In this document: one piece after another, positions 1 through 64,000 of the stretch
Position numbering within the stretch: position 1 is the stretch's first letter
Layout: every line of letters begins with the position of its first letter
Assembly: GCF_000315625.1 (NCBI RefSeq)
Contig: NW_005434643.1
Span: 466,190 to 530,189, forward strand
Direction of reading: 5' to 3'
DNA from: Guillardia theta CCMP2712
Taxonomy: Eukaryota; Protista; Cryptophyta
Length of the DNA stretch: 64,000 bases
The notes under the pieces: generated by a model
What the model was told of the DNA's origin: nothing
Database searches by the model: none
Seen by the model: only the letters and a program-made list of their open reading frames with translations
Translations under genes and position numbers: made by a program

Positions 1-25
1 TGATGGAGATGATGGAGATGATGGA

Positions 26-62
<37 letters not shown>

Positions 63-100
63 ATGATGGTGATGGTGATGGTAGTGATGGAGATGATGGA

Positions 101-134
<34 letters not shown>

Positions 135-165
135 ATGATGGTGGTGGTGATGATGATGATGATGA

Positions 166-202
<37 letters not shown>

Positions 203-250
203 GATGATGATGATGATGATGATGATGATGACGACGACGACGATGACAAT
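1..250. repeat. Compound trinucleotide microsatellite (GAT/GGT/GTT/GAC)n
   Basis: Directly visible; gives the spurious poly-M/L ORF 3..257. Confidence 0.97.
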
Positions 251-299
251 GATTTAAGAAAGAAGGCCCCGCATTTCTCTCACTTGTTTCATGCTGCCA

Positions 300-3200
300 C
301 TTTGTGGATGAAGCGATAGAAGCCCGACGTCCTCTCTTCTCGCCCTGCACTGACTGATGCTTGCTCAGCTGCACCTGGAGAGGATGTGGAAGGAGATCAT
401 GGACATGACACCACGACCTTCGCTGATCTTCGGGTGAGGGAGCACGTTGCGAACATATTTGAAGGATCTCACACCCTCTAGGGCCCCTCGGGAGGAAGAC
501 AAGAGGATATCAGGAGGGTCTGCGGTGACTTTGTGTGTGTATCCTTCTTGCCCGTCATTCTGAAGGTTTTTGGTGACTCAGAAGGAGGTAGAAGGAGCAA
601 GACGAGTTTCAGAGAGGTCCTCCCCACCCTCCTCTTCTCTTTTTCCTCCCTTAGATCGGCATTCTCGTCCTCATTTCACTCCTCGTCTTCGTCCTCGTCC
701 TGGTCTCCACCTCTCCTTGTCCTCCCCTTGTTTCCTTTTGGACTTGTTCATTTTTCTCGTCCTCATCCGCTTCCTCGTCCTCGTCCTCGTCCTCATGCTC
801 TTACTCGTCCTTTTTCTCGTCCCTGTCCTGGTCCTGGTCCTTGGGCTCTTCCTCGTCCTTGCCTTGGCTCTCAAATTCAGTTGCCAGGCACTCGCTTACG
901 AGTCTCACCCTGCAGGGGGTCATCCTGGTCGTTGGACATTGCAGGAGACAAGCCGCACAGCGCTAGGGTGAAGGAGGCGTCGGAGAGATTCCTTGCCATC
1001 AAGCAGTACCTAATGGCTGCAAGAAGCAATGTGGAGCAGAGAAAGATCGAGGTGCAGCGAGGTGAGTTGGATGCTCGACAGGAAGTTGTCGATGAGATTT
1101 TGTTCAAAGTTGTAGATGAAACAGAAATCCGCACAAACACCGTAGAAATCACCACAGCACCAGGGGCAACGATGATGACGACGGCAACAACATCAAACAT
1201 CACGGAGAGTGCCGAGGGGGCAACGTGCTCGGAGAGACACGATTGTGAGGCCGTGTCGAGACAAGAAATCGAGAGGATGAGAAATGAGATCATGGAGTTA
1301 AGGTGACACGTTCTGCTAAAATCAGCTACACAGGAGGATAATATTTACCAGGAGGGAACTTTCCGTCATGAAGCAACAATCCGTATCGGTGAAGGAACTC
1401 CTCTCTCCTCTCTCCTCTCTTCCTTCCTATCCCCCTTCCTTTATTCCTACTTCCTACCTCCTCCTTTCCGTCATGCGTGACCGTGTGATCTCGTTTCAGC
1501 TCCAGTCAGTCTCCCTTGCAACATCCAGCGACAACCCTACGACCATCTCCGACCCTCCGGCTGTTACCGATCGACCCCAGTTGAGCTTTCGGTATGACAG
1601 CAAGAGTCAGCCATGAGCGCTCGTGATGTGTGCGCAGAAGTCTGCCTTCAAGGATCGATCGCGATCAAGTGAGAGAGAGATGTGGAATCGCTCCCTACAG
1701 TGAGCGGAGAGCAGCTGGTGTTGTCGTTGCTGATTGATCGCTGGTTGATGTCAGGGCGATCGAGCTTGAGATTGGCAAAAGGTTGTTTGCCGACTGACGC
1801 CGAGGTGTTTTCTGCCATCAGAGCTTGTGGGCGACTCGCTCAACCTGCTCGCAGGAGCTGGAGGAAAGGAAGAGAACAACATCGCACAGATACATCAAGT
1901 GATCCGAGTCTGCTGATCGCATGCGCTGAGCCCTTGACCAGGTGTGCACAAGACGATGTCGAAGTAACACCAAGTAGTGATAGAACACTTGAATTGTTCG
2001 TTTGTGAACGCAACCATTGTTGCACCAGATACGTCGAGAAGTTTCAATCTTGCAGACAATCTCGTGGCAGACATGGTGACTTTGCAAGCTCTTGACATGC
2101 TGACGCTGATCTTTGAGGTCATCGCTGCAGGGCTGGAACTCTGTTGCCTCGCTGCTGGGACAGAAAGGTGATAACCAGAGAAAGATGATGAAGCTATGAA
2201 AGTGACGCTGAGAAGAACAATCAAACTTGACGATCAGCCGTCTCAATGTTCTTTTCATGGGTGGGCGGCCCGAGTTGGAGGTTGTGTCCTCGTGAGTTTG
2301 CCAACAGGGACCGAGGCCATTGCCTCTAGTTTTATCTGCCTGGTCCACGACGACGAGATGTCGGCTGCTCGTGAGGGGCAGCAGCCACCTTGATGCTTCC
2401 TTGGCAGGAGCGTGGAGCAGGTGGAGAGACAAGTTAGGGGGAGGAACCCTGACGTGATTGACATCAACATGAGTAATCTTCTCTTCTCAGCTGTAAGGCT
2501 TCTCTGCTTGCAGCCGTCCCTCTCAGACCTGTCCCACACTTGGTGGTGCAGGGTGTCAAGGACACCGATGGCTCAGCTTGCTTCCAAGACCAGGTTGTTG
2601 ACTTGCTCAAAGCAAAAGTTGAGAAGATCTTGTCTCTCGAGCTCGTCAAGGTGAGAAACTGTCTTTCGCTCGCCTCTCCTCTCTGTGTGAGCTTTCATTG
2701 GACAGAACAAACACGCGCAGAAATACGTCAACTTACCGCATGGGACCAAACGAATCCCTCTCGTCCGATTTCTCCTTGTAGGTTTTCCTCGGACATGGAG
2801 CCAGGTGATTTCTCATAGCGAGAAATAGAGATCAAATCTTCTCCGACCTTGTCCTCTTTTTGTTTGTCCTGCTTGCACTCGTCTCCCTCTCCCTCTTCGG
2901 TTCTTTCTTCGTTGCCCTCTCCTCCTCCTTCTCCTCCTCCTTCTCCTCCTCTTTCTCCTCCTCCTTTTCCTCCTTCTCCACCTTCTTCTCTTTCTCCCCC
3001 TCCTCTTCCTCCTCCTCTTTTTTTCCTTATCTCAACCTCCATGTCAATTCTCAGGCCCAACGCTGGGTTGAATCAGGACAATCGTTTCATACAGTCATCT
3101 TCCACGTAAGGCATTTCTTTTCCTCCACCACCTCCACCTCCACCTCCACCTCCACCTCCACCTATCTCTCCTCCTAACCTCTCTCTCTCTTCCTCCTCCT

Positions 3201-3794
3201 CCTCCCTCCACCTTCCTCCTTCCCTCCCTTCTTCCACCTCTCTCTCTCCTGGATCATCCCAAACCTCAAGATCTCTGTGTTCTCTGACAGGGAAAGTTCA
3301 TGAGCAACATGAGCAAGGGCGAAGACCTGATGAGCCAGTTGTCCAACTCGCTACAGGTCATACCCGTTGCAAATCCTCCTCCTCCCCTGACGCGCAGCAA
3401 GGAGCTGCTCCCTTTCAACTTCGACGAGCATCAGCTTGCCATGCGCCAATGTTTCCTCTACCTCTCCAAGGTATGCTCGGCGCGCGATCACTCACACTGA
3501 GCTCCTTCAAGCATTCGGCGGCTAGTAAGAACGAGCACCAGTGGCTGGACCCAAGGTCGCAGGTGACCAGAAGAGGTTTACAGCGGCTGGCCTTGCGTGA
3601 CCTTTCCAGCAGAAGTTGCTGTACGATGCCTTGGACTCGCTGCCGACGTCGATCCCCCTGTGAGAGCTGCAAGCTCTGTTGCAGTGACGAGGTTGGGTGA
3701 CAGGATGGCGCAGGAACGAGGAGTTGGATGATGCCGTCTCTTGCATGAGGCACACCGGATCGCAACTGACATCGCCGTGGTGGCGGCCCAGCTG
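300..3794 (+). CDS. Multi-exon hypothetical protein; boundaries approximate
   Basis: Protein-like frames (~930-1302, 2054-2168, 2550-2650, 3291-3470) are separated by GT..AG segments and pyrimidine-microsatellite introns; no family recognised. Confidence 0.45.
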
Positions 3795-5286
3795 AATCAT
3801 TCGAGACCTGCCGCCATGTTGGACGGCACCGTCACTACTTAGTAGTCTCGTTTCGTCGCCATCAACTATGAAATCCTTTCAACAACCCCCGGTCGCTGCT
3901 CAACTTATCGGATGAGACTCTGAGACTCAGCCTGATGATCCGACCCTCTCTTCATCACTGACTGACACTTTTTACTCAAACCCGGCTAAGCTAAACTTGA
4001 AATCAGTACGAGGACTCGGTTCGGAACGGCTGAGCAGACTCTAAGTTGGCCAAGTTGCCAACGGTTGGATCGCCGGGCGGCACTGCCACAAGTAAAGGCC
4101 ACAAGCCTGAAGTGTGAGGGCGGCCGGGAGTCACCCGGTGGCCGTACCCCCGGGGCCCGGCGCCGCCCGGCGTGAGTCACATCACGGTCACCGTCACCGT
4201 CCGATGGTCGCTCGGTCGGTCCGATCCGCTGAGGCATGACATTAAACTTTATATTAGAGGGGGCAAAGGCTCCGTGACTCGTCGATTTGACTCAAACTTG
4301 AAATCTTACGGAAGCGGAGCCGACTCAGGCTACGTTGCCCCCGCTGACATAAGCCAGCCGGTACTCAGCGGGCCGTCGGTACTCGTAGTACTGTGACACT
4401 TTAGTACTGGCAACTTACTAGCGCTGAGCAATGATCGGAGCGGTCACGGGGCCCATGACTCGCCTGCCAGTGGGCCGGGCGGCAGCCTGCGCTCAGCAGC
4501 CCAGAGTTGGGTACTGGATTCCTCTACCAACGAGGATACTACGGGGGTGATGCCGCGTGTCACTGCCTAGTAGGCTACCATGATGCCTAACTGAGGCAAG
4601 TAACTCACCCTGTCACGTTACCGCATGCATGTCGAAAAAAACCTGTGACTGTGCCTACCTAGTCGTTAGCTCCATGGCAGTAAAGGAGTGCGAACAAGAG
4701 ACTTTTGAGATCGATCGCTCTAAAACCTCAGAGCTTTCTCTCTAACTGATTTCAAATCTCTCGCACGTCGTTGAAAATCTCGAAGTGTGTAAAGCAGACT
4801 CTTATCTCAACCGATGAATAACTGAAAAATGGTGAGGATATCTTATCAAATACCCCACCTATCATTTACCACCCGAAAGTATGATGAAATTAGGGGTACT
4901 TTCACCACCCTACCTGATTAATTCCATCGATTGCCCGCCCCCTTGTCTGCCAGGATCTCACATCCACTAATCCACCTCATCCCGTTTAACCGCTTTTATC
5001 GATACGATGCGTTTTGTAAACGACCAATCATAATTATCCAAACCGATCTGACAATTGCACCAGGACCTCTTCCTATCCCAATCGCTCTTTGGATGGTTCT
5101 CCTTTGCTTCACTCCAGTGTCCCCTGTGCCACCCCTCGCACACACCCGTCCTAGCACAGTATCTGCCTCCCTCGCGATCCTCTCCTCTCCTCTCCTCTCC
5201 TACTCTCCCTCCAACGAAACGTCTTTCTTCAGCAGAATTCCATATCTCAACCTCACAAACCGATCACAGACCTCCACGTGGCCAAG

Positions 5287-5733
5287 ATGGTAGCTACTCG
5301 ATGCGACAGTCCCTCACAGATTGGGAACAACACAAGCTACCTTCAAAAGATTGTAGGAACCCAGAACAGCGGATCCTTCAAGGAAAAGAGGAATCGCTCT
5401 CAACCATCTATTGATGAGACCGTCTCAGAAAGACTCGAGCGCCTCAGGATCACGTCGCCCAAATTCGGCGGGTCTAAAGGGAGGAACAGCCGAGACATGC
5501 AAGGAGGTTGCAGATCTCCTGCTCCTCTCATGATTCGACGCACAAAACAGGCTGGTCCCTTCCTACTCTCCATTGACGTACAGTCCGCCTTCCAGTCAAG
5601 CCCCGAATACACGGAGCAATCGATGTCTGTTCCCATGGCGCCTCGAAGCGCCTGCAATCCTTTTCCTGGTCTGATTGCGAGCGACTCGGGTTTGCTCCAG
5701 CAGTTTCTGGTGTATTCTAAAAATCAGGTTTGA
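5287..5733 (+). CDS. Single-exon hypothetical protein (Ser/Arg-rich)
   Basis: Open frame from the ATG at 5287, after a pyrimidine-rich leader; no domain recognised. Confidence 0.4.
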   Translation: MVATRCDSPSQIGNNTSYLQKIVGTQNSGSFKEKRNRSQPSIDETVSERLERLRITSPKFGGSKGRNSRDMQGGCRSPAPLMIRRTKQAGPFLLSIDVQSAFQSSPEYTEQSMSVPMAPRSACNPFPGLIASDSGLLQQFLVYSKNQV

Positions 5734-7111
5734 GCTCCACTGCACCAGTATCGGCCTTGGAGCCCAAAGGTCTTGCCCGCGCTCTGACAAATCGTTTAGT
5801 TTATTGTTTCCTCTCATCTGGATGTTGTAATGGCAGTTTTCCGAAGATACATGCCACTTGTATTCTAGCGTTTCTGTTGAGAATAAAATGAATCCTCATC
5901 TAACACCCTGTTTCCATCATGCACATGCTCAAGTGACCGTGACTGAATGTTCTCTCTTCACTTCGAAAGACAATCTTTGACATCATTTACACACAGAGCA
6001 TGGCACCCAAGTCTCTGATGCTATCACCTCCACATGTCAACATGACTTGCTTTCATGGATTACTAGAGCAAACATTGGGCCCCTCCTACAAGATTGCACC
6101 AACCACGAGGTTTTCCTGCATGGAACAAGGTGAACAGCAGCCTCAAGCTCTCATGCACAATGTCAGACCGCACTTGCAACACTGACATGAACATCTTTGT
6201 CGTGCTCTCATCCTGGAACCGATGTGAGCTCACAATCTCGTCGATGCCCGTGCGCATGGCAGGTCATCGGGTGGAGTGTAATACTGTCATGCCCATTCCA
6301 ATCAAGGCTCGGAATCAAGTAACCTTCTTCATTTCGCATCAGGAACGATCCTGAGCCACCTCGATCTTCCTGATCTTTCTGGCCAGCATCGTCGTGAGTT
6401 GCAGCAGGGAAGGCAGTCGATCTTCCGGGTATCTCGATCAGAGTCGATGAGACACATCGGGAGGAGAAACTCGGAGTTGATATGCTTCATTCATCGAAAA
6501 ACTCTTTTCCCACTTGCAATTTCTCGTGCCTGGCCTCAGCATATCACCGTCACTGTCAAGCAAGACGACTGAGTTGATCTAGATGCATTTCTTGCATGGA
6601 GCTGTAGCTAATTCCCAAGACATCGTCGTTCTTAAAACTACTATGGCCGACACTCTAGAGGTCTCAACCTTGAACAGCTGTGGTGCGAGTGATGCAGGAT
6701 CTCGATCTATGGTAGGATCAGTAGGAGGAGGAGGAGAGGGGGCGGGGGGGGGGGGGGTTGCGGGGGGTGAACTTGTAGTTGTAGTCGCAGGATTCCACCC
6801 AATTCTACCCCTAGCAGGGCCCTTTTTGGGACCCCTTCCTTGACCCCTCCCGCAGAGAGGAGGGAGGGGATGGCCCGCGCTGTCTTTCATTTCCCTCGTC
6901 TCCACTGGCAGCATCCAAATTGCCAAGAAAAAAAACAAGGAAAGGAAGGGAAACAAGACTGAAGCGCGGATAACAACAACTTGACTCGCACTGAAGATTA
7001 GGAGATAACTTAGCCAGGACCGCACAGATCGATCAGACTGCATGATTGGGCACAAGAACCAAGGTTCAATCACATTTCAAGGGGGTTCTTGAGCTGTTGC
7101 GATCCACAGAA

Positions 7112-7432
7112 ATGAATTTGTTTTATGCATTTGCGATGATCGTGTTTCTCTCTCTCGTCCTAGTAGCAGAGACGGTGATGGAGGACAACTGCACACTGAT
7201 AGCGAATTTAACTTCGGAAGAAGTTGCAGAGCTGACACGATCACTAGGCCATGATAGAGTTTCCAGAGTTGTGCAAGAGGGAGCGATCGATGGGTCACAG
7301 CTTCACCGTTTTCCTATGTTGATGCAGGAGGTTTTAGAGCTCCTGGACTATCAAGGCCAGCGTTTCGCATCGGATCAGAAAGGCGGTGTTGTGAACCAAA
7401 GGCATGCTCTGAGGTCAGAAGATTTTGACTGA
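7112..7432 (+). CDS. Small protein with hydrophobic N-terminus and SAM-like motif
   Basis: MNLFYAFAMIVFLSLVLVA, then LTSEEVAELTRSLG...VQEGAIDGSQL, which resembles the SAM consensus (EEVA.WL.SLG...E..IDG..L). Confidence 0.4.
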   Translation: MNLFYAFAMIVFLSLVLVAETVMEDNCTLIANLTSEEVAELTRSLGHDRVSRVVQEGAIDGSQLHRFPMLMQEVLELLDYQGQRFASDQKGGVVNQRHALRSEDFD

Positions 7433-7571
7433 GTCAAGCCTCGAGACTTCATTGTTTCTTTATTGTTAGCTCGGTTCTTTCATAATGCACAGAGTGCGAA
7501 AGTAATGCAGTGAAGCAAGGGAGATATGGCCGATCATGATACACGTAAAGATGCTACAGCATAACTGATCT

Positions 7572-8110
7572 TCACTCCTTGTCGACTGGGAGCCGCAAAT
7601 GCTGTGCAACCCGCAGTCCTGCCATCACCACATCACGAGAGCAGCAGGAGAAAATGACCACAGCGAGTGAGGGAAGATCCTCAAAGGACTCAAATATTCA
7701 CCTGTCGAGCTATCGCCGTTTGGAACTATCCCTTCCGAGCTAATAGCCTGAGGTGCGAAGCGTCACGATCGGCCTCGAACAACAAAGTCGGTTGTCACGT
7801 AGTAAAGTGCAGTTGGAACGCAGATGGCGTAGATGAACACGCTTGCAAATGTCCTGAAGTCTGAGAGGTCGACCATCTACCGCAGCCATCAGTCGAGTTT
7901 CCTCCATTCTTGCACGGCATCATGTACATCGTCAATATTGTCACGGACGTCGTTCCATGCCTCAAGTCTGGGGTCCTTCTTCAGCCAGTCACCCATAGAG
8001 CGCTGACATCTACATTAGCATGCTAAGAAGTATCCAGAATCATGATCACCTTGTTTGAAAACGTCTTGCCACGCCTCCCCATGGCGGAGAAGCTTCGAGC
8101 ACCGCTGAGA
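7572..8110 (-). CDS. Spliced small membrane protein resembling complex I subunit NDUFB4/B15; start uncertain
   Basis: Hand-spliced KDPRLEAWNDVRDNIDD|MVDLSDFRTFASVFIYAICVPTALYYVTTDF resembles the plant-type B15 pattern (E.W...R.N.......TM with P..Y); a presequence-like ARSFSA lies upstream. Confidence 0.45.
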
Positions 8111-9041
8111 GAGAGACGCGCGTCAGTATTCCAAGGCAAGATATCATCCAGAAAGCCCCAAGTTATCTCCGTGACATAATCATGAGATGTCCTGCACACA
8201 ATTACAGTGTAGTAGACACCACGAAACAAAGTACGTTGGTTCATCCCAAAGGATGAGTATCAAGTAAATATGAATGAGACAAACCTACGTGCATTCAATA
8301 CTGGGGGTTCTGCATGACAGTATATCGATTCAGTTTCACTACTCTATTCTCACAAACGATCATTCTCCTTCAACCCGCTGGGATGGTTTGCTCGCTGACT
8401 CGAAATGTTGTCCAATAATTCCTAATTGTTGACATGCCTTTCTGCTTCCCCTTCCGTTCCGGTTCTCATTCCACTGATGCACTTGATCTTCATAACACAA
8501 ACATCTTTTATATCTTGCACACTCCTCTCCTCTGCTTCCTTCCTTCTCTGAGGTTGCGATTACCGGCGCAAGGCGGTTGCGAGCATGGCAGCGGCGAGGA
8601 GGGTATACAAGGGTCTACCACCCGCGGTAGCCCCAACATGGGTGGGGGTACAAATGCTACTTCCTGTCCTTGGCCCATATATGCATACCAACATTTTAAC
8701 ATAGTGGATTACATATAGAAATGAGCTTCATTGGTATATGCTTCGGTATAGTGCAACTGAAGAAGCCAATAAAGGGGTAGTGGTACTCAAGGTGTTCAAT
8801 CGACAACCCTGACGAGGGTGGGGTGAATTGTAATTCCTGCGGACAATAATCAATTCATGCCGGCCTCAGAATAAATACTACTAATAACGGAAGACAGCAT
8901 GCGCCACATGAACTCTTTTTAGCCTACCGGAGCCGAGCCGGGGCCGGGGGGTTGCCCGGCCGCAGCACCACCGGCGGTTACTCGCACCTTAAGAATTCAG
9001 AGTGTACGTTACGGACGTTGGAATCGTAACGGTCCAGCAAG

Positions 9042-9056
9042 CTCTTTTTTTTTTCC
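9042..9056 (+). promoter_or_regulatory. Oligopyrimidine (TOP-like) tract upstream of RPS15
   Basis: ctcttttttttttcc-type tract ending ~30 nt before the ATG of a ribosomal protein gene. Confidence 0.45.
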
Positions 9057-9086
9057 TGCGAGCGTGCGGTCGCGTGCAAGGCAATC

Positions 9087-10169
9087 ATGGCGGACGCTAA
9101 CGCCCCGAAGAAGCGCTCCTTCCGCAAGTTCCAGTGAGCGACCCCTCCCTCCCTCCCCCCCTACTGTCTTCTCTTCCCTTCCTCTACATTATTCGCTGCT
9201 CGCCGCAATCCAGGACATGTCATTTCATGAGCGTCGTCCAAATCTTTGACAGATGTTGCTTCCTGACCTTTCTTGATATGGCCTTGAGAGTGCTACGGGA
9301 TGGCTGCATGTTGCTGAAATGATCCGATCTCAGTCTGTCACCAATTACTTCCTCTTTCTTCATTTCTTCATGATTTATGGTCCATGTGCTCGATGAATGC
9401 ATGGGCCTCGGCAGCAAATGTTGCAACAGTTTTGTATGTTGCTCCTGATTATCAGACAACATTTGTCGCATGATTGATATTTCTTGTTCTGTCCTATCTG
9501 GTGTGCGACCGATATTGCTAGTCAAAGTTTTTCAAATGTTTTCACTTGTGGTCCACAAACATCGTTCTCCCGTTCCCGTATCCGATGCTCCTGTGCATGA
9601 GGATATTTTGTGATGTTATCTTGCAGATACCGCGGTATCGAGCTCGAAGCTTTGCTCGACCTCAACCAGGCTGACTTGATCCAGCTCTTCCCTGCTAGGT
9701 CCTTGAAAATTGCAGCCGACGCCACGTTCTGACTAGTGACATCCAACAGAATTAGGAGACGTTTCAAGAGGGGTCTTCCCAAGAAGTACTCTGTTCTCCT
9801 CAAGAAGCTGAGGAAGGCCAAGAAGGAGGCGCCCATGCACGAGAAACCCGATGTCGTCAAGACTCACCTCCGCAACATGGTGATCTTGCCCGAGATGATT
9901 GGATCAGTTGTCGGTGTCTACAACGGAAAGTCCTACGTCTCCGTTGAGATCAAGGTGTGTTGATCGAGCACATCTCTCCCTCCCTCGCTCCCTCGCTTCC
10001 TACATTTGTTTCTCTTCTCCCCCTTTCCGTGCTGGTGTAGTGACAAGCGAGCCAGGCTGAGATGGTTGGAACTTATTTGGCTGAGTATTCCATTACTTAC
10101 AAGCCCGTCAAGCACGGAAGGCCTGGTATCGGTGCCACGGCCTCTTCCAAGTTCGTTCCGCTTAAGTAG
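9087..10169 (+). CDS. RPS15: 40S ribosomal protein S15 (uS19), 4 exons
   Basis: [21 protein letters not shown]...[26 protein letters not shown]...[25 protein letters not shown]; GT-AG introns at 9134-9626, ~9699-9749 and ~9955-10055. Confidence 0.97.
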
Positions 10170-10594
10170 ATTTTTTCATTATGGGTAGAAGTTGATAGAA
10201 TTCTTTGGGGATTACTTGGTGTCCTTGCCTCGCCCTAGCTCGGACTTCTCTTCCTTGTTGGCTTCTCCCTCCCTCACCCGCTCATCTCCTCTACTTCCCT
10301 CATGAACTCCACTCGTTGGGATCCCCAGATCTTATTCGCGGTAACAAGTGCCTCGAACCCTCGTTTAGCAGACATCAACATCCGATCATTAGAGCTCTCA
10401 TTCCGTTTCCTAACTCTTCTTGTATTGCATCAAAGTTAGAGTGCAAGCTCGACATCAGCGCCTGCTGCTTCATTCACAGTTGCCACCAGCGTCTTGGGTG
10501 GCCTGCCCAGAGATCAGCAAGATGGAGCCGGCAGAATGAAGACAGCAAGCGGGAAGCAAGGAAGGAAGCAAAGAACGGCAGGAAAGAAGCCTCC

Positions 10595-11081
10595 TTACTG
10601 CATCTCTTCGATGTCTCTTCCGACGATGTCCCACATGATCACTGTCCGATCCCCTGACGCCTGCTACAAGTCAACAAGAACCAGATTGCTTGAAGCGCAA
10701 CTCACTGAGAAAAGTCTCCACTTCCTCTGAAACCACAGCCTGCTCTTGCCAGGTGAGACTTCTAGGCTCTCAACCTCGAACGTTCACCTCGAGTCCTTCT
10801 CGGCCGTATCCTGCTCCCTCTTTTCGCAAGGAGGTACAACGATCACACTCGTAACGAGATGCTTGTGGCCTAGACAAGTTGCACACTGTCAACCTTGATC
10901 TATCGGATCAACACGCGCATGCACGCCCTTCTGCCTCACCTCTGTACACTTTGCCTTGCTCCGATCCGAGACGTCGAGCTATCTGAGCTCCCCGAACGAT
11001 GGCGCGTACGATTCGAATTCCCGTTGCTATCCTGCCGACCATACGAGCCGATCGGAACGCTGGCGGCATCAGGGGCGTGAG

Positions 11082-11142
<61 letters not shown>

Positions 11143-14100
11143 GTTCAAGCTCAGGCACCTGTAATGGCCTTCTGCGTGTTCTTCACTCCCGTATTCTTCC
11201 CGATGCTCTGCTCGCAGATGGTCGCGTTGGGCGAGGAGACGATGGGGGGAACGAAGGTGTCAGTGGTTGGGTCTGTGGCTGACAGGCTGTAGTCGAACTG
11301 GAACTTGTACAGAGCAACTCCAACGCTGACGACGACGACGAGGATGTCGAAGTAGGTCCACACCTCGACGGGAACGAACATCCACTCTCTTTTGATGACG
11401 GTCTGCCCCAAGAACTCGAAGACAAAGGCAGAGAGAACAAACAGGGTGATGATGCCAGCAATGGGAGAGTCGCGACCCAGGCAGTCGTTGAGCGAGGGGT
11501 CGGGGTTGATGTCAGGGCTCAAGCTCAGGCCAACCGCAAGGTCTCCGAGGATGAGGAGAAGCATGGTCACGGAGAAGCTGACCGAGTCCAGGAGCCTTGC
11601 CAGCGCTACCTTCCTGTGAGGAGGTCAAGCGCAACGGATGTGTCAAACGCGAGCTATTACCAGCCTGATATTGCAACTGACATGCTGTGCAAGGGAATGC
11701 TGTTCATGTAGACATTTCCATTCTGACAGCCGCGGAACACCAGGATCTTTCCCTGATACTTGCATGCACTGCGGAAAGTCAGACGAGGCTTCGGTCAGCC
11801 AGCAACCTCTACCAGCATGAGTTGACTGGTATCTGATGATCCCACGACTTCAAGGGCTCAGAGAGGTCGACGTCATCCTCCACCTTTCCTCTCCAGATCT
11901 TCATGGTCCCATCCATGGAGGTCGTGAAGAGGACGGGCACTTTCAGACCTGTAAAGACGTTGACGCTCGTGACACATCCTGAATGCCCCAGCAGCTGCTG
12001 GGCTGCCTCGCCCAGCTGCAGGTCTATGATCTTGATGGCTCCGTTTGAACAGCCGGCGGCGAGAAAGTTCTTGGTCACGGCCATGGTGTTGACGACGAAG
12101 TAACCTTCAACCTGCCATCTAACTGTCAGCTGCAGCTGGCAGCGAGCAGGCCAGCAGACCGCCTTTGCTTTCATCATGACATCCACAGAGAAAGAAACTT
12201 TCCCCAGCAGTGATTCCCCAGCCTTGTCGTCCCTGTAGACAAACCTATCATGGCAAATTGAAGGTATGGAGAGGTCTTCACCACTCATAGAGCAACACAA
12301 TTACGTGCTCGTCGCCCAGCAATCGTTTCAGGTCTAAAGTATAGGAGGCTTCCCAAACGGGCCTTTCTCTCGAGACAGATGCCGTTTGAAACTTGTCGGT
12401 TTGAAACAACAGCCTGCAGAAGTAAGTCTTGCTCTTGTTGGGCTTGGTAGGGTCCTGATGCAACATCAGTCTGAAGAATGTTGGGCCAACAAGCTGGTTG
12501 ATCGTACAGGCAGGTTCTTGGCTCGCTCGATCTCAACCTGTAGACGAGACACATCTCGAGTGGCGATCTTCTCATACTTGACGCGCAAGAAGATCTGGGT
12601 GCGAGTGCCCTGGTAGTGCTCGGGATCATCGGAGTGCTTTTCTGCTGCCAGCTTCGAGTCGTCGAAGGACATGCTCGTTTGAAGAATGAAGTCCATCGAG
12701 TTCACTCCTGGCACAACAAGACAAGGGAGTGAGAAATCAACCCCGACATGCCTCATCCCCGCACACACCTGAATCGAAAGACAGGACTCTGAAGCAATCT
12801 GCTGAGATGACGTCCCAGATTCGAACCGTCTGCTATAGTTAGCAGGAGATTGTTGACACGGAGGCGAGGCTCACAGCGTCTAGCGATGCTGTGAAGAGCT
12901 GCTGCGTTCCATGCGCGTCCAAAATCTTCATGCTCGTCACTGAGTCCCGATGTCCCTTGTACACGGTGATCGCTGTCCCCGTCTCAATATTCCACATGAT
13001 CGCCCGGTAGTCATGAGAGGCTGGAGGAGGGTTGAGCGCGTCATAGCATGCAGCAGACAGTGGGCCAGCAGATTGACCTGAGAAAAGGCGGAGACGAGGG
13101 ATGATGTGCAAATCGATGGCAACGTGCAACTTAGAGTTTCGTTTCTGTTTGAGGCTTGTTGCGTTGATGAGGAAGAACTCAAGCCTCTTGGACGTATGGT
13201 GCCACGTGATCTCGAGCTTGCAGCCTTGTCGTCACAAGGTAACAGACAAGGGAAGCAGGGAATACCGAGAGATTGCAGACATGCGATCCATCTTTCATCA
13301 TGGTGAAGGTCTTGGTTACGACGAGGTCGCTGTGGAGGAAGAACAAATTCAGTATGCATAGAGGGCTCGAATCTCCTTCAACTCACTAATTCGCTTTGAT
13401 CTCGAACAAGTCCGCAAATGGCAGGTAGACCGCACCTATCTCATCTTCGTGGCCGTCCACTACGGATTGCTCGTACCTGGATCTCACTCGATCAAGAACT
13501 GTAACGGCTGACACGCTTACTTTGAACCCACAGAGTGACTGTAATGAGCGTGTCCCGCCCTTCCGTTTGAAACTCGAGACGCTCGTTCCACACACAATTC
13601 TTCGAGACGATCGCAACTCCGCTGCACTTCCTGAAAGATTTCGCAGCCTCGACGACATGGGTGCAAACAGCCGAAATCAAATCATGGTGCCCTTCCATCA
13701 TTCGGATGCATCTCTTTGTAGCGGTAGAGAACATACGAACAATGGCGTCGTAGGAGCCTGTGATCAGAACCTCTTCCCCATCAACCTCTGCCACCCACAT
13801 GCATGAGACGGCATCGAGGTGCCCCTCAAACATGCTGATGTACAGTTTGTTGGCAGGATCTGTATATCACACATCAACTTGTCAGCACCAGAGGCATGCG
13901 GAAACAGTTTCATACCAGCATGCTGCTCCAGGATATCGCCGTACTTGTCTGTGACGTACTCGGCCCTTCGCTTCAACACCGGCACGTTGTCGTTGATGTT
14001 GAGGAGGTCTCTTCGCACCAGCTCGTCCTTGGTTTCCTCTGCCTTGACCTGCAGCGCCACATCTGCTGACACGAGCGCGCGCTTGCTCGCGTGAGGCTGA

Positions 14101-14290
14101 GCCATTGCGGGGGAGCTATCAAGGTTGAGGGGCCTGCACTATGCCTGACTTGAGGCAATCACACTGATCTCTGAGGGCGGAACCTGCTTCTGAGTCAACC
14201 AGAGCTTGCTGTCGCAGTCACCAACAGCACTCGGTTGCAGTTCAAGTGCCCTCATGCCATACGGTTTGAGCCGCCAGCGTGCCTGGAGCA
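10595..14290 (-). CDS. WD40-repeat protein with inserted C2 domains and a voltage-sensor-like (S1-S4) domain; multi-exon, start approximate
   Basis: WD repeats: GHLDAVSC..TGSYDAIVRMF; GHRDSVTS..TASLD; GHSGCVTS..TTSMDGTMKIW; final GHKHLVTS..ASGDRTVIMWD. C2 motifs: WNERLEF; LQVEIERAKNLP..PVWEASY. TM helices: ILGDL, FVFE, YFDILVVVVS, then an Arg-periodic exon at 10940-11059. Confidence 0.8.
11083..11140. repeat. (CAG)n tract inside an intron
   Basis: Directly visible; lies in the 11060-11158 intron of the minus-strand gene. Confidence 0.95.
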
Positions 14291-16762
14291 TCAGCTCAAG
14301 TCAGTGAACGCTCTCTGACTTCATCATCAACTTTCGATCGATTTCACTTCCGACGAGCCCGGCAAGAACCCGCTACTCCATTGAAGTGACAGCATCAGTC
14401 GGAGCCTGGGCGCATGACAGCGTAGGCTTGTACTGAGGCATCTAACTGACCTCGATCTGACTCTACTAAGCCTCATCAAGCATTCCCTCAGCGGGCCAGT
14501 AGTCACGCTGCCGCGATGATCCTCGTCTCTCCTCCCTTACCGGCAAGCAGTCTGAGGCTCAGGCGTCGACAGCCATTGGGCACCGAACGGTAGCTGCCTC
14601 ACCCCGACCGTTCCGTGAAGCAGCCTGCTAGTTGTGGCGCCCGGCACCGACTCGTCGGAGACGGTCGGTCGGTCCGGGGGGCCGCCCCGGGCCGGGCCCG
14701 GGCCCACTCCGGAGTCCCGGACGGCGCCGTTCACCGGCGTGGCGCGGTACGGTCACGGGTGACTCCGGCGACTCGGAGGGAGGGCCGAGTCCGATGGCCC
14801 GGGCCGCCAAGTCACGTCCCGGTCACGACTACGGTACTGACTTATTAGTAGTCACCCGACTCGGCCGCGATCGGACGGGCACGCCGGTGCCACCGTGCCC
14901 GGCCGCCGCCGGTGGCCGACCGTGACTGTCGAGTCCCGGCGGGCCGGGCCCCTGGGCCCCGGGCCCGGCCCACCCGTGACCCGGACCCGGCCCGGGCCGG
15001 GCGGCCGCCCGCCGCCGCCGCCCCGGACAGTGCCGCTGTGCAGTGCGGTGACCGCAGGCGGCTAGCCAAGTGCTGAAGTCACTAACCACAGTGAGATGCG
15101 GCGCCGCGCCCGGCGCCGCCGACGGCGGCCCCGGCGCGGAGCCTCGGCGGAGTCCAGCAGCCTGAGTCACGGGAGTCGGACTCGCCCGCCGCTCCGACCG
15201 CTCACCGTGCCAGGCCGCCTCCTTCCTTTTTGGGCCACGAGGGTGACGCCCGGGCCCAGTTCGCAGTCAGATGGCTGACCACCTATACCACCCCCCATTC
15301 ACCCTTCTATCACCCCCTGTTTTTACATTCAGCTGATCTCAATCCCTGCAACCACCCACCCCCTCTTCGAGGACATCCGATTCCCGCGCTGTCCGTCGAT
15401 CCTCATCACACCCCCTTTCCCGCCAGATCCGTAAAAGTGAGTATTACAAACTCGTGCAAAAACCTTTTAAATGCTTCCTCTTTGGTACATCATCAATACA
15501 AAAGTAGTTTTATTCCAGTTCCCGGCAATGCGGTGGTAGGGTCCTTACCAGTGGGACATGGGACCCGTATTCGAGAGGGGAGAGGATCAACTTCCAACGT
15601 GGTGGTGGTGTACCCCAACATACTAGGGGTGGTTGAGCCAGCAAAGACTCAAATTCTGCAAGCCTACAAGCACTAAAAATAGCAACAAAAAGCTATACAT
15701 CTGATATATAATGTACCAGCATGTCGCAAATAATTTTGTGGTGGTAGCATTCTTTTGTACCATCAATCTTCTTTTCTACCGACATGCGGTATCACGAATT
15801 TATTTTGTCTGTACCAAAGATTCTGGACTTTCTGTGGTCAACAGGGCACATACCCACCTAGATTACTAAAAATTGAAGCCCTTCGGCTTTGGATGTCGGG
15901 TGGAGGGTTGTCATCGTCATCGTCGCATTCGGACGGATGAACCCCTCTCTAAGGGCGGATCCTGGTGAAAGGAGTGGATAAGGGGGGTGGTACATTTGTA
16001 TCCAGCTACCGGTGTAAATTCCCTGATACAATCATCTGTCTCCTATGGTGGGTGCACAAAGCGAAGGCCTGCAGGGTGGGTACTCATTCAAAATTTCAAT
16101 TCGATACCCTCAGGGGGTGGTATCACAACAGGGTGTGTATGGGGTAGTAATTCACACAGTCCACCCAGGACCGGTCCTTTTAGATCAATCTTCTTGCCAT
16201 GACCTAGGGGAAAAGGGGGTGGGAGCAAAAGTCCTAATCTAATGTGAGGGTGGAGACTGTCCGACTAAAGGGGTGGAACCTTCCACAGGCTCTCTCACCC
16301 CCTGCAAACTACCCCTACCCACGTTGACCTGTACCCCACCCCCACAAATATATTCATCTCCAAGCACCCATCCTTTAATTGGATGGATTGATTCGGTTTG
16401 ACCAAGAGCGTGACCGCTACCCATGGAACCAGACCCCCTACCCCTTCTCAATATACCCCTACCCATAGAATCAGTGTTTATTGGTGATCAAGGTCTATAT
16501 CTATACCAATTCTTCCTACTCCTAGGTACACCCTACCCTACCAAAAAAGTTCTGCTACAGCACCCACCCTTAGACATTTGAACCCCACCCTGTATTGATT
16601 TCTATGCCTCCTAGCTTACCACCCCCACCAGCTAAATTGGAACTTTCGCTCTTGTTTGACCAGCATCTACCCACCCTGCTGACATGTTCCACCCCACCCA
16701 TTTTCAAATATAGTACCCCACCCCGCAGATTTCACTCGGTCTGGTTTTGCCGCGGCGGCAAC

Positions 16763-18218
16763 ATGGGCAGGAATGTGTCCCTGCAGTTGAAGCTCGTGAA
16801 TGGCGCGACAGTCGCAGTTTCCGTCCCCTCTTCTTCGACAGTGTCCGCTTTGAAGAAGATCGTGGCGGAGAAGGAATCCATACCAGTAGAGAAGCAGCGG
16901 GTGAGTGAAATGGATCCTTGTTGTTATGGCGCCATCCAGCCCGTCCTGCGTTGATTTGCAATACGTTGATTGGGAGCGCCATTGGAGTGTTTATGTCATC
17001 ATGTTGCCATTGATTTATGTGTACACTTTGTATTCTCGATTTATGTGCTTGGCACGATCAACGGTCCCTGCATTGTGAGAGGGAACTGACATAGAATCTT
17101 TCGTGAGAAGCAATGCGAAACCCACTATCCTCGGTGTTTCTGTTTCAACAACTGTTCTTATTTTCTGTTGCTGACATGTTTTCCTTCAGATTATTTATGC
17201 TGGGAAGGAGCTTGATGATGCAAGCACCTTGGCCGAGAGTGAAGTTGAATCCGGCGCACAGATGTTCGTGGTAGTGCGAACTGCAAAAGGACTGCAGATC
17301 CACGTCAAGACTCTGAAAGATCGCTTTTTCATCATCAACGCTGACCAGACTACCACCGTCCTTGACGTGAAACATAGAGTTGCAGAACAAGATTCCCAAT
17401 GGGAGGTTACGCGCCAGCGCATGATCTTTCAAGGCAAGGAACTATTGGACTCAAAACTCATCGTCAACTGTGGGCTCCATGACGAAACACCAACGGTCCA
17501 CCTAGTCATGCGCCCTCCAGCGCCAGGAACAGCAAGGAGGCGAAAGGACGACAGCTCTCTCAAGACGAGCACTAGCGCGAAATCAAAGTCTAGGAGTTCA
17601 CCAGTGGTGAAGGTTGAATCGAGTGCGTGCGCGAGCCCTGAAGACGACTACCGTGATTGCCGTGTCAACGGTGACCTCATCACCGAGAACATTCCCATGG
17701 AGTTTGAGACTGCATGGTCTGAGTTCGAAGTTGAAGCCAGATCCACATCGGCATCGGCACAGTGGGAGAACGCGGTCCAGCTGATGCCTACTGGAGGGCA
17801 CGGGAATTCTCCTGGATCAGATGAGAGCTTGGCTGTGATTGAAGCTCTGGATGTGAGCGCGATCGACCTTGGGACTCTTCCTTCCTCATCCCCAGTGTTC
17901 ACTGACATGGTTGCCAACACGAAGGTTGAAGGCTTCGAAGAGCTCCCAGTGCCGTCGACACAGGGTAGGGCTTACGACCTGAGCAAAGTAGATGAAAAGC
18001 TTCGCAAGCGGCTGCTGAAGAACCGTCTCTCTGCGGAGAGATCCAGACAAAGGAAGCAAGCCCATGTGGAGTCACTGGAGTTCGAACTTTCTTGTTGCCG
18101 GTCAGAGAATGAGTATCTCAAGAAGAAAGTCGCATCGCTGGAAGCTCAGTTGGCAGCTCTCTCCATGGCAGCAGGGTCGAACCAAAGCGCCTACCGCAAG
18201 GAAGTCGCCGTCTCCTAG
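16763..18218 (+). CDS. Tandem ubiquitin-like domains fused to a bZIP transcription factor; 2 exons (16763-16900, 17190-18218)
   Basis: UBL1 TVSALKKIVAEKESIPVEKQR|IIYAGKELDD; UBL2 TVLDVKHRV...QRMIFQGKELLD...TVHLVMR; bZIP RKRLLKNRLSAERSRQRKQAHVESLE plus a heptad zipper; phase-0 GT-AG intron. Confidence 0.9.
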
Positions 18219-18413
18219 ACATCTCTTACTAACGCTACCCTTGTGTTCGGATTGTGCGACTTGCGCCCCTCCGCTCATGTCTGAAAATAAACCTACTAAT
18301 CCGCACTGACTGCGCTTTCTCTAAAGAGATTTTCCATGGACGACAATGGAACGTGATAGTCAAAGTTTATTTTTGTCTGGGACAGGAGGTTATGGATTTA
18401 TTTACATCAAGTG

Positions 18414-21400
18414 CTAGTGGCCAGTCACGTTATGGAGAGTTTCCTGTAAGCTGTGCAAATCAGGCACGAAAGAGCGAACCCGTTTGATCTGCTTGTGGTG
18501 ATGATGGATAGACGGACAAATACGTTCAGTCTCTGCTTCATCGTCATCCTCTTTCGCTCCATCCTCTGTCCTCCCCTTACCTGACCACAGCTCGTCGATC
18601 AACTCCAAGTTCTTGCCATGGAACTCCTCGTCCCCTTCCAGCGTCTCGAGGAGAGCGCTGAGATGGTGAGGTGCGCAGTCAGTGGTGATGGGGTTGCTGT
18701 TGCGCTTGAAGTAGCTTTCCGTGGAGACCTTGAGCAGCTCCCATACCTGCCAAAGAGTCAGAGCTGATGCAGGAGATCGAGACGGCAGAATCAAGGGCAA
18801 GAAAGCACACTGAAAGAAGCTGCAGAAGGGGGAGAGGAGGAGGGGGAGTAGAGGGGAGGGGGAGGAGAAGGAGGAACCTGCATAAAGTATCCAGCATCTG
18901 AGATCCTCCTGTAGTGAGTTTGCAGGACGAGGCAAGAAAGGCTCCATGCTCGAAAGATGTTCTTCTCTAAGTTAGGGCAGGGCTTGTCCTCCACCTGCTG
19001 CCCGGTGAGACCAGACAGGGAGGACAGAAAGCAGCTGCTATGTTACCTCGTCCAGCATCTCTGCCACGAGCTTGACGAGAACCTGTCCCAGACGTTGAGA
19101 TAGGAGGAGAGACGAGAAGAACGTTGGGACAGGAGAAGGAGTGAGGAGGAAACGCGTACCTGCTCGAAGAAACGCACCCATTGCTGATCCTTGACTTCCT
19201 CAAGAAACGACGAGAGAACGATTCTGCAACATGGTCAGCAACCGGCGCAAGACTCTCGTCGCACCTCTCGTAGGTGAGGAGCCCGTAGTCCCTCCTGTCT
19301 CTCAAGGACCGCGACTCCTGTCCGTCTTGTCAGGCAAGCTCAACACATTCCGAATGCAGAAGAGAAGCAGGAGATGAGGCAAGGAAGGAAGTAGGAAGGA
19401 AGAGAGGGGAGGGGAGGAGGAGGAGGAGGAGGAGGAGGAGGAGGAGGAGGAGGAGGGAAGGAAAGCCTGACCAGGCAAACTTTGTGCATCGTCTCCACTA
19501 CATGCATCCAGAGCGCGTGCGTTGACTGAGAGGTTGAGTTGCCTTCGGGGAGGAGGAAGAGGTCCTCCTTGAAGCCTGTGGGGAGATGAGGAGATGAGAT
19601 GCCGGCGGTCAGCGATCACCGCATGCTCGACGCTTCTCGAGGGAGAGAACTCTGAGATAGCTCGCGAAGATGAGATCGACGGACTGACATGTCTAGTAAG
19701 AGCTGGCACGTAACGAACCAGGAAGCTGAAAGGGCAGAGGAAGAGAAGGATGTGACGGAGGAGGAGGAGGAGGAGGAGGAGAAAGCCGATGCTTCGGCTC
19801 ATATTCCTCACCTTGCGTGACAAGTCGTCGTTTGCGATGAAGACAGCAAACACACCACAAGCCTACAGCAAACATGAGCAAGACAGGAACAGAAAGCAAC
19901 AGGGGCGGAAATGGACAAGCAGCAAGTAGGAGGGGAAGAGCTGGTGATAACCTTGACTATCCTAGTAAAGTTCGCCGTCGCCATCATGGACTCGTCGAGG
20001 ACTATCATCGCCAGCGCCTCCAGCGCGAGGGTGGAGGTCGACGGGTATCGGCACATGCGCTGGGAGGAGATGAGAAAGGATAGAGGGAGAGCAGCGGCAG
20101 ACCTCGAGCACCGATACAACCGCATCGCAGAGCTTGCCGGCCCTGACAGCAGACAGGTTCCTCTGCTCGCGCGCGTCAGTCGAGTGCTTGCTCCTCGTAT
20201 CCGGGTCACCTGAACGATGGTGAAGAGATGCGGCATGCTCTCGTCTGCCAAGCTGGAAACTGATGGAAATCCCAGTGGTCAAATGAAGGAAAAGAGGAAA
20301 AAGGAACAAAGAGCGCAGCAGCGGGAGGGGATGGTGGGAGGAAGGGGAGGAGGAGGGCAAGGAGGACTGGAGGTGGAAAGTTGAACGGAGAGGATTGAGG
20401 AGGAGAGCATTCAAGGCGTCAGGGCACTCACATAGTTCCTCGGTCAAGTTGTTCATGAGCCAAAGGATTCCAACAACATCTCCAATCACTTGCGGCTTCT
20501 GCCACGGCCAACAAGTCAAATCGCAATCACCATTTTTGTCATCGTGATCGATTGCCCATCCTCTCCCCATTGCTCTCCTCTCCCCTCCCCTCCCCTCCCC
20601 TCCCCTCCCCTCCCCTCCCCTCCTCCTCTCCCCTCCCCTCCCCTCCTCTCCTCTCCTCTCCTCTCCTCTAATTTCACCGTTGAGATCGCGTTGTTCCCAA
20701 TCTGCAGCAGGCCGACTACCATCATGTCTACTAGCTCCTTGGGAGTCGAAACTGTTCATATCATCATGTCAATGTTCAAGTACATGTCTTTGTGCACACC
20801 AATGAAGGCAATCATTACGATGCCAATCATCATCGTCAACAAAAACATAACCCACTTCACCATCACCATCATCGCCAGTAGAAACATCAACACAAACCAT
20901 TTTCGATCGAAGGAGAGAGCCCGTGAAAGATCCAGGGCCACAAGGAGGAGATGCGGTGCTGGTTGTTGTTGACGAGGAAGAGTAGGAGTTTGAGAGCAGT
21001 GACTTGTCTCTTCTGCAACTCTCTAGTCGACCTCCTCCCGCTCTTGTCTACTGAATGTTTGTCCTCCTCCTCCTCAACCTGCAACTCGATCTTCAGCCCC
21101 CCGCCTCATCGCTCTCGCATACCGTTTTCTCCCTCCTCCTCTTCTTTGCTACCCTCCCTCCCTCTNNNNNNNNNNNNNNNNNNNNNNNNNNNNNNNNNNN
21201 NNNNNNNNNNNNNNNNNNNNNNNNNNNNNNNNNNNNNNNNNNNNNNNNNNNNNNNNNNNNNNNNNCCCTCCCTCCCTCCCTCCCTCCCTCCCTCCCTCCC
21301 TTCCCTCCCGTCCCACTTTTCTCCCCTCCTCTCAGCTTCCTTGTCTTCTGCCCGCATGCTCAGCTCCCCCCTGCTCTCACCTCGGCCGCATTTTTTGTCA

Positions 21401-24400
21401 CGATGGGGATGAGGGCGTTGACGAGGGGGAGGAGGGAGCAAGTCTCGAGGGTTACGAGCTTGCCTATGACCGACTCCAGCTTTATCCCCTTCATCGTCTC
21501 TCGGGCTGTTGAGGCCGTCACCAGGAAGAACGTCCTCTCCCTCTCCCTCTCCCTCTCCTTCTTTCTCTTCCTCTTCCTCTTCCTGTCCCTGTCCCTGTCC
21601 CTGTCCTTGTCCCTCTCCCCGTCTCCCTGTTAGCCTCCTCTCCTCCTCCATCGCCCCCTCCCCTTCGATGCACCTCCCCTTCATCTTACCCTTCTCCCCC
21701 ACCTCCCTCCCCCCTCCCAACACAGCACAGACCCCACAGCACCTCTCCTCTTCCTGCTCCTCCCCCCTCCCCTCCCTTCCCGTTCGCTCTTCCTCTCCCT
21801 CCTTCACCTGCATTATAGTATCTGACACTTGAATCCGAAGGCTTCGGGGACGCGTGCGGGGCGAAGGAGACGGAGAACCCATCGGAGGACCTGCTCTCCT
21901 TGCTCTCCCTTCTCTCCTCCCCGTTCCTCCGTCTCCGCACGTTGCTTGCAAACTCAACCCTCACCAGGTCGCAGGAAAGGATGGTAACCAGGCACTCGGC
22001 CGCCTTGCTCCAGGACGTTCGCAGGTGGTCGCCATGCTCGGCGATGATGCGCATGAGGTTGAGGAGCGACCGCTGGGCCTTCTCGGAGCTGGGAGAGGTC
22101 AGGAGGAGCGGCAACGAGCAGGTGGTGGAAGACGAGGGAGAAGGCAACGGGCGAAGAAAGTAAGAGGACCGCAGAGTAGTGAGGAAGAGGAGGAGGAGGG
22201 AACGAGAGTGGAGAGATAGGAGGAGGAAGGCAGAAGCTTGAGGGGAAGAGGAGGAGAGAGGACAAGAATGTGGGGAGGAGGAGGGAGGATGACATACCTT
22301 CCAAGAAGGAGGAGGGAGGAGGAGCTGGGAGACGAGAGGAGCGGGGCGGAGAGGCTTGTCTGCTGGCTCAGTACCACCACCAGGTAATCCAACGCCTCTA
22401 CTATCTTGAGATGACCAGTGACGTTGGCTAGAACCTCCACTCCCTGTTGGAGGGTAAGAGCAGGAAGGAGGAGGAGGAGGAGAGGTGAGGGGAAGAGGGA
22501 CTGGGAGGAAGGACGGGGGAGGGGGGGGGGGGGAGGAGGAGGAAGCACCTCGAAGACGCAGTCTATGGCGTTGGGGTCGCTCGCGCTCTCCATCACTACA
22601 CAGGTGGCAGAGACGACAGGCCCCCACACGCTGAGGATCATCTCCTCGTCATGCAGTCCTAGATCTCCAACTCGGCTGTAGCCCTCGCCTCCTCCCCTCC
22701 TCTCCGCCAGCTGCAGCGCCCTCTCCACGGCAGCTACGTTGGAGGCGGCAGCAGAGGCGGCAGACGAGGATGAGGGAGAGGAGGAAGACGCTTCCTGTGC
22801 GTGCTTGGAGTCCAGACGGATCTCGTTGGAGGCGATGGAGGAGAAGATATTCTCGAGCAACTCCCTCGGGAGATCCTCCCGCAGCCCGCGCGACTTGTCT
22901 TCGTTGATGCCGCGGTTGTTCCTGATGAATTCCTCTAGCGTCATCCTCTTCTTGATCTGAGGGCTGTGCAGGTCGGTGTTGAGCATGATGATCGAGAAGG
23001 TCAGGATATGAACTGCATCCCAGGAATGAAAGATCCCACCATCCTGACCCCCGTCCCGCCCTCCCTCCTCGCTCCCCGTCTTCTGCTGCTCGAAGTAGTT
23101 CTGTGCGAATGCCTCGGTGATGCGGTCGATCTTCTGGCTTTCTCCTGGCAGCAAGAAGCTCTCCAGGTACACCCGCAGCGCCTGCTCTACAGTATCCCCG
23201 TGGAACTGAAACAACTTTGTGAACTCGCGGAGCACCTCCTGGTTGAACTCCTCCCTCTCTCCGATGTAGTCGCCTATGATGCGCTTGTCCAGCCCTAGCG
23301 CCGGCCCAGCCTGTGAGGGCAGTGAGAGGAGGAAGAGGAGGAGCGAGTAGGGAAGGAGGTGGAGAAGAGGCGAGCAAGGAACGAGGGAGAGGAGATGGAT
23401 GATGAAGACAATGATGACAATGACAATGATGACAATGATGACAATGATGACAATGATGATGATGATATGATGATGATGATGATGATGATGATGATATGAT
23501 GGAGGTGGTGGTGGTGATGGTAATGATGATAATGAAGTTGATGCTGAAAGACAACAGTCGATGAAGAGAAGGGGAGGAGGCCCGAAAACACCGGACGTGG
23601 CAGGTGAGAAGAGGAGGAGAGGAGGAGAGGAGGAGAGGAGGAGAGGAGGAGAGGAGGAGAGGAGGAGAGGAGGAGAGGAGGAGAGGAGGAGAGGAGGAGA
23701 GGAGGAGAGGAGAAACGGTGAACAACCTTAAAAAAGATCGCCAAGTCCTTCGCACCTCCCTCGTCCTGCGATTGACCATAAGAGAAAGACTGTCCTACTA
23801 TTTTCCTCTTCAGGGCTCAAGGGCTAATTATCTCACATACTCCTCCTCTCGAACCCCATCCCGACCCTCGCACAACTTTCCTCGCTGATTCCATTTTGCT
23901 ACTCAACTGCATCAACCCTTCACTCTTACTGCTCTCTCTTCCTATATCCCACTTGCTCTTCCTCTTCCTTCTCCTTCTCCTTCTCCCTCTTCTGCGTTTC
24001 ATCCTCGTCCTCGATCTCGACCTCGATTCTTGACCTCTCTCGTCCTCGTCCTCGTCCTCGTCTTCGCTACTAGATCACCTTGCTTCGCAGCAGACCGCTC
24101 TTGGTGAGCATCGCAAGGCCCTTCTTGACGTCTCGATTGAAATGTTCTGCAACAAAACATGTAAGAAGTCTAGCAGACGAGGCAACGAAGGGAGGGGAAG
24201 AGAAGAGCGCAAAAAGCACAAGGCAAAAGAGAAGAGATGTGAAAGATCGCAAAGATAGACAGAGATTTGATGAGGACAAGGATGCAAATAATAAGAGCAG
24301 AGCATGCGGGGAGTGTGATTCAGATCAAGAATATACGAGGATGACAACAGGGTAGGACGAGTGAGTGAGGGTACAAATTGAGCCCCTGAGCAAGCCGGTG

Positions 24401-27112
24401 CAGAAAAACGGAGGTTGTACGGGGAGAGGAGGAGCACCGAGGAGGGACAGGGACAGGGACAAGGACAGGGAGAGGGAGGAGCAACAAGGAGGAAGAAGCT
24501 AGCAGGATGAAGACGGAGGAGGAGCAGGAGGAGAAGGGGGGGGAGGAGCGAGATCAACCAGTAGCCATCAGGTATCTTCTCTTGATCTGCTTCTGCTTCG
24601 AGAGCTTCTGCGAGAGGATCCCGGCAGCGGCGCTCACATGCCTGTCCGGCGACTGCTGGAGGAGACGACGGGAGATCCTCGAGCTGATGCCCTGGAGGCC
24701 CGAGACGATGGCGCGGAATGCGATGAGGTGGGAGGAGAGGAGAAGGCCGGAGGAGGGGAAGGCTTGCTTGCAAAGAGACTTGGTGAGATTGTCGAACAGG
24801 TTGCGGTTGTGGAGAGAGCAGTCGTAGTTGACGTAGATGTCCGAGAGAAAGCTCCTGCAGGGGAGAGCAGTGGGAGGAGGTGGAGGGAAGAAGGGGAGGA
24901 GCGGGGAAGGATGAAGGAAAGGAAGGAGGGGGGCAGGGAAGGAGGAAGAGGAGGAGGAGGAGAGAGAAGAGCAACAAATGAGGAACGTCAACGAGCGGCC
25001 ATGCAGAAAACAGAAGAGAGGCAACGAAGAGATGGAAAGAGATCACCGGGAAAAGGAGGAGAAGGAGGAGGAGTAGCAACATCATCACAAACGTCCTCAC
25101 CCGTGCAGGCAGAGGTCGCCGATAGCCTCCAACACAACCTCCTTGCACGCGTCCGACGTCATCCGGTCCTCGAGGATCGCCAGGATAAGTTTGGAGATCA
25201 TTACTTCTAGCTGCTGCCGCAGGCCGTCCCGAAGGTGAACGAACATGGAGTGGACGACGGTCATCACTGGAGGAGGATGAGACCCGGCAGGGGAGGAAGC
25301 ACACTGTCTCTCACCTTCCGCTAGGATGTGTGGCTCTACTGTTGGGTCCAGGGCTGTTCGCGCCAGCCCTGTGAGGACGTGCAGGCAAAGCACTGGGGGC
25401 AAGGAGAGTCAGATAGAGGAGCCGGGCTCAGATGTGAAGAGAAGAGAGGAGAGGAGAGGAGATCAGAGGAGAGGAGAGGGGAGGGGAGAGGAGACGAGAG
25501 GAGAGTGGAGTAGAGGGGAGGTGATAGATGTGATGACAAGGGCAGCAACTAGAAACTTAGCAGTGACTCGCTTGCCTGTTCGGATCAGCGAAGATTTCAA
25601 CAACCGGGAGCTTGAGAGGTGAATCCCTGGGATGAGAGAAAGAGAGGATGATGTCAGCGAAATGAATCGATCATTGACAAAGATGAAGTGAAGATTGACA
25701 TCGAGAGAGTAGATAGAGTGTGCGCAAGAGGGGAAGAGCCGAGAGAGAGAGAGGAAGCGGGAGGGGGAGGGGGAGAGAGCAAAGTTAGCAAGCTGAAGGG
25801 ATAGCAAGGTAGCAAGAGTCCAAGGTGTGTAGGATACAAAGAAATAATCGCAGCAAGTGGCACAACCAAAATTGAGAAGCGAGAGAGCCAGGCATCTCAG
25901 AGTGTCTGAGCGAGACTCCGAGGGCTCGATGAGCTCAGCTACGATGGCGATGACCTGCAGGAAAGCATGTGAAGAGGGAGAAGTGGAAAAAGATGGTGCA
26001 AAGAAAAGAAACACGACAACGAGTCGAGGACAGTGAATAAGGACAAACGTGTGAAGAAAGAGCAACAACAAAGGCGGGAAGAGGATGGAGAAAGGAGAAA
26101 GAGAGGTTGGGGGGAAGGGACAGGGAAGGAGCAATGTAGGATAGTAGAAAACAAGGCAGACAGTCTTCACCTTGGCAAGAAACTCCTCCTGCTTGTCTAT
26201 GCTCGGACTCACTTCGGACGTGCTACTTTCCTCCACGCAGAGCTCGCTGGCTTGACCGCCGCGATTGAAGTCGGGCTGAGGGATGGGAGCTGATTTGGCC
26301 CTGGACGGAGTGAGGAGCCAGGAGACCACCGAGGGAAGGGAGGAGAACTCCCTCTCCTCCGACATCTTGATGCTCGGGCTCGGACTGGCGAGCAGGCTCG
26401 TCCTCAGGATGTGCTGCTTGAACCTCCTGCATGTGATGGGGAGGGAGTCGAGGAAGCGGGGGAGGCGGGAGAAGAGGGCATGTACCATCCTGGAGAAGGC
26501 ATTCTCCGCCTGCCTCCTCAGCATCTCGGAGAACCTGAGCTCCATGCTCACCCGCAAGATAGTCTGAAGGGTCTCGAGGATGAGATCGGAGGAGCACTTC
26601 TCCGACAAGTCACTTTCCATGGCACACACCAGCACATGGAACATCTGGCTAATGACAACCTCGTCACCGCTCAGGTCACTCTGCTCGAACTGGCAGGCGA
26701 GCACCCCCTCGATCACTTGCTCCATCTGCCCTCCTGCCATGATGATCCCGTTGACTATGAACTTCTCGCATGCAGAAAGCGCCGCGCTCGTCATGGCGCC
26801 AGTGGTGTCGGGCGACATGATCACATCGATGAAGGGAGACAGGATCTTGGATATCTTGCTCACCCTCCAAGGAGAGATTCTGGAGCGGATCTCTATGAAC
26901 CCCTTCAGCAGCTCGTGCTCGCCCTTCACCCGCATGGACGCGTTGAACTTGCTGCTCTGCCGCATGATCGTCACCACTGCCAGCGCTTCCTTCCTGACAA
27001 GAAACCACTTGAATCCAGTGAGAATGGGGTCGCTTCCGTCCTCCTCCTGTCCGTCGATCTCCTGTGCGACGCTTCTTTGGGCATCTGCAGCCTTGCCGGC
27101 TTCGTCCTGCAT
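18414..27112 (-). CDS. GBF1: Large ARF-GEF of the GBF1/GNOM/Gea family, many exons; may extend further 5' to ~27.6 kb
   Basis: Sec7 motifs FLLPGESQKIDRITEAF and SIIMLNTDLHS...MTLEEFIRNNRGIN; DCB region PFIDVIMSPDTTGAMTSAALSA, CQFEQSDLSGDEVV, SEMLRRQAE; HUS box YVNYDC. Confidence 0.9.
21166..21265. other. Assembly gap (100 N)
   Basis: N run inside a (CCCT)n intronic repeat. Confidence 1.
23395..23712. repeat. Intronic microsatellites (GAT/GACAAT)n and (GAGGAGAG)n
   Basis: Directly visible. Confidence 0.9.
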
Positions 27113-28569
27113 GCTTCTATGTAGAGCTTTCGTTGGGTCGCGAAGGTAACCAAGTCCAGACAAGATCCTTAAAGCATCTTCCCGTCTCAGCCTGCAGGTC
27201 ACGGGGGTCAGAGCAAAATGATCAGGAACCATCCCAAGCTTGTTATCAACGATTCTTGCACGCGGATCGTATTCCCATCACTGCTGCAGCTATTCTGTTG
27301 CTGATGTCATGGTGGGCAAGGGGCTTCAAATCGGTCCTCGTATCAACTAACCTCCTCATATTCTCGAGCAACAAGAAGTATTTCTCCTCTTCCGACTTGT
27401 ACTGCTTTCCTTCTCTTCTTCTTGTCTAGCAGGCGATCCACATCCCACAAGGGATTGCTGCACCATATGGGGCGAACTGCTTCCGCATCGGACCCCCGTG
27501 AGCTGCTTCCCTTTTCCATTCCTCCCTTCCCTCGTCTCCACCTCCTCTACCTAGCCCATCGTCTCTCTGCGGACTCGGCATCACATCCTTGCCTGGCATC
27601 GCTCTCCTCCTCTCCTTCCTCCCCTCACCCTCGTCCCTCCCCTCCCTCCCTCCCCTCCTCCTCCCGAGTCCCAGCATGCTCCCATACTTGAGGAACAACA
27701 CTACCTACGCCTCCATCCCCCTCATCTGCTGTACCCTCATCCCCACTCAACCCTCCAATCCTCCAAGGCCGGGCGTCGGTCCACTACTGACAGCTTCAGC
27801 GCTGGCCCGCCGGATAGCTCACAAGCCGACAAAGGCAGCTATCTGATTGATATGCGGCGGGCTCGGTACATATAGAATTTGATAGAGAATCAGATCCGCC
27901 TCAGCCAGAGTCCTAGTTATTGAATTAGACACAAAAAGTTGCATGGAAGGGTGGGTGCTGTTGTGTCTCTGCAAGGGGTCCAACAGATGGGGTGTTGTCA
28001 TGCAGGGTGGGGTGCGTGTCTCTAGCCTAGATAATGAGGGTGGGGGGTAGACAGCATGTGATAGAAGTACGGGGTAGTTTTCCACAAATGAATCGTCAGT
28101 GAAGGGGTAGTACCGGAACGATACTGGTTTGCTGCGCAAAGAGTTTTTGATGGTGGGTACCCCGACAGAATTGATAAGAGAAGACTAAAATTTGGGTCGA
28201 GAAGAGGGGGTAGGGTACTGAATAATAAGCAGGGTGCGTTATCGCACGTGATGGGGTGTAGCATGGGATGAATATGGGTGGGGTAGTAAGAACCTTTGGT
28301 CAGTGAACCAAATCATGCAAAGTAACGGGGTCCTGGATTGAGATACTTTCCCTGGGGTGACATTCTAGGGACATGGACATATTTTCCTAGTACTAGACAT
28401 ATGGAAATGCATATGAGTAAGGGGGTAAATTTAGATGAATCTTCATTCATAAACCCGATATGGTTCTCAGCGCTGAGGGTGGGTAAGCCTTGGTACTGCT
28501 CTGATAAAGGGGGTAGAGGAACTTCAAAGCAAGGCAGGGGGTAGGTGGGTAGGTAGGGTGGAGAGAGCA

Positions 28570-29809
28570 ATGGCAGCGAGGAGAGATTTCGCGTTCGAGG
28601 AGGGGGGCAAGGGGGGCAGAGGAGGCGGAGGAGGATCAGATATACAACCAGGAACTCTTCCTGACTTCCAGGCGGTAAGTTTGCCTTGTCTGTCTTTCTC
28701 CTGCCTGCTCGCTCCTGGATGTTTGCTGTTGCTCTCTGTAGAACTCGTGAGAGTCTCTCGACCGCGTTGGGCGGTGAGCGAAAGGGAGTCAGATCGACTG
28801 TGACCTGGGATGAGAAAGACTTTGTTGGAGAGTGCAAGACTATCATTGAACCAGTGATGATGTGATGCTCTTGCTGGGGTGCTTGCTACCTCTAGCTCGC
28901 AAAGTCTGTTAATCCGATGTGTGGTCTCGTTTCGTTGTGTCGAAGAGTTTTGGCTGTATGAGCCAATACCACTGTATCTTGAATCTCACGATAAATGATT
29001 TTTCAGTTCGGTGAGATAGACCTCAAGAACATCTCTCCTGCCATTGGGGTTGTTAGCAATGAAGTCAAGTACAAACCTATGAGTCGTGGCAACGAATATC
29101 TTTTTGATGAGGAGGAGAGAGAGCGAAGCTTTGGAGAGCACTTGGTGTTCTATTGCGGATCATCATATATCACTGGTACGATCGATGATCGATTGATGAG
29201 CATCGCTAGCTCGGACAACCGTTCTGACTGTGTGTGCAGGTGTGGCAGCGGGCGTTGCGGTGGGGGTGGTTGAGGGCTTGCAGAAGGGACAGAACCTGCC
29301 GAACTCAAGGCTGAAATTGAACGCTGTGGTGAATGCCTGCTCGAAGCGAGCTCCTGTGTTCGGAAGCAACCTTGGCGTGCTAGCATTGATGTTCACCACT
29401 TCAGAGAGGATTACTAGGTGAGCCGAAGATTGGCCGTCAGCGTTCTAGTTGTACAAGTGCCTTGTGTGAGCATTGCTGTACAGGTATGTGAGAGACAGCG
29501 ACGACACGCTGAACCCCATCATTGGAGCGGCTTCTACGGGTGAAGCCTCCCCGTGCATTGCGCCGGCCCTCATTGCTGTTTCAGGTTTTATGTTCAAGTG
29601 CACTTCAGGAATGCGAGCTTGCCTAGGTTGGACATTAGCAGGAGGAATAGGCATGACGCTCATGTAAGACCATCCGAACTTGATCACAAGAGCTGACCAG
29701 TTCCCATGGCAGAACACTCACTGGGCAGGTCCACAACTTCCTCTATCGCAGCAGAATTGCAGACTTCGACGTGCGGTCGGTCATGAGCAGCTCGACTCAG
29801 TCCTCATAA
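28570..29809 (+). CDS. TIM23: Mitochondrial inner-membrane translocase Tim23 (Tim17/22/23 family), ~5 exons
   Basis: EYLF...RSFGEHLVFYCGSSYITG; RLKLNAVVNACSKRAPVFGSNLGVLAL; RDSDDTLNPIIGAASTG.MFKCTSG; intron 1 is 28675-29006. Confidence 0.88.
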
Positions 29810-31350
29810 TGTGCCGATCTTTTCGCTAGAGGTTGTACATGGGAGAGATTGAAAGAAAGTGTACTAACGCACGCTGTCCTAACGCTCGCTGACGGAAGAC
29901 CATTGTGGTCTTCATGCGGTGAAGGGGAGGCGATACCAGATCCTTCTCCCATGCGGTACCTGCACTCGCAACCATACGATTTTTGACCTTGATCAACCTT
30001 ATGGCGATCTTGAGCATAATAGGGAACTGTGTGTGTATTGTACAGCCAGAAAACAACTAGCAAATGCGCTATGCACTCAGTTCTGCTGGCAGCATCCGCG
30101 GTCCTCGAGCGAGGAGGGATTCTGTAATTGAAACCCTATTGGGATCATGTGGGTTCTGGAAGTAGAACGACGTGCTTGGCTCGCACCTCGGGCTCATGGA
30201 CACGGAAGGCCTTCCGCTGAAGCATACAGTAAGATGGTATGAACAGTCAGTCATAGTCGTTCACTCACCTGTGGAAGAACGAGAGAAGCGCCAGAGAAGG
30301 GAAGGTGTAGAGTACAATGCGCGCGATGAGCTGTACTATCCCTCTGACGATGCCTGAGTAGTTCTCACCGTGAGACAACGTAGGGAACGTAGAATCGAAA
30401 GGCAGGCAATTTCTGGGAACACGCAGGCTGTGATCCAGAGTGTCCAAGATTCCCACAGCGGTGGATAGGAGCATGACGATGCCGAGCTTGATGAGAGAGA
30501 TCCAAAACTTGCTCCCTGCCTTCTTCTTCGCCCTCTCTTTACCGAAGATGATGACTCCAAGCAACAGGATGCAGGCCATGACAGTGTAAGTCACGAGGAA
30601 TGCAGTCCACGATGGATCTGCACCGAGCATCTCAGTCTCTTAGCTTTTCTGTTTTCACGTACCTTGGCAGGAGAAAGCGTGAGGAAGGTCACCTGAGATA
30701 GAGGCGCCAAACAAGATTGCCACCCAAGTGCATGAGATCAGGAGCGGGACGCGCAAGCATTGCTGGACTTCCTCGATCTGAGCTTGGTCAGGAGACTGCA
30801 GCCTCAAGCGCAGAACCAGACGCAGGAAGAAGAATGTCACAATGACGAAACTGAGCAGCGACAAACTCAAACTGGTGTAGTTCAGGCTTGCATCGACCCT
30901 TTGTATCCAGCATTTCTCCAATGTCACCTTGCCCGGATACGTGCTGTTTTCAGGATTCACTGCATTTTGGCACTGTTGGCTCCAGTCTGTATGTTCTGGG
31001 AGCTCGGCATTGAAAATCCAGTACACGTCCAACAGGGCATCAACAACCTGGCTGATGTTGATTACGAATGTTAGGACGAGGAGCTGCATATAGGCTGATC
31101 CGCGATCCTTCCATGCTCGTCCTCTACGTACTACAGCAATGAAAGCACATACACAGACGATCAATGAGAGAATCGCAAAGGCAATTCTGCAAACGATCAA
31201 ACCGTCAAGGGAGATTCTACCAGACAACGAATTACAACCTGCAGGTGACTTCTGCGTCAAACTGGATGTTCATCGCTCCAAGGCCTACCATGACAACATA
31301 ACTCTGACCATTATGATGACCTGCAATGCATCAAGGTCAGAGGATCAAGA
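29797..31350 (-). CDS. Putative seven-transmembrane (GPCR-like) protein; start approximate
   Basis: Seven hydrophobic segments across ORFs 30655-31260 and 30265-30630, a Cys before TM3, and a polar spliced C-tail. Confidence 0.55.
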
Positions 31351-31989
31351 AGCCATCACACGTCGAGTTTGTGATCAACTGAACCGTCTCAAATGCAGCA
31401 CATGAGAAGGCCATGTTGGGCAGCAAAAGTAGCCGCATGCCGGGGTAGTGCATGAGGGAGGATGTGAGAGAACAAGCAGGAGAAACGATCTGTGAAGGCC
31501 AAGGGGGATGGGACGTTCATCTAGAGGAGGAGGAGGCAGCTACGACAACAGCTATTTCTCTCATAGCCTACATTACCGATCCAATCCCCCACCCCACTCC
31601 TGTACCTTCCTGTGACTCTACCCCTTCTTCTATGACCCTACCCAGTCTTGAATGCTCATAACTACCCGTTCGTACCCACCCTGAGCAACACCACCATCCA
31701 GAGCTCTCTATACCCCTACATCTCCTATGAAACCACCCCGTCATCAGCGCAATGTCACTCACCTGATCGCCGGGATGGCGATGCGACACAGGCCCGTTGA
31801 CGGCAGTGGCGACACTGCGGTTTGACTGACAGTGAGGAAACTTTCACCGTTGAACTCAGTGACTCAGTGCGGCGTACCCGGCGTCCGCCGTACAGCTGCC
31901 GCTCAACGTACAGCACCGTACTGAACTTCGAACTTCGGAAGAACCATAGCGTTGCCTTTCTCAATTGACCTTGGAGCTCTAAAACGTTT

Positions 31990-32073
31990 CGCGGTGAGGG
32001 TGGTAGATTCAAATCCACGCATACCACGCCTCATGTGGGGGCGGGGTGGGTCTTCCGACCGTGTTCCGAATTC
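31990..32073 (+). repeat. 84-bp direct repeat, left copy
   Basis: cgcggtgagggtggtagattc...gttccgaattc is identical to 39278-39361. Confidence 0.95.
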
Positions 32074-32331
32074 AAATCACGAAGAGCCAAGCAGAACTTT
32101 TTCAGGGGTAGGGCATAGCGTTGACATTTTGCTTTTTGTTCTTTAGGGTACATGGTTTACCGGCGGGGGTTGTTCCTTTGGTGTAGGCGTGTAGGGGGTG
32201 GCGTGGAGACCTGTTTCAAACGATTTCAAACTGGTTTCGAAATTAAAGTTTATAAGTCGATTCTTGTTTCGGCCAAAACTATTTTAGTTTGTACTTGGGG
32301 ATTGTTAAGTATAATCTGGGCAGCGACAGCC

Positions 32332-33507
32332 ATGGCGGACCGCTCGGAGCATCGAGCATCAACAAGAAATGCAGCGCAATTGGGTGTGGCGAAAAGAAGG
32401 AAGATGGAAGCGAATGAAAATGATGCAATTGAAGACGAAATATCATCACCCCGAGATTTTCTAGACCAGCTTAGAACTCCTTTGTTCTTTTCGTCGAATG
32501 CTTTCGTCCTGAATGAACCAGAGCATACCAACAAGTGTGCACGTTACCGGCTGAGCAGCCTGGATATTGATTTTGTACTTGAGCCTACGCTTGGAGTTGT
32601 ATTTCAAGATTTGCATGGTAAAACCAGGCATGGAATCATTCGGAAGTCTTCAGAGCATTCGGTATCTGTCTACATTTTGTACACCAAGGAAATGTTACAA
32701 GAAGTCGGCCAGAATGTGCGATTCAATGCACAAACATTAAGGATGATAGGATCTTTGGAGAAATCTGAGTGTTTCCAAAGTTTGTACACAGACGAGTTCC
32801 CTTTGAAAGATATCAACGGTGTTTTTAGAGTGAATTTTCAACAAGTCTCAATGAGAGGTTCAGCAGCCTCCGTAAGTTCGGGAAGTTCGTCGTTGCCACA
32901 ATGTCTTCTTTGTGTTGGCTACGTATACTTTGATATAAACTCTAGGAATGGTCGTGAAGAATGTCATTTATCCTTCTTTGGCAAGCTCAATGTCACTTTC
33001 GACATGCTAAAAATCTTCTTCCTGAATGTCAGAAGTCAAGTAGACCCTTTTCAGCTTGCACGAGATATACACAAGCTGAGGACAGAATTGGAACGGTGGT
33101 TCAAGACACGTGGAGAACCATTTCTAAAACCTCATATCAAACGTGTTGAAGTGGACGTCGAGCACGACGAAGTCACCTCATTGCTCTTGATTCTGAAGGC
33201 CGCACTGCAGGCAATACCTGACAGCGATTATTCAGGACTTACATGCTCAGGCTTGAAAAAAGGCGAGTGTTGTTGGACGGTGTGTGAATCAATCCTCAAG
33301 CAACCTTTCATTCAAGAACAGTTTCCTGTGCCATTCAAAGAAAATCCGTACCAGTTGGAGCCAGGATCTGGTTCGCTATACGTTGAAGGCCCTGTGCAGA
33401 TCTGCTTGAAGAGAAACAGCCGTTTCAAAACTGTTCGTCTTTGCATCAAATTCAGTCGACTCGTAAGACTTTGCATGTTTGGAAGTGAAAGTTGGAAGAT
33501 TCCATGA
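32332..33507 (+). CDS. Intronless 391-aa protein with NLS and BAH-like domain; partner of the transposase
   Basis: gccATGg start; AKRRK NLS; VSVYILYTKE...SECFQSLYTDEFPLKDINGVFRVNF...CVGYVYFD matches the BAH pattern E.F.S...D..P...I.G...V. Confidence 0.75.
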   Translation: MADRSEHRASTRNAAQLGVAKRRKMEANENDAIEDEISSPRDFLDQLRTPLFFSSNAFVLNEPEHTNKCARYRLSSLDIDFVLEPTLGVVFQDLHGKTRHGIIRKSSEHSVSVYILYTKEMLQEVGQNVRFNAQTLRMIGSLEKSECFQSLYTDEFPLKDINGVFRVNFQQVSMRGSAASVSSGSSSLPQCLLCVGYVYFDINSRNGREECHLSFFGKLNVTFDMLKIFFLNVRSQVDPFQLARDIHKLRTELERWFKTRGEPFLKPHIKRVEVDVEHDEVTSLLLILKAALQAIPDSDYSGLTCSGLKKGECCWTVCESILKQPFIQEQFPVPFKENPYQLEPGSGSLYVEGPVQICLKRNSRFKTVRLCIKFSRLVRLCMFGSESWKIP

Positions 33508-33653
33508 CGAGGAATAATTTGGAGGGGATCTCATATGTTGTTCAAGCATGAGGCAGCAGAAAATCGTACCAGGGTGCCTCGCAGACATTTGACTCGCATT
33601 TATTCGGATGAATAAAACACTACAAAATTCAGTCTGACGTGTACAAGTCATGG

Positions 33654-36572
33654 TCATACGTGGCTTTGCAACAAGAGCTGACCCAGTGTAAAATGTGCTC
33701 TGCAACACTTATGGAACTTTCCCTTCTGGTCTTGCTTGAACGATGGGCCGTTTGCGCTGTTACATGGGCAGCGAAAATCGTTGGAATCTGACCCAGATGC
33801 AGATCCTTCATCCGAGGGTACCAACTTTTTTTTTGATTTTGCGATGTAGTTGTTGGCCAAAATCAATGCTCGCTGATAGGATGGACGGCCCTGCAACCTA
33901 TGACGAAGCTCGATGCAAGACATGTTGAGCAGTCCAATTTCAACTCCATATTTCTCGTAGAGATATGTGAACTGGTCTCCTACATGTCCAGACACCATTG
34001 AATGCAAGTAGAACGACTGAAGAAGTTTTGCTTGTCCAACCAAACGAATCAACCTGTACGCAAAGCTTCTAATCTGTATGGGCAAATTCTTCGCTTGATC
34101 CTGACTCATCTTCGCAAAGTGCTGCGTCTGTAATAGAAAAAGAATATCTCGTAGCTGCTCAATTGCCTCATCCCACATTTTCAATTTCTCTTCGTCTTGA
34201 CATATGATTCGAATAACTTCAGGCAATACTCGAATCAAATCATTGCATTGATCGCCATCTAGCTGTGTTCGAAATTCTTGTAACCTTTTTTCACTTAATT
34301 GAATGTGTACGCCATTCATTTCAAATACCTGGTTGATGTATGACAGCTTCCTCTTGTTGTCAGCCACAGAATGAATAAATTTGATAATCGTATTGCAAAT
34401 TCGCATCTTCAAGTGTAATGAGCAGTAGATAAAATCCATCGCGGTCAACTTCAAGGGTCGCAGTTCTTCATATTGCCTGCATATCGGGATGTATCTTTGA
34501 ACTGCTATTTTTGTCCCTGTAGGAATTAAATCATCTGGAAACGCCATGCAGTTGTCAATGACCTGCCGGTTGTGATCTGTTTTGAGCTGGTCATATTCTG
34601 CCTTACTGCAGGAATCGAAGAGTTCATGAAATCCTGGACCTTCTCTGACCAATAGATTCAAGTCGCGCATGTCCTTAGGAACAACTTGGTACTCGTTGCA
34701 AATACCATCCCAGGTAAACCTTTCTTCAGCTGAGACAGTGTGAACAGCAAAAAACTTAGCAGATTTCTTGCTATGAAGCTTCTCCTTGCAGTGAATGCAA
34801 AATTCACCATCGCTATCGTGCGGTCCACCTCGCTGCAGATAAGCGTAATGTCCCGCCAAGTCTGCTCGAAAAAGAAACTCAATGCCTATCTTGTTTGAAG
34901 CATTGCCGCCGGCTTTTGACTTGTCCGCTCCGTACATAGCCTTCCCGTCGTGAATATGCACCCCTTCTGTCTGCAAATCTTGGATCTCCTCAGTGTAATA
35001 ATGCCAAAAGTTTCTTTCTAAATTTTCACCGCTGTCCTTGTCGGGAATAATCATCAAAGTCACAAGCCTTGGTGCAAATCGCATCCTGGTTTCATGCACA
35101 CTGATCCATTCGGCAGAATTCTGCTTGGTATGGTACGGCAAAATACTGATGGTAATCTCGGTATGTTTTTTGTCACTGCTTGAGCATTTTGTCAATTTTG
35201 TACAATCGCTGTTGACGGTTACAATCAACTTGTCATACTTTCCAAGGTTCAATCGGTCTATCACTTTTTCAATAGTCCTTCGCAGCGAAGCACCGTGTGC
35301 TCCTTCCTCCGTGCAAAACACCTCCAATTCTTCATGCAGATTGTTTGTCATTGTGACGCGTGTTCGACAAATCTTCCGTACGGGAGTCGCACAATGCGTG
35401 CTAGTCCTGGGAGATAATTTCATGATTGCCACATATTTCTTCAAAGCTACATTCGAAACTGTCAAACCAATGCTGCCCTCAACTTCATCCGCCAAGAAGA
35501 GCTTTGTAATATACCTCAATGCATACTGCAAGTCTTCGTCCGACCGGAGCTCTCTCCTCAAGAATTCTTTGATTCGAGGGTTCTTCATTGTTCCTATGAC
35601 AAACTTTGCCAAGGGACTCTTGGGCTGCTTTCTCCGCCTGGGCTTGGAACCTAAATTTGAGCCAGAAGCTACCACCGTGACTGGCGGATTGCAGTGGTTT
35701 GTTCCATGATCGTGAGAGGTTGGCCCTTCATGCTCACTTGCATGTGAAGGTGAATGACTTCCACAGGTTTCAATGATCGGCATTTCTTCTGAACCACCCT
35801 CGATGCCTACATTTGAACGACACGGCGAAGTACGAGGGGGCCCACTCTCACAAGAAGCTAAAGTCGAATGATTGCAAGGAATAACTGTTGCCTGAGAAGA
35901 AGCCACCATGCCAAAATCCTGAGCAGGTAATTCCAGAGTCATCTCTTCATGTCCATCGTCATCAACCATGGCATGATCATCCATATCACTGGCAGGATCA
36001 AATTCAGGAAACAGATATGGAAAGTGTTCCAACTTCTTATCATCCCCGCTCTTTTCTATCCCAAAGGCTTGGCCAATCAGAGAAACAAAGAGTTTTCGGC
36101 AAGGAGCCATGTGATGCTGAATCTTTTCAAGGACCCTGCTCCTGAAATTCAAATCTTTGATTCCATGAAAAGACGCAGGAAAGTCTGTAATATCGGGCAT
36201 AACTTCCTGGCAGTAATCTAAAAATCGCCTTGTACTTCGAGGTATCTTATCTTCAGGTCTGCGTGCGAAGGAATTCAAATACGCAGTCACATTAGGTTGC
36301 CCCGCCTTCTTTCCAGAGGAATAAACAAAGTCTTCTTCTTTCGCCACTCGTTCTAGAGCCAACGCAGCTTCAACGCAGACCCTGAAATGGCGAAAGCGGC
36401 CGTCTTCCTTGGTGGCATCATCATGCAACTCATCACTACTTTGTCTACATGATGCCTCGCTACTACACGCACCAGGGCTTTCATCGCAAGGTATGACCGG
36501 TATGCTCACTTCTTCATCTCGTACACTTTCAAATTGAGGTCCTAGATTCCTCAAAATGTCAAGATATGACAT
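33654..36572 (-). CDS. Intronless 972-aa RAG1/Transib/Chapaev-like DDE transposase
   Basis: VNSD456; FRAD571; C592IHC595; C717SLH720; YLH857SMVSGH863; IGLLNMSCIE888. The order and approximate spacing match RAG1 D600, D708, C727/C730, H795, H937/H942, E962. Confidence 0.85.
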   Translation of the reverse strand: MSYLDILRNLGPQFESVRDEEVSIPVIPCDESPGACSSEASCRQSSDELHDDATKEDGRFRHFRVCVEAALALERVAKEEDFVYSSGKKAGQPNVTAYLNSFARRPEDKIPRSTRRFLDYCQEVMPDITDFPASFHGIKDLNFRSRVLEKIQHHMAPCRKLFVSLIGQAFGIEKSGDDKKLEHFPYLFPEFDPASDMDDHAMVDDDGHEEMTLELPAQDFGMVASSQATVIPCNHSTLASCESGPPRTSPCRSNVGIEGGSEEMPIIETCGSHSPSHASEHEGPTSHDHGTNHCNPPVTVVASGSNLGSKPRRRKQPKSPLAKFVIGTMKNPRIKEFLRRELRSDEDLQYALRYITKLFLADEVEGSIGLTVSNVALKKYVAIMKLSPRTSTHCATPVRKICRTRVTMTNNLHEELEVFCTEEGAHGASLRRTIEKVIDRLNLGKYDKLIVTVNSDCTKLTKCSSSDKKHTEITISILPYHTKQNSAEWISVHETRMRFAPRLVTLMIIPDKDSGENLERNFWHYYTEEIQDLQTEGVHIHDGKAMYGADKSKAGGNASNKIGIEFLFRADLAGHYAYLQRGGPHDSDGEFCIHCKEKLHSKKSAKFFAVHTVSAEERFTWDGICNEYQVVPKDMRDLNLLVREGPGFHELFDSCSKAEYDQLKTDHNRQVIDNCMAFPDDLIPTGTKIAVQRYIPICRQYEELRPLKLTAMDFIYCSLHLKMRICNTIIKFIHSVADNKRKLSYINQVFEMNGVHIQLSEKRLQEFRTQLDGDQCNDLIRVLPEVIRIICQDEEKLKMWDEAIEQLRDILFLLQTQHFAKMSQDQAKNLPIQIRSFAYRLIRLVGQAKLLQSFYLHSMVSGHVGDQFTYLYEKYGVEIGLLNMSCIELRHRLQGRPSYQRALILANNYIAKSKKKLVPSDEGSASGSDSNDFRCPCNSANGPSFKQDQKGKFHKCCRAHFTLGQLLLQSHV

Positions 36573-37504
36573 GTTATGCTATCCTAGTTTTCAAATTTAT
36601 AGATTGTGGATTTGAACACAGGAGCGTGTCAGAGGCACGCCGCGGATTCTGTGTTCTGCTTTTATAGTGGGGGCGGGGGGAACACCAAGGACCCAGATCA
36701 GGGGGTAGGGTAGTGATGAATTCGAACAGCAGTACCACATTGACTTCGATTTGTACCCAGTCCAAAGTCTCCGATACAAAATATAGTAGCATATGTATAC
36801 TTAAAATTACATCCATTAACAACGTTTGAATGATTTAGGTATAGATTTCCAAATTTCAAATTACCCTACCCCTTATTACTAGATTGTTTTGGTAAATATG
36901 GGGGTATAGTGTTTCAGAATTTCAAACTGGTTGCCACTTTCAGGATTATTACTCGAATGATGTTTTCTTACAAGATATTTTAGACTGTACTCTGTCATGT
37001 TTGATTATAATATACCATATTGTTATACACACCCATACAGCATGACCATAGCTATGCAAACCAACAGCGTGCCCCCTTGCACGGGGCACGTCGCACCGCT
37101 CTGTACTGTCCTAACCATGGCTCGCAAACAGCGAGTGTGCAGAACAGATGTTCACCGAACATACTCAGAGGAAATTCCTGATGTGTAGAGGTGATGAGCC
37201 TGGAGGAGTGCTTCGTACAGTTCGTGAATCTCACGAAAAATCATTTGGTAAGCGAAGAGCATCAACAATACAAGTGAAAACCACCATCACGAGGATACAT
37301 TGCAATCGAAACCGAGGCGTGATATACCCTAAGCTAACTGCGATGCATGACAGGGAAACTGAGCTGGAGTAGATGGATGGAGGTTACACTGAAGACAACA
37401 GGGAATTATCATCAGATGGTGACTGGATTGTTCAAAAGCTGTACGGTCACCTGTGAGCTCAAGAACACATGTCTGCACACCTATGTCTGATAGGTTCGCA
37501 AGCA

Positions 37505-39072
37505 ATACAGTGCATTTTAACCGTGAGCAGCTCGATTGCTTGAAACAATGATGATCAAGCAAGTCCCGTGGTCCTGATCGGGATTATTCATCCAAGTTTT
37601 CAGAGATGTGTTAGAACGATGAAACATTTTGCAAATCACCAAGGCCTGTGTCATTTCATCACATGATGCATCATGTAAATGTTACTGGTGTGACTCGCAT
37701 CAGAATGTGTTCACCAACGATTTGTTGCCAAGCAGATGATGTCAGAGCAAACATGAGCACTTTGGAAGATGCTGATATTCCAGGCCGTAGAGCATTTATG
37801 ATGTGGCCACATGTCACATGCTTCTTGATTAACACAGATGCACATCCGACAGGCAAAAGATGGAACGTCGCCAGGATTACAGGGAGGTCGGTTGTACTTG
37901 TACCCTGATTGCAACTCTTCTAATAAAGATGTGTTAACCTGGATGTGCAATTCTGTTTATTGATTCACAGCGTTTGTATGTGTAGCGTTTGCGATTCATT
38001 TACAATCGTCGAGTGCTTGCTCTGTATAACAAGGAAATCCACTGTAAAGCCATGCGACAAGAAGTCTACAGTTGCACAGTAGCATCATGCATTGTGAACT
38101 GACAAAACCAGACAGGATTGATTCGAAGAACATCTCATTTATTGATACGCACAAAGGCATCATCTGCACATTGTTTCATTTCTGACTAGGTTTCTGTGCC
38201 ATCGAAAGCGTTGTGGAAATATCATGACAGATGAAAAATCTGAAGCGCAGAAAACTCATCCAACGTCCTGAAACATGGAAATGCAGCTATCAATGCACTT
38301 GATCATGGATATAGTTATTCATGATCAACAGCAGATCTCTACAGTCATCTATGCGGGCAGGAAAAGTCATGCTCTGTGCAAACGTATCTTCACGGTGAAC
38401 GGTTGAGTGCATGTAACCCTTGCCTCCACAATGATAGAAAAGTAAAGTGCATGAATCCTGACCGTAACACTAGAGGAATTGAAAGTGAGTGATGACATGA
38501 GGAAACATTTCCAAACAGAAAAGTCACATAAAGAAAAGCTGGATCTAAAGTTCTCACAAATCATGCATTTGAGCGCAACGTGCAACCCACGGCAATTTGA
38601 ACGGAAGGTCGATCAGAGTTGCTTCTGTTCAATGGTGTACCCATTCTCAGTTCCTTACCTGATCATAAAGATTTCATCTTGTCTTCGAAGCATATTTGCA
38701 AGTACATCCGCGGATTGCTTGAACCAAGGGCACATATTCCATTACTGCATGGATGATTCAAACATTGGCCCAACCTGCAGAGTTGAGAAAGAAGCTCGAT
38801 CATCTCTTACAGGGATGATATGAGATCTTCATCTCATTCCTATCTCAGTTGGGTTGGATTCGAAGTCTCTCAATGTCAAGGTTCATCCTCGCGAGTCAGG
38901 AAGGCACCATTTCATCGCTTCTTGCTCGTCCAGGGAGAGAGGGCTTGGGGAATGAGAAAAGGGGGCTACCCCCTACCCCCTATTTCAGAGTTTCAAACTC
39001 TTTCAAAGGTGGGTAGTTGAGGGTGCTCCATGTCCACCCCACCCCCCAACCATAGTCAAACGGAGGGGTTCT
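37505..39072 (-). repeat. Left arm of a ~1.55-kb diverged inverted repeat
   Basis: Its reverse complement aligns by eye with 39693-41228 throughout, with substitutions and small indels. Confidence 0.9.
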
Positions 39073-39277
39073 GAGAGGTCGAGGTTCCGACCAGTTCGGC
39101 CCTCGTTTTGTACCATGTAAACGCTTCAATTTTAAGTTAGTACCACAGATACTTCTAAAATTCGTACTTTTACATTGGTTTGGCGTGGTGAGGTGTCCAA
39201 GCAACCAAAATTCAAATCACCCTACCCCTCATTTGCCCTGCGCAGCAACGATTTTTCTGAGAGCTAGTACCCTCCCC

Positions 39278-39361
39278 CGCGGTGAGGGTGGTAGATTCAA
39301 ATCCACGCATACCACGCCTCATGTGGGGGCGGGGTGGGTCTTCCGACCGTGTTCCGAATTC
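39278..39361 (+). repeat. 84-bp direct repeat, right copy
   Basis: Identical to 31990-32073; lies in the spacer of the inverted repeat. Confidence 0.95.
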
Positions 39362-39692
39362 CTATGAGCGCCCGGCCGGAAAAGCAACGCTATGGGTCAC
39401 GGCCGCCCGGAGAGATCAGGCCCCCGGCCCGAACCATGTGACTTTGGTACTCTTTTGGTACCATTCGGGGTTCTCCCCTATGTATTGTACACATCCGGTA
39501 CAAGTATAACCCCACTCCCATGAAAAATCTTCAAGCATGCTGGTGAATTGCTTCATCCCTTGAACCTGGGGCCTGTCCGATCAAATCATATGGGCATACA
39601 TAAGAAAACTGCAAGCCTGTATGTGGGGTCGGCCTGAACCATCTTGAATTCAAATGAGAGGGGGTGATGGAGGCGGGATTCCTTCGGATCCG

Positions 39693-41228
39693 AGAACCCC
39701 TCCGTTTGAGTCATTTTGGGTGGTGGGGTGGGTATGGAGCACCCTCAACTACCCACCTTTGAAACAGTTTGAAACTCTACAATAGGGGGTGGGGGTAACA
39801 CCCATTTCTCATTCCCCAAGCCCCCTCTCCCTGGACGAGCAAGAAGCGATGAAATGGTGCCTTCCTGACTCACCAGGATGAACTTTGATATTGAGAGACT
39901 TCGAATCCAACCCAACTGAGATAGAAATGAGATGAAGATCTCATATCATACCTGTAAGAGATGATCGAGCTTCTTTCTCAACTCTACAGGTTGGGCCAAG
40001 GTTTGAATCATCCATCCTGCAATGGAATATGCACCCTAGGTTCAAACAATCCGCGGGTGTACTTGCAAATATTCTTCGAAGACAAGATGAAATTTTTATG
40101 ATCAGGTAAGGAATTGATAATCGATACACCATTGAACAGAATCAACTCTGATTGACCCTTTATTCAAATTGCCGTAGGTTGCACGTTGCGCTCAAATGCA
40201 TGACTGTGATTTGTGAGAAATTTGTATCCAGCTGTACCTTGAGCGACTTTTCTGTCTAGATATGTGTTCTCATGTCATCACTTGCTTTCAATTCTTCTAG
40301 TCTTACAGTCAGGATTCATGCACTTCACCTTTCTATGGAGGCAAGTCTTACATGCACTCAACCGTTCAACGATACATGAAGAGACGTTTGCACAGAAGAT
40401 GACTGTTCCTGCCCGCATAGATGACTGTAGAGAACCGTTGTTGATCATGAATCACTATATCTATGATCATATTTCGATGATTTTTCCGTTTCGCTTCAAA
40501 TTTTTCCTCTGTCATGATATTTTCACAAGGATTTCGATTGCACAGAAACCTAGTCAGAAATGAAGCAATGTGCAGATAATGCCTTTGCGTATCAATAAAT
40601 GAGACGTTCATCGGATCAATCCTGTCTTGGTGTCGCAATGCTACCGTGCAACTGTAGTGTTCTTGTCGCATGGCTCTACAGAAGAGTGCCTTGTTCAACA
40701 GAGCAAGCACTCGATGATTGCAATCGAGTCGCAAACACTGTGAATCAACAAACAGAATTGCACATTCAGGTTATCATATCTTTATTAGAAGAGTTACAAT
40801 CAGGGTACAAGCACAACCGACCTCCCTGTAATCCTGAAGACGTTCCATCTTTTGCCTGGCGAGGGTGTATCTGCGTTAACCAAGAAGCATGTGACATGTG
40901 GCCACATCTTGAATGCTCTACGGTCAGGAATATCAACATCTTCAAAACGGCTCTCTTGTTTGCTGTGACATCAACTGCTTGGTAGCGGCTCATCCGATGA
41001 ACAGAATCTGATGCAAGTTCACACCAGTAATATTTACATGATGCATCAGTCAGTGTGATGAAATTGGTGATTTGCAAAATGTTTCATCGTTCCAACACAT
41101 CCTTAAGAATTGGATGAAGAATCCTTCACGAACCACGGGACTTACTTGTCATCATTCGATTGTACTGAGGATCATCTTTGTTTCATGCATCGAGCTGCTC
41201 CGACCGTGACTGCTAAAATGCGCTGTAT
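39693..41228 (+). repeat. Right arm of the inverted repeat (possible decayed spliced gene)
   Basis: Matches the left arm; has GT..AG segments, and in-frame stops at positions that differ between the arms. Confidence 0.9.
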
Positions 41229-41848
41229 CTGTTCATTTAGAACTTTCCGTTGAGCTTTTCCTTCAGTTTTGCATGTTCTTCCATGCAGTGAGATGACCAT
41301 GTCAATATTTTGCCTAGACCTGATCGACTCCCGAGTCCTGAACTTATCTTTGTTTGTGCCCATTTCATGTCACAACCTTTTCACATCGGGACAGTTCTGC
41401 GATGTGTCGAAAACCCCTTCGTATGCAGCCATTGTCTCGAGAGTTTTGTATGCTGGGCGGCTTACTGGTACGACTCCTGGATACCGGTTTGTAATATTGG
41501 TTGGGCACTTGCCAAAGTCTTCACCCGTTCATCAATCTCATACAAGTTGCCAAAGGCTGCAAATCATTCCAACCTGCATCAAGAACACGTCATTTGGATC
41601 TCTTCCCGTGATAATTTCGATGAAAAAAAGAGATAATGCTCACCTGACTTGTCTTGCTCTGTCAAACGCTGCACATCCTCATATCTGTACGGCTTCGCAG
41701 AGTTCACAGTGGCGGGAAACTTTCAACATTGATATTTTTTATTTTGATATTTGATATCGTATTGGCGATGCATCATGATTGAGCTTCGGAGGGCCAGCCA
41801 CGCCTGTGAAGGCCATAATGGCCATCAAAGCTGACTTGCGATGGCATG

Positions 41849-42616
41849 GGAGCGTGACACACAAAGATTTCAGGCCGCAGGAGCGTGACACACAATGATT
41901 TCAGGCTGAACACCCCCTCAATTTTCAAGTTGTTCCATGTAGGTTGGACTTGCTCCAAACTATATGGAACAACTTGAAAATTGGAGGAGCGTGACACACA
42001 ATGATTTCAGGCCGCAGGAGCGTGACACACAATGATTTCAGGCCGAACACCTCCTCAATTTTCAAGTTGTTCCATGTAGGTTGGACTTGCTCCAAACTAT
42101 ATGGAACAACTTGAAACTTGGACTCCGGGAGCGTGACACACAATGATTTCAGGCTGAACACCCCCTCAATTTTCAAGTTGTTCCATGTAGGTTGGACTTG
42201 CTCCAAACTATATGGAACAACTTGAAAATTGGAGGAGCGTGACACACAATGATTTCAGGCCGCAGGAGCGTGACACACAACTTTTTTCAAGTTGTTCCAT
42301 GTAGGTTGGACTTGCTCCAAACTATATGGAACAACTTGAAACTTGGACTCCGGGAGCGTGACACACAATGATTTCAGGCCGAACACCTCCTCAATTTTCA
42401 AGTTGTTCCATGTAGGTTGGACTTGCTCCAAACTATATGGAACAACTTGAAAATTGGAGGAGCGTGAGGAGCGTGACACACAATGATTTCAGGCCGAACA
42501 CCTCCTCAATTTTCAAGTTGTTCCATGTAGGTTGGACTTGCTCCAAACTATATGGAACAACTTGAAACTTGGACTCCGGGAGCGTGACACACAAAGATTT
42601 CAGGCCGAACACCCCC
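41849..42616. repeat. Modular tandem array with six ~65-nt palindromic hairpins
   Basis: Module A ggagcgtgacacacaatgatttcaggc alternates with module B caattttcaagttgttccat-gtaggttgga-cttgc-tccaaactat-atggaacaacttgaaaattg; two half-copies resume at 43608-43677. Confidence 0.95.
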
Positions 42617-43607
42617 GGCTAATATTGGAATCAATTCCTGACTCCTAGAGTCTGTGCACAGATGAATGACTAGTAGAACAGCTCAACAGCTGACTGATAA
42701 GCCAAAGACCAAGACTCACAGATGGCCTTGCGCACGAAGACACCAATGACTTTCACAGCCAACCAAACACCTCAGATAACTCAGATCAACTTCCCAACAA
42801 TCTCCAGCACTTTATTCCCAACACTCGTAGCAGCAAGACCAACCAAACAGCTTCCCTTCACACACCACCGCCTTACTTCCACCACTGTACGAGTGCTGCC
42901 TCTTCGACAGCCGGCGCCTCTTGATTCCTCCGGCGCCGCCTCAGCTTCAAGTCCCCAGGAGTCCAACCAACCGGATCTTCTAAGTCACAGACTAAGCTCC
43001 AGCCCACTAGGCTAGTAGCTTGGACCTGCAGGCTTCACTTGGTTCACAACCTGATTAGACGCATCCCTTGAACTTATCGCGTCTGAAAGAACTTCTGAGA
43101 GGTTTGTCAGAACCTGAGTTCTTACAGCTAATCGAATCAACCTCCACCTCACTGGCCAGACCGACGAGTCTATTTAACCCGATCCACCAAACACTATCTC
43201 TCAGTACACCTGAGATCCTTACCCCAACCTTATTCACCTCAACGATACACAGCTGTGCAGCCTGGTCTCTAACACCTTCACTGATGATGATAGAACTCTC
43301 AGAAGAACCACACAACACCACCAACACTTCCTTTATTCACAGCAGTCACCTCCCCTTCAGTCGGCCTTGCAACCGTGACTCCAGTGACGGCAAGTACAAT
43401 GCACAGCGCCCTGGACACGTGTCCTCCTCACCCCCTTTTCACTGCCAGACCCTCAGGCTCGTCGATTCCTTAATTCCACTGAGACCTATGTCAAAGCCCC
43501 GTGACTTCCATCTGAGTCGCTGACTCTGTGAGCTTCGTCTACCGATGAGACGCAATACCCTGAACTTCTCGCCGTCTCCAAGAACTTATCGGCGGCGAGT
43601 TCTTACA
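42617..43607. mobile_element. ~1-kb insertion into the hairpin array; diverged head-to-tail dimer
   Basis: The array breaks at acaccccc and resumes at acaccccc. Two ~490-bp units each start gctaat..gaatcaa and end gagttcttaca. Confidence 0.6.
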
Positions 43608-43795
43608 CCCCCTCAATTTTCAAGTTGTTCCATGTAGATTTCAGGCCGAACACCCCCTCAATTTTCAAGTTGTTCCACAGTGAAATATTTTTTGTGGCCC
43701 TGAATCATTTCGCCGGGGCGCACTGAGTGTTCCAAGTTCCGGCTGAAGCCTGGCACTGCCGCATGCGGCCATGTTATGTTAAGTTATGTTGACCT

Positions 43796-44488
43796 CCGAC
43801 TGTTCAAGTTGTGTCTGACACCGTGACTCAGCGGCTACCGTAGTACCCGGGGCCGCCCCGGCGCTGCCAGGGCAAGCAGGCACCGTGACGGTTCCAAGGC
43901 CGAGTCACTGTCGGAGCCTCCGCCGGGCGGCGGCGGCCGGGCGGCCAGCCCGATCATATCAGATAGCCCCGCGGGGCTGAGTTAATTGAACACAGGCTGA
44001 AAACTCAACTTGCAAGGTCCGACCGCCGCCCGGCCGGGCGAGCCGGACCGTCTCCGGGACCTCTGAGCGGCTTCAAGGCTACTACCCGACTGTTCAAGTT
44101 GTGTCTGACACCGTGACTCAGCGGCTACCGTAGTACCCGGGGCCGCCCCGGCGCTGGCAAGCAGGCACCGTGACGGTTCCAAGGCCGAGTCACTGAGTCA
44201 GCGCCGGGCTGGCGCGGCACTGCTCACTGGCGGCCGCTGACCCCGTGACTGCCAGGCTCGGGCTGGCCGCCCGGCCGCCGCCGCCCGGCGGAGGCTCAGT
44301 GAGACGGTCCCGGCGACCGTCGGCACTGTGATTAATGCCGGGATCAGCATGCCAGCCATGCGGCCAGTCCCGGCGATCAGATAGCCCCGCTGAGTTAATT
44401 GAACACAGGCTGAAAACTCAAGGTCCGACCGCCGCCCGGCCGGGCGAGCCGGACCGTCTCCGGGACCTCTGAGCGGCTTCAAGGCTAC
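43796..44488 (+). repeat. GC-rich tandem duplication (A-B-A-B)
   Basis: ccgactgttcaagttgtgtctgacaccgtgactcagc at 43796 and 44086; ctgagttaattgaacacaggctgaaaactcaa...ttcaaggctac at ~43977 and ~44390. Confidence 0.9.
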
Positions 44489-44519
44489 CGTAGCCGGTGA
44501 GTCAACCGTTGAACGGTGA

Positions 44520-45676
<1,157 letters not shown>

Positions 45677-48185
45677 ACCGTCTCTACCCGTAGCTTTCTC
45701 CTTCCTCTCCTCTCATGTCCTCCTCGCCCTCCTGCCTTCCTCGCTAGTGGTCTTGAATAAACACGGTCTCTCCTCCGGCATCTCCTCTCGCAGCGATCAG
45801 GCATATCAACTAGCCTGGCCTGCCAGGCGTCCATTTCCCTTCCAACCCCTCCCCTCTCCTTCCCCCAGCCTCTCAAACTCCTCACCTCCTCACAAATGAC
45901 ACCGCCATATTACAATAGGTTGGGAGAAGCCTCAAAAAACGCAATCATGGCAAAGCAACAGGAAGTCTCTTGAAATATGTTTCTTATTCAACCGACGAAG
46001 CATTCAGGTAAAGGAAGCTAGGGCGTCAACACAACAAGGAGAATCGAATTTCCTTCATGTCTTCGAAGGTTGCTTCTCTGATCGGTTCCCTTCATGTTTC
46101 CCTTCTTCTGGAAGTGAACAACCATCACCTATAGCTGATGAGTGCTTTGGTACGCAAGTGCAAATTTCGATGAGATGCATACCTTACACATTCAACCTAC
46201 TATAGGTGTGATTCTCAGCCAAGAATTGAGCTGTTTGATCTCAGTACTTGCCTGGCAGTCTCAGGAGTTAGCATTGAGGGGCCATGGTCCTTGACTGCGC
46301 TCAGCAGCTGAGCAAACAGTCCCTGAGTACATTGGGAGTAGTGGGATAGGGAAGAGACGGGGCAAGTGTGAGGTCGTTTACAAGTGTTTTAGATTGATAC
46401 GAGAAGTTTGCACTACCCCCTACCCCTCAACACGGGCTGGAGGCCGTTGGAAAGATTCAAATCATTTGAATACCTACCCCGAGCCACCTCATGATTATTT
46501 AGTCAACTATACACGCCTATTCATATCAAATAGAGGAAGGTTTTGCTCAACATTGCCCTTCTTGTCTTGGATGGCCCGGCAGCCCCTGGCAACGAAAAAG
46601 GTACATAAATTGACGGAGCCAACATTTTTAGCTCAATTTTCTCTTGCCGCTTGAATTTGACTAAAACTACTATGAGAACCACCCTGGTTAACTGATCCGA
46701 CAAGGATACGGAACGGCAACGCTATGTATATCCCGAGCGCAACCCCGGCGACGGTGGCCCAGTGGCAAGAGCCGCACACTGACAACTGCGGCAGTGCAGC
46801 CAAGGTTACGCCGCGGCCCGGGCCCGGGGATTCAACTTGCCAAGTTGGGCCGTTCTCTCATTGATCACTACTACCGTCCGTTTCCGGGACTCGGGAACTA
46901 CTCAGGCTCAGCCGCGAAGTTTCCCGATGGGACAATTCAGTGACTTGAAACCACAGGCAGACACTGAGTGACGCCGCTGTGACGAATCACTGTCATCAGC
47001 CGATCATCGCCGATACCTTCAAGGCTTCCTTCATTACCGTGCGGTCACCAGTAGTACAGCACCGTGCCTGGCAGTGGCCAGGCACTGACCTGGCAGTACG
47101 GCTCAGTGACCGTGAGTTGACAGTGAGCACTGGCAGATCGGACCGTACGGGACTGTCTGTCCACAGTGCAGTGCCAGCTTTCAAGCCGGGCCTGATGTGA
47201 CCACTGCGGCTGCTCAGATGCCCGATGATGCGGCTAAAAGCCGTTCAACGGTTGCAGTGCGATCGGATCGTCCGATCAAACATCGAGTCACGGTCACCGT
47301 CCGATGAGTCAAACAGTGCCACCGTTGAACAGTGCTGTGATGAAACATCGGGTTACCACTTGCCATGCCATGATGCGTGGTCCGAGGATCTCATCATAGT
47401 AGGCAGGCGGCCCGCGATGCGCTATGGACGGCGAACATCGGAACTTGCCACCCGGAAAGACAGACGGTGACTCAGCCTTTGAGTCGAGCCTCGTCACGCT
47501 ACAATTAATATGCTGAGTCACACACGTGAATTATATATAATTATGCATAATTTGCAGTTTCTTTATTGCGGTAGGTCCGAGTCCGGTCGGAATCATCATT
47601 CCAATGGCTACCGCGACGCAGAATCGGCATGGCGCAATGGGATCCGGAGGGAGCGGGCAAAGAGATCATCACTGCTCTGACATGACCTGTGTGTGTTGCT
47701 GAGAAGCAGTGAGTAGAGCTGTGAGTTCTGTGGACCCTTCTGCCTTGGAGGAGTGTGGGCATGCTTTATCGTTCCTCTTGCCTCCCTCGGAAGAGTCGGA
47801 GCATGCATTACATGGAGCCCTGCTTGTTTGAGTTTGCCAGAAAGAGCATAATCGCTATGAATCCCCTTGTGTGTACCATCCGCAGCCTATCATCTTGTGA
47901 TGGCCGAGCCAGTGAGAATTTACCTTCATGTACGACACGATGTTCGCCGCTGGTTCCGGCCTGCGAGATCCGTGCGGTCCTCGGGGCTCATCTCAACGAA
48001 CTTGAGCCATGAGCACCTTGTATCCTGACTTGTTTTGACGAGTGGGAGAGGTTTGATGGAAGTGAAGTACTAGCCGTTAGTTAAAATTCAACATGTAAAT
48101 TTCGAGATCAGCAATGCTTTTCAATCTTGATCCCCAATAGCATGGTGGAGTAAGAGTAGAAGGAGATCGCTAGCGACATGTAGAT

Positions 48186-51100
48186 TTGGAGCTTCACTTC
48201 CCTGCTGACGCCTTTTTCCGCTCTTTCCTCTGCATTATCGTTGACGCTGACGCATCTGCTAGGGAGGTTAAGGATGGAGTACAGCGTGAACGAGGAGTTT
48301 GTCCGCCAGGTCTCAGCGCAGTGGGGAGGGACAAGGTCTCGAGACGTGAACAGCATCCTGGAGATAGTGGAGAGGTAAAGGAGTGTGGAGCAAGAATAGG
48401 GCTGACGACCGTATCAAGGCTGTGGGGGCACTTCTTCAGCGGGGATGTGGCTCCAAGTGACGGGGAGAAGATAAGGCTTGCGGCAAAGCTGATCACGAGA
48501 TGCGACGCAAACTCGGACGGGCTGCTGAATTTAGAGTCGTTCCTTGAGTGGTACAGGATCACAGTCGACATATGGCCGTTGATCAAGAAGACGGTCAAGA
48601 GCAAGATAGTATGTGACGATCATGTTTTAACCCGCAATTGATCTGTTCTTCTCCAGATCACAGCATCGAATACAACGTTGACATGGGACGATAATCTTAT
48701 CTTGGCAAAGGTAGCGTTCGATGACAATGATGAAGATGACTGCGGTAGAGTAAGTCAGGAGGTACGCTTGGTTTTTGGCGGGGCAGCACCAGTGTGTAAC
48801 TCGCTTGCTCATGTACAGAAAATCCTCAAGGTTGCAGATGTAGTCCTTGACAACTTGAGTGAGGAGCAGAACATCACAAAGCTTGAGAGGATCAAACTCT
48901 GCGAAGATCTCCTCAACTACAGAGAAGACAAGAACGACGACAGGATCACCTTCCCTGCCTTCTGCTCCTGGTACTCCAGCATCGAAGGGAAGCTGCTGGG
49001 CATTCGTGCACTTGCTGCCAAGCAGATGGTGGCGCGAGAAGGGATGCAGGTAGTTTGAGATGAGGATGACAGCGCAAGAGACTGACATTCCCGCAGGCGT
49101 TGAGCCAGCACAGCTCGCCGATGGCAAGGGAAAGCTCTGTGCTGGACTCGCAGTCGAAACAACAAGACATGCTCGTGAAACGCAAACTCTTCGCCTCGAG
49201 GGAATCGCACAACGAGACTCCCACCAAACCTCTGCCTCGACCTCCTTCTCCTGCCCGAGAACATGTCGCTAGCATGCGCACCCCAGCTCACATGGAAGGA
49301 TCCAGAAACGTCTCGTCACCGTCGATTCACGTGGAAGGATCCAGAAACTCTCCATCGGTCTCTGCTCATGTAGACGAGGGGTTTAGAAACATCTCTCCGT
49401 CTCTCTCTGGTGGGGCCCTGTCTCACAATGGGCTAATCCCCCCAGAGTCTTCAGGCGCAAGGTCATCAGGCAACCATATCAGAGATCAAAGCCTGGACTA
49501 CGCTCCTGACTTGACGGCAACGTCTTTGCTTGACCAGCAGTCGGCGCCTCTTGACAACTCTTCTCCTTCGAGAGTCAAGAACATCGCCAAGTCCTTCTCG
49601 GTCGGGCCGATCGCTCAGCTGGACCTGTCGAAGCTCAAGACGGATGAGTCGGACGAGGGCGCGTCAAACAAATCCCCCACTCATGGCGCCGACGACATTC
49701 TGCAGCGTCTGGCCCGACTGAACATCACACCCAGGAAGTCGGAGATGTCAAACCTGCAGCCTCCCACGGAAGTTGAGAAGATTCGCATCGAAGAGAGGAT
49801 CGACGAGCTGCTGCAGAGCAGGTCGAGGTGGAGCGAGGGGAGGGAGCCGGCGATGCCGGGCTTCCAGAGCACCTCTTCCCTCATACACACGCTGCAGGAG
49901 CGCAAGCCTCTTCCCAGCATCTCCATAGCCACAGAGGCTGAGCTGTCTGCGGCTGACATCAAGTACTCCAGCACCTCCGTGTTGCGATCTCAGACCCCCA
50001 GGAGCTCCGACGCCTCGACGCGCTTTGACAACTCGCGGCCTCATGCCATCGTGACGTCAGACACGAGCACCTACACCCCCAGAAGCTCCGCCAGCCGATC
50101 TCATGTCGTCATCAACCCCGAGGAATACTCGCTGAGCTCATCGCCTTTCTCGGCCAAGGTGGAGGACGAGCTAATCGAGTTCTACAAGATCTACAACCCT
50201 CACAAGCTCGCCCACATAGTGCAAGTAGCGCAGAGGTACCGCAACGACAGGCGGGGCCTGAACCAGGCGCTGCGAGACAGGTATGGCACCGACCTCGATA
50301 GCCTGCGAAAGACTCGCCTCGCCTTCCCTCGAGACACCCCGAGGGGTCAGGAGTCCTCGTTCGGCTCCCCCGTACGAGTTCCGAGGAACACGGGAACAGA
50401 TCAGAACTTTGCGGAACGATCAAGAGGAGGCGGGGGTGACACGGGCGACAAGATCTTCCGACTCTTTGGGGTTCGGCTTGTGCGGCGACATGACAGAGAT
50501 CACGGGACCGGCTACATCGCCATCTCTGAGGTCCATCCATCCAGGTGAGCGAAGGAGGGAAGTAGAGAAGGGATGAGAGAAGCGGGAAGCAGCAGGGGAA
50601 GTTAAGGGTTGAGGCTGAGATTGTGTGATTGGAAGAGGGGTGGGGTTTGGGGGGGGGGATGGAAGGGCAGAGGAGGACGAGGACGACGACGAGAAGGAAG
50701 GCGGCGGAGGAGGAAGGCGGAAAGGGGGGGGGATGGGGGAGGGGGGATGGAAGAGGAAGGGAAGGGAGGGCTGCGTGTGAGGACGCTGCAGGTCCTACAC
50801 CGGGCTGGAGGCTGACCAGGAGGTGATCATGGTCAACAACCGGCGGGTGCGAGGGGAGGCAGTGGGGGACCTGGTGCGGTACATGGGGATAGAGACGGAG
50901 AATAGCTTGCTGCTGGAAGTGAAGCGAGGGTCCAAGGTCGTGTCGGTGAGCCTTGAGGGGGGAGGGTTGAGGGCAAGACGTGAGGGTCTGAACAGGTCCG
51001 CCTCCCTCGAGGGTCGTTCCAAGAGACGAGGACGGAGATGAATTACCAAGCGGTGAGTGGAGGAGAGGAGAGGAGAGGGGAAGGGAGAGCAGAGCAAAAG

Positions 51101-51512
51101 TGGTGGTGGAGGTGGACATGATTGATGAAAGGAGGTTGAGCAGCACGAGCACGAGCACGAAGAGTGGGGGAGTAGGAAACCGACTACTTCTGACAGCAGC
51201 TCTCGCAGGATTTCTCTCCTTCACGTGTCCGTACCAGCACTGTGTACCTCCAGCCCGGGACGCCACCAGGAAGGAGCGTCAGTCCCATCTCCTTCATCCA
51301 GCCTTCCATGGAACTTGGGGGATATTTCCATGGCGGCGGCCACGTGCCCGAAGCCTCCTGGTCCCCCATGCAGAGCCCCAGAGGAGAGTTTCGGCCTGTC
51401 AGCCCGATGATGGGGCATCCGCTCTCCATGCAGCCTCCCGCCTTCAACCAGCCGATTCCTATGATCTTCAGCTCGGGGTATGGCAACATGAGCCCGAGAA
51501 ACAGCAGGTGGT
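48186..51512 (+). CDS. Large multi-exon protein with EF-hand-like motifs, Ser-rich linker and PDZ-like domain; ends uncertain
   Basis: DANSDGLLNLESF; DKNDDRITFPAF; helical module LIEFYKIYNPHKL...L.DRYG; PDZ-like FGVRL...IAISEVHP...IMVNNRRV...LLLEVKRG. Confidence 0.6.
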
Positions 51513-51628
51513 GAGGGGTAGGAAGAGAGGGAAGAGAACGAGGAGGAGGAGGAGGAGGAGGGAGGAGGAGGAGGAGGAGGAGGAGGAGGAGGAGGAGGAG
51601 GAGGAGGAGGAGGAGGAGGAGGAGGAGG

Positions 51629-51728
51629 NNNNNNNNNNNNNNNNNNNNNNNNNNNNNNNNNNNNNNNNNNNNNNNNNNNNNNNNNNNNNNNNNNNNNNNN
51701 NNNNNNNNNNNNNNNNNNNNNNNNNNNN
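51629..51728. other. Assembly gap (100 N)
   Basis: N run after (GAG)n. Confidence 1.
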
Positions 51729-52355
51729 TTCAGGTAATTAGAGATGAACCCTCAAAATCCTATTATACATCCATTGGGCTCTATTCAATTTCATGTTTCA
51801 AATCTCACTTTCTCAAGGTGGTATTGCTTAAATATGAATTAGTCTAGCTCTCACACATAATTTTTAGTAGCTTAAAAACAGCTAAAAAACGTGTTTATTG
51901 CTCCCTGACGAATCAAATTAGACCGGTTTCATCTGAAACTTTTGCAGTCATGTAGTAACGGGTTTTGTGGTTTCATTAACACTAAAAGTGTACAAATCTT
52001 TTCCAGTATATCGTCAGTTATGCTTAATCTTAGTTTTATGACGCAGTTTTTCAAACAACAGTATGTATGGGCAGCAAAGTTTCCAGCATCCTCCATGTTG
52101 TTGAGCCAACATAGAGAATACTTCTTCTTGTCAGGTACCCAGAATCTTTTAACTAGCATAGCTATCAAATCAGTATCAAAACGTGGTGGAGGAGGAGGAG
52201 GAGGAGGAGGAGGAGGAGAAAGTGGAGAGGATAGTATACTAGGAATAAAGATGCAAACAAGGGAGGGACGCAAGTCAAGTAGGAATTCCAGCTCTGAGAG
52301 ATCTCTTGTGGATGTAAACTGCCGTCTTAGCGATGAGATTCTGCAAATCCGATAA

Positions 52356-54854
52356 TCAAAACAAGTGTCGAGCAGCAGCAGAGGCGGCAGCGGCAGCGGC
52401 AGCGGCAGCGGCAGCGGCAGCGGCAACAGCAGCGGCGGCAGACGCAAGGAACCTGGTTGAATCGATGCAGGAAGACTTCTTCTTCGACGACGAGGACCTC
52501 GAGGTCGAGGAGCTGCGGGGTTGACCCTTGACATCCCTTAGGCTCTCGTGGGGGGCAGGAGGAGGAGACTCACCTAGAGCACGGGAAGAGACCACGAGCA
52601 GGTGCCGAGCTGAGTCAAACCGGTGTCGTTCTGCGATGGTTGGATCAGGAACGAGGAGGGAAGAGGAGAGAATGGGGGAGCGAGAAGGCAGCGAGACGAT
52701 GAGAGGTGACGGAGAGGAGGAGATGGAAGAAAAGGAGATAGAAGATCGGGTGAGGTGGGGAGGCAACGAGAGCATGGTACGGAGACAGAACAAGGAGAGG
52801 AAAAGGAGGAGTAGGAGGAGGAGGAGGAGGAGGAGGAGGAGGAGGAGGAAGATGTCCGTACCTTTCCAGTAGTCAGCGGCAGACTCTGAGTCGGTGAGGA
52901 AGAGGACGAAGAAGTCAGGGGAAGCAGCGGCGTGAGCCAAGTCGGAAGCGACAGCGACGCGGAGGCCACAACTCTCTAGGAAGGAGACGAGCGGGGAAAG
53001 TGTCTCGAGCGCCTGCCCGTGCGAGTCTGTGAAGACCTGCCAGGATGAGTGAGGAGAAAGAAGTAGAGGAAGAGGAAGAGGAAGAGGAAGAGGAAGAGGA
53101 AGAGGAAGAGGAAGAGGAAGAGGAAGAGGAAGAGGAAGAGGAAGAGGAAGGGGGGGGGCGGAGGGTTGCTGAAGCGGGAGCAGGAGAGTAGAGGAGGAGC
53201 TAAAAGAAGCTGAGGGGTAGAGAGAAGTAAAGTAGAACATGTCGAAAGGGGAAGCAGAAGCTATAGGACGATGATGATCGCAAGGAGCAGGATCAGGAAT
53301 AAAGACTGACATGCAGGCTCAAGTCCATTCGGCGAAACTCCTCTGCAATGAGAAACAAGGGCTGCAGATAAGAATCACAAGAGAAAAGCAGAGCAGAGCA
53401 GAGCAGAGCAGAGCACAAGAGGAGGGAGGACGGGACAGCAGAGGAGGAAAGAGAGAGGAGAGGGGAGGAGAGACAGGACAGGAGAGGACAGGAGAGCAAG
53501 CGAGGACCAGGAGCTCCGATGAGTGATGAAGACGACAGTCAAGAAATCGCCACAGGACGGCAGGGGCGTTAAGGAAGAGAAACAGGGCAATGATCTGCGT
53601 TGGTCGAGGTCAGCTGAGAGGGGAGCTGGGGGAAAAGAACAGAGAGAGATCACTTGTAGGAAAGAGAAGTATGGAGGATAAACGTGAAACTGCAAAAATG
53701 TCAACAGGAACACACTGCATCAGCTTCTCCCCTCCAGTTTCCCTCCTGTTTCCCCTCCCTCCTCCTCCTCCCCTCCCCCCCCCCTCCCCCCTGCTTCCAG
53801 CATCCTCCTCGCACCAGCTCGTTGCTTGTCAGTAGTCGACCTGACAGGCATCCCTTGCAGACATAGCTCGGAGGAGGAAACTCAGCGGGAGCACCGGCAT
53901 CCTGTTCGAGTTGGTCAGCAGCAAGGAGGAGACAATGAGGACGAAAGCACAAGTGGAGGAAAGAGAGGAAGAGAAGGAGGAGGAGGACCGGGGGAGGTTT
54001 GGGGGGAGACGGATCCGAACATCATGAGAAAGAGAAGGAGAGGATGGAGGAGAAAAGGAAAGGGAAGAGAGAAAGACAGTGAAACGGAAGAGGACTAGCA
54101 CGAGGCCAGGGGCAAAACTCAGGTCAAGGAGCATGAAGAGAGGGTGAGGGAAAGAGGAGGTTTCTTGAAATAGGAAGAGAGAGAGGCAGAAACTGAGAGG
54201 AGGGAGGGGGGAGGGGGGAGGGGGGAGGGGGGAGGGGGGAGGGGGGAAGGAAGAGGAGGAGAAGGAGGAGGAGGAGGAGGAGGAGGAGGAGGAGGAGACC
54301 GAGGGCGGACTCCAGCTGCTGCCATCAGTAAATACGCAACGGGCCCCTTCGACCGTGAACCCCCAGCACCCTGCACGCGACCTACAGGTCTCGCAACAGA
54401 TCTGACGCCGTCTTCTCAGCTGGGAAAGGACTCTCCCGCCCTCCCTCCCCCTTACCTGAAAGGTCGCCCAGCACGTCCCCACCACGACCTCAGCAGCTGT
54501 GAAGTTTGCGGGGGAGAATAGGGGCGGCTGATAGGACAAGCCCAGACCTGTCAGCTGGCAAGTGCCGTACTGACTGCCGAAGATTCGCGAGTAGGAAGAG
54601 AAAGTGTCGCCGCAGTAGGGGCCGAGGAGGATGAAACCGCCGATGCAGACCTCGAAAAGAAGGACCGCTAGACCCAGCCACGAGACGCCGAACATCCTTC
54701 CCAGCTCGAAGTGAACCTGCTCAAACTTCTCAGAACCTTGCTGCAAGGGTCAGCCAGGGCACACCTGGGTTCGCTGGGTCTGCGAGGAGAAGGAAGAAGC
54801 AAGTGGAGCAGGAGTGAGCTCGACGTCGTCGGAGCGCGTGAGAGGAGGCGAAGA

Positions 54855-54888
<34 letters not shown>

Positions 54889-56813
54889 ATGCTGGACTTT
54901 GCAAGGTAAAACCAGCCGTTGCGGAGGGAGTGGGAAGGAGGAAAGAGCTTTCCGGAGAAGGAGAAATTGACGTGACCCTGCAGGCCGCACAAGGAGACAG
55001 TGGACCCGGTCCTGGAAGAGCAGATCCCGTACGAGAGGGAGGTAGGGAGGGTGAAGCTGCTGTAGGCAGGGGGGGAGGAGGCCCACCACTGTGTCAGGAG
55101 CGCCTCCTCCTCCGATCCCTCCTCCGGGTGGAGATACAGCGAGTCTATCAGCTGCAGGAGCAGCTTCGGGCAGCTCACAACTCTGAAGCCCAGCCGTCTC
55201 AGCGCCTCCTCCATCCTGTCCACGTGGTTCGCCTCCAGGGTCCTGCCATGGATGGAAGCGAGCCAGTCCGCTGACCTGTCAAGGTAGAAGATAGAGCGAC
55301 TCCGCGGGCCACGGAGAGCTTCGAGGATGTGGACGCAGTCGGAGGAGGAGCAGATGAGATCGGGGGAGAGGACGATGAGCTGGAAGCAGGACCTGCTCAC
55401 CGCATGCATAATCTGCCTCCCCCTCTTCTCTGCGTTCTGCACGTACGAGCTGCTGGTCCAAACATTGACCCCTCCCTCCCTCAGCGCTGCCTCGAGGGTC
55501 TCCATGAGCCCACTCGACTTCGCCCTCCTCCCCATTGCCAGGCAGAGCTGAAACCCCTTGACCGGCATCACCTGCCGCAGAGCCAGCATCCTCCCCACCC
55601 TTCGAGCCCGTCGGAGAGAGAAGATAGCGACGTAGATGAAGATGATCTGGAAAAGGAACGAAACATAGAAGGAGAGGTTCCCCCGCTGCACGAAGAGGTC
55701 AGGGGAGCGAGCGAGCGAGCGCAGACAGTCGTCCCACCTGGTTGGACGCAAGGATAAGGAATGTGATCGATCCTGGAGTAGCGCTTCCGTTTTCATCAGG
55801 ATAGATCAAGCCGAAGAAGAGGATGACGAGGATAGCGTACAAGAAGAACATGGCAGTGAATCGAATGAGCATCTCAATCACCTGCCAACACAGCACAGGA
55901 ATCATCAGGAGCAGCAACATACTTCATATCCTACCTCCCAGCCGTAGTAGTCTCCAAGGATCAATATCTTTCCTCCTCGGATCTTAGTAACGATGGTTCC
56001 AACAGGAAGGGCAGGCTCAAACATGAAGGCAGCTGCGAGCTGGTCGCTTGCCTTGCCGAAGGAGGAGGATACAACTTGCATCCACTTCTCCTCCTCCCCT
56101 TCCACTGCCTCATCCCCATCCCCATCCCCATCCCCGTCCCTGACTTTCGAAACGATCTCCCGCGCCCCTCCATCCTGATAGAACTCGATCACGGCATCTC
56201 GCACTCCTCCTGGTATCGTGTGCGTCCATCGCTCCATGCCGGCAGCAGCTCCAGTCACCTTCTCCACACGAGCACCAGTGACGCATCCTCTTCCATCCAC
56301 TGTCGTCGAGAAGCTTCCGAGCTCTCCAGGGATGCTGGCAGCGACCACCGCGGCTGTTCCCTCCCCTTTCTGTAGGATGGATGTCCGGATCTCTCCCCTG
56401 GTCAACCCAGGAACAAGCTCCTCGAGCAGACTGATTGCGTGATCCATTGACGCTCCTTCCTGTGCTCCTTCATCCTCCATGTCCAAGACATCGTAGTCGA
56501 AGCGCTCTACCACCCCGCTGCTTGCAAGGGAAGTGAGTATACGGAGAAGGCCTCCAGTGCCAGGAGTCCTGACGGTGCCCTGGTCCGTAGGAGGCGTTGA
56601 CGCTCTTGCTGTCCCTGGAGGAGGATGATAACGTCGGAATCGATCTCGGTGGACCTCCCTCTCTCCTCCCTCCCCCGACTCAAGGAAGCCGCCTTGCTGC
56701 GGGTTGAGAATAGCGGGGGCAGGGTCTATACTGGACTCAATGGGCTGAGGACGAGGAGGAGGAAGCTCCTCGCCATGGAGCACAAGGTCATCCTGATCGT
56801 CGTCGTTCTGCAT
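52356..56813 (-). CDS. Multi-pass membrane protein with TIR-like domain(s) and a PAN/apple-like Cys module; exon structure approximate
   Basis: TM helices ~55610-55880; TIR-like LEAALREGGVNVW...IMHAVSRSCFQLIVLSPDLICSSSDC; PAN-like CCETCRSRAGCWGFT...CVF; second alpha/beta module LVSFLESCGLRVAV...FFVLFLT. Confidence 0.55.
53066..53148. repeat. (GAAGAG)n intronic hexamer repeat
   Basis: Directly visible. Confidence 0.9.
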
Positions 56814-57780
56814 GCCGGGGGTTGCGATAGCTCTCAGCGCCTCGCCCGTTGCCCCTCAACTATCCTGCGCCATCACCATGTTCCTTCAATTCAACAAGCA
56901 AGCCCGCCTCATCGTTCAGATAGTGACTCAGTCAGGTCCGGGTGAGCCTGTGAGCGGCGGGCGCCGCCCCGGCGGCCGCGCCCGCCCCGGCCCGGCCCGG
57001 GGGACCGTCTGAGTGGGCCGGCACCCGGTGACCGCCGGTGAGCGTGGCACGATGGCCCTCGCCGCAGGCGGGCGGCCCGGCTCTGGCCGCAGTTCAACGG
57101 TTGTCTGCCAGAACTGTTGGCCCTCCGAGTTCATTTGCCACCGTGACTGTTGCGGTCCGATCCCGGGACTCCGATCGGATCGGATCATCCGCGATCGGAT
57201 GAGGGCCCTGCAGTGCCCGGGCCTTTACTACATGACTCACTGAAGTTAAACTGGAGTCCGAGCCGGGCGGCTATCCGATGATGGCATCATGATCGGACTC
57301 AGTGATGTCCGAGGGTCAACCGCCGGCGCCGGGCGGCGCCGAGTCACTGCGCCCCCGGCTTCCGTCAGCGGAAGTTCCGGGGGCCCGGGAGGAACTTAAG
57401 GAAAAGACTCCGAGGAGCGTGGCGCCATGATGCCCAGCCTCGGACTCCCGCCGGGGATACGCTGAAGCCAGTGACGGTTCAGAGAATGAAGCCTGAAGGC
57501 TGATGATACAATAGTTTAGGGTTTTAGGCTGATAATGATACACGGCTCTCATGACTGTGTCATAAACAGATTCTGTGCCACGGAAGTGTGAGAGGCAAAT
57601 AGTCTCACCAGAAGTCAAGATCAATCTAGAACGGATCATTTGTACAATGAACCGTATACACGAGGCAAATCTGAGGAGTCGGATTCGAAGGGATGAGCCT
57701 CTTGTTTTAAAAGCGTTTATGTCGTATGTACGGTCCTATACTGACTGATCTATGTTACATCACCCCTGGCATACTGATCA

Positions 57781-58143
57781 TCAGATAGCGTCCAGACCAG
57801 GCAGCCTCCTCCCGTCCACGCTCCCCCCTGCCTCTCTCTGTAGCCTCTTGATGTACCCTATCGAGTGCTCCAGCGCCCTTAGCTGCCTCCGCTTCGTCCA
57901 CGACAGCTTCCCGTACCTCTCCTCCAAGTTCCCTGCCTCGAGCCCCTTGGTCGCGTCGCTGCTGATGGGCTGCTCGCTCGCGTCCTCTGCGCCAGACGAT
58001 GCTGAGACGTCAGGGGACGGGATCTCGTCCGGGGTCTGGCTGTCGGAAAGGGAGGGGGAGCACAAGTCGAGGGGCGTTGATGCATGTGCTGCGGCGGTCT
58101 GGATGAAGACGGCGCGGTCGGTGGCGAAGGAGTTGATGCACAT
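57781..58143 (-). CDS. Small hypothetical protein, family copy 1
   Basis: 120-aa ORF nearly identical to copies 2 and 3. Confidence 0.6.
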   Translation of the reverse strand: MCINSFATDRAVFIQTAAAHASTPLDLCSPSLSDSQTPDEIPSPDVSASSGAEDASEQPISSDATKGLEAGNLEERYGKLSWTKRRQLRALEHSIGYIKRLQREAGGSVDGRRLPGLDAI

Positions 58144-59101
58144 GGTGAGGTAAGGGAGGAGGAGGTGGGGAGGAGGAGGAGGAGGAGTAGAGAGGAGGGA
58201 GGGAGGGAAGGGAGGAAAGCAGGGATGGACGGAGTTTATGTTTGGGGACCAGACAGGGATATTTCCTCAGTCGGGGAGCGGAAATCCGTCACAAGTAGGA
58301 TGACGGGGTCGTCAACCAGTCTCTAAGGGGGGTGGAAGGGTGGTACAGAAACTGAGAATCCGAGCCCGAATCGAAGAGAGTGGAGTCGCCGTCATGCTTC
58401 TTCGTGTCAGTCACTTCTCGTAGGAAATTCCCGAACCGTTGCCTTTTCTCGCTCCGGGACGCAGTCAACCCCGGTTTAACTTCACGGTTGTAACTCACAT
58501 GGCCGGTCATCACGGGCGGCGGCCCCGCACAGCCTGTGACAGTCACGGGCCGGCGATTCTGCTCCTGAAAGCCACATTTAGACTGATGTTGAAAGTACGT
58601 TGGACTCACATTCGGGAAACAGCACTGCTTCAAACCCTCGGCGATTCGGGTAATTCCGACTGAAGGTGGAGGAGCCGCTGAAACGAAAAGGAGAGAGGTG
58701 GGAGGCAGGAACCGGTGCCACCTTGAAGCATGACAGCGACTGAGGCCGCTTCATGTCAGGAACCCTCTGACTTGTCGTCAGCGGGATGTTTCTGCTCACG
58801 GAGTCCTTGTATGACTGAGATGTTCAGATACACCTGTCCCAGTAGTAAACTGTCCGATACGGTCAGTACCAGAAATACCCCACCCCCACCCCTTCTTTTG
58901 TACTATTACGTGCCTTCGAAGCTTTCCCTGTGCTTTGCTATATAAACAAGAGGTTTCCGGACTGAAGGAACTGCAACCTGAAGGCACACGCAGACCCAAG
59001 CCGCTGAGCCCTCCGCTCTCCGAGAGCGTTGAGAGGCAAAGCTCCTCCCTTCCCTCCCACTTCACTTCCTTCCTTCCTTCCTCTCCTCCTCCTCCCTTAC
59101 C

Positions 59102-59506
59102 ATGTGCATCAACACCTTCGCCATCGACCGCGCCGTCTTCATCCAGACCGCCGCCGCACATGCATCAACGCCCCTCGACTTGTGCTCCCCCTCCCTTTCC
59201 GACAGCCAGACCCCGGACGAGACCCCGTCCCCTGACGTCTCAGCATCGCCCGGCGCAGAGGACGCGAGCGAGCAGCCCATCAGCAGCGACGCGACCAAGG
59301 GGCTCGAGGCAGGAAACTTGGAGGAGAAGTACGGGAAGCTGTCGTGGACGAAGCGGAGGCAGCTGAGGGCGCTGGAGCACTCGATAGGGTACATCGAGAG
59401 GCTACAGAGAGAGGCAGGGGGGAGCGTGGACGGGAGGAGGCTGCCCGGCCTTCAGGTGCTTCGCTTTTGCGAAAGTTCGAGCTGTTCAACGATTAGGACT
59501 CTATAG
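59102..59506 (+). CDS. Small hypothetical protein, family copy 2
   Basis: accATG start; TATATAAA at ~58940; 134 aa. Confidence 0.6.
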   Translation: MCINTFAIDRAVFIQTAAAHASTPLDLCSPSLSDSQTPDETPSPDVSASPGAEDASEQPISSDATKGLEAGNLEEKYGKLSWTKRRQLRALEHSIGYIERLQREAGGSVDGRRLPGLQVLRFCESSSCSTIRTL

Positions 59507-60704
59507 TGGCATATAGTATGACTGAAAGCTATCTCGACCTCGATGTAGTTGAAAATACAGCCACAAGTTGAACTACACAGCCATCACCTCTATCACAAAG
59601 TAGTTCGAGCTCTTGCCTGTTTGCTGCCATCCAGCACTCGCAGCTGAAGTTACTGTGTGATCACACGATGAAACAGCTTCATCACCTTGATTCGGCAGTG
59701 GGTGCTAGTCACGCTGTGTGCACATCCAAGACCGGTGTTCTTGGTTGATTGACAGTGGTGGCCACTGCTAAAATGCACAGCCTCGACCGCTGCTGTTCAC
59801 AGAGTCATGCGGCAACGCGCCGCCGCCGCGCCGCTAGCATCTCTACCGTAGTACATGAACTCGCCGCCGCTAGCATCTCCACATGAACTCTGGCTCACCC
59901 AGGCTTCTACTCAAACTCGCCTTCCACTCATCGAGGGCGGGCCTGGGCTCAGTGGACCCGGCCGGGGCAACCAGCGCCCGAACGGCGATCGGACGGTACC
60001 GTATGGTCCCGGTACGGATATCGAGTCGGATAAGAGACGTTGTAGGTGGCAAAGGCTGACATGAATAAGGTGGGGCAAGACTGACCATGACGGCCACATA
60101 GAGGAATGACTGCGACTGAGGCCTCTTCGTGTCAGACACCTCCAGCTCGGTGCGAATGATCACGTACCGTTGAGTCTTGCGCCTTCGATGATCGGTGGGT
60201 GGGGTAGATAGCGGAATTTTCATGTTGAGAGTTTGTGGTACAGAATGGGGGTACACCTGAGGAGATAAGGGGGGTACCATCCGGGAACGAGCGAATCTTG
60301 AAGATACGCGGTGGGTAGGGTAGAAATTCTCTGTGAAATGCGTAGTAAAAGACCAAAACCAGATTCGGTACTACTCTCTACCCCATCCACAGAAAGCTGA
60401 GGCTATTTCTGTTTTGACCTCACTCATGCTCACATATTGTTCTATTCGAGATATAGGATATAATATACATCCCTTCACCTTCGCCCTCTAAATCAAACAG
60501 ATACCACCCACCCTTCTTCCCCTCCACCTTGCCCCCTTCGTGACTTATACCCTGCCCCCAAACTCCATCTAGCTCAGACCTCCTCCACCCCTTCGACCCT
60601 CTCCACAAGCTAACGCTCTGTCAGAGCCAGCAAGCCCGAACAGCTTCTCCGTCTCTTCCCTCCCCCTCCTCTACTCCTCCTCCTCCTCCTCCTCCTCCCT
60701 TACC

Positions 60705-61076
60705 ATGTGCATCAACACCTTCGCCATCGACCGCGCCGTCTTCATCCAGACCGCCGCCGCACATGCATCAACGCCCCTCGACTTGTGCTCCCCCTCCCTT
60801 TCCGACAGCCAGACCCCGGACGAGACCCCGTCCCCTGACGTCTCAGCATCGCCCGGCGCAGAGGACGCGAGCGAGCAGCCCATCAGCAGCGACGCGACCA
60901 AGGGGCTCGAGGCAGGAAACTTGGAGGAGAAGTACGGGAAGCTGTCGTGGACGAAGCGGAGGCAGCTGAGGGCGCTGGAGCACTCGATAGGGTACATCGA
61001 GAGGCTACAGAGAGAGGCAGGGGGGAGCGTGGACGGGAGGAGGCTGCCTTGCTTGAATCGCTTGCGAAAGTTTTAG
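60705..61076 (+). CDS. Small hypothetical protein, family copy 3
   Basis: Same translation as copy 2 up to ...RRLP; 123 aa. Confidence 0.6.
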   Translation: MCINTFAIDRAVFIQTAAAHASTPLDLCSPSLSDSQTPDETPSPDVSASPGAEDASEQPISSDATKGLEAGNLEEKYGKLSWTKRRQLRALEHSIGYIERLQREAGGSVDGRRLPCLNRLRKF

Positions 61077-61471
61077 ATGTAACATAGAGCTGGTATTATA
61101 ACAATAAACTCTCACGAGCATGTTTTTTTCCGCATTGTTTGAATCCGTCTTTCTCGGCGCATGTTTGAATTGGTGCTCGAAAGGTACCTGATTTTCTCAT
61201 GCGCCGTCGATCCCTCTCTAGCGTTGTAGTTTCCCTCAAGTCATTCTGCAATATCAAACTGAGTGGTCTAGAGCAGCAGTCCCGATCTCACGTCAAGTTG
61301 CCTCGAGAGTGAAGGGGCCTCCGGTGAGAGGTGAAAGGGGTGCTATCAGCTACACTTTATATCCTTTACCGCTACCACTCGAGGACAAGACGATACGAAA
61401 GACCGTCACTGCTGCCTGCAGGAAACTAGTCGAGGCCCTGCTGCTGTGAGCTCGAGTCAACCCTCATGTCA

Positions 61472-64000
61472 TCATAGTCTGCAAGGAGAACCTGCACCGC
61501 TCCGTACTTCCAGCATATCTGTGGCTGGGTCGTACACCATGTTTTGCTGCGTTACACGTCATGTTGTGGTTGGATTAGGGTTGGAGGTCACCTGGAGTGT
61601 TTGCAGGAGGATTCCGGGAGGGAATGGAATATTCCGTGCCCTGCTGCCGGAGCGACGGCTCTGAGATGAATAAGGTCCAAGGTTTAGCGGAGCTAGCAAA
61701 CAATTTGACCTTCTGACTCAGCTCGACATGTTTCTTCAAGGTTTTCTCGTCGCTCACCTGGAGTGGGATCAGAAGGTTACCTCCGCCAAGTTTCTTGCAC
61801 GGAACTCACACAAAATTGTTCCCGTGGCGAAGAAGCATCATCATTTCTAGATGCAGTTTTCCAGTCCGTCTCCTCCTCGTCCTCGGACGAGTAGTCTTCC
61901 ATCGCGTCTCGCCCCCTCATCCTGGTGGAGAAGGCACGCGTCAGTCGCTTGCCGCCGTAGCAGAGATAGACTACTCTGATGCTATGACGCCAATCCTGCC
62001 GTTGGGCCGCCATAGACGGACCTGTTGGGACAAGAACATCAGAGCGAGCCTTGAAGAGGCCACGAAAGATGTAGGGACTCGAGAACTTAGAAGGAAGGAG
62101 GCGGGAAAAGAGTGCGAGGGTAGGGGACGACAGTAAGGCGGCAGAAGAGAAGAGGTAGGTTGCTACATGGTCTTCTATCCCACTTGTAGCTAGCAAGAAC
62201 TCATGTGGGTTGGCCTGCCATTTCTCGTTCAGAGCAGACATCGTCGTAGCTGCAGGCACCTGACAACAGTTGACAATGTCTTGATCCGCAGAGAGAATAC
62301 GCAGAAGCTTCCCTGCAAAGACTGGAATCAGAAGCCTGCTCCAACCAGTCTACCCTATCTCTTCGTTGCCCATTCCTGCCTATCTCCTTCCCCTCCCTTT
62401 GCATCGCTTCCCCTCTTCTTCTTTGTCTCTCTGCTTCTTGCTCGCTCCCTTTGCTCGCAAGTCTCTACTGCCTGCGCTCACCAGTCTTGCGATCCCATAT
62501 ATACGCTTTCCCATCGTCGCTTCCTCCAACCACAAACTGGTCGTCCTTGCCCTGCATCACTGTGTTACACAGCCGTACTTGTCAACCGAAGCTCAGCGCT
62601 ACCATGAACGTGCATTCTTTGATGTCCGTCTGAACGTTCGCGTGGCCGAGGTACCTGTGAGGGTACAGTTTTCAACGGTTAACACTGTCCAAGGAGGAGG
62701 AAGACCTCTGTCGGAACCTCTTGGGATCGCAAACTTGAGGTCGGTAGATCCCTTGCTCTCCCTTGCGCATCGATGCGCCTCTTCCGGTTGAATTCCCTTC
62801 CTCACCCTCCTTCCTGTCCTCAGCCTCACACTTCATTGCTGCATTTGAGCTGGGCGGGTAGCTCGTCAATTACCGACGATGCTTTCAAGGCTCGCATACC
62901 TGTTCTCTTCCATCTTGTCTTCGTCTGATGATTCTGCCTGCAGTAGCTCTCAGCACAGATGAAGATGGTGAGACGGGTCAACGGGGGGCAGGGGAGCAGG
63001 GGGGCAGGGGAGCAGGGGGCAGGGGACGTCTGTTACCTCCTGGTCTTGAGAGCAAACTTCCATCTCCTCGTCGTCTTCCCTTTGCACCTAAGGTTTTCAA
63101 TTCAAAGGAGCGAATGATTGCAACAGGCTCGTTAAGATGGCACAAAACGTTACACGCCACAAAATCGTCAACGCGAGACAAGAAACATGGTTGGGCCCCG
63201 TGGTGGCGCGAATGTAAGAAAGAAATGAGAGGAAGGGCTAGTTCACCTCGTAATGGTTCTCCTGGATCTTGGACTTGATGTTCTTGCGGATCTTGCTTAG
63301 TTTCTTGTTCTTGTGAAAGAGATCCGGAAACTCCGCGCACAGTTCGAATGCTTCCTGATACCTCTCCAGCTGCTGTAGACACTTGAGGCGCAGTAAGAGG
63401 TTGTCTTCCGACAGCCCCTCTTCGCTAGCCTCTACGAATTGACTGTCGAAGAGAGCAAGCAGTATGTCTGCGGTCCACTTCCTCTTCAACAGCAAGTTTC
63501 CTCGCAAGATCCTCAGCCTGCAGACCTCCGACAGCACCGAGGTCCCTTGACCGAGCATGGCGATGGCTCTACTGCAGTCATCGATGCTGTCGGATAAGCA
63601 CTCCTTCATCGCGCTGATGTCATCATGGACGGACATGAATATGGTCTTGTTCGTCTCCCTCTCCCTTTCCGTGTACGTCCGGCGATTGGAGAAGTGATAG
63701 GAGCGCTTCGGAAAGCAGCCTTGAAACTCTGCCCCAAAACTTCCAATCTCACGAGGGAACAACCCATCCACCCTGTTCGCAGCCTCGGGGTCGAGCATGT
63801 TGGAGAATCGTTGCTGCGGGTCCTCCGGCCTGTCCAGATCGAACAAGTATGCAGCGTTGGCATGAAAGTTGGCAAGAAGCTGATGACCTGAGTTGCTAAA
63901 CTTGACGTACGTCGCATGCGTGTTGAAGAGCAGCTGGTTAGGGGAGTCTTCGACCGCAAACTCCCACACACACCCGGGGGTCTCGTCAGAACGAAGTTTC
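61472..64000 (-). CDS. WDTC1: WD40/TPR protein WDTC1 (DCAF9/adipose)-like; 3' part only, 5' end outside the window
   Basis: ATYVKFSNSGHQLLANF...YLFDL; LKRKWTADILLALFD; NVQTDIKECTF; NPHEFLLATSGIE. Confidence 0.8.

Follow-up and report, generated by a model that had tools for sequence, protein, structure and literature searches.

A 64,000-nucleotide stretch of Guillardia theta CCMP2712 DNA (contig NW_005434643.1, positions 466,190 to 530,189; hereafter the window) contains, on its minus strand, an expressed gene whose coding region spans positions 10436-14105 of the window. The gene has 18 exons and encodes an 896-aa protein with the domain order WD40-C2-WD40-C2-WD40-VSD-WD40. A sequence-only reading of the window had claimed that a four-helix voltage-sensor domain is inserted inside a WD40/C2 protein at this locus, and this observation is confirmed here. 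The features of the gene are as follows.

10436..14105 (minus strand): whole coding region, 18 exons, 896 aa
11660..14105 (minus strand): exons 1-12, N-terminal tail, WD40 blades 1-6 (up to strand 6C) and the two C2 inserts
13109..13638 (minus strand): C2 insert 1 (aa ~138-260, introns included) in the A-B loop of blade 2, permuted in sequence order (strands 4-8 before 1-3)
12094..12597 (minus strand): C2 insert 2 (aa ~377-494, introns included) in the A-B loop of blade 4
11159..11612 (minus strand): exon 13, pre-S1 helix, S1, S1-S2 loop (D-C-x-G-R-D), S2, S3 and most of the long S3-S4 loop
11523..11582 (minus strand): S1 (aa 635-654) with Asp648
11379..11465 (minus strand): S2 (aa 674-702) with F687-x-x-E690, the charge-transfer-centre motif
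11286..11369 (minus strand): S3 (aa 706-733) with W-x-Y-F-D713 and Ser720
11060..11158 (minus strand): intron 13 (99 nt), holding a pure (AGC)n microsatellite at 11083-11141
10940..11059 (minus strand): exon 14, the S4 helix and its cytosolic extension (aa 776-815), with basic residues at 778, 781, 785, 791, 794, 798, 804 and 805
10598..10869 (minus strand): exons 15-17 (10787-10869, 10705-10738 and 10598-10659), strand 6D and blade 7, the last WD repeat
10436..10501 (minus strand): coding part of exon 18, C-terminal tail and stop codon

The sequence-only reading had named a separate origin of the transmembrane exons, or a different reading frame of the S4 exon, as results that would overturn it. 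To determine if the exons belong to a single transcript, we examined transcript data. Spliced transcript contigs from three studies (runs X1, X2 and X9) cover 10150-14450 on the minus strand and give the same joined form, lacking all 17 introns. The raw RNA reads (run X22) show splice junctions but cover only the 3' end of the gene, where junctions of exons 15-17 were seen both in these reads and in the contigs. The spliced ORF stays open over all 18 exons, with GT..AG introns of 44-99 nt. The transmembrane exon and the 120-nt S4 exon are included exactly as had been proposed. The S4 exon has GT/AG borders and the right phase, as the last base of exon 13 plus two bases of exon 14 make Ala776. 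The record length between 10501 and 11159 is 299 nt, equal to 62+34+83+120, and the per-bin depth fractions fit 10940-11059 and 10787-10869. After S4 the chain goes straight into GKVYRGHKHLVTS and ASGDRTVIMWD, the last WD repeat, and, as had been claimed, no pore or phosphatase follows.

To examine if relatives share this architecture, as the sequence-only reading had proposed to check, we searched 1.84 billion representative sequences. Only 14 hits were obtained, including 919-954-aa proteins with the module at the same place, and more full-length members were found subsequently. One hit, P0003, is a low-complexity tandem-repeat protein and was dismissed as a false positive. The window protein aligns end to end with this small family of 886-968-aa proteins (E 1e-102 to 3e-109, 27-29% identity). 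Named members come from the cryptophytes Geminigera and Rhodomonas, and the rest are environmental eukaryotes. In one relative, P0001, the whole architecture is a single uninterrupted ORF on 16-24-kb genomic contigs. The family is unannotated: source names say only 'WD40 repeat protein', and no precomputed Ion_trans hit is on record for the full-length members. The nearest relative outside the family is a cryptophyte VSP-type protein, P0004, which shares the D-C-x-x-R-D loop motif and the loop cysteines, and whose tail matches the start of the TPTE2/Ci-VSP phosphatase at E 4e-5. A word search with the sensor region of P0004 found only itself, and an Atlas feature search with full-length P0001 gave only generic WD40 clusters at 0.81.

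Exon 13 encodes three hydrophobic helices, with Kyte-Doolittle peaks at aa 635-653, 675-693 and 708-726, and an amphipathic fourth helix follows. The helices carry the motifs that had been pointed out from the sequence, namely LILGDLAV in S1 (D648), SAFVFEF in S2 (F687-x-x-E690) and YFDILVVVVS in S3 (D713). In 13 family sequences at 21-40% identity, D648 (Asp in 12/12 sequences), C668, F687, C757, R781, R791 and R794 are invariant, while E690 (12 E and 1 D), D713 (11 D and 2 E) and R785 are nearly invariant and Ser720 is present in 13/13. These motifs are more than chance, and the conservation covers buried charges and two loop cysteines. The charge-transfer centre, an S2 aromatic residue with an acidic residue at +3 plus an S3 Asp, is present. 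The S4 of the window protein is 58-61% identical to that of P0001. Its conserved basic residues, five of them at invariant or nearly invariant positions, lie at 778, 781, 785, 791, 794 and 798, with spacings of 3, 4, 6, 3 and 4, and only 785/(788 neutral)/791/794 are in a triplet register. An S4-only family profile found no solved S4 in the PDB at E<=10. These observations leave undecided whether S4 satisfies the criterion of a basic residue at every third position, and S4 is not the clean R-x-x-R ladder implied by its description as Arg-periodic. Basic residues flank the cytosolic ends of the helices and acidic residues lie in the outer loops; the arrangement of four transmembrane helices with both termini on the cytosolic side is inferred for the window protein by alignment with P0001, whose AF2 models show four long helices.

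We next asked whether the module is homologous to voltage-sensor domains. Profile and fold searches used individual exons and family members rather than the spliced window protein, which was analysed by script only. The exon pieces of the window gave no Pfam Ion_trans (PF00520) hit at E<=1, and single-sequence searches of the transmembrane and S4 exons against the PDB gave only noise. In contrast, Ion_trans hits 7 of 14 family members, and P0004 scores 30.7 bits against a cut-off of 25. A family profile that includes the window exons hits solved voltage-sensor domains in the PDB, with CaV1.2 at 7.8e-8, NaV1.8 at 4e-6, the Hv1 chimera at 7.9e-5 and TPTE2 at 2.5e-3. In these alignments the S2 segment aligns to S2 of CaV/NaV sensors and the S3 segment to the wN.lD motif of solved sensors. 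Membership in the profile family thus has support from the relatives but not from the window's own exons, which by themselves do not settle it. Protein-language-model neighbours are Ion_trans clusters.

Whether a voltage-sensor fold is predicted at all had also been named in advance as a critical point. The AF2 model of the module, made for P0001 (28-40% identical to the window protein), has a pLDDT of 79.5 and superposes on solved sensors. The top VIA-align hit is the Ci-VSP sensor (Z 10.9, rmsd 3.8, 131/136 residues aligned), and the next 12 hits are all channel sensors; the top 13 rows are all S1-S4 domains. However, this Z is only about 2 above generic helical bundles. The top 48 Foldseek hits are all NavAb/CavAb/Nav1.7 sensors, although at E-values of 0.03-0.2, and an ESM-Atlas shape search with the sensor model gave only noise at TM<0.5.

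The remainder of the protein was assigned in the same way. Pfam WD40 and propeller families hit the window exons, and exons 1-12 align colinearly with P0001 and P0009, relatives that carry WD40 and C2. The 28-strand order in the full-length AF2 model of P0001 (pLDDT about 85-95 in the blades) maps colinearly to the window protein, consistent with seven WD repeats closing into one propeller. Exons 15-17 align with P0001 strands 833-900. In this model the sensor lies between strands C and D of blade 6 and the C2 domains in loops of blades 2 and 4. The C2 profile (PF00168) scores 6e-37 in P0001 and 9e-41 in P0009. Insert 1 was mapped from the P0001 model and its C2 hits, whereas exon 9, within insert 2, alone hits C2 at E 0.0063 (profile positions 20-71, 17 bits against a cut-off of 22, for half a domain) and aligns to the C2 of P0001 at 413-511 (E 6e-37). 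Judged by the ligand positions of synaptotagmin C2A, the Ca2+-binding aspartates of loops 1 and 3 are present in P0001, P0039-P0042 and P0009 but replaced in the window protein and in P0028. Foldseek with the full-length model returned only ordinary seven-bladed propellers (ODA16/DAW1, Ytm1, Fbw7 and LIS1, E 1e-14 to 1e-11), and among the best of these matches we saw none carrying C2 domains or a transmembrane domain inside its blades.

Collectively, we regard the following as demonstrated, and the architecture as very likely correct: one expressed gene encodes a seven-bladed WD40 propeller with two C2 domains and a four-helix voltage-sensor-type domain (S1-S4, aa ~614-806) grafted into its loops. 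Both ends of the sensor lie on the cytosolic side, as inferred by alignment, so that the propeller is tethered under a membrane. The family is conserved in cryptophyte algae and in uncultured eukaryotes, and its sensor is most closely related to that of a cryptophyte VSP-type protein. What the domain does is inference. We propose, with a probability of roughly 0.5, that the sensor is functional and that its five to six conserved basic S4 residues would move through the conserved Phe/Glu/Asp charge-transfer centre when membrane potential changes. In this view S4 continues as a roughly 39-residue helix ending about six residues before β-strand 6D, so its displacement would pull or tilt blade 6/7, or the whole propeller, relative to the membrane. 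This would switch the binding of partner proteins, in the way that S4 drives the phosphatase in VSP. In most family members the C2 domains keep their Ca2+-binding aspartates and would add Ca2+/lipid-dependent docking, whereas in this species those ligands are lost. Gating charge movement was not measured, no functional data or binding partner are known, and contacts between S4 and the propeller and the orientation to the membrane were not examined. The interpretation offered by the sequence-only reading, a voltage-gated scaffold in which S4 motion acts on the closing blade, is supported only in part. Its structural component holds, with the refinement that the sensor does not simply precede the closing blade but replaces the C-D connection of blade 6, so that S4 leads into strand 6D and then blade 7; its functional component is plausible but was not tested here.

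Only a handful of uses of S4-type sensors outside ion channels are known, namely VSP, Hv1, TMEM266, SLC9C1 and sensor-cyclase fusions (PMC13095418), and each of those discoveries opened a field. Literature searches, including reviews that were checked, found no paper linking a voltage sensor to WD40/C2. If the sensor works, membrane potential could directly gate a protein-protein docking platform, with Ca2+ as a second input through the C2 domains in most members. This would be a new class of voltage-sensor effector in cryptophyte algae and related protists, giving electrical control of scaffold assembly without any channel or enzyme, a reading that we hold tentatively. The family offers a testable system for how S4 motion can be transmitted to a β-strand rather than to a helix-linked domain, and could provide a natural template for voltage-controlled binding modules.

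The closest known systems are the voltage-sensing phosphatases (Ci-VSP, TPTE/TPTE2), which likewise have a pore-less S1-S4 sensor whose S4 continues as a helix into a cytosolic effector, and which also contain a C2 domain. In the window protein, however, S4 is followed by GKVYRGH and a WD40 β-strand rather than a PTEN-type phosphatase, the sensor is an internal insert in another domain rather than an N-terminal module, and the effector is a scaffold, not an enzyme. Hv1/VSOP and TMEM266 are also stand-alone sensors without a pore domain and with a conserved S1 Asp, but here the sensor is embedded in a roughly 900-aa cytosolic protein. SLC9C1, the sperm Na+/H+ exchanger with a sensor, and voltage-sensor adenylyl cyclases are examples of S4-type sensors coupled to non-channel effectors (PMC13095418), and SpSLC9C1 is among the fold hits at Z 8.5. 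Their effector is a transporter or an enzyme, the order of domains differs, and none has the sensor inserted inside a soluble repeat domain.

An alternative is that the module is a voltage sensor by descent only and now serves as a passive anchor, holding a WD40/C2 interaction platform at a particular membrane with no voltage-dependent output. The irregular S4 charge spacing and the lack of a match to solved S4 helices are consistent with this, as is the loss of the C2 Ca2+ ligands, which shows that functional decay occurs in this lineage. Many S1-S4 folds, such as those of TRP channels and polycystins, are not voltage sensors, and they also appear among the fold hits. However, a passive anchor has no need to keep charged residues buried in the membrane, yet D648, E690, D713, R781, R785, R791 and R794, together with the gating Phe687, are invariant or nearly so across lineages that share only 21-29% identity overall. 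We consider this alternative possible but less likely than the voltage-controlled scaffold.

A less likely alternative is that the sensor itself is the effector and, like Hv1, conducts protons or other ions through its own crevice, with the WD40/C2 assembly regulating or localising it. The S1 Asp lies in an I/V-L/V-x-D context that resembles the S1 of Hv1/VSP. In Hv1, Asp112 is the selectivity filter (PMC10377628). Hv1 structures are hit by the family profile at 7.9e-5 and 0.019 and by fold at Z 8.9; the structures hit by the profile and fold searches include 3wkv and 5oqk. However, calcium and sodium channel sensors and Ci-VSP score better than Hv1. S4 lacks the Hv1 R-x-W-R-x-x-R signature, as the family has R-I-L/V-R-A and no Trp (IRIVRAIVR in the window protein), and there is no C-terminal coiled coil, because a β-strand follows S4.

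Finally, an artefactual fusion, through a separate gene for the transmembrane exons or chimeric contigs, might be raised because the contigs are assemblies of presumed RNA origin, one of which runs on into the neighbouring RPS15 gene, but it is effectively refuted by the intron-free contigs of three studies, the ORF open through every junction and the identical domain order in relatives, one of which carries it as an uninterrupted genomic ORF.

The window is eukaryotic DNA with many short introns. To determine if the WD40, C2 and transmembrane (TM) exons belong to one transcript, as the sequence-only reading had proposed and had set as its test, transcript contigs from three studies and raw RNA-seq reads were aligned to 10150-14450. 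One spliced record per run covered the whole stretch on the minus strand, and fifteen CT..AC (= GT..AG) joints were listed. The two joints around the proposed 120-nt S4 exon were not among them, because one lies next to a masked trinucleotide repeat, but they follow from the data all the same. The contig has 299 nt between 10501 and 11159, which equals 62+34+83+120, and the depth fractions in the bins 10726-10869, 10870-11013 and 11014-11157 equal what exons 10787-10869 and 10940-11059 would give. Raw RNA reads, from a library that covered only the 3' end of the stretch, confirmed the last three junctions. Joining the 18 exons gave an open frame of 896 codons, with an in-frame stop upstream of the ATG. 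The observation made from sequence alone therefore held, and the exons that had been spliced by hand are correct, including the 120-nt exon. The main features of the locus are as follows.

14105, minus strand: ATG of the 896-codon frame
11083-11141: a perfect (AGC)x19.7 microsatellite inside the 99-nt intron that separates the S1-S3 exon from the S4 exon
10940-11059, minus strand: 120-nt S4 exon
10787-10869, minus strand: 83-nt exon
10436-10438, minus strand: stop codon
9610-10170, plus strand: ribosomal protein S15/uS19 gene (PF00203, E 1e-21) with short introns

Because the length of the microsatellite-bearing intron is a multiple of three, intron retention would add a poly-Leu run after one stop codon. 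The S15/uS19 gene converges on the 3' end of the WD40-C2-sensor gene; poly(A) read tails lie at about 10214, and one transcript contig runs across both genes.

Hydropathy analysis of the encoded protein showed exactly three strongly hydrophobic segments (aa 635-653, 675-693 and 708-726), followed, after a loop of about 50 residues, by an Arg-rich amphipathic helix (aa 777-806). Everything else is WD40-like or C2-like. Pfam detected WD40 in several exon translations and a half C2 domain in exon 9 alone (E 0.0063), but found nothing for the TM exon or the S4 exon on their own, and single-sequence searches of the PDB were also blank. A protein-language-model search of the TM exon pointed to Ion_trans clusters (49 of 60 neighbours, score 0.90), which we treat as a lead only.

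To find relatives, we performed an exhaustive phmmer search of the TM exon against 1.84 billion cluster representatives. Only 14 hits were returned. They include proteins of 929, 954 and 919 aa that carry the module at the same relative position, fragments consisting of the module plus a final WD repeat, and one 487-aa Rhodomonas salina protein (P0004). A word search added four more full-length clusters. Named members come from the cryptophytes Geminigera cryophila and Rhodomonas salina, and the rest are MMETSP transcripts or environmental sequences. The spliced window protein aligned with them from residue ~40 to ~870 at E 1e-102 to 3e-109 and 27-29% identity, and is thus a divergent member of a real family. 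Sources call these proteins only 'WD40 repeat protein', and none of the full-length ones has a precomputed Ion_trans hit. A 92-aa fragment of the family (P0020, in the cluster of the 929-aa protein P0001) is filed in NCBI as a Klebsiella pneumoniae hypothetical protein (WP_185964671.1, on a 279-bp contig), most likely through contamination of that assembly. In one environmental eukaryote the whole of P0001 is a single uninterrupted ORF on genomic contigs of 16-24 kb, and the WD40-C2-sensor-WD40 order therefore owes nothing to splicing models or transcript assembly. In this environmental relative the gene's neighbours, at L001 11283-12548 and 2390-5227, are a guanylate/adenylate-cyclase-domain protein and a 945-aa ankyrin-repeat protein. 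All are long ORFs without apparent introns, so that organism is intron-poor, unlike that of the window.

We next asked if the module is a voltage-sensor domain. Four independent lines of evidence agreed. First, Pfam Ion_trans matched 7 of 14 family modules. The match was above the curated cut-off in P0004 (30.7 bits), and in the family module P0005 it reached profile position 125, which covers S1 to S4. Second, a profile of the family, with the window exons included, hit solved sensors and essentially nothing else: CaV1.2 repeat I at 7.8e-8, NaV1.8 at 4e-6, a NaChBac chimera at 1.5e-5, the Hv1 chimera 3wkv at 7.9e-5, TPTE2 at 2.5e-3 and Hv1 5oqk at 0.019. The alignments paired the family's S2 F-x-x-E and S3 W-N-Y-x-D with the same motifs in the channels.

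Third, a structural model was examined, since the lack of a predicted sensor fold would have counted against the sequence-only reading. An AF2 model of the P0001 module (pLDDT 79.5, pTM 0.69) has four long helices, the last being 42 residues long in the domain model and 39 in the full-length model. An exhaustive structural comparison ranked the Ci-VSP sensor first (Z 10.9, rmsd 3.8 A, 131 of 136 residues), followed by CaV1.1, NaV1.5, CaV1.2, NaV1.7, CaV2.2, Kv3.1, polycystin, CatSper and NaVEh. The fold Z-score is, however, only about two units above unrelated helical bundles, and the models are of a relative that is 28-40% identical. The top 48 Foldseek hits were all bacterial Nav/Cav or Nav1.7 sensors (probability 0.75-1.0), but with weak E-values of 0.03-0.2.

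Fourth, the residues that define a working sensor are the most conserved in the family. In S1, Asp648 is present in 12/12 sequences. In S2, Phe687 is present in 13/13 and Glu690 in 12/13, the other being Asp. In S3, position 713 is Asp in 11 and Glu in 2, and Ser720 is present in 13/13. In S4, Arg781, Arg791 and Arg794 are each present in 13/13, Arg785 is Arg in 12 and Lys in 1, Arg/Lys798 is found in 10/13 and Arg778 in 10/13. The charge spacing in S4 is 3, 4, 6, 3, 4 rather than a clean triplet ladder, and only 785/791/794 share a triplet register, with a neutral 788. This resembles the R217...R223-R226 pattern of Ci-VSP. An S4-only profile found no solved S4. Two cysteines, one in the S1-S2 loop (in a D-C-x-x-R-D/E motif) and one in the S3-S4 loop, are invariant, and we infer that they form an extracellular or lumenal disulfide.

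To locate the sensor within the protein, a full-length AF2 model of P0001 was generated (pLDDT 75.8, about 85-95 in the blades and 60-84 in the sensor). Its strand order reads as a seven-bladed propeller, with the following elements in P0001 numbering.

87-92: N-terminal strand, which closes blade 7
155-290: C2 domain in the A-B loop of blade 2, with permuted sequence order (strands 4-8 before strands 1-3); window aa ~138-260 (13109-13638)
396-511: canonical C2 domain in the A-B loop of blade 4
625-632: strand 6C, followed by a short pre-S1 helix, S1, S2, S3 and a structured outer loop
789-827: 39-residue S4 helix
833-836: strand 6D, about six residues after S4, followed by blade 7

Mapped to the window protein, the sensor is aa ~614-806, strand 6D is 812-815 and blade 7 is 821-865. 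The sensor is therefore an insert in the C-D connection of blade 6, and S4 is wired almost directly to a propeller strand. The interpretation offered from sequence alone, of a sensor between blades acting on the closing blade, was thus supported in part, being close to this arrangement but not exact. The first C2 domain of the family appears circularly permuted in sequence, which may be what lets it sit in a propeller loop. In P0001, P0039-P0042 and P0009 both C2 domains keep the aspartates that bind Ca2+ in synaptotagmin-type C2 domains, whereas in the window protein and in the family member P0028 these are replaced. Ca2+ input is therefore likely in most of the family but not in this species.

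The R. salina protein P0004, the only hit outside the family apart from a low-complexity false positive, has the same loop motifs and cysteines. After its S4 it continues into a sequence that matches the start of the TPTE2 and Ci-VSP phosphatase domains (E 4e-5 to 1e-4). So the closest known relative of this sensor is a cryptophyte VSP-type sensor, and the sensor seems to have been exchanged between a phosphatase context and a propeller context.

Collectively, the data establish a conserved, expressed, membrane-tethered propeller with a sensor-fold insert whose buried charges are under strong constraint. How it works is our inference, to which we give a probability of about 0.5. In this view, S4 moves with voltage as in VSP and, because it runs as a continuous helix to within a few residues of strand 6D, its movement changes the conformation of blades 6/7, or the position of the propeller, relative to the membrane. 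That in turn would change partner binding, and the C2 domains would help to hold the platform on the bilayer. Alternatively, the module may be a fossil sensor used as an anchor, a reading we consider doubtful as the conservation of the buried charges argues against it. An Hv1-like conducting sensor is less likely still, given the lack of the Hv1 S4 motif and coiled coil, and an assembly artefact is very unlikely. Literature searches for a sensor combined with WD40, C2 or a propeller found nothing. A 2024 review lists channels, Hv1, TMEM266, SLC9C1 and VSPs as the known sensor contexts, and a 2023 survey of Hv1 mentions nothing of this kind. The coupling of a sensor to a non-channel effector is already known; its combination with a WD40/C2 propeller was not described in the literature searched.

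Two further features were observed in the window outside the gene. A stretch of about 60% GC at 14500-15200, just upstream of the gene's 5' end, is full of GGGCCC/CCCGGG-type palindromic runs and is of unknown nature. At 17229-18215 on the plus strand, a single 329-aa ORF joins a ubiquitin-like domain (PF00240, E 1.9e-13) to a bZIP DNA-binding domain (PF00170, E 6e-10), an unusual pairing for a transcription factor.

What the first reader, a model, noticed from the sequence alone, without database searches (positions are those of the whole stretch)
32332..36572. RAG-like two-gene system: RAG1/Transib-type transposase tail-to-tail with a BAH-like chromatin reader
Seen: two long, intact, intronless, AT-richer ORFs in an intron-dense genome, convergent with 146 bp between their stops. 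The 972-aa ORF has D456, D571, C592/C595, CxLH720, H857/H863 and E888, the order and near spacing of the RAG1 core catalytic triad and zinc ligands. Known: ProtoRAG/RAGL transposons carry convergent RAG1L and RAG2L genes, and vertebrate RAG2 is kelch plus a PHD histone reader. Here the partner shows no kelch repeats but has an NLS and a BAH-like signature; BAH domains read nucleosomes and methyl-lysines. Inference: an independently assembled RAG-like element in a protist, with a BAH accessory protein that targets integration or counters silencing. This is the best candidate for a new system in the window.
Basis: partly seen in the sequence, partly recalled or inferred. Interest (0 to 1): 0.92.

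Follow-up and report, generated by a model that had tools for sequence, protein, structure and literature searches.

The report
RAG1-fold transposon with BAH partner gene
This stretch of the alga Guillardia theta holds a recently active "cut-and-paste" jumping gene whose enzyme has the same fold as the RAG1/Transib recombinase of our immune system. The enzyme gene is always paired with a second gene for a chromatin-reader-like (BAH-fold) protein, a pairing I did not find described in the paper searches I ran.

Summary

- **The element.** The pair is the coding part of a 7,281-bp transposon (window 32114-39394) in Guillardia theta. Its termini are CATAGCGTTG...CAACGCTATG.
- **The 972-aa protein.** It has no Pfam or PDB sequence hit. 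Its model (pLDDT 88.5) matches only HzTransib, RAG1 and BbRAGL at the top (Z 19.6-17). D456, D571, C592, C595, H857, H863 and E888 are invariant or nearly so.
- **The partner.** It has a BAH fold (Z 10.5) and no kelch propeller.
- **Linkage and selection.** The pair stays convergent in at least 10 diverged lineages of this genome. Both genes are under purifying selection and both are transcribed.
- **Copies.** Thirteen 2.6-kb non-coding copies are about 98.6% alike.
- **What does not fit Transib.** Termini start CAT, not CAC. This lineage makes no target-site duplication (5 exact cases). No profile similarity was found.

It is best filed as a new lineage of the wider CACTA-Mirage-Chapaev-Transib clade. 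Seven of 16 copies lie in one 332-bp satellite, which fits BAH-guided targeting, but that is untested. Four unchecked first-reader notes flagged RAG1/Transib-like transposases on other pieces of this genome.

The parts
32114..39394 (.). Whole autonomous element (7,281 bp)
   Evidence: Homology with the near-identical copies on contigs C72 and C340 starts at 32114 and ends at 39394. About 30 genomic sites carry the same right terminus and 26 match the left end.
32114..32123 (+). Left terminal inverted repeat, CATAGCGTTG
   Evidence: Identical first bases in all full and non-autonomous copies.
39385..39394 (-). Right terminal inverted repeat (reverse complement CATAGCGTTG)
32332..33507 (+). Partner gene P2 (391 aa): basic N-terminus, BAH-fold domain, unassigned C-terminal half
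   Evidence: ORF. RNA-derived contigs start at 32318-32335. Paralogue alignments. dN/dS 0.19 between the C285 and C154 copies.
32509..32982 (+). BAH-fold domain of P2 (about residues 60-217)
   Evidence: Model pLDDT 75.9. Foldseek PDB top 50 hits are all BAH, E 1e-5. VIA-align Z 10.5 to the ORC1b BAH, the top 19 rows are all BAH, then a drop to Z 4.6. ESM Atlas BAH clusters, TM 0.69 by target.
33508..33653 (.). 146-bp spacer between the two stops; the 3' ends of the two transcripts meet or overlap here
   Evidence: Contigs 33217-33598 (+) and 33583-36428 (-). Stranded raw RNA reads switch strand at about 33575.
33654..36572 (-). Transposase gene TP (972 aa)
   Evidence: ORF. 52 matches in the same genome. 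dN/dS 0.31 between the C285 and C154 copies.
33657..35621 (-). RAG1/Transib-fold catalytic core (residues 318-972) with D456, D571, E888 and zinc ligands C592, C595, H857, H863
   Evidence: Model pLDDT 88.5, pTM 0.86. Fold searches. Residue invariance.
36573..39277 (.). Non-coding right arm; its stretch 36900-39275 is kept (about 85% identity) in the 2.64-kb non-autonomous copies
   Evidence: Non-autonomous copies have no shared ORF of 70 aa or more. Plus-strand RNA is seen over 37062-37900.
39278..39361 (+). 84-bp segment of a dispersed repeat that replaces an 87-bp subterminal segment found in the other copies
   Evidence: at least 19 identical or near-identical copies genome-wide. The same 84 bp lies at 31990-32073, 40 bp outside the left end.

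Best explanation
Window 32114-39394 is an autonomous, recently active cut-and-paste DNA transposon of the cryptophyte Guillardia theta.

Shown:
- It has 10-bp terminal inverted repeats (5'-CATAGCGTTG) and two convergent, intronless, transcribed genes.
- The 972-aa gene encodes a DDE transposase whose core (residues 318-972) has the RAG1/HzTransib architecture. The invariant D456/D571/E888 sit at the places expected for an RNase H fold. An invariant C592/C595 + H857/H863 set matches the RAG1 zinc site.
- The 391-aa gene encodes a protein with a BAH-fold domain.
- The pair is conserved, always tail-to-tail, in at least 10 lineages of the genome that are only 24-55% identical. Both genes are under purifying selection.
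- Non-coding 2.4-2.6-kb derivatives with the same ends have multiplied recently.
- This lineage and its sister insert without any target-site duplication, and often into one 332-bp satellite.

Inferred:
- The transposase binds the CAT...ATG ends and excises the element by the nick-hairpin chemistry of RAG/Transib. It then joins both ends to directly opposed target phosphates (a blunt, 0-bp stagger).
- The BAH protein is a required accessory subunit that ties the transposase to nucleosomes of a particular chromatin state, probably satellite heterochromatin. This would parallel the way the RAG2 PHD finger guides RAG1.

Classification: a new, sequence-remote lineage of the CACTA-Mirage-Chapaev-Transib (CMCT) clade. 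Its nearest solved structures are Transib and RAG1. It is not a member of Transib proper.
For: Organism and linkage:
- Paralogues are named GUITHDRAFT.
- TP and P2 matches are adjacent and convergent on C31, C72, C340, C17, C56, C47, C285, C154, C9, C242, C19 (two places), C282, C307 (two places), C389, C276, C319, C100, C105 and C296.

Ends and copies:
- Ends were defined from three 98-100% identical copies.
- 13 non-autonomous copies are 96.7-99.9% alike and share no ORF.

Target-site duplication:
- 5 of 7 satellite insertions have flanks that are exactly contiguous in the satellite unit.
- None of the 6 other two-ended non-autonomous copies has a direct repeat. The sister lineage has none beyond a chance-level 2-bp match (CT) at one copy.

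Transposase fold:
- pLDDT 88.5.
- Foldseek top 49 hits are RAG1, HzTransib or BbRAGL, E down to 8.6e-9; the next hit is Hermes at E 0.025.
- Z is 19.6 for HzTransib (413 of 480 residues aligned), 19.2 for RAG1 and 17.8 for BbRAGL. P element scores 11.3 and Hermes 7.4.
- RAG1 clusters score 0.95 with 181-183 shared features in the language-model search.
- By DSSP, D456 lies in a strand, D571 directly follows a strand, and E888 lies in a long helix.
- Invariance across 26 sequences down to 17% identity.

BAH fold.

Selection: dN/dS is 0.19 for P2 and 0.31 for TP. Between lineages pS is saturated while pN is 0.24-0.42.

Expression:
- Stranded raw RNA reads lie at both 3' ends in the expected orientation, and contigs are colinear.
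- Both proteins have homologues in the Hanusia phi EukProt set, which I take (from my own knowledge) to be transcriptome-derived.

Satellite bias: 7 of 16 copies with both flanks available are in the satellite. At least 484 units (about 0.2% of the assembly) were counted, which is a lower bound.
Against: - No sequence-profile link to any transposase family, so homology rests on predicted structure and language-model features.
- I could not obtain model coordinates, so the three acidic residues were not shown to cluster in 3D.
- Predicted CACTA (Transposase_21) and Chapaev (DUF1280) transposases match about as well as RAG1 in the ESM Atlas (TM 0.55-0.62). Placement within the CMCT clade is therefore open.
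- Absence of a TSD is atypical for DDE transposases. It could reflect another integration route.
- Two related lineages show 3-bp flanking repeats (TCA, GTG), one copy each.
- The satellite bias may come from selection against insertions elsewhere rather than from targeting.
- No evidence was obtained that the two proteins bind each other.
- The BAH domain has no Pfam BAH hit, and its ligand pocket was not examined.
Confidence: 0.72

Rival explanations
1. It is a true member of the Transib/RAGL family. On this view the BAH protein is a replacement for RAG2, and the odd ends and missing TSD are lineage quirks.
For: The best solved-structure matches are HzTransib and RAG1. RAG1 clusters rank above DUF1280 and Transposase_21 in the language-model search: 0.95 with 181-183 shared features, against 0.94 with 168 and 0.89 with 127. 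The gene pair is convergent, as in ProtoRAG.
Against: There is no HMM similarity to RAG1 or HzTransib, even with a 26-sequence profile. Termini are CAT, not the CAC heptamer. TSD is 0 bp (or 3 bp in two lineages) rather than 5 bp. No CMC-type structure is in the PDB, so a 'best PDB hit' cannot discriminate. ESM Atlas models of CACTA and Chapaev transposases fit equally well.
Confidence: 0.15
2. It belongs to the Chapaev/CACTA (CMC) side of the clade. The likeness to RAG1 is only the fold shared by the whole clade.
For: Sub-threshold DUF1280 (Chapaev) hits occur in 4 of 26 distant relatives, best E 0.0076. A DUF1280-labelled cluster is the first ESM Atlas fold match, TM 0.66 by target. Possible 3-bp TSDs in lineages E and F, and CA..TG termini, fit EnSpm-like elements (PMC12730594).
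Against: No DUF1280 match anywhere in the G. theta genome. No Transposase_21 hit. Termini are not CACTA. Language-model scores for Transposase_21 are clearly lower.
Confidence: 0.2
3. The BAH protein does not target integration. It either protects the element from silencing or regulates or inhibits transposition. The satellite enrichment would then be survivorship: insertions elsewhere are purged.
For: Other CMCT and KDZ transposons carry epigenetic modifiers (TET/JBP) thought to counter silencing (PMC12730594). TE build-up in satellites is common without targeting. No TP-P2 interface was obtained.
Against: The non-autonomous copies are very young (median 98.6% identity), yet 7 of 16 copies already sit in a repeat that makes up roughly 0.2-1% of the assembly. 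That leaves little time for purging. Solved BAH domains that match best are nucleosome or methyl-lysine readers.
Confidence: 0.25
4. The TSD-less junctions are not made by the transposase. Excised blunt-ended elements would be captured at chromosome breaks by end joining, or copies would spread by recombination or gene conversion.
For: One satellite insertion has a 25-bp target deletion and one is rearranged. The C56 copy lost 38 bp of its right end and carries a 32-bp copy of its left flank. The window copy has an 84-bp segment swapped in near its right end.
Against: Five independent insertions at different satellite positions are exact to the base, with complete termini and no loss or filler. 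Sloppy end joining would not be expected to give that.
Confidence: 0.15
5. A domesticated host gene pair rather than a mobile element.
For: Both ORFs are intact, expressed and under purifying selection.
Against: There are multiple near-identical copies at unrelated sites, with defined inverted-repeat ends. Non-autonomous derivatives share those ends. There are many decayed copies.
Confidence: 0.03

Closest known systems
Transib transposons (HzTransib, PDB 6PQX)
   Same: Best solved-structure match: Z 19.6, with 413 of 480 residues aligned. Same domain order. DDE triad plus Cys2/His2 zinc site. Short inverted-repeat ends starting with CA. Intronless single-exon transposase gene.
   Different: No sequence-profile similarity. 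Ends are CAT... rather than the CAC heptamer. 0-bp rather than 5-bp target duplication. About 300 extra N-terminal residues and a larger insertion domain. Carries a second gene, which Transib elements do not (PMC10462144).
RAG1-RAG2 and RAG-like transposons (ProtoRAG; AanRAGL of the alga Aureococcus, PMC9435367)
   Same: RAG1-fold enzyme (Z 17-19). A second gene inside the inverted repeats, in convergent orientation as in ProtoRAG. The partner carries a chromatin-reader-type domain, functionally comparable to the RAG2 PHD finger.
   Different: The partner is a BAH-fold protein, not a six-bladed kelch propeller with a PHD finger. No 5-bp TSD. No RSS-like heptamer. No detectable sequence homology. 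So the pairing most likely arose independently.
CMCT clade of DNA transposons (EnSpm/CACTA, Mirage, Chapaev, Transib, Plavaka, ESTA, Lanisha; Kojima 2025, PMC12730594)
   Same: [quoted passage not shown] 5'-CA...TG-3' termini. Accessory genes with epigenetic roles are known in some lineages (TET/JBP).
   Different: His spacing is 5, not 3-4. TSD is 0 bp in this lineage, against 2-5 bp. No hit to Transposase_21, DUF1258 or (in G. theta) DUF1280. The accessory is a BAH-fold protein. No paper in the searched library paired 'Transib' or 'Chapaev' with BAH.
Spy elements (PIF/Harbinger-related DDE transposons without TSD; cited in PMC12730594)
   Same: DDE-type cut-and-paste elements that insert without duplicating the target.
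   Different: Unrelated transposase superfamily. From my own knowledge, Spy elements insert at a specific AAA|TTT site; no target motif is seen here.
Chromatin-tethered retroelements (chromodomain Gypsy elements such as MAGGY, cited in the Grau-Bove et al. preprint 10.1101/2021.11.30.470311; Ty5-Sir4 from my own knowledge)
   Same: A mobile element carries or uses a chromatin-reading module, and its insertions concentrate in heterochromatin-like repeats.
   Different: That preprint mentions BAH only in host ASH1L proteins, not among its examples of transposon captures.

Membership tests
Transib / RAG1-like transposases | RAG1-core fold (pre-RNase H, RNase H, ZnC2/ZnH2 insertion, C-terminal domain) | tested here: met
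   Model pLDDT 88.5. Foldseek top 49 hits all RAG1, HzTransib or BbRAGL. Z 19.6-17, with 413-437 residues aligned.
Transib / RAG1-like transposases | DDE triad on the RNase H fold | tested here: met
   D456, D571 and E888 are invariant in 9 sequences. D571 is invariant and E888 nearly invariant in 26 sequences. By DSSP, D456 is inside a strand (core 131-142), D571 is just after a strand (core 243-252) and E888 is in a helix (core 568-598). 3D clustering could not be measured because no coordinates were given.
Transib / RAG1-like transposases | Cys2 + His2 zinc site flanking the insertion domain | tested here: met
   C592 and C595 are invariant, and H857 and H863 invariant or nearly so. The His spacing is 5 residues. 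The motif is shared by the whole CMCT clade (PMC12730594), so it is not specific.
Transib / RAG1-like transposases | Detectable sequence-profile homology to RAG1 or Transib | tested here: not met
   No Pfam hit at E up to 10 for any of 26 members. No PDB hit with single-sequence or profile searches. The newer Pfam RAG1 sub-domain models are not in the local library.
Transib / RAG1-like transposases | Inverted repeats beginning with the CAC(A/G)GTG-like heptamer | tested here: not met
   Termini are CATAGCG, CATGCCG, CATTCTG and CATATTG in five lineages. Only CA is shared.
Transib / RAG1-like transposases | 5-bp target-site duplication | tested here: not met
   0 bp in 5 exact satellite insertions. 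None in the 6 other two-ended non-autonomous copies. None in the sister lineage beyond a chance-level 2-bp match at one copy. Possible 3 bp in two other lineages, n=1 each.
RAG-like (RAG1L+RAG2L) transposons | Partner is a RAG2-like kelch beta-propeller (with or without a PHD finger) | tested here: not met
   The P2 model is mixed alpha/beta, with a BAH barrel and no propeller.
RAG-like (RAG1L+RAG2L) transposons | Two genes, convergent, inside one pair of inverted repeats | tested here: met
CMCT clade (EnSpm-Mirage-Chapaev-Transib and allies) | [quoted passage not shown] | tested here: met
   C592-x2-C595 and H857-x5-H863 (one residue longer than the stated range) lie between D571 and E888. 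All termini read CAT...ATG. Definition from PMC12730594.
CMCT clade (EnSpm-Mirage-Chapaev-Transib and allies) | 2-5 bp target-site duplication | tested here: inconclusive
   0 bp in lineage A and in 4 of 5 lineage-B copies, with a chance-level 2-bp match (CT) at one. 3-bp repeats flank the single full copies of lineages E and F.
Chapaev (Pfam DUF1280) and CACTA/EnSpm (Pfam Transposase_21) | Match to the family HMM | tested here: not met
   DUF1280: nothing in the whole G. theta genome. Only sub-threshold hits (15 bits against a cut-off of 25) in distant environmental relatives. Transposase_21: no hit.
BAH domain proteins | BAH beta-barrel fold | tested here: met
   Residues about 60-217. Foldseek top 50 hits all BAH. 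Z 10.5-6.4 for 19 BAH entries, then 4.6. Atlas BAH clusters.
BAH domain proteins | Match to Pfam BAH (PF01426) | tested here: not met
   No hit at E up to 10 in any of 11 members.
BAH domain proteins | Nucleosome or methyl-lysine binding (aromatic cage) | not testable with these tools
   No residue-level superposition was available. Conserved aromatics (Y/F114, Y117, Y152, F200) exist, but their placement is unknown.

The most novel reading that the evidence does not exclude
A second, independent invention of the RAG principle. In this reading a RAG1-fold transposase works only together with a separately encoded chromatin reader. It would tether the enzyme to marked nucleosomes of satellite heterochromatin and direct blunt integration without target-site duplication. 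The family would be a new superfamily-level branch, with many unannotated relatives in environmental protists.
Probability: 0.3. Interest if true: 0.85.

Novelty: new variant of a known kind. Interest (0 to 1): 0.68.

Why it matters
- **RAG evolution.** RAG1-RAG2 is the textbook case of a transposase tamed for immunity, and why RAG1 acquired a chromatin-reading partner is still debated. This is a natural, apparently still mobile element in a distant alga. A RAG1-fold enzyme has been kept together with a different reader-type protein across deep divergence. That lets the 'partner = chromatin guide' idea be tested outside animals.
- **Integration chemistry.** It is a DDE element of this clade that integrates without a target-site duplication. 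This bears on how strand-transfer stagger is set.
- **A hidden family.** The enzyme belongs to a large family (97 representatives in the exhaustive search; at least 67 clusters around one environmental member). Neither Pfam nor PDB sequence searches recognise it, so transposon annotation pipelines probably miss it.
- **A possible tool.** The young non-autonomous copies suggest a usable transposon tool for cryptophytes.

Tried and rejected
- **Sequence searches of both proteins.** Pfam, PDB phmmer, and PDB hmmsearch with 9-, 10- and 26-sequence profiles gave nothing relevant.
- **RAG2-like kelch partner.** Rejected by the P2 model.
- **Longer P2 ORF from the ATG at 32152.** Not supported; RNA-derived contigs begin at about 32318.
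- **The 84-bp direct repeats (31990-32073 and 39278-39361) as TSD or LTR.** Rejected.
  - The left copy lies 40 bp outside the element.
  - The right copy lies inside it, replacing an 87-bp segment that the other copies have.
  - The 84 bp is a dispersed repeat with at least 19 near-identical copies.
- **tRNA and Rfam scans of 31500-41500.** Nothing found.
- **Complex prediction of TP core with P2.** The tool returned 'no answer' (score 0.00), which is evidence neither for nor against binding.
- **P2 profile against six-frame translations around distant TP homologues.** No hit in Cymbomonas L069 or the metagenome contig L070, so linkage outside cryptophytes is unknown.
- **Neighbours on the metagenome contig.** No Pfam hits.
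- **Language-model search of the P2 C-terminal half.** No lead (0.76).
- **Whole-genome DUF1280 search.** Nothing found. PF26100 is not in the local library.
- **Fetching more genome.** I could not define both ends of lineages C and D, or get more copies of E and F. I did not try to get round this limit.
- **Literature.** The searches Transib+Guillardia, Transib+BAH domain, and Chapaev+bromo-adjacent homology each returned 0 papers. The supplements of PMC9435367 do not mention Guillardia, cryptophytes, Hanusia or Cymbomonas.

Full report
**1. Observation.**
The 972-aa ORF is at 33654-36572 on the minus strand. The 391-aa reading starts at the Met at 32332 and ends at 33507 on the plus strand. 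The stops are 146 bp apart.
- GC is 0.42-0.46 across 32-43 kb, against about 0.5-0.6 around it.

**2. Organism, copies and linkage.**
- The window is contig C31 of an 87.1-Mb, 669-contig genome. Paralogues in public databases are annotated as Guillardia theta CCMP2712 hypothetical proteins.
- Word-indexed searches found only a Hanusia phi protein for the large ORF. For the partner they found a Hanusia phi protein plus one unnamed 98%-identical entry. Hanusia phi is another cryptophyte.
- Within the genome the large ORF has 52 matches and the small ORF 78.
- Wherever a full or partial transposase copy lies, a partner copy lies next to it, tail to tail. This holds for C31, C72, C340, C17, C56, C47, C285, C154, C9, C242, C19 (two places) and C282. 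It also holds for the more distant group on C307 (two places), C389, C276, C319, C100, C105 and C296. These lineages are only 24-55% identical to the window's proteins.
- Between the two 95%-identical copies on C285 and C154, dN/dS is 0.19 for the partner and 0.31 for the transposase. Between lineages, synonymous sites are saturated (pS 0.74-0.84) while pN is 0.24-0.42. The partner is at least as constrained as the enzyme.

**3. The element.**
- *Ends.* Comparison with the near-identical copies on C72 and C340 sets the ends at 32114 and 39394. The termini are 10-bp inverted repeats, CATAGCGTTG...CAACGCTATG.
- *Non-autonomous copies.* The right-end 18-mer occurs at 30 sites, against 1 for the reversed control. 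Thirteen copies of 2.5-2.76 kb carry both ends plus the right 2.4-kb non-coding arm of the full element. They share no ORF of 70 aa or more and are 96.7-99.9% identical to each other, median 98.6%. These are non-autonomous derivatives that amplified recently.
- *Satellite bias.* Seven of the 16 copies with both flanks available sit in one 332-bp satellite. At least 484 units of it were counted, about 0.2% of the assembly, which is a lower bound.
- *No target-site duplication.* Because the satellite gives the uninterrupted target, the junctions can be read exactly. In five of the seven cases the two flanks are contiguous to the base. One further case has a 25-bp target deletion and one is rearranged. 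None of the 6 other two-ended non-autonomous copies shows a flanking repeat.
- *Sister lineage (52% identity).* It ends in CATGCCGTT. It has no duplication in its non-autonomous 2.4-kb copies. The full C17 copy shows only a chance-level 2-bp match, CT.
- *Other lineages.* Their ends read CATTCTG... or CATATTG... The single complete copies of two of them are flanked by TCA/TCA and GTG/GTG. This could be a 3-bp duplication, but with n=1 each.

**4. The large protein.**
- *No sequence hit.* Pfam and PDB sequence searches found nothing.
- *Wider family.* An exhaustive profile search found 97 representatives. They are cryptophyte proteins, proteins of the green alga Cymbomonas, and many 1,000-1,800-aa proteins from metagenomes. 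None has a meaningful Pfam annotation.
- *Invariant residues.* In a 26-sequence alignment reaching 17% identity, the invariant positions are D571, C592, C595, R699, C717, H720, R724 and one glycine. H857, H863 and E888 are nearly invariant.
- *Model.* AlphaFold2 on this alignment gave a confident model of residues 318-972: pLDDT 88.5, pTM 0.86.
- *Foldseek against the PDB.* The 49 best chains were only RAG1, HzTransib and amphioxus BbRAGL, with E down to 8.6e-9. The next hit was Hermes at E 0.025.
- *VIA-align.* Z is 19.6 for HzTransib in its hairpin-forming complex (413 of 480 residues, rmsd 3.9). Z is 19.2-17 for RAG1 and 17.8 for BbRAGL. It falls to 11.3 for P element transposase, 8.7 for ISCth4 and 7.4 for Hermes.
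- *Residue placement.* In the model D456 lies in a beta strand, D571 directly follows a strand and E888 lies in a long helix. That is the expected layout for an RNase H-type active site. I could not obtain coordinates, so 3D clustering is inferred, not measured.
- *Language-model search.* RAG1 clusters come first (0.95, 181-183 shared features). Next come clusters labelled DUF1280 (0.94, 168). Transposase_21 is lower (0.89, 127).

**5. Classification caveat.**
- In the ESM Atlas of predicted structures the model matches several groups about equally, with TM 0.55-0.62 by query. These are DUF1280-labelled, RAG1_RNase_H-labelled, Transposase_21-labelled and vertebrate RAG1 clusters.
- DUF1280 corresponds to Chapaev transposases and Transposase_21 to CACTA/EnSpm (PMC3985635).
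- The element meets the motif criterion (with His spacing 5) and the termini criterion. It fails the Transib hallmarks: profile similarity, CAC heptamer and 5-bp duplication.
- I file it as a new, remote lineage of the CMCT clade whose nearest solved structures are Transib and RAG1.

**6. The partner.**
- The model (pLDDT 75.9) has a disordered basic N-terminus, a beta barrel at about residues 60-217, and a mixed alpha/beta C-terminal half.
- The barrel matches BAH domains only. The Foldseek top 50 are Sir3, ORC1, SHL/EBS, ASI1, AIPP3, BAHCC1, PBRM1, DNMT1 and similar, with E 1e-5.
- VIA-align against 48,161 representatives gives Z 10.5 for the ORC1b BAH. Nineteen BAH entries come before a drop to Z 4.6. 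ESM Atlas BAH clusters also come first.
- There is no kelch propeller and no Pfam BAH hit. The C-terminal half remains unassigned.

**7. Expression.**
- *Contigs.* Contigs from several studies that are probably RNA-seq cover 32318-36456 only. They are colinear with the genome and stop short of the element's non-coding parts. In one run the partner and transposase contigs have different depths and overlap at 33583-33598.
- *Raw reads.* A run on record as RNA-seq has reads on the plus strand at 33379-33575 and on the minus strand at 33576-33969. These are the 3' ends of both genes in the expected orientation.
- *Limit.* Reads cannot be assigned among the three near-identical copies. All contigs differ from the window at 34785.

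**8. Mechanism.**
- *Shown:* a mobile element with inverted-repeat ends, a RAG1-fold DDE enzyme, a conserved BAH-fold accessory gene, recent mobilisation of non-coding derivatives, insertion without target-site duplication, and satellite enrichment.
- *Inferred:* nick-hairpin excision as in RAG and Transib, and concerted integration with a 0-bp stagger. Spy elements of another superfamily are a precedent. The BAH protein would act as a chromatin tether that biases integration toward satellite heterochromatin, analogous to the RAG2 PHD finger or to chromodomain retroelements.
- *Rivals:* anti-silencing or regulatory roles for the partner; survivorship instead of targeting; and capture by end joining instead of blunt strand transfer. 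They are listed in the Rival explanations section with the tests that would separate them.

**9. Novelty.**
- RAG-like transposons with a kelch RAG2L are known in one protist, Aureococcus. Transib is known in bacteria, fungi, plants and animals (PMC9435367, PMC10462144).
- I found no paper linking Transib or Chapaev with Guillardia or with a BAH accessory. The Tao et al. supplements do not list cryptophytes.
- A survey preprint on chromatin-domain capture by transposons highlights Chromo and PHD domains and mentions BAH only in host proteins (10.1101/2021.11.30.470311).
- Repbase could not be checked.
- Four unchecked first-reader notes of this scan flagged RAG1/Transib-like transposases on other pieces of this genome, one of them paired with a non-kelch partner.

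Noticed in passing
window 39395-39429; L042 (C340) 1-4155: A 332-bp satellite (at least 484 units, on many small contigs) is the preferred landing place of these elements. A 34-35-bp piece of it lies directly right of the window's element.
   Followed up: partly
window 31990-32073 and 39278-39361: An 84-bp sequence with at least 19 near-identical copies genome-wide lies 40 bp left of the element. It also lies inside the element's right end, where it replaces an 87-bp segment present in all other copies. How it got there is unexplained (gene conversion or repair filler?).
   Followed up: partly
window 39689-41200: A partial, inverted, 84-85% identical copy of the element's right arm lacks a terminus. 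With 37600-39072 it forms the long inverted repeat seen in this region.
   Followed up: partly
window 37062-37900 (+): The non-coding right arm is transcribed on the plus strand. Raw reads carry fixed differences at 37109 and 37116 and unmatched 5' extensions at 37073, so they probably come from non-autonomous copies.
   Followed up: partly
window 34449-34805 (TP residues about 590-708): The insertion between the CxxC and the C..H motif weakly resembles LysM (Z 4.8 to OsCEBiP). One distant relative has a sub-threshold Pfam LysM hit, and UniRef calls the Cymbomonas homologue 'LysM domain-containing'.
   Followed up: partly
L044/L047 (C56:416082-421020): The sister-lineage copy on C56 lacks the last 38 bp of its right end. 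In their place it carries a 32-bp duplicate of its own left flank, which marks an aberrant transposition or repair event.
   Followed up: partly
G000: C12:578970, C113:93086, C169:60635, C75:295563, C41:498175, C103:95944 and about 10 more: A further multi-copy family of 300-411-aa ORFs is 23-26% identical to the partner's residues 14-275. No transposase match from my two transposase searches lies next to them. They may be partners of a still more distant transposase, or solo BAH-like genes.
   Followed up: no
P0032-P0199 (metagenome proteins); L070: A large unannotated family of 1,000-1,800-aa environmental proteins shares the transposase core. At least 67 clusters surround one member alone, some with more than 100 member sequences. 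Their hosts and neighbours are unknown.
   Followed up: partly
L027, L032, L033 (partner-side ends of lineages C, E, F): A conserved subterminal motif, about TGGGAAAnnGGGG, lies 45-55 bp inside the partner-side end. It is not seen in the first 70 bp of the transposase-side end. This is a bipartite, asymmetric end layout.
   Followed up: no
window 41849-43682: An array of 65-nt hairpin-forming repeats lies just beyond the inverted partial copy. It is the subject of another first-reader note and was not studied here.
   Followed up: no
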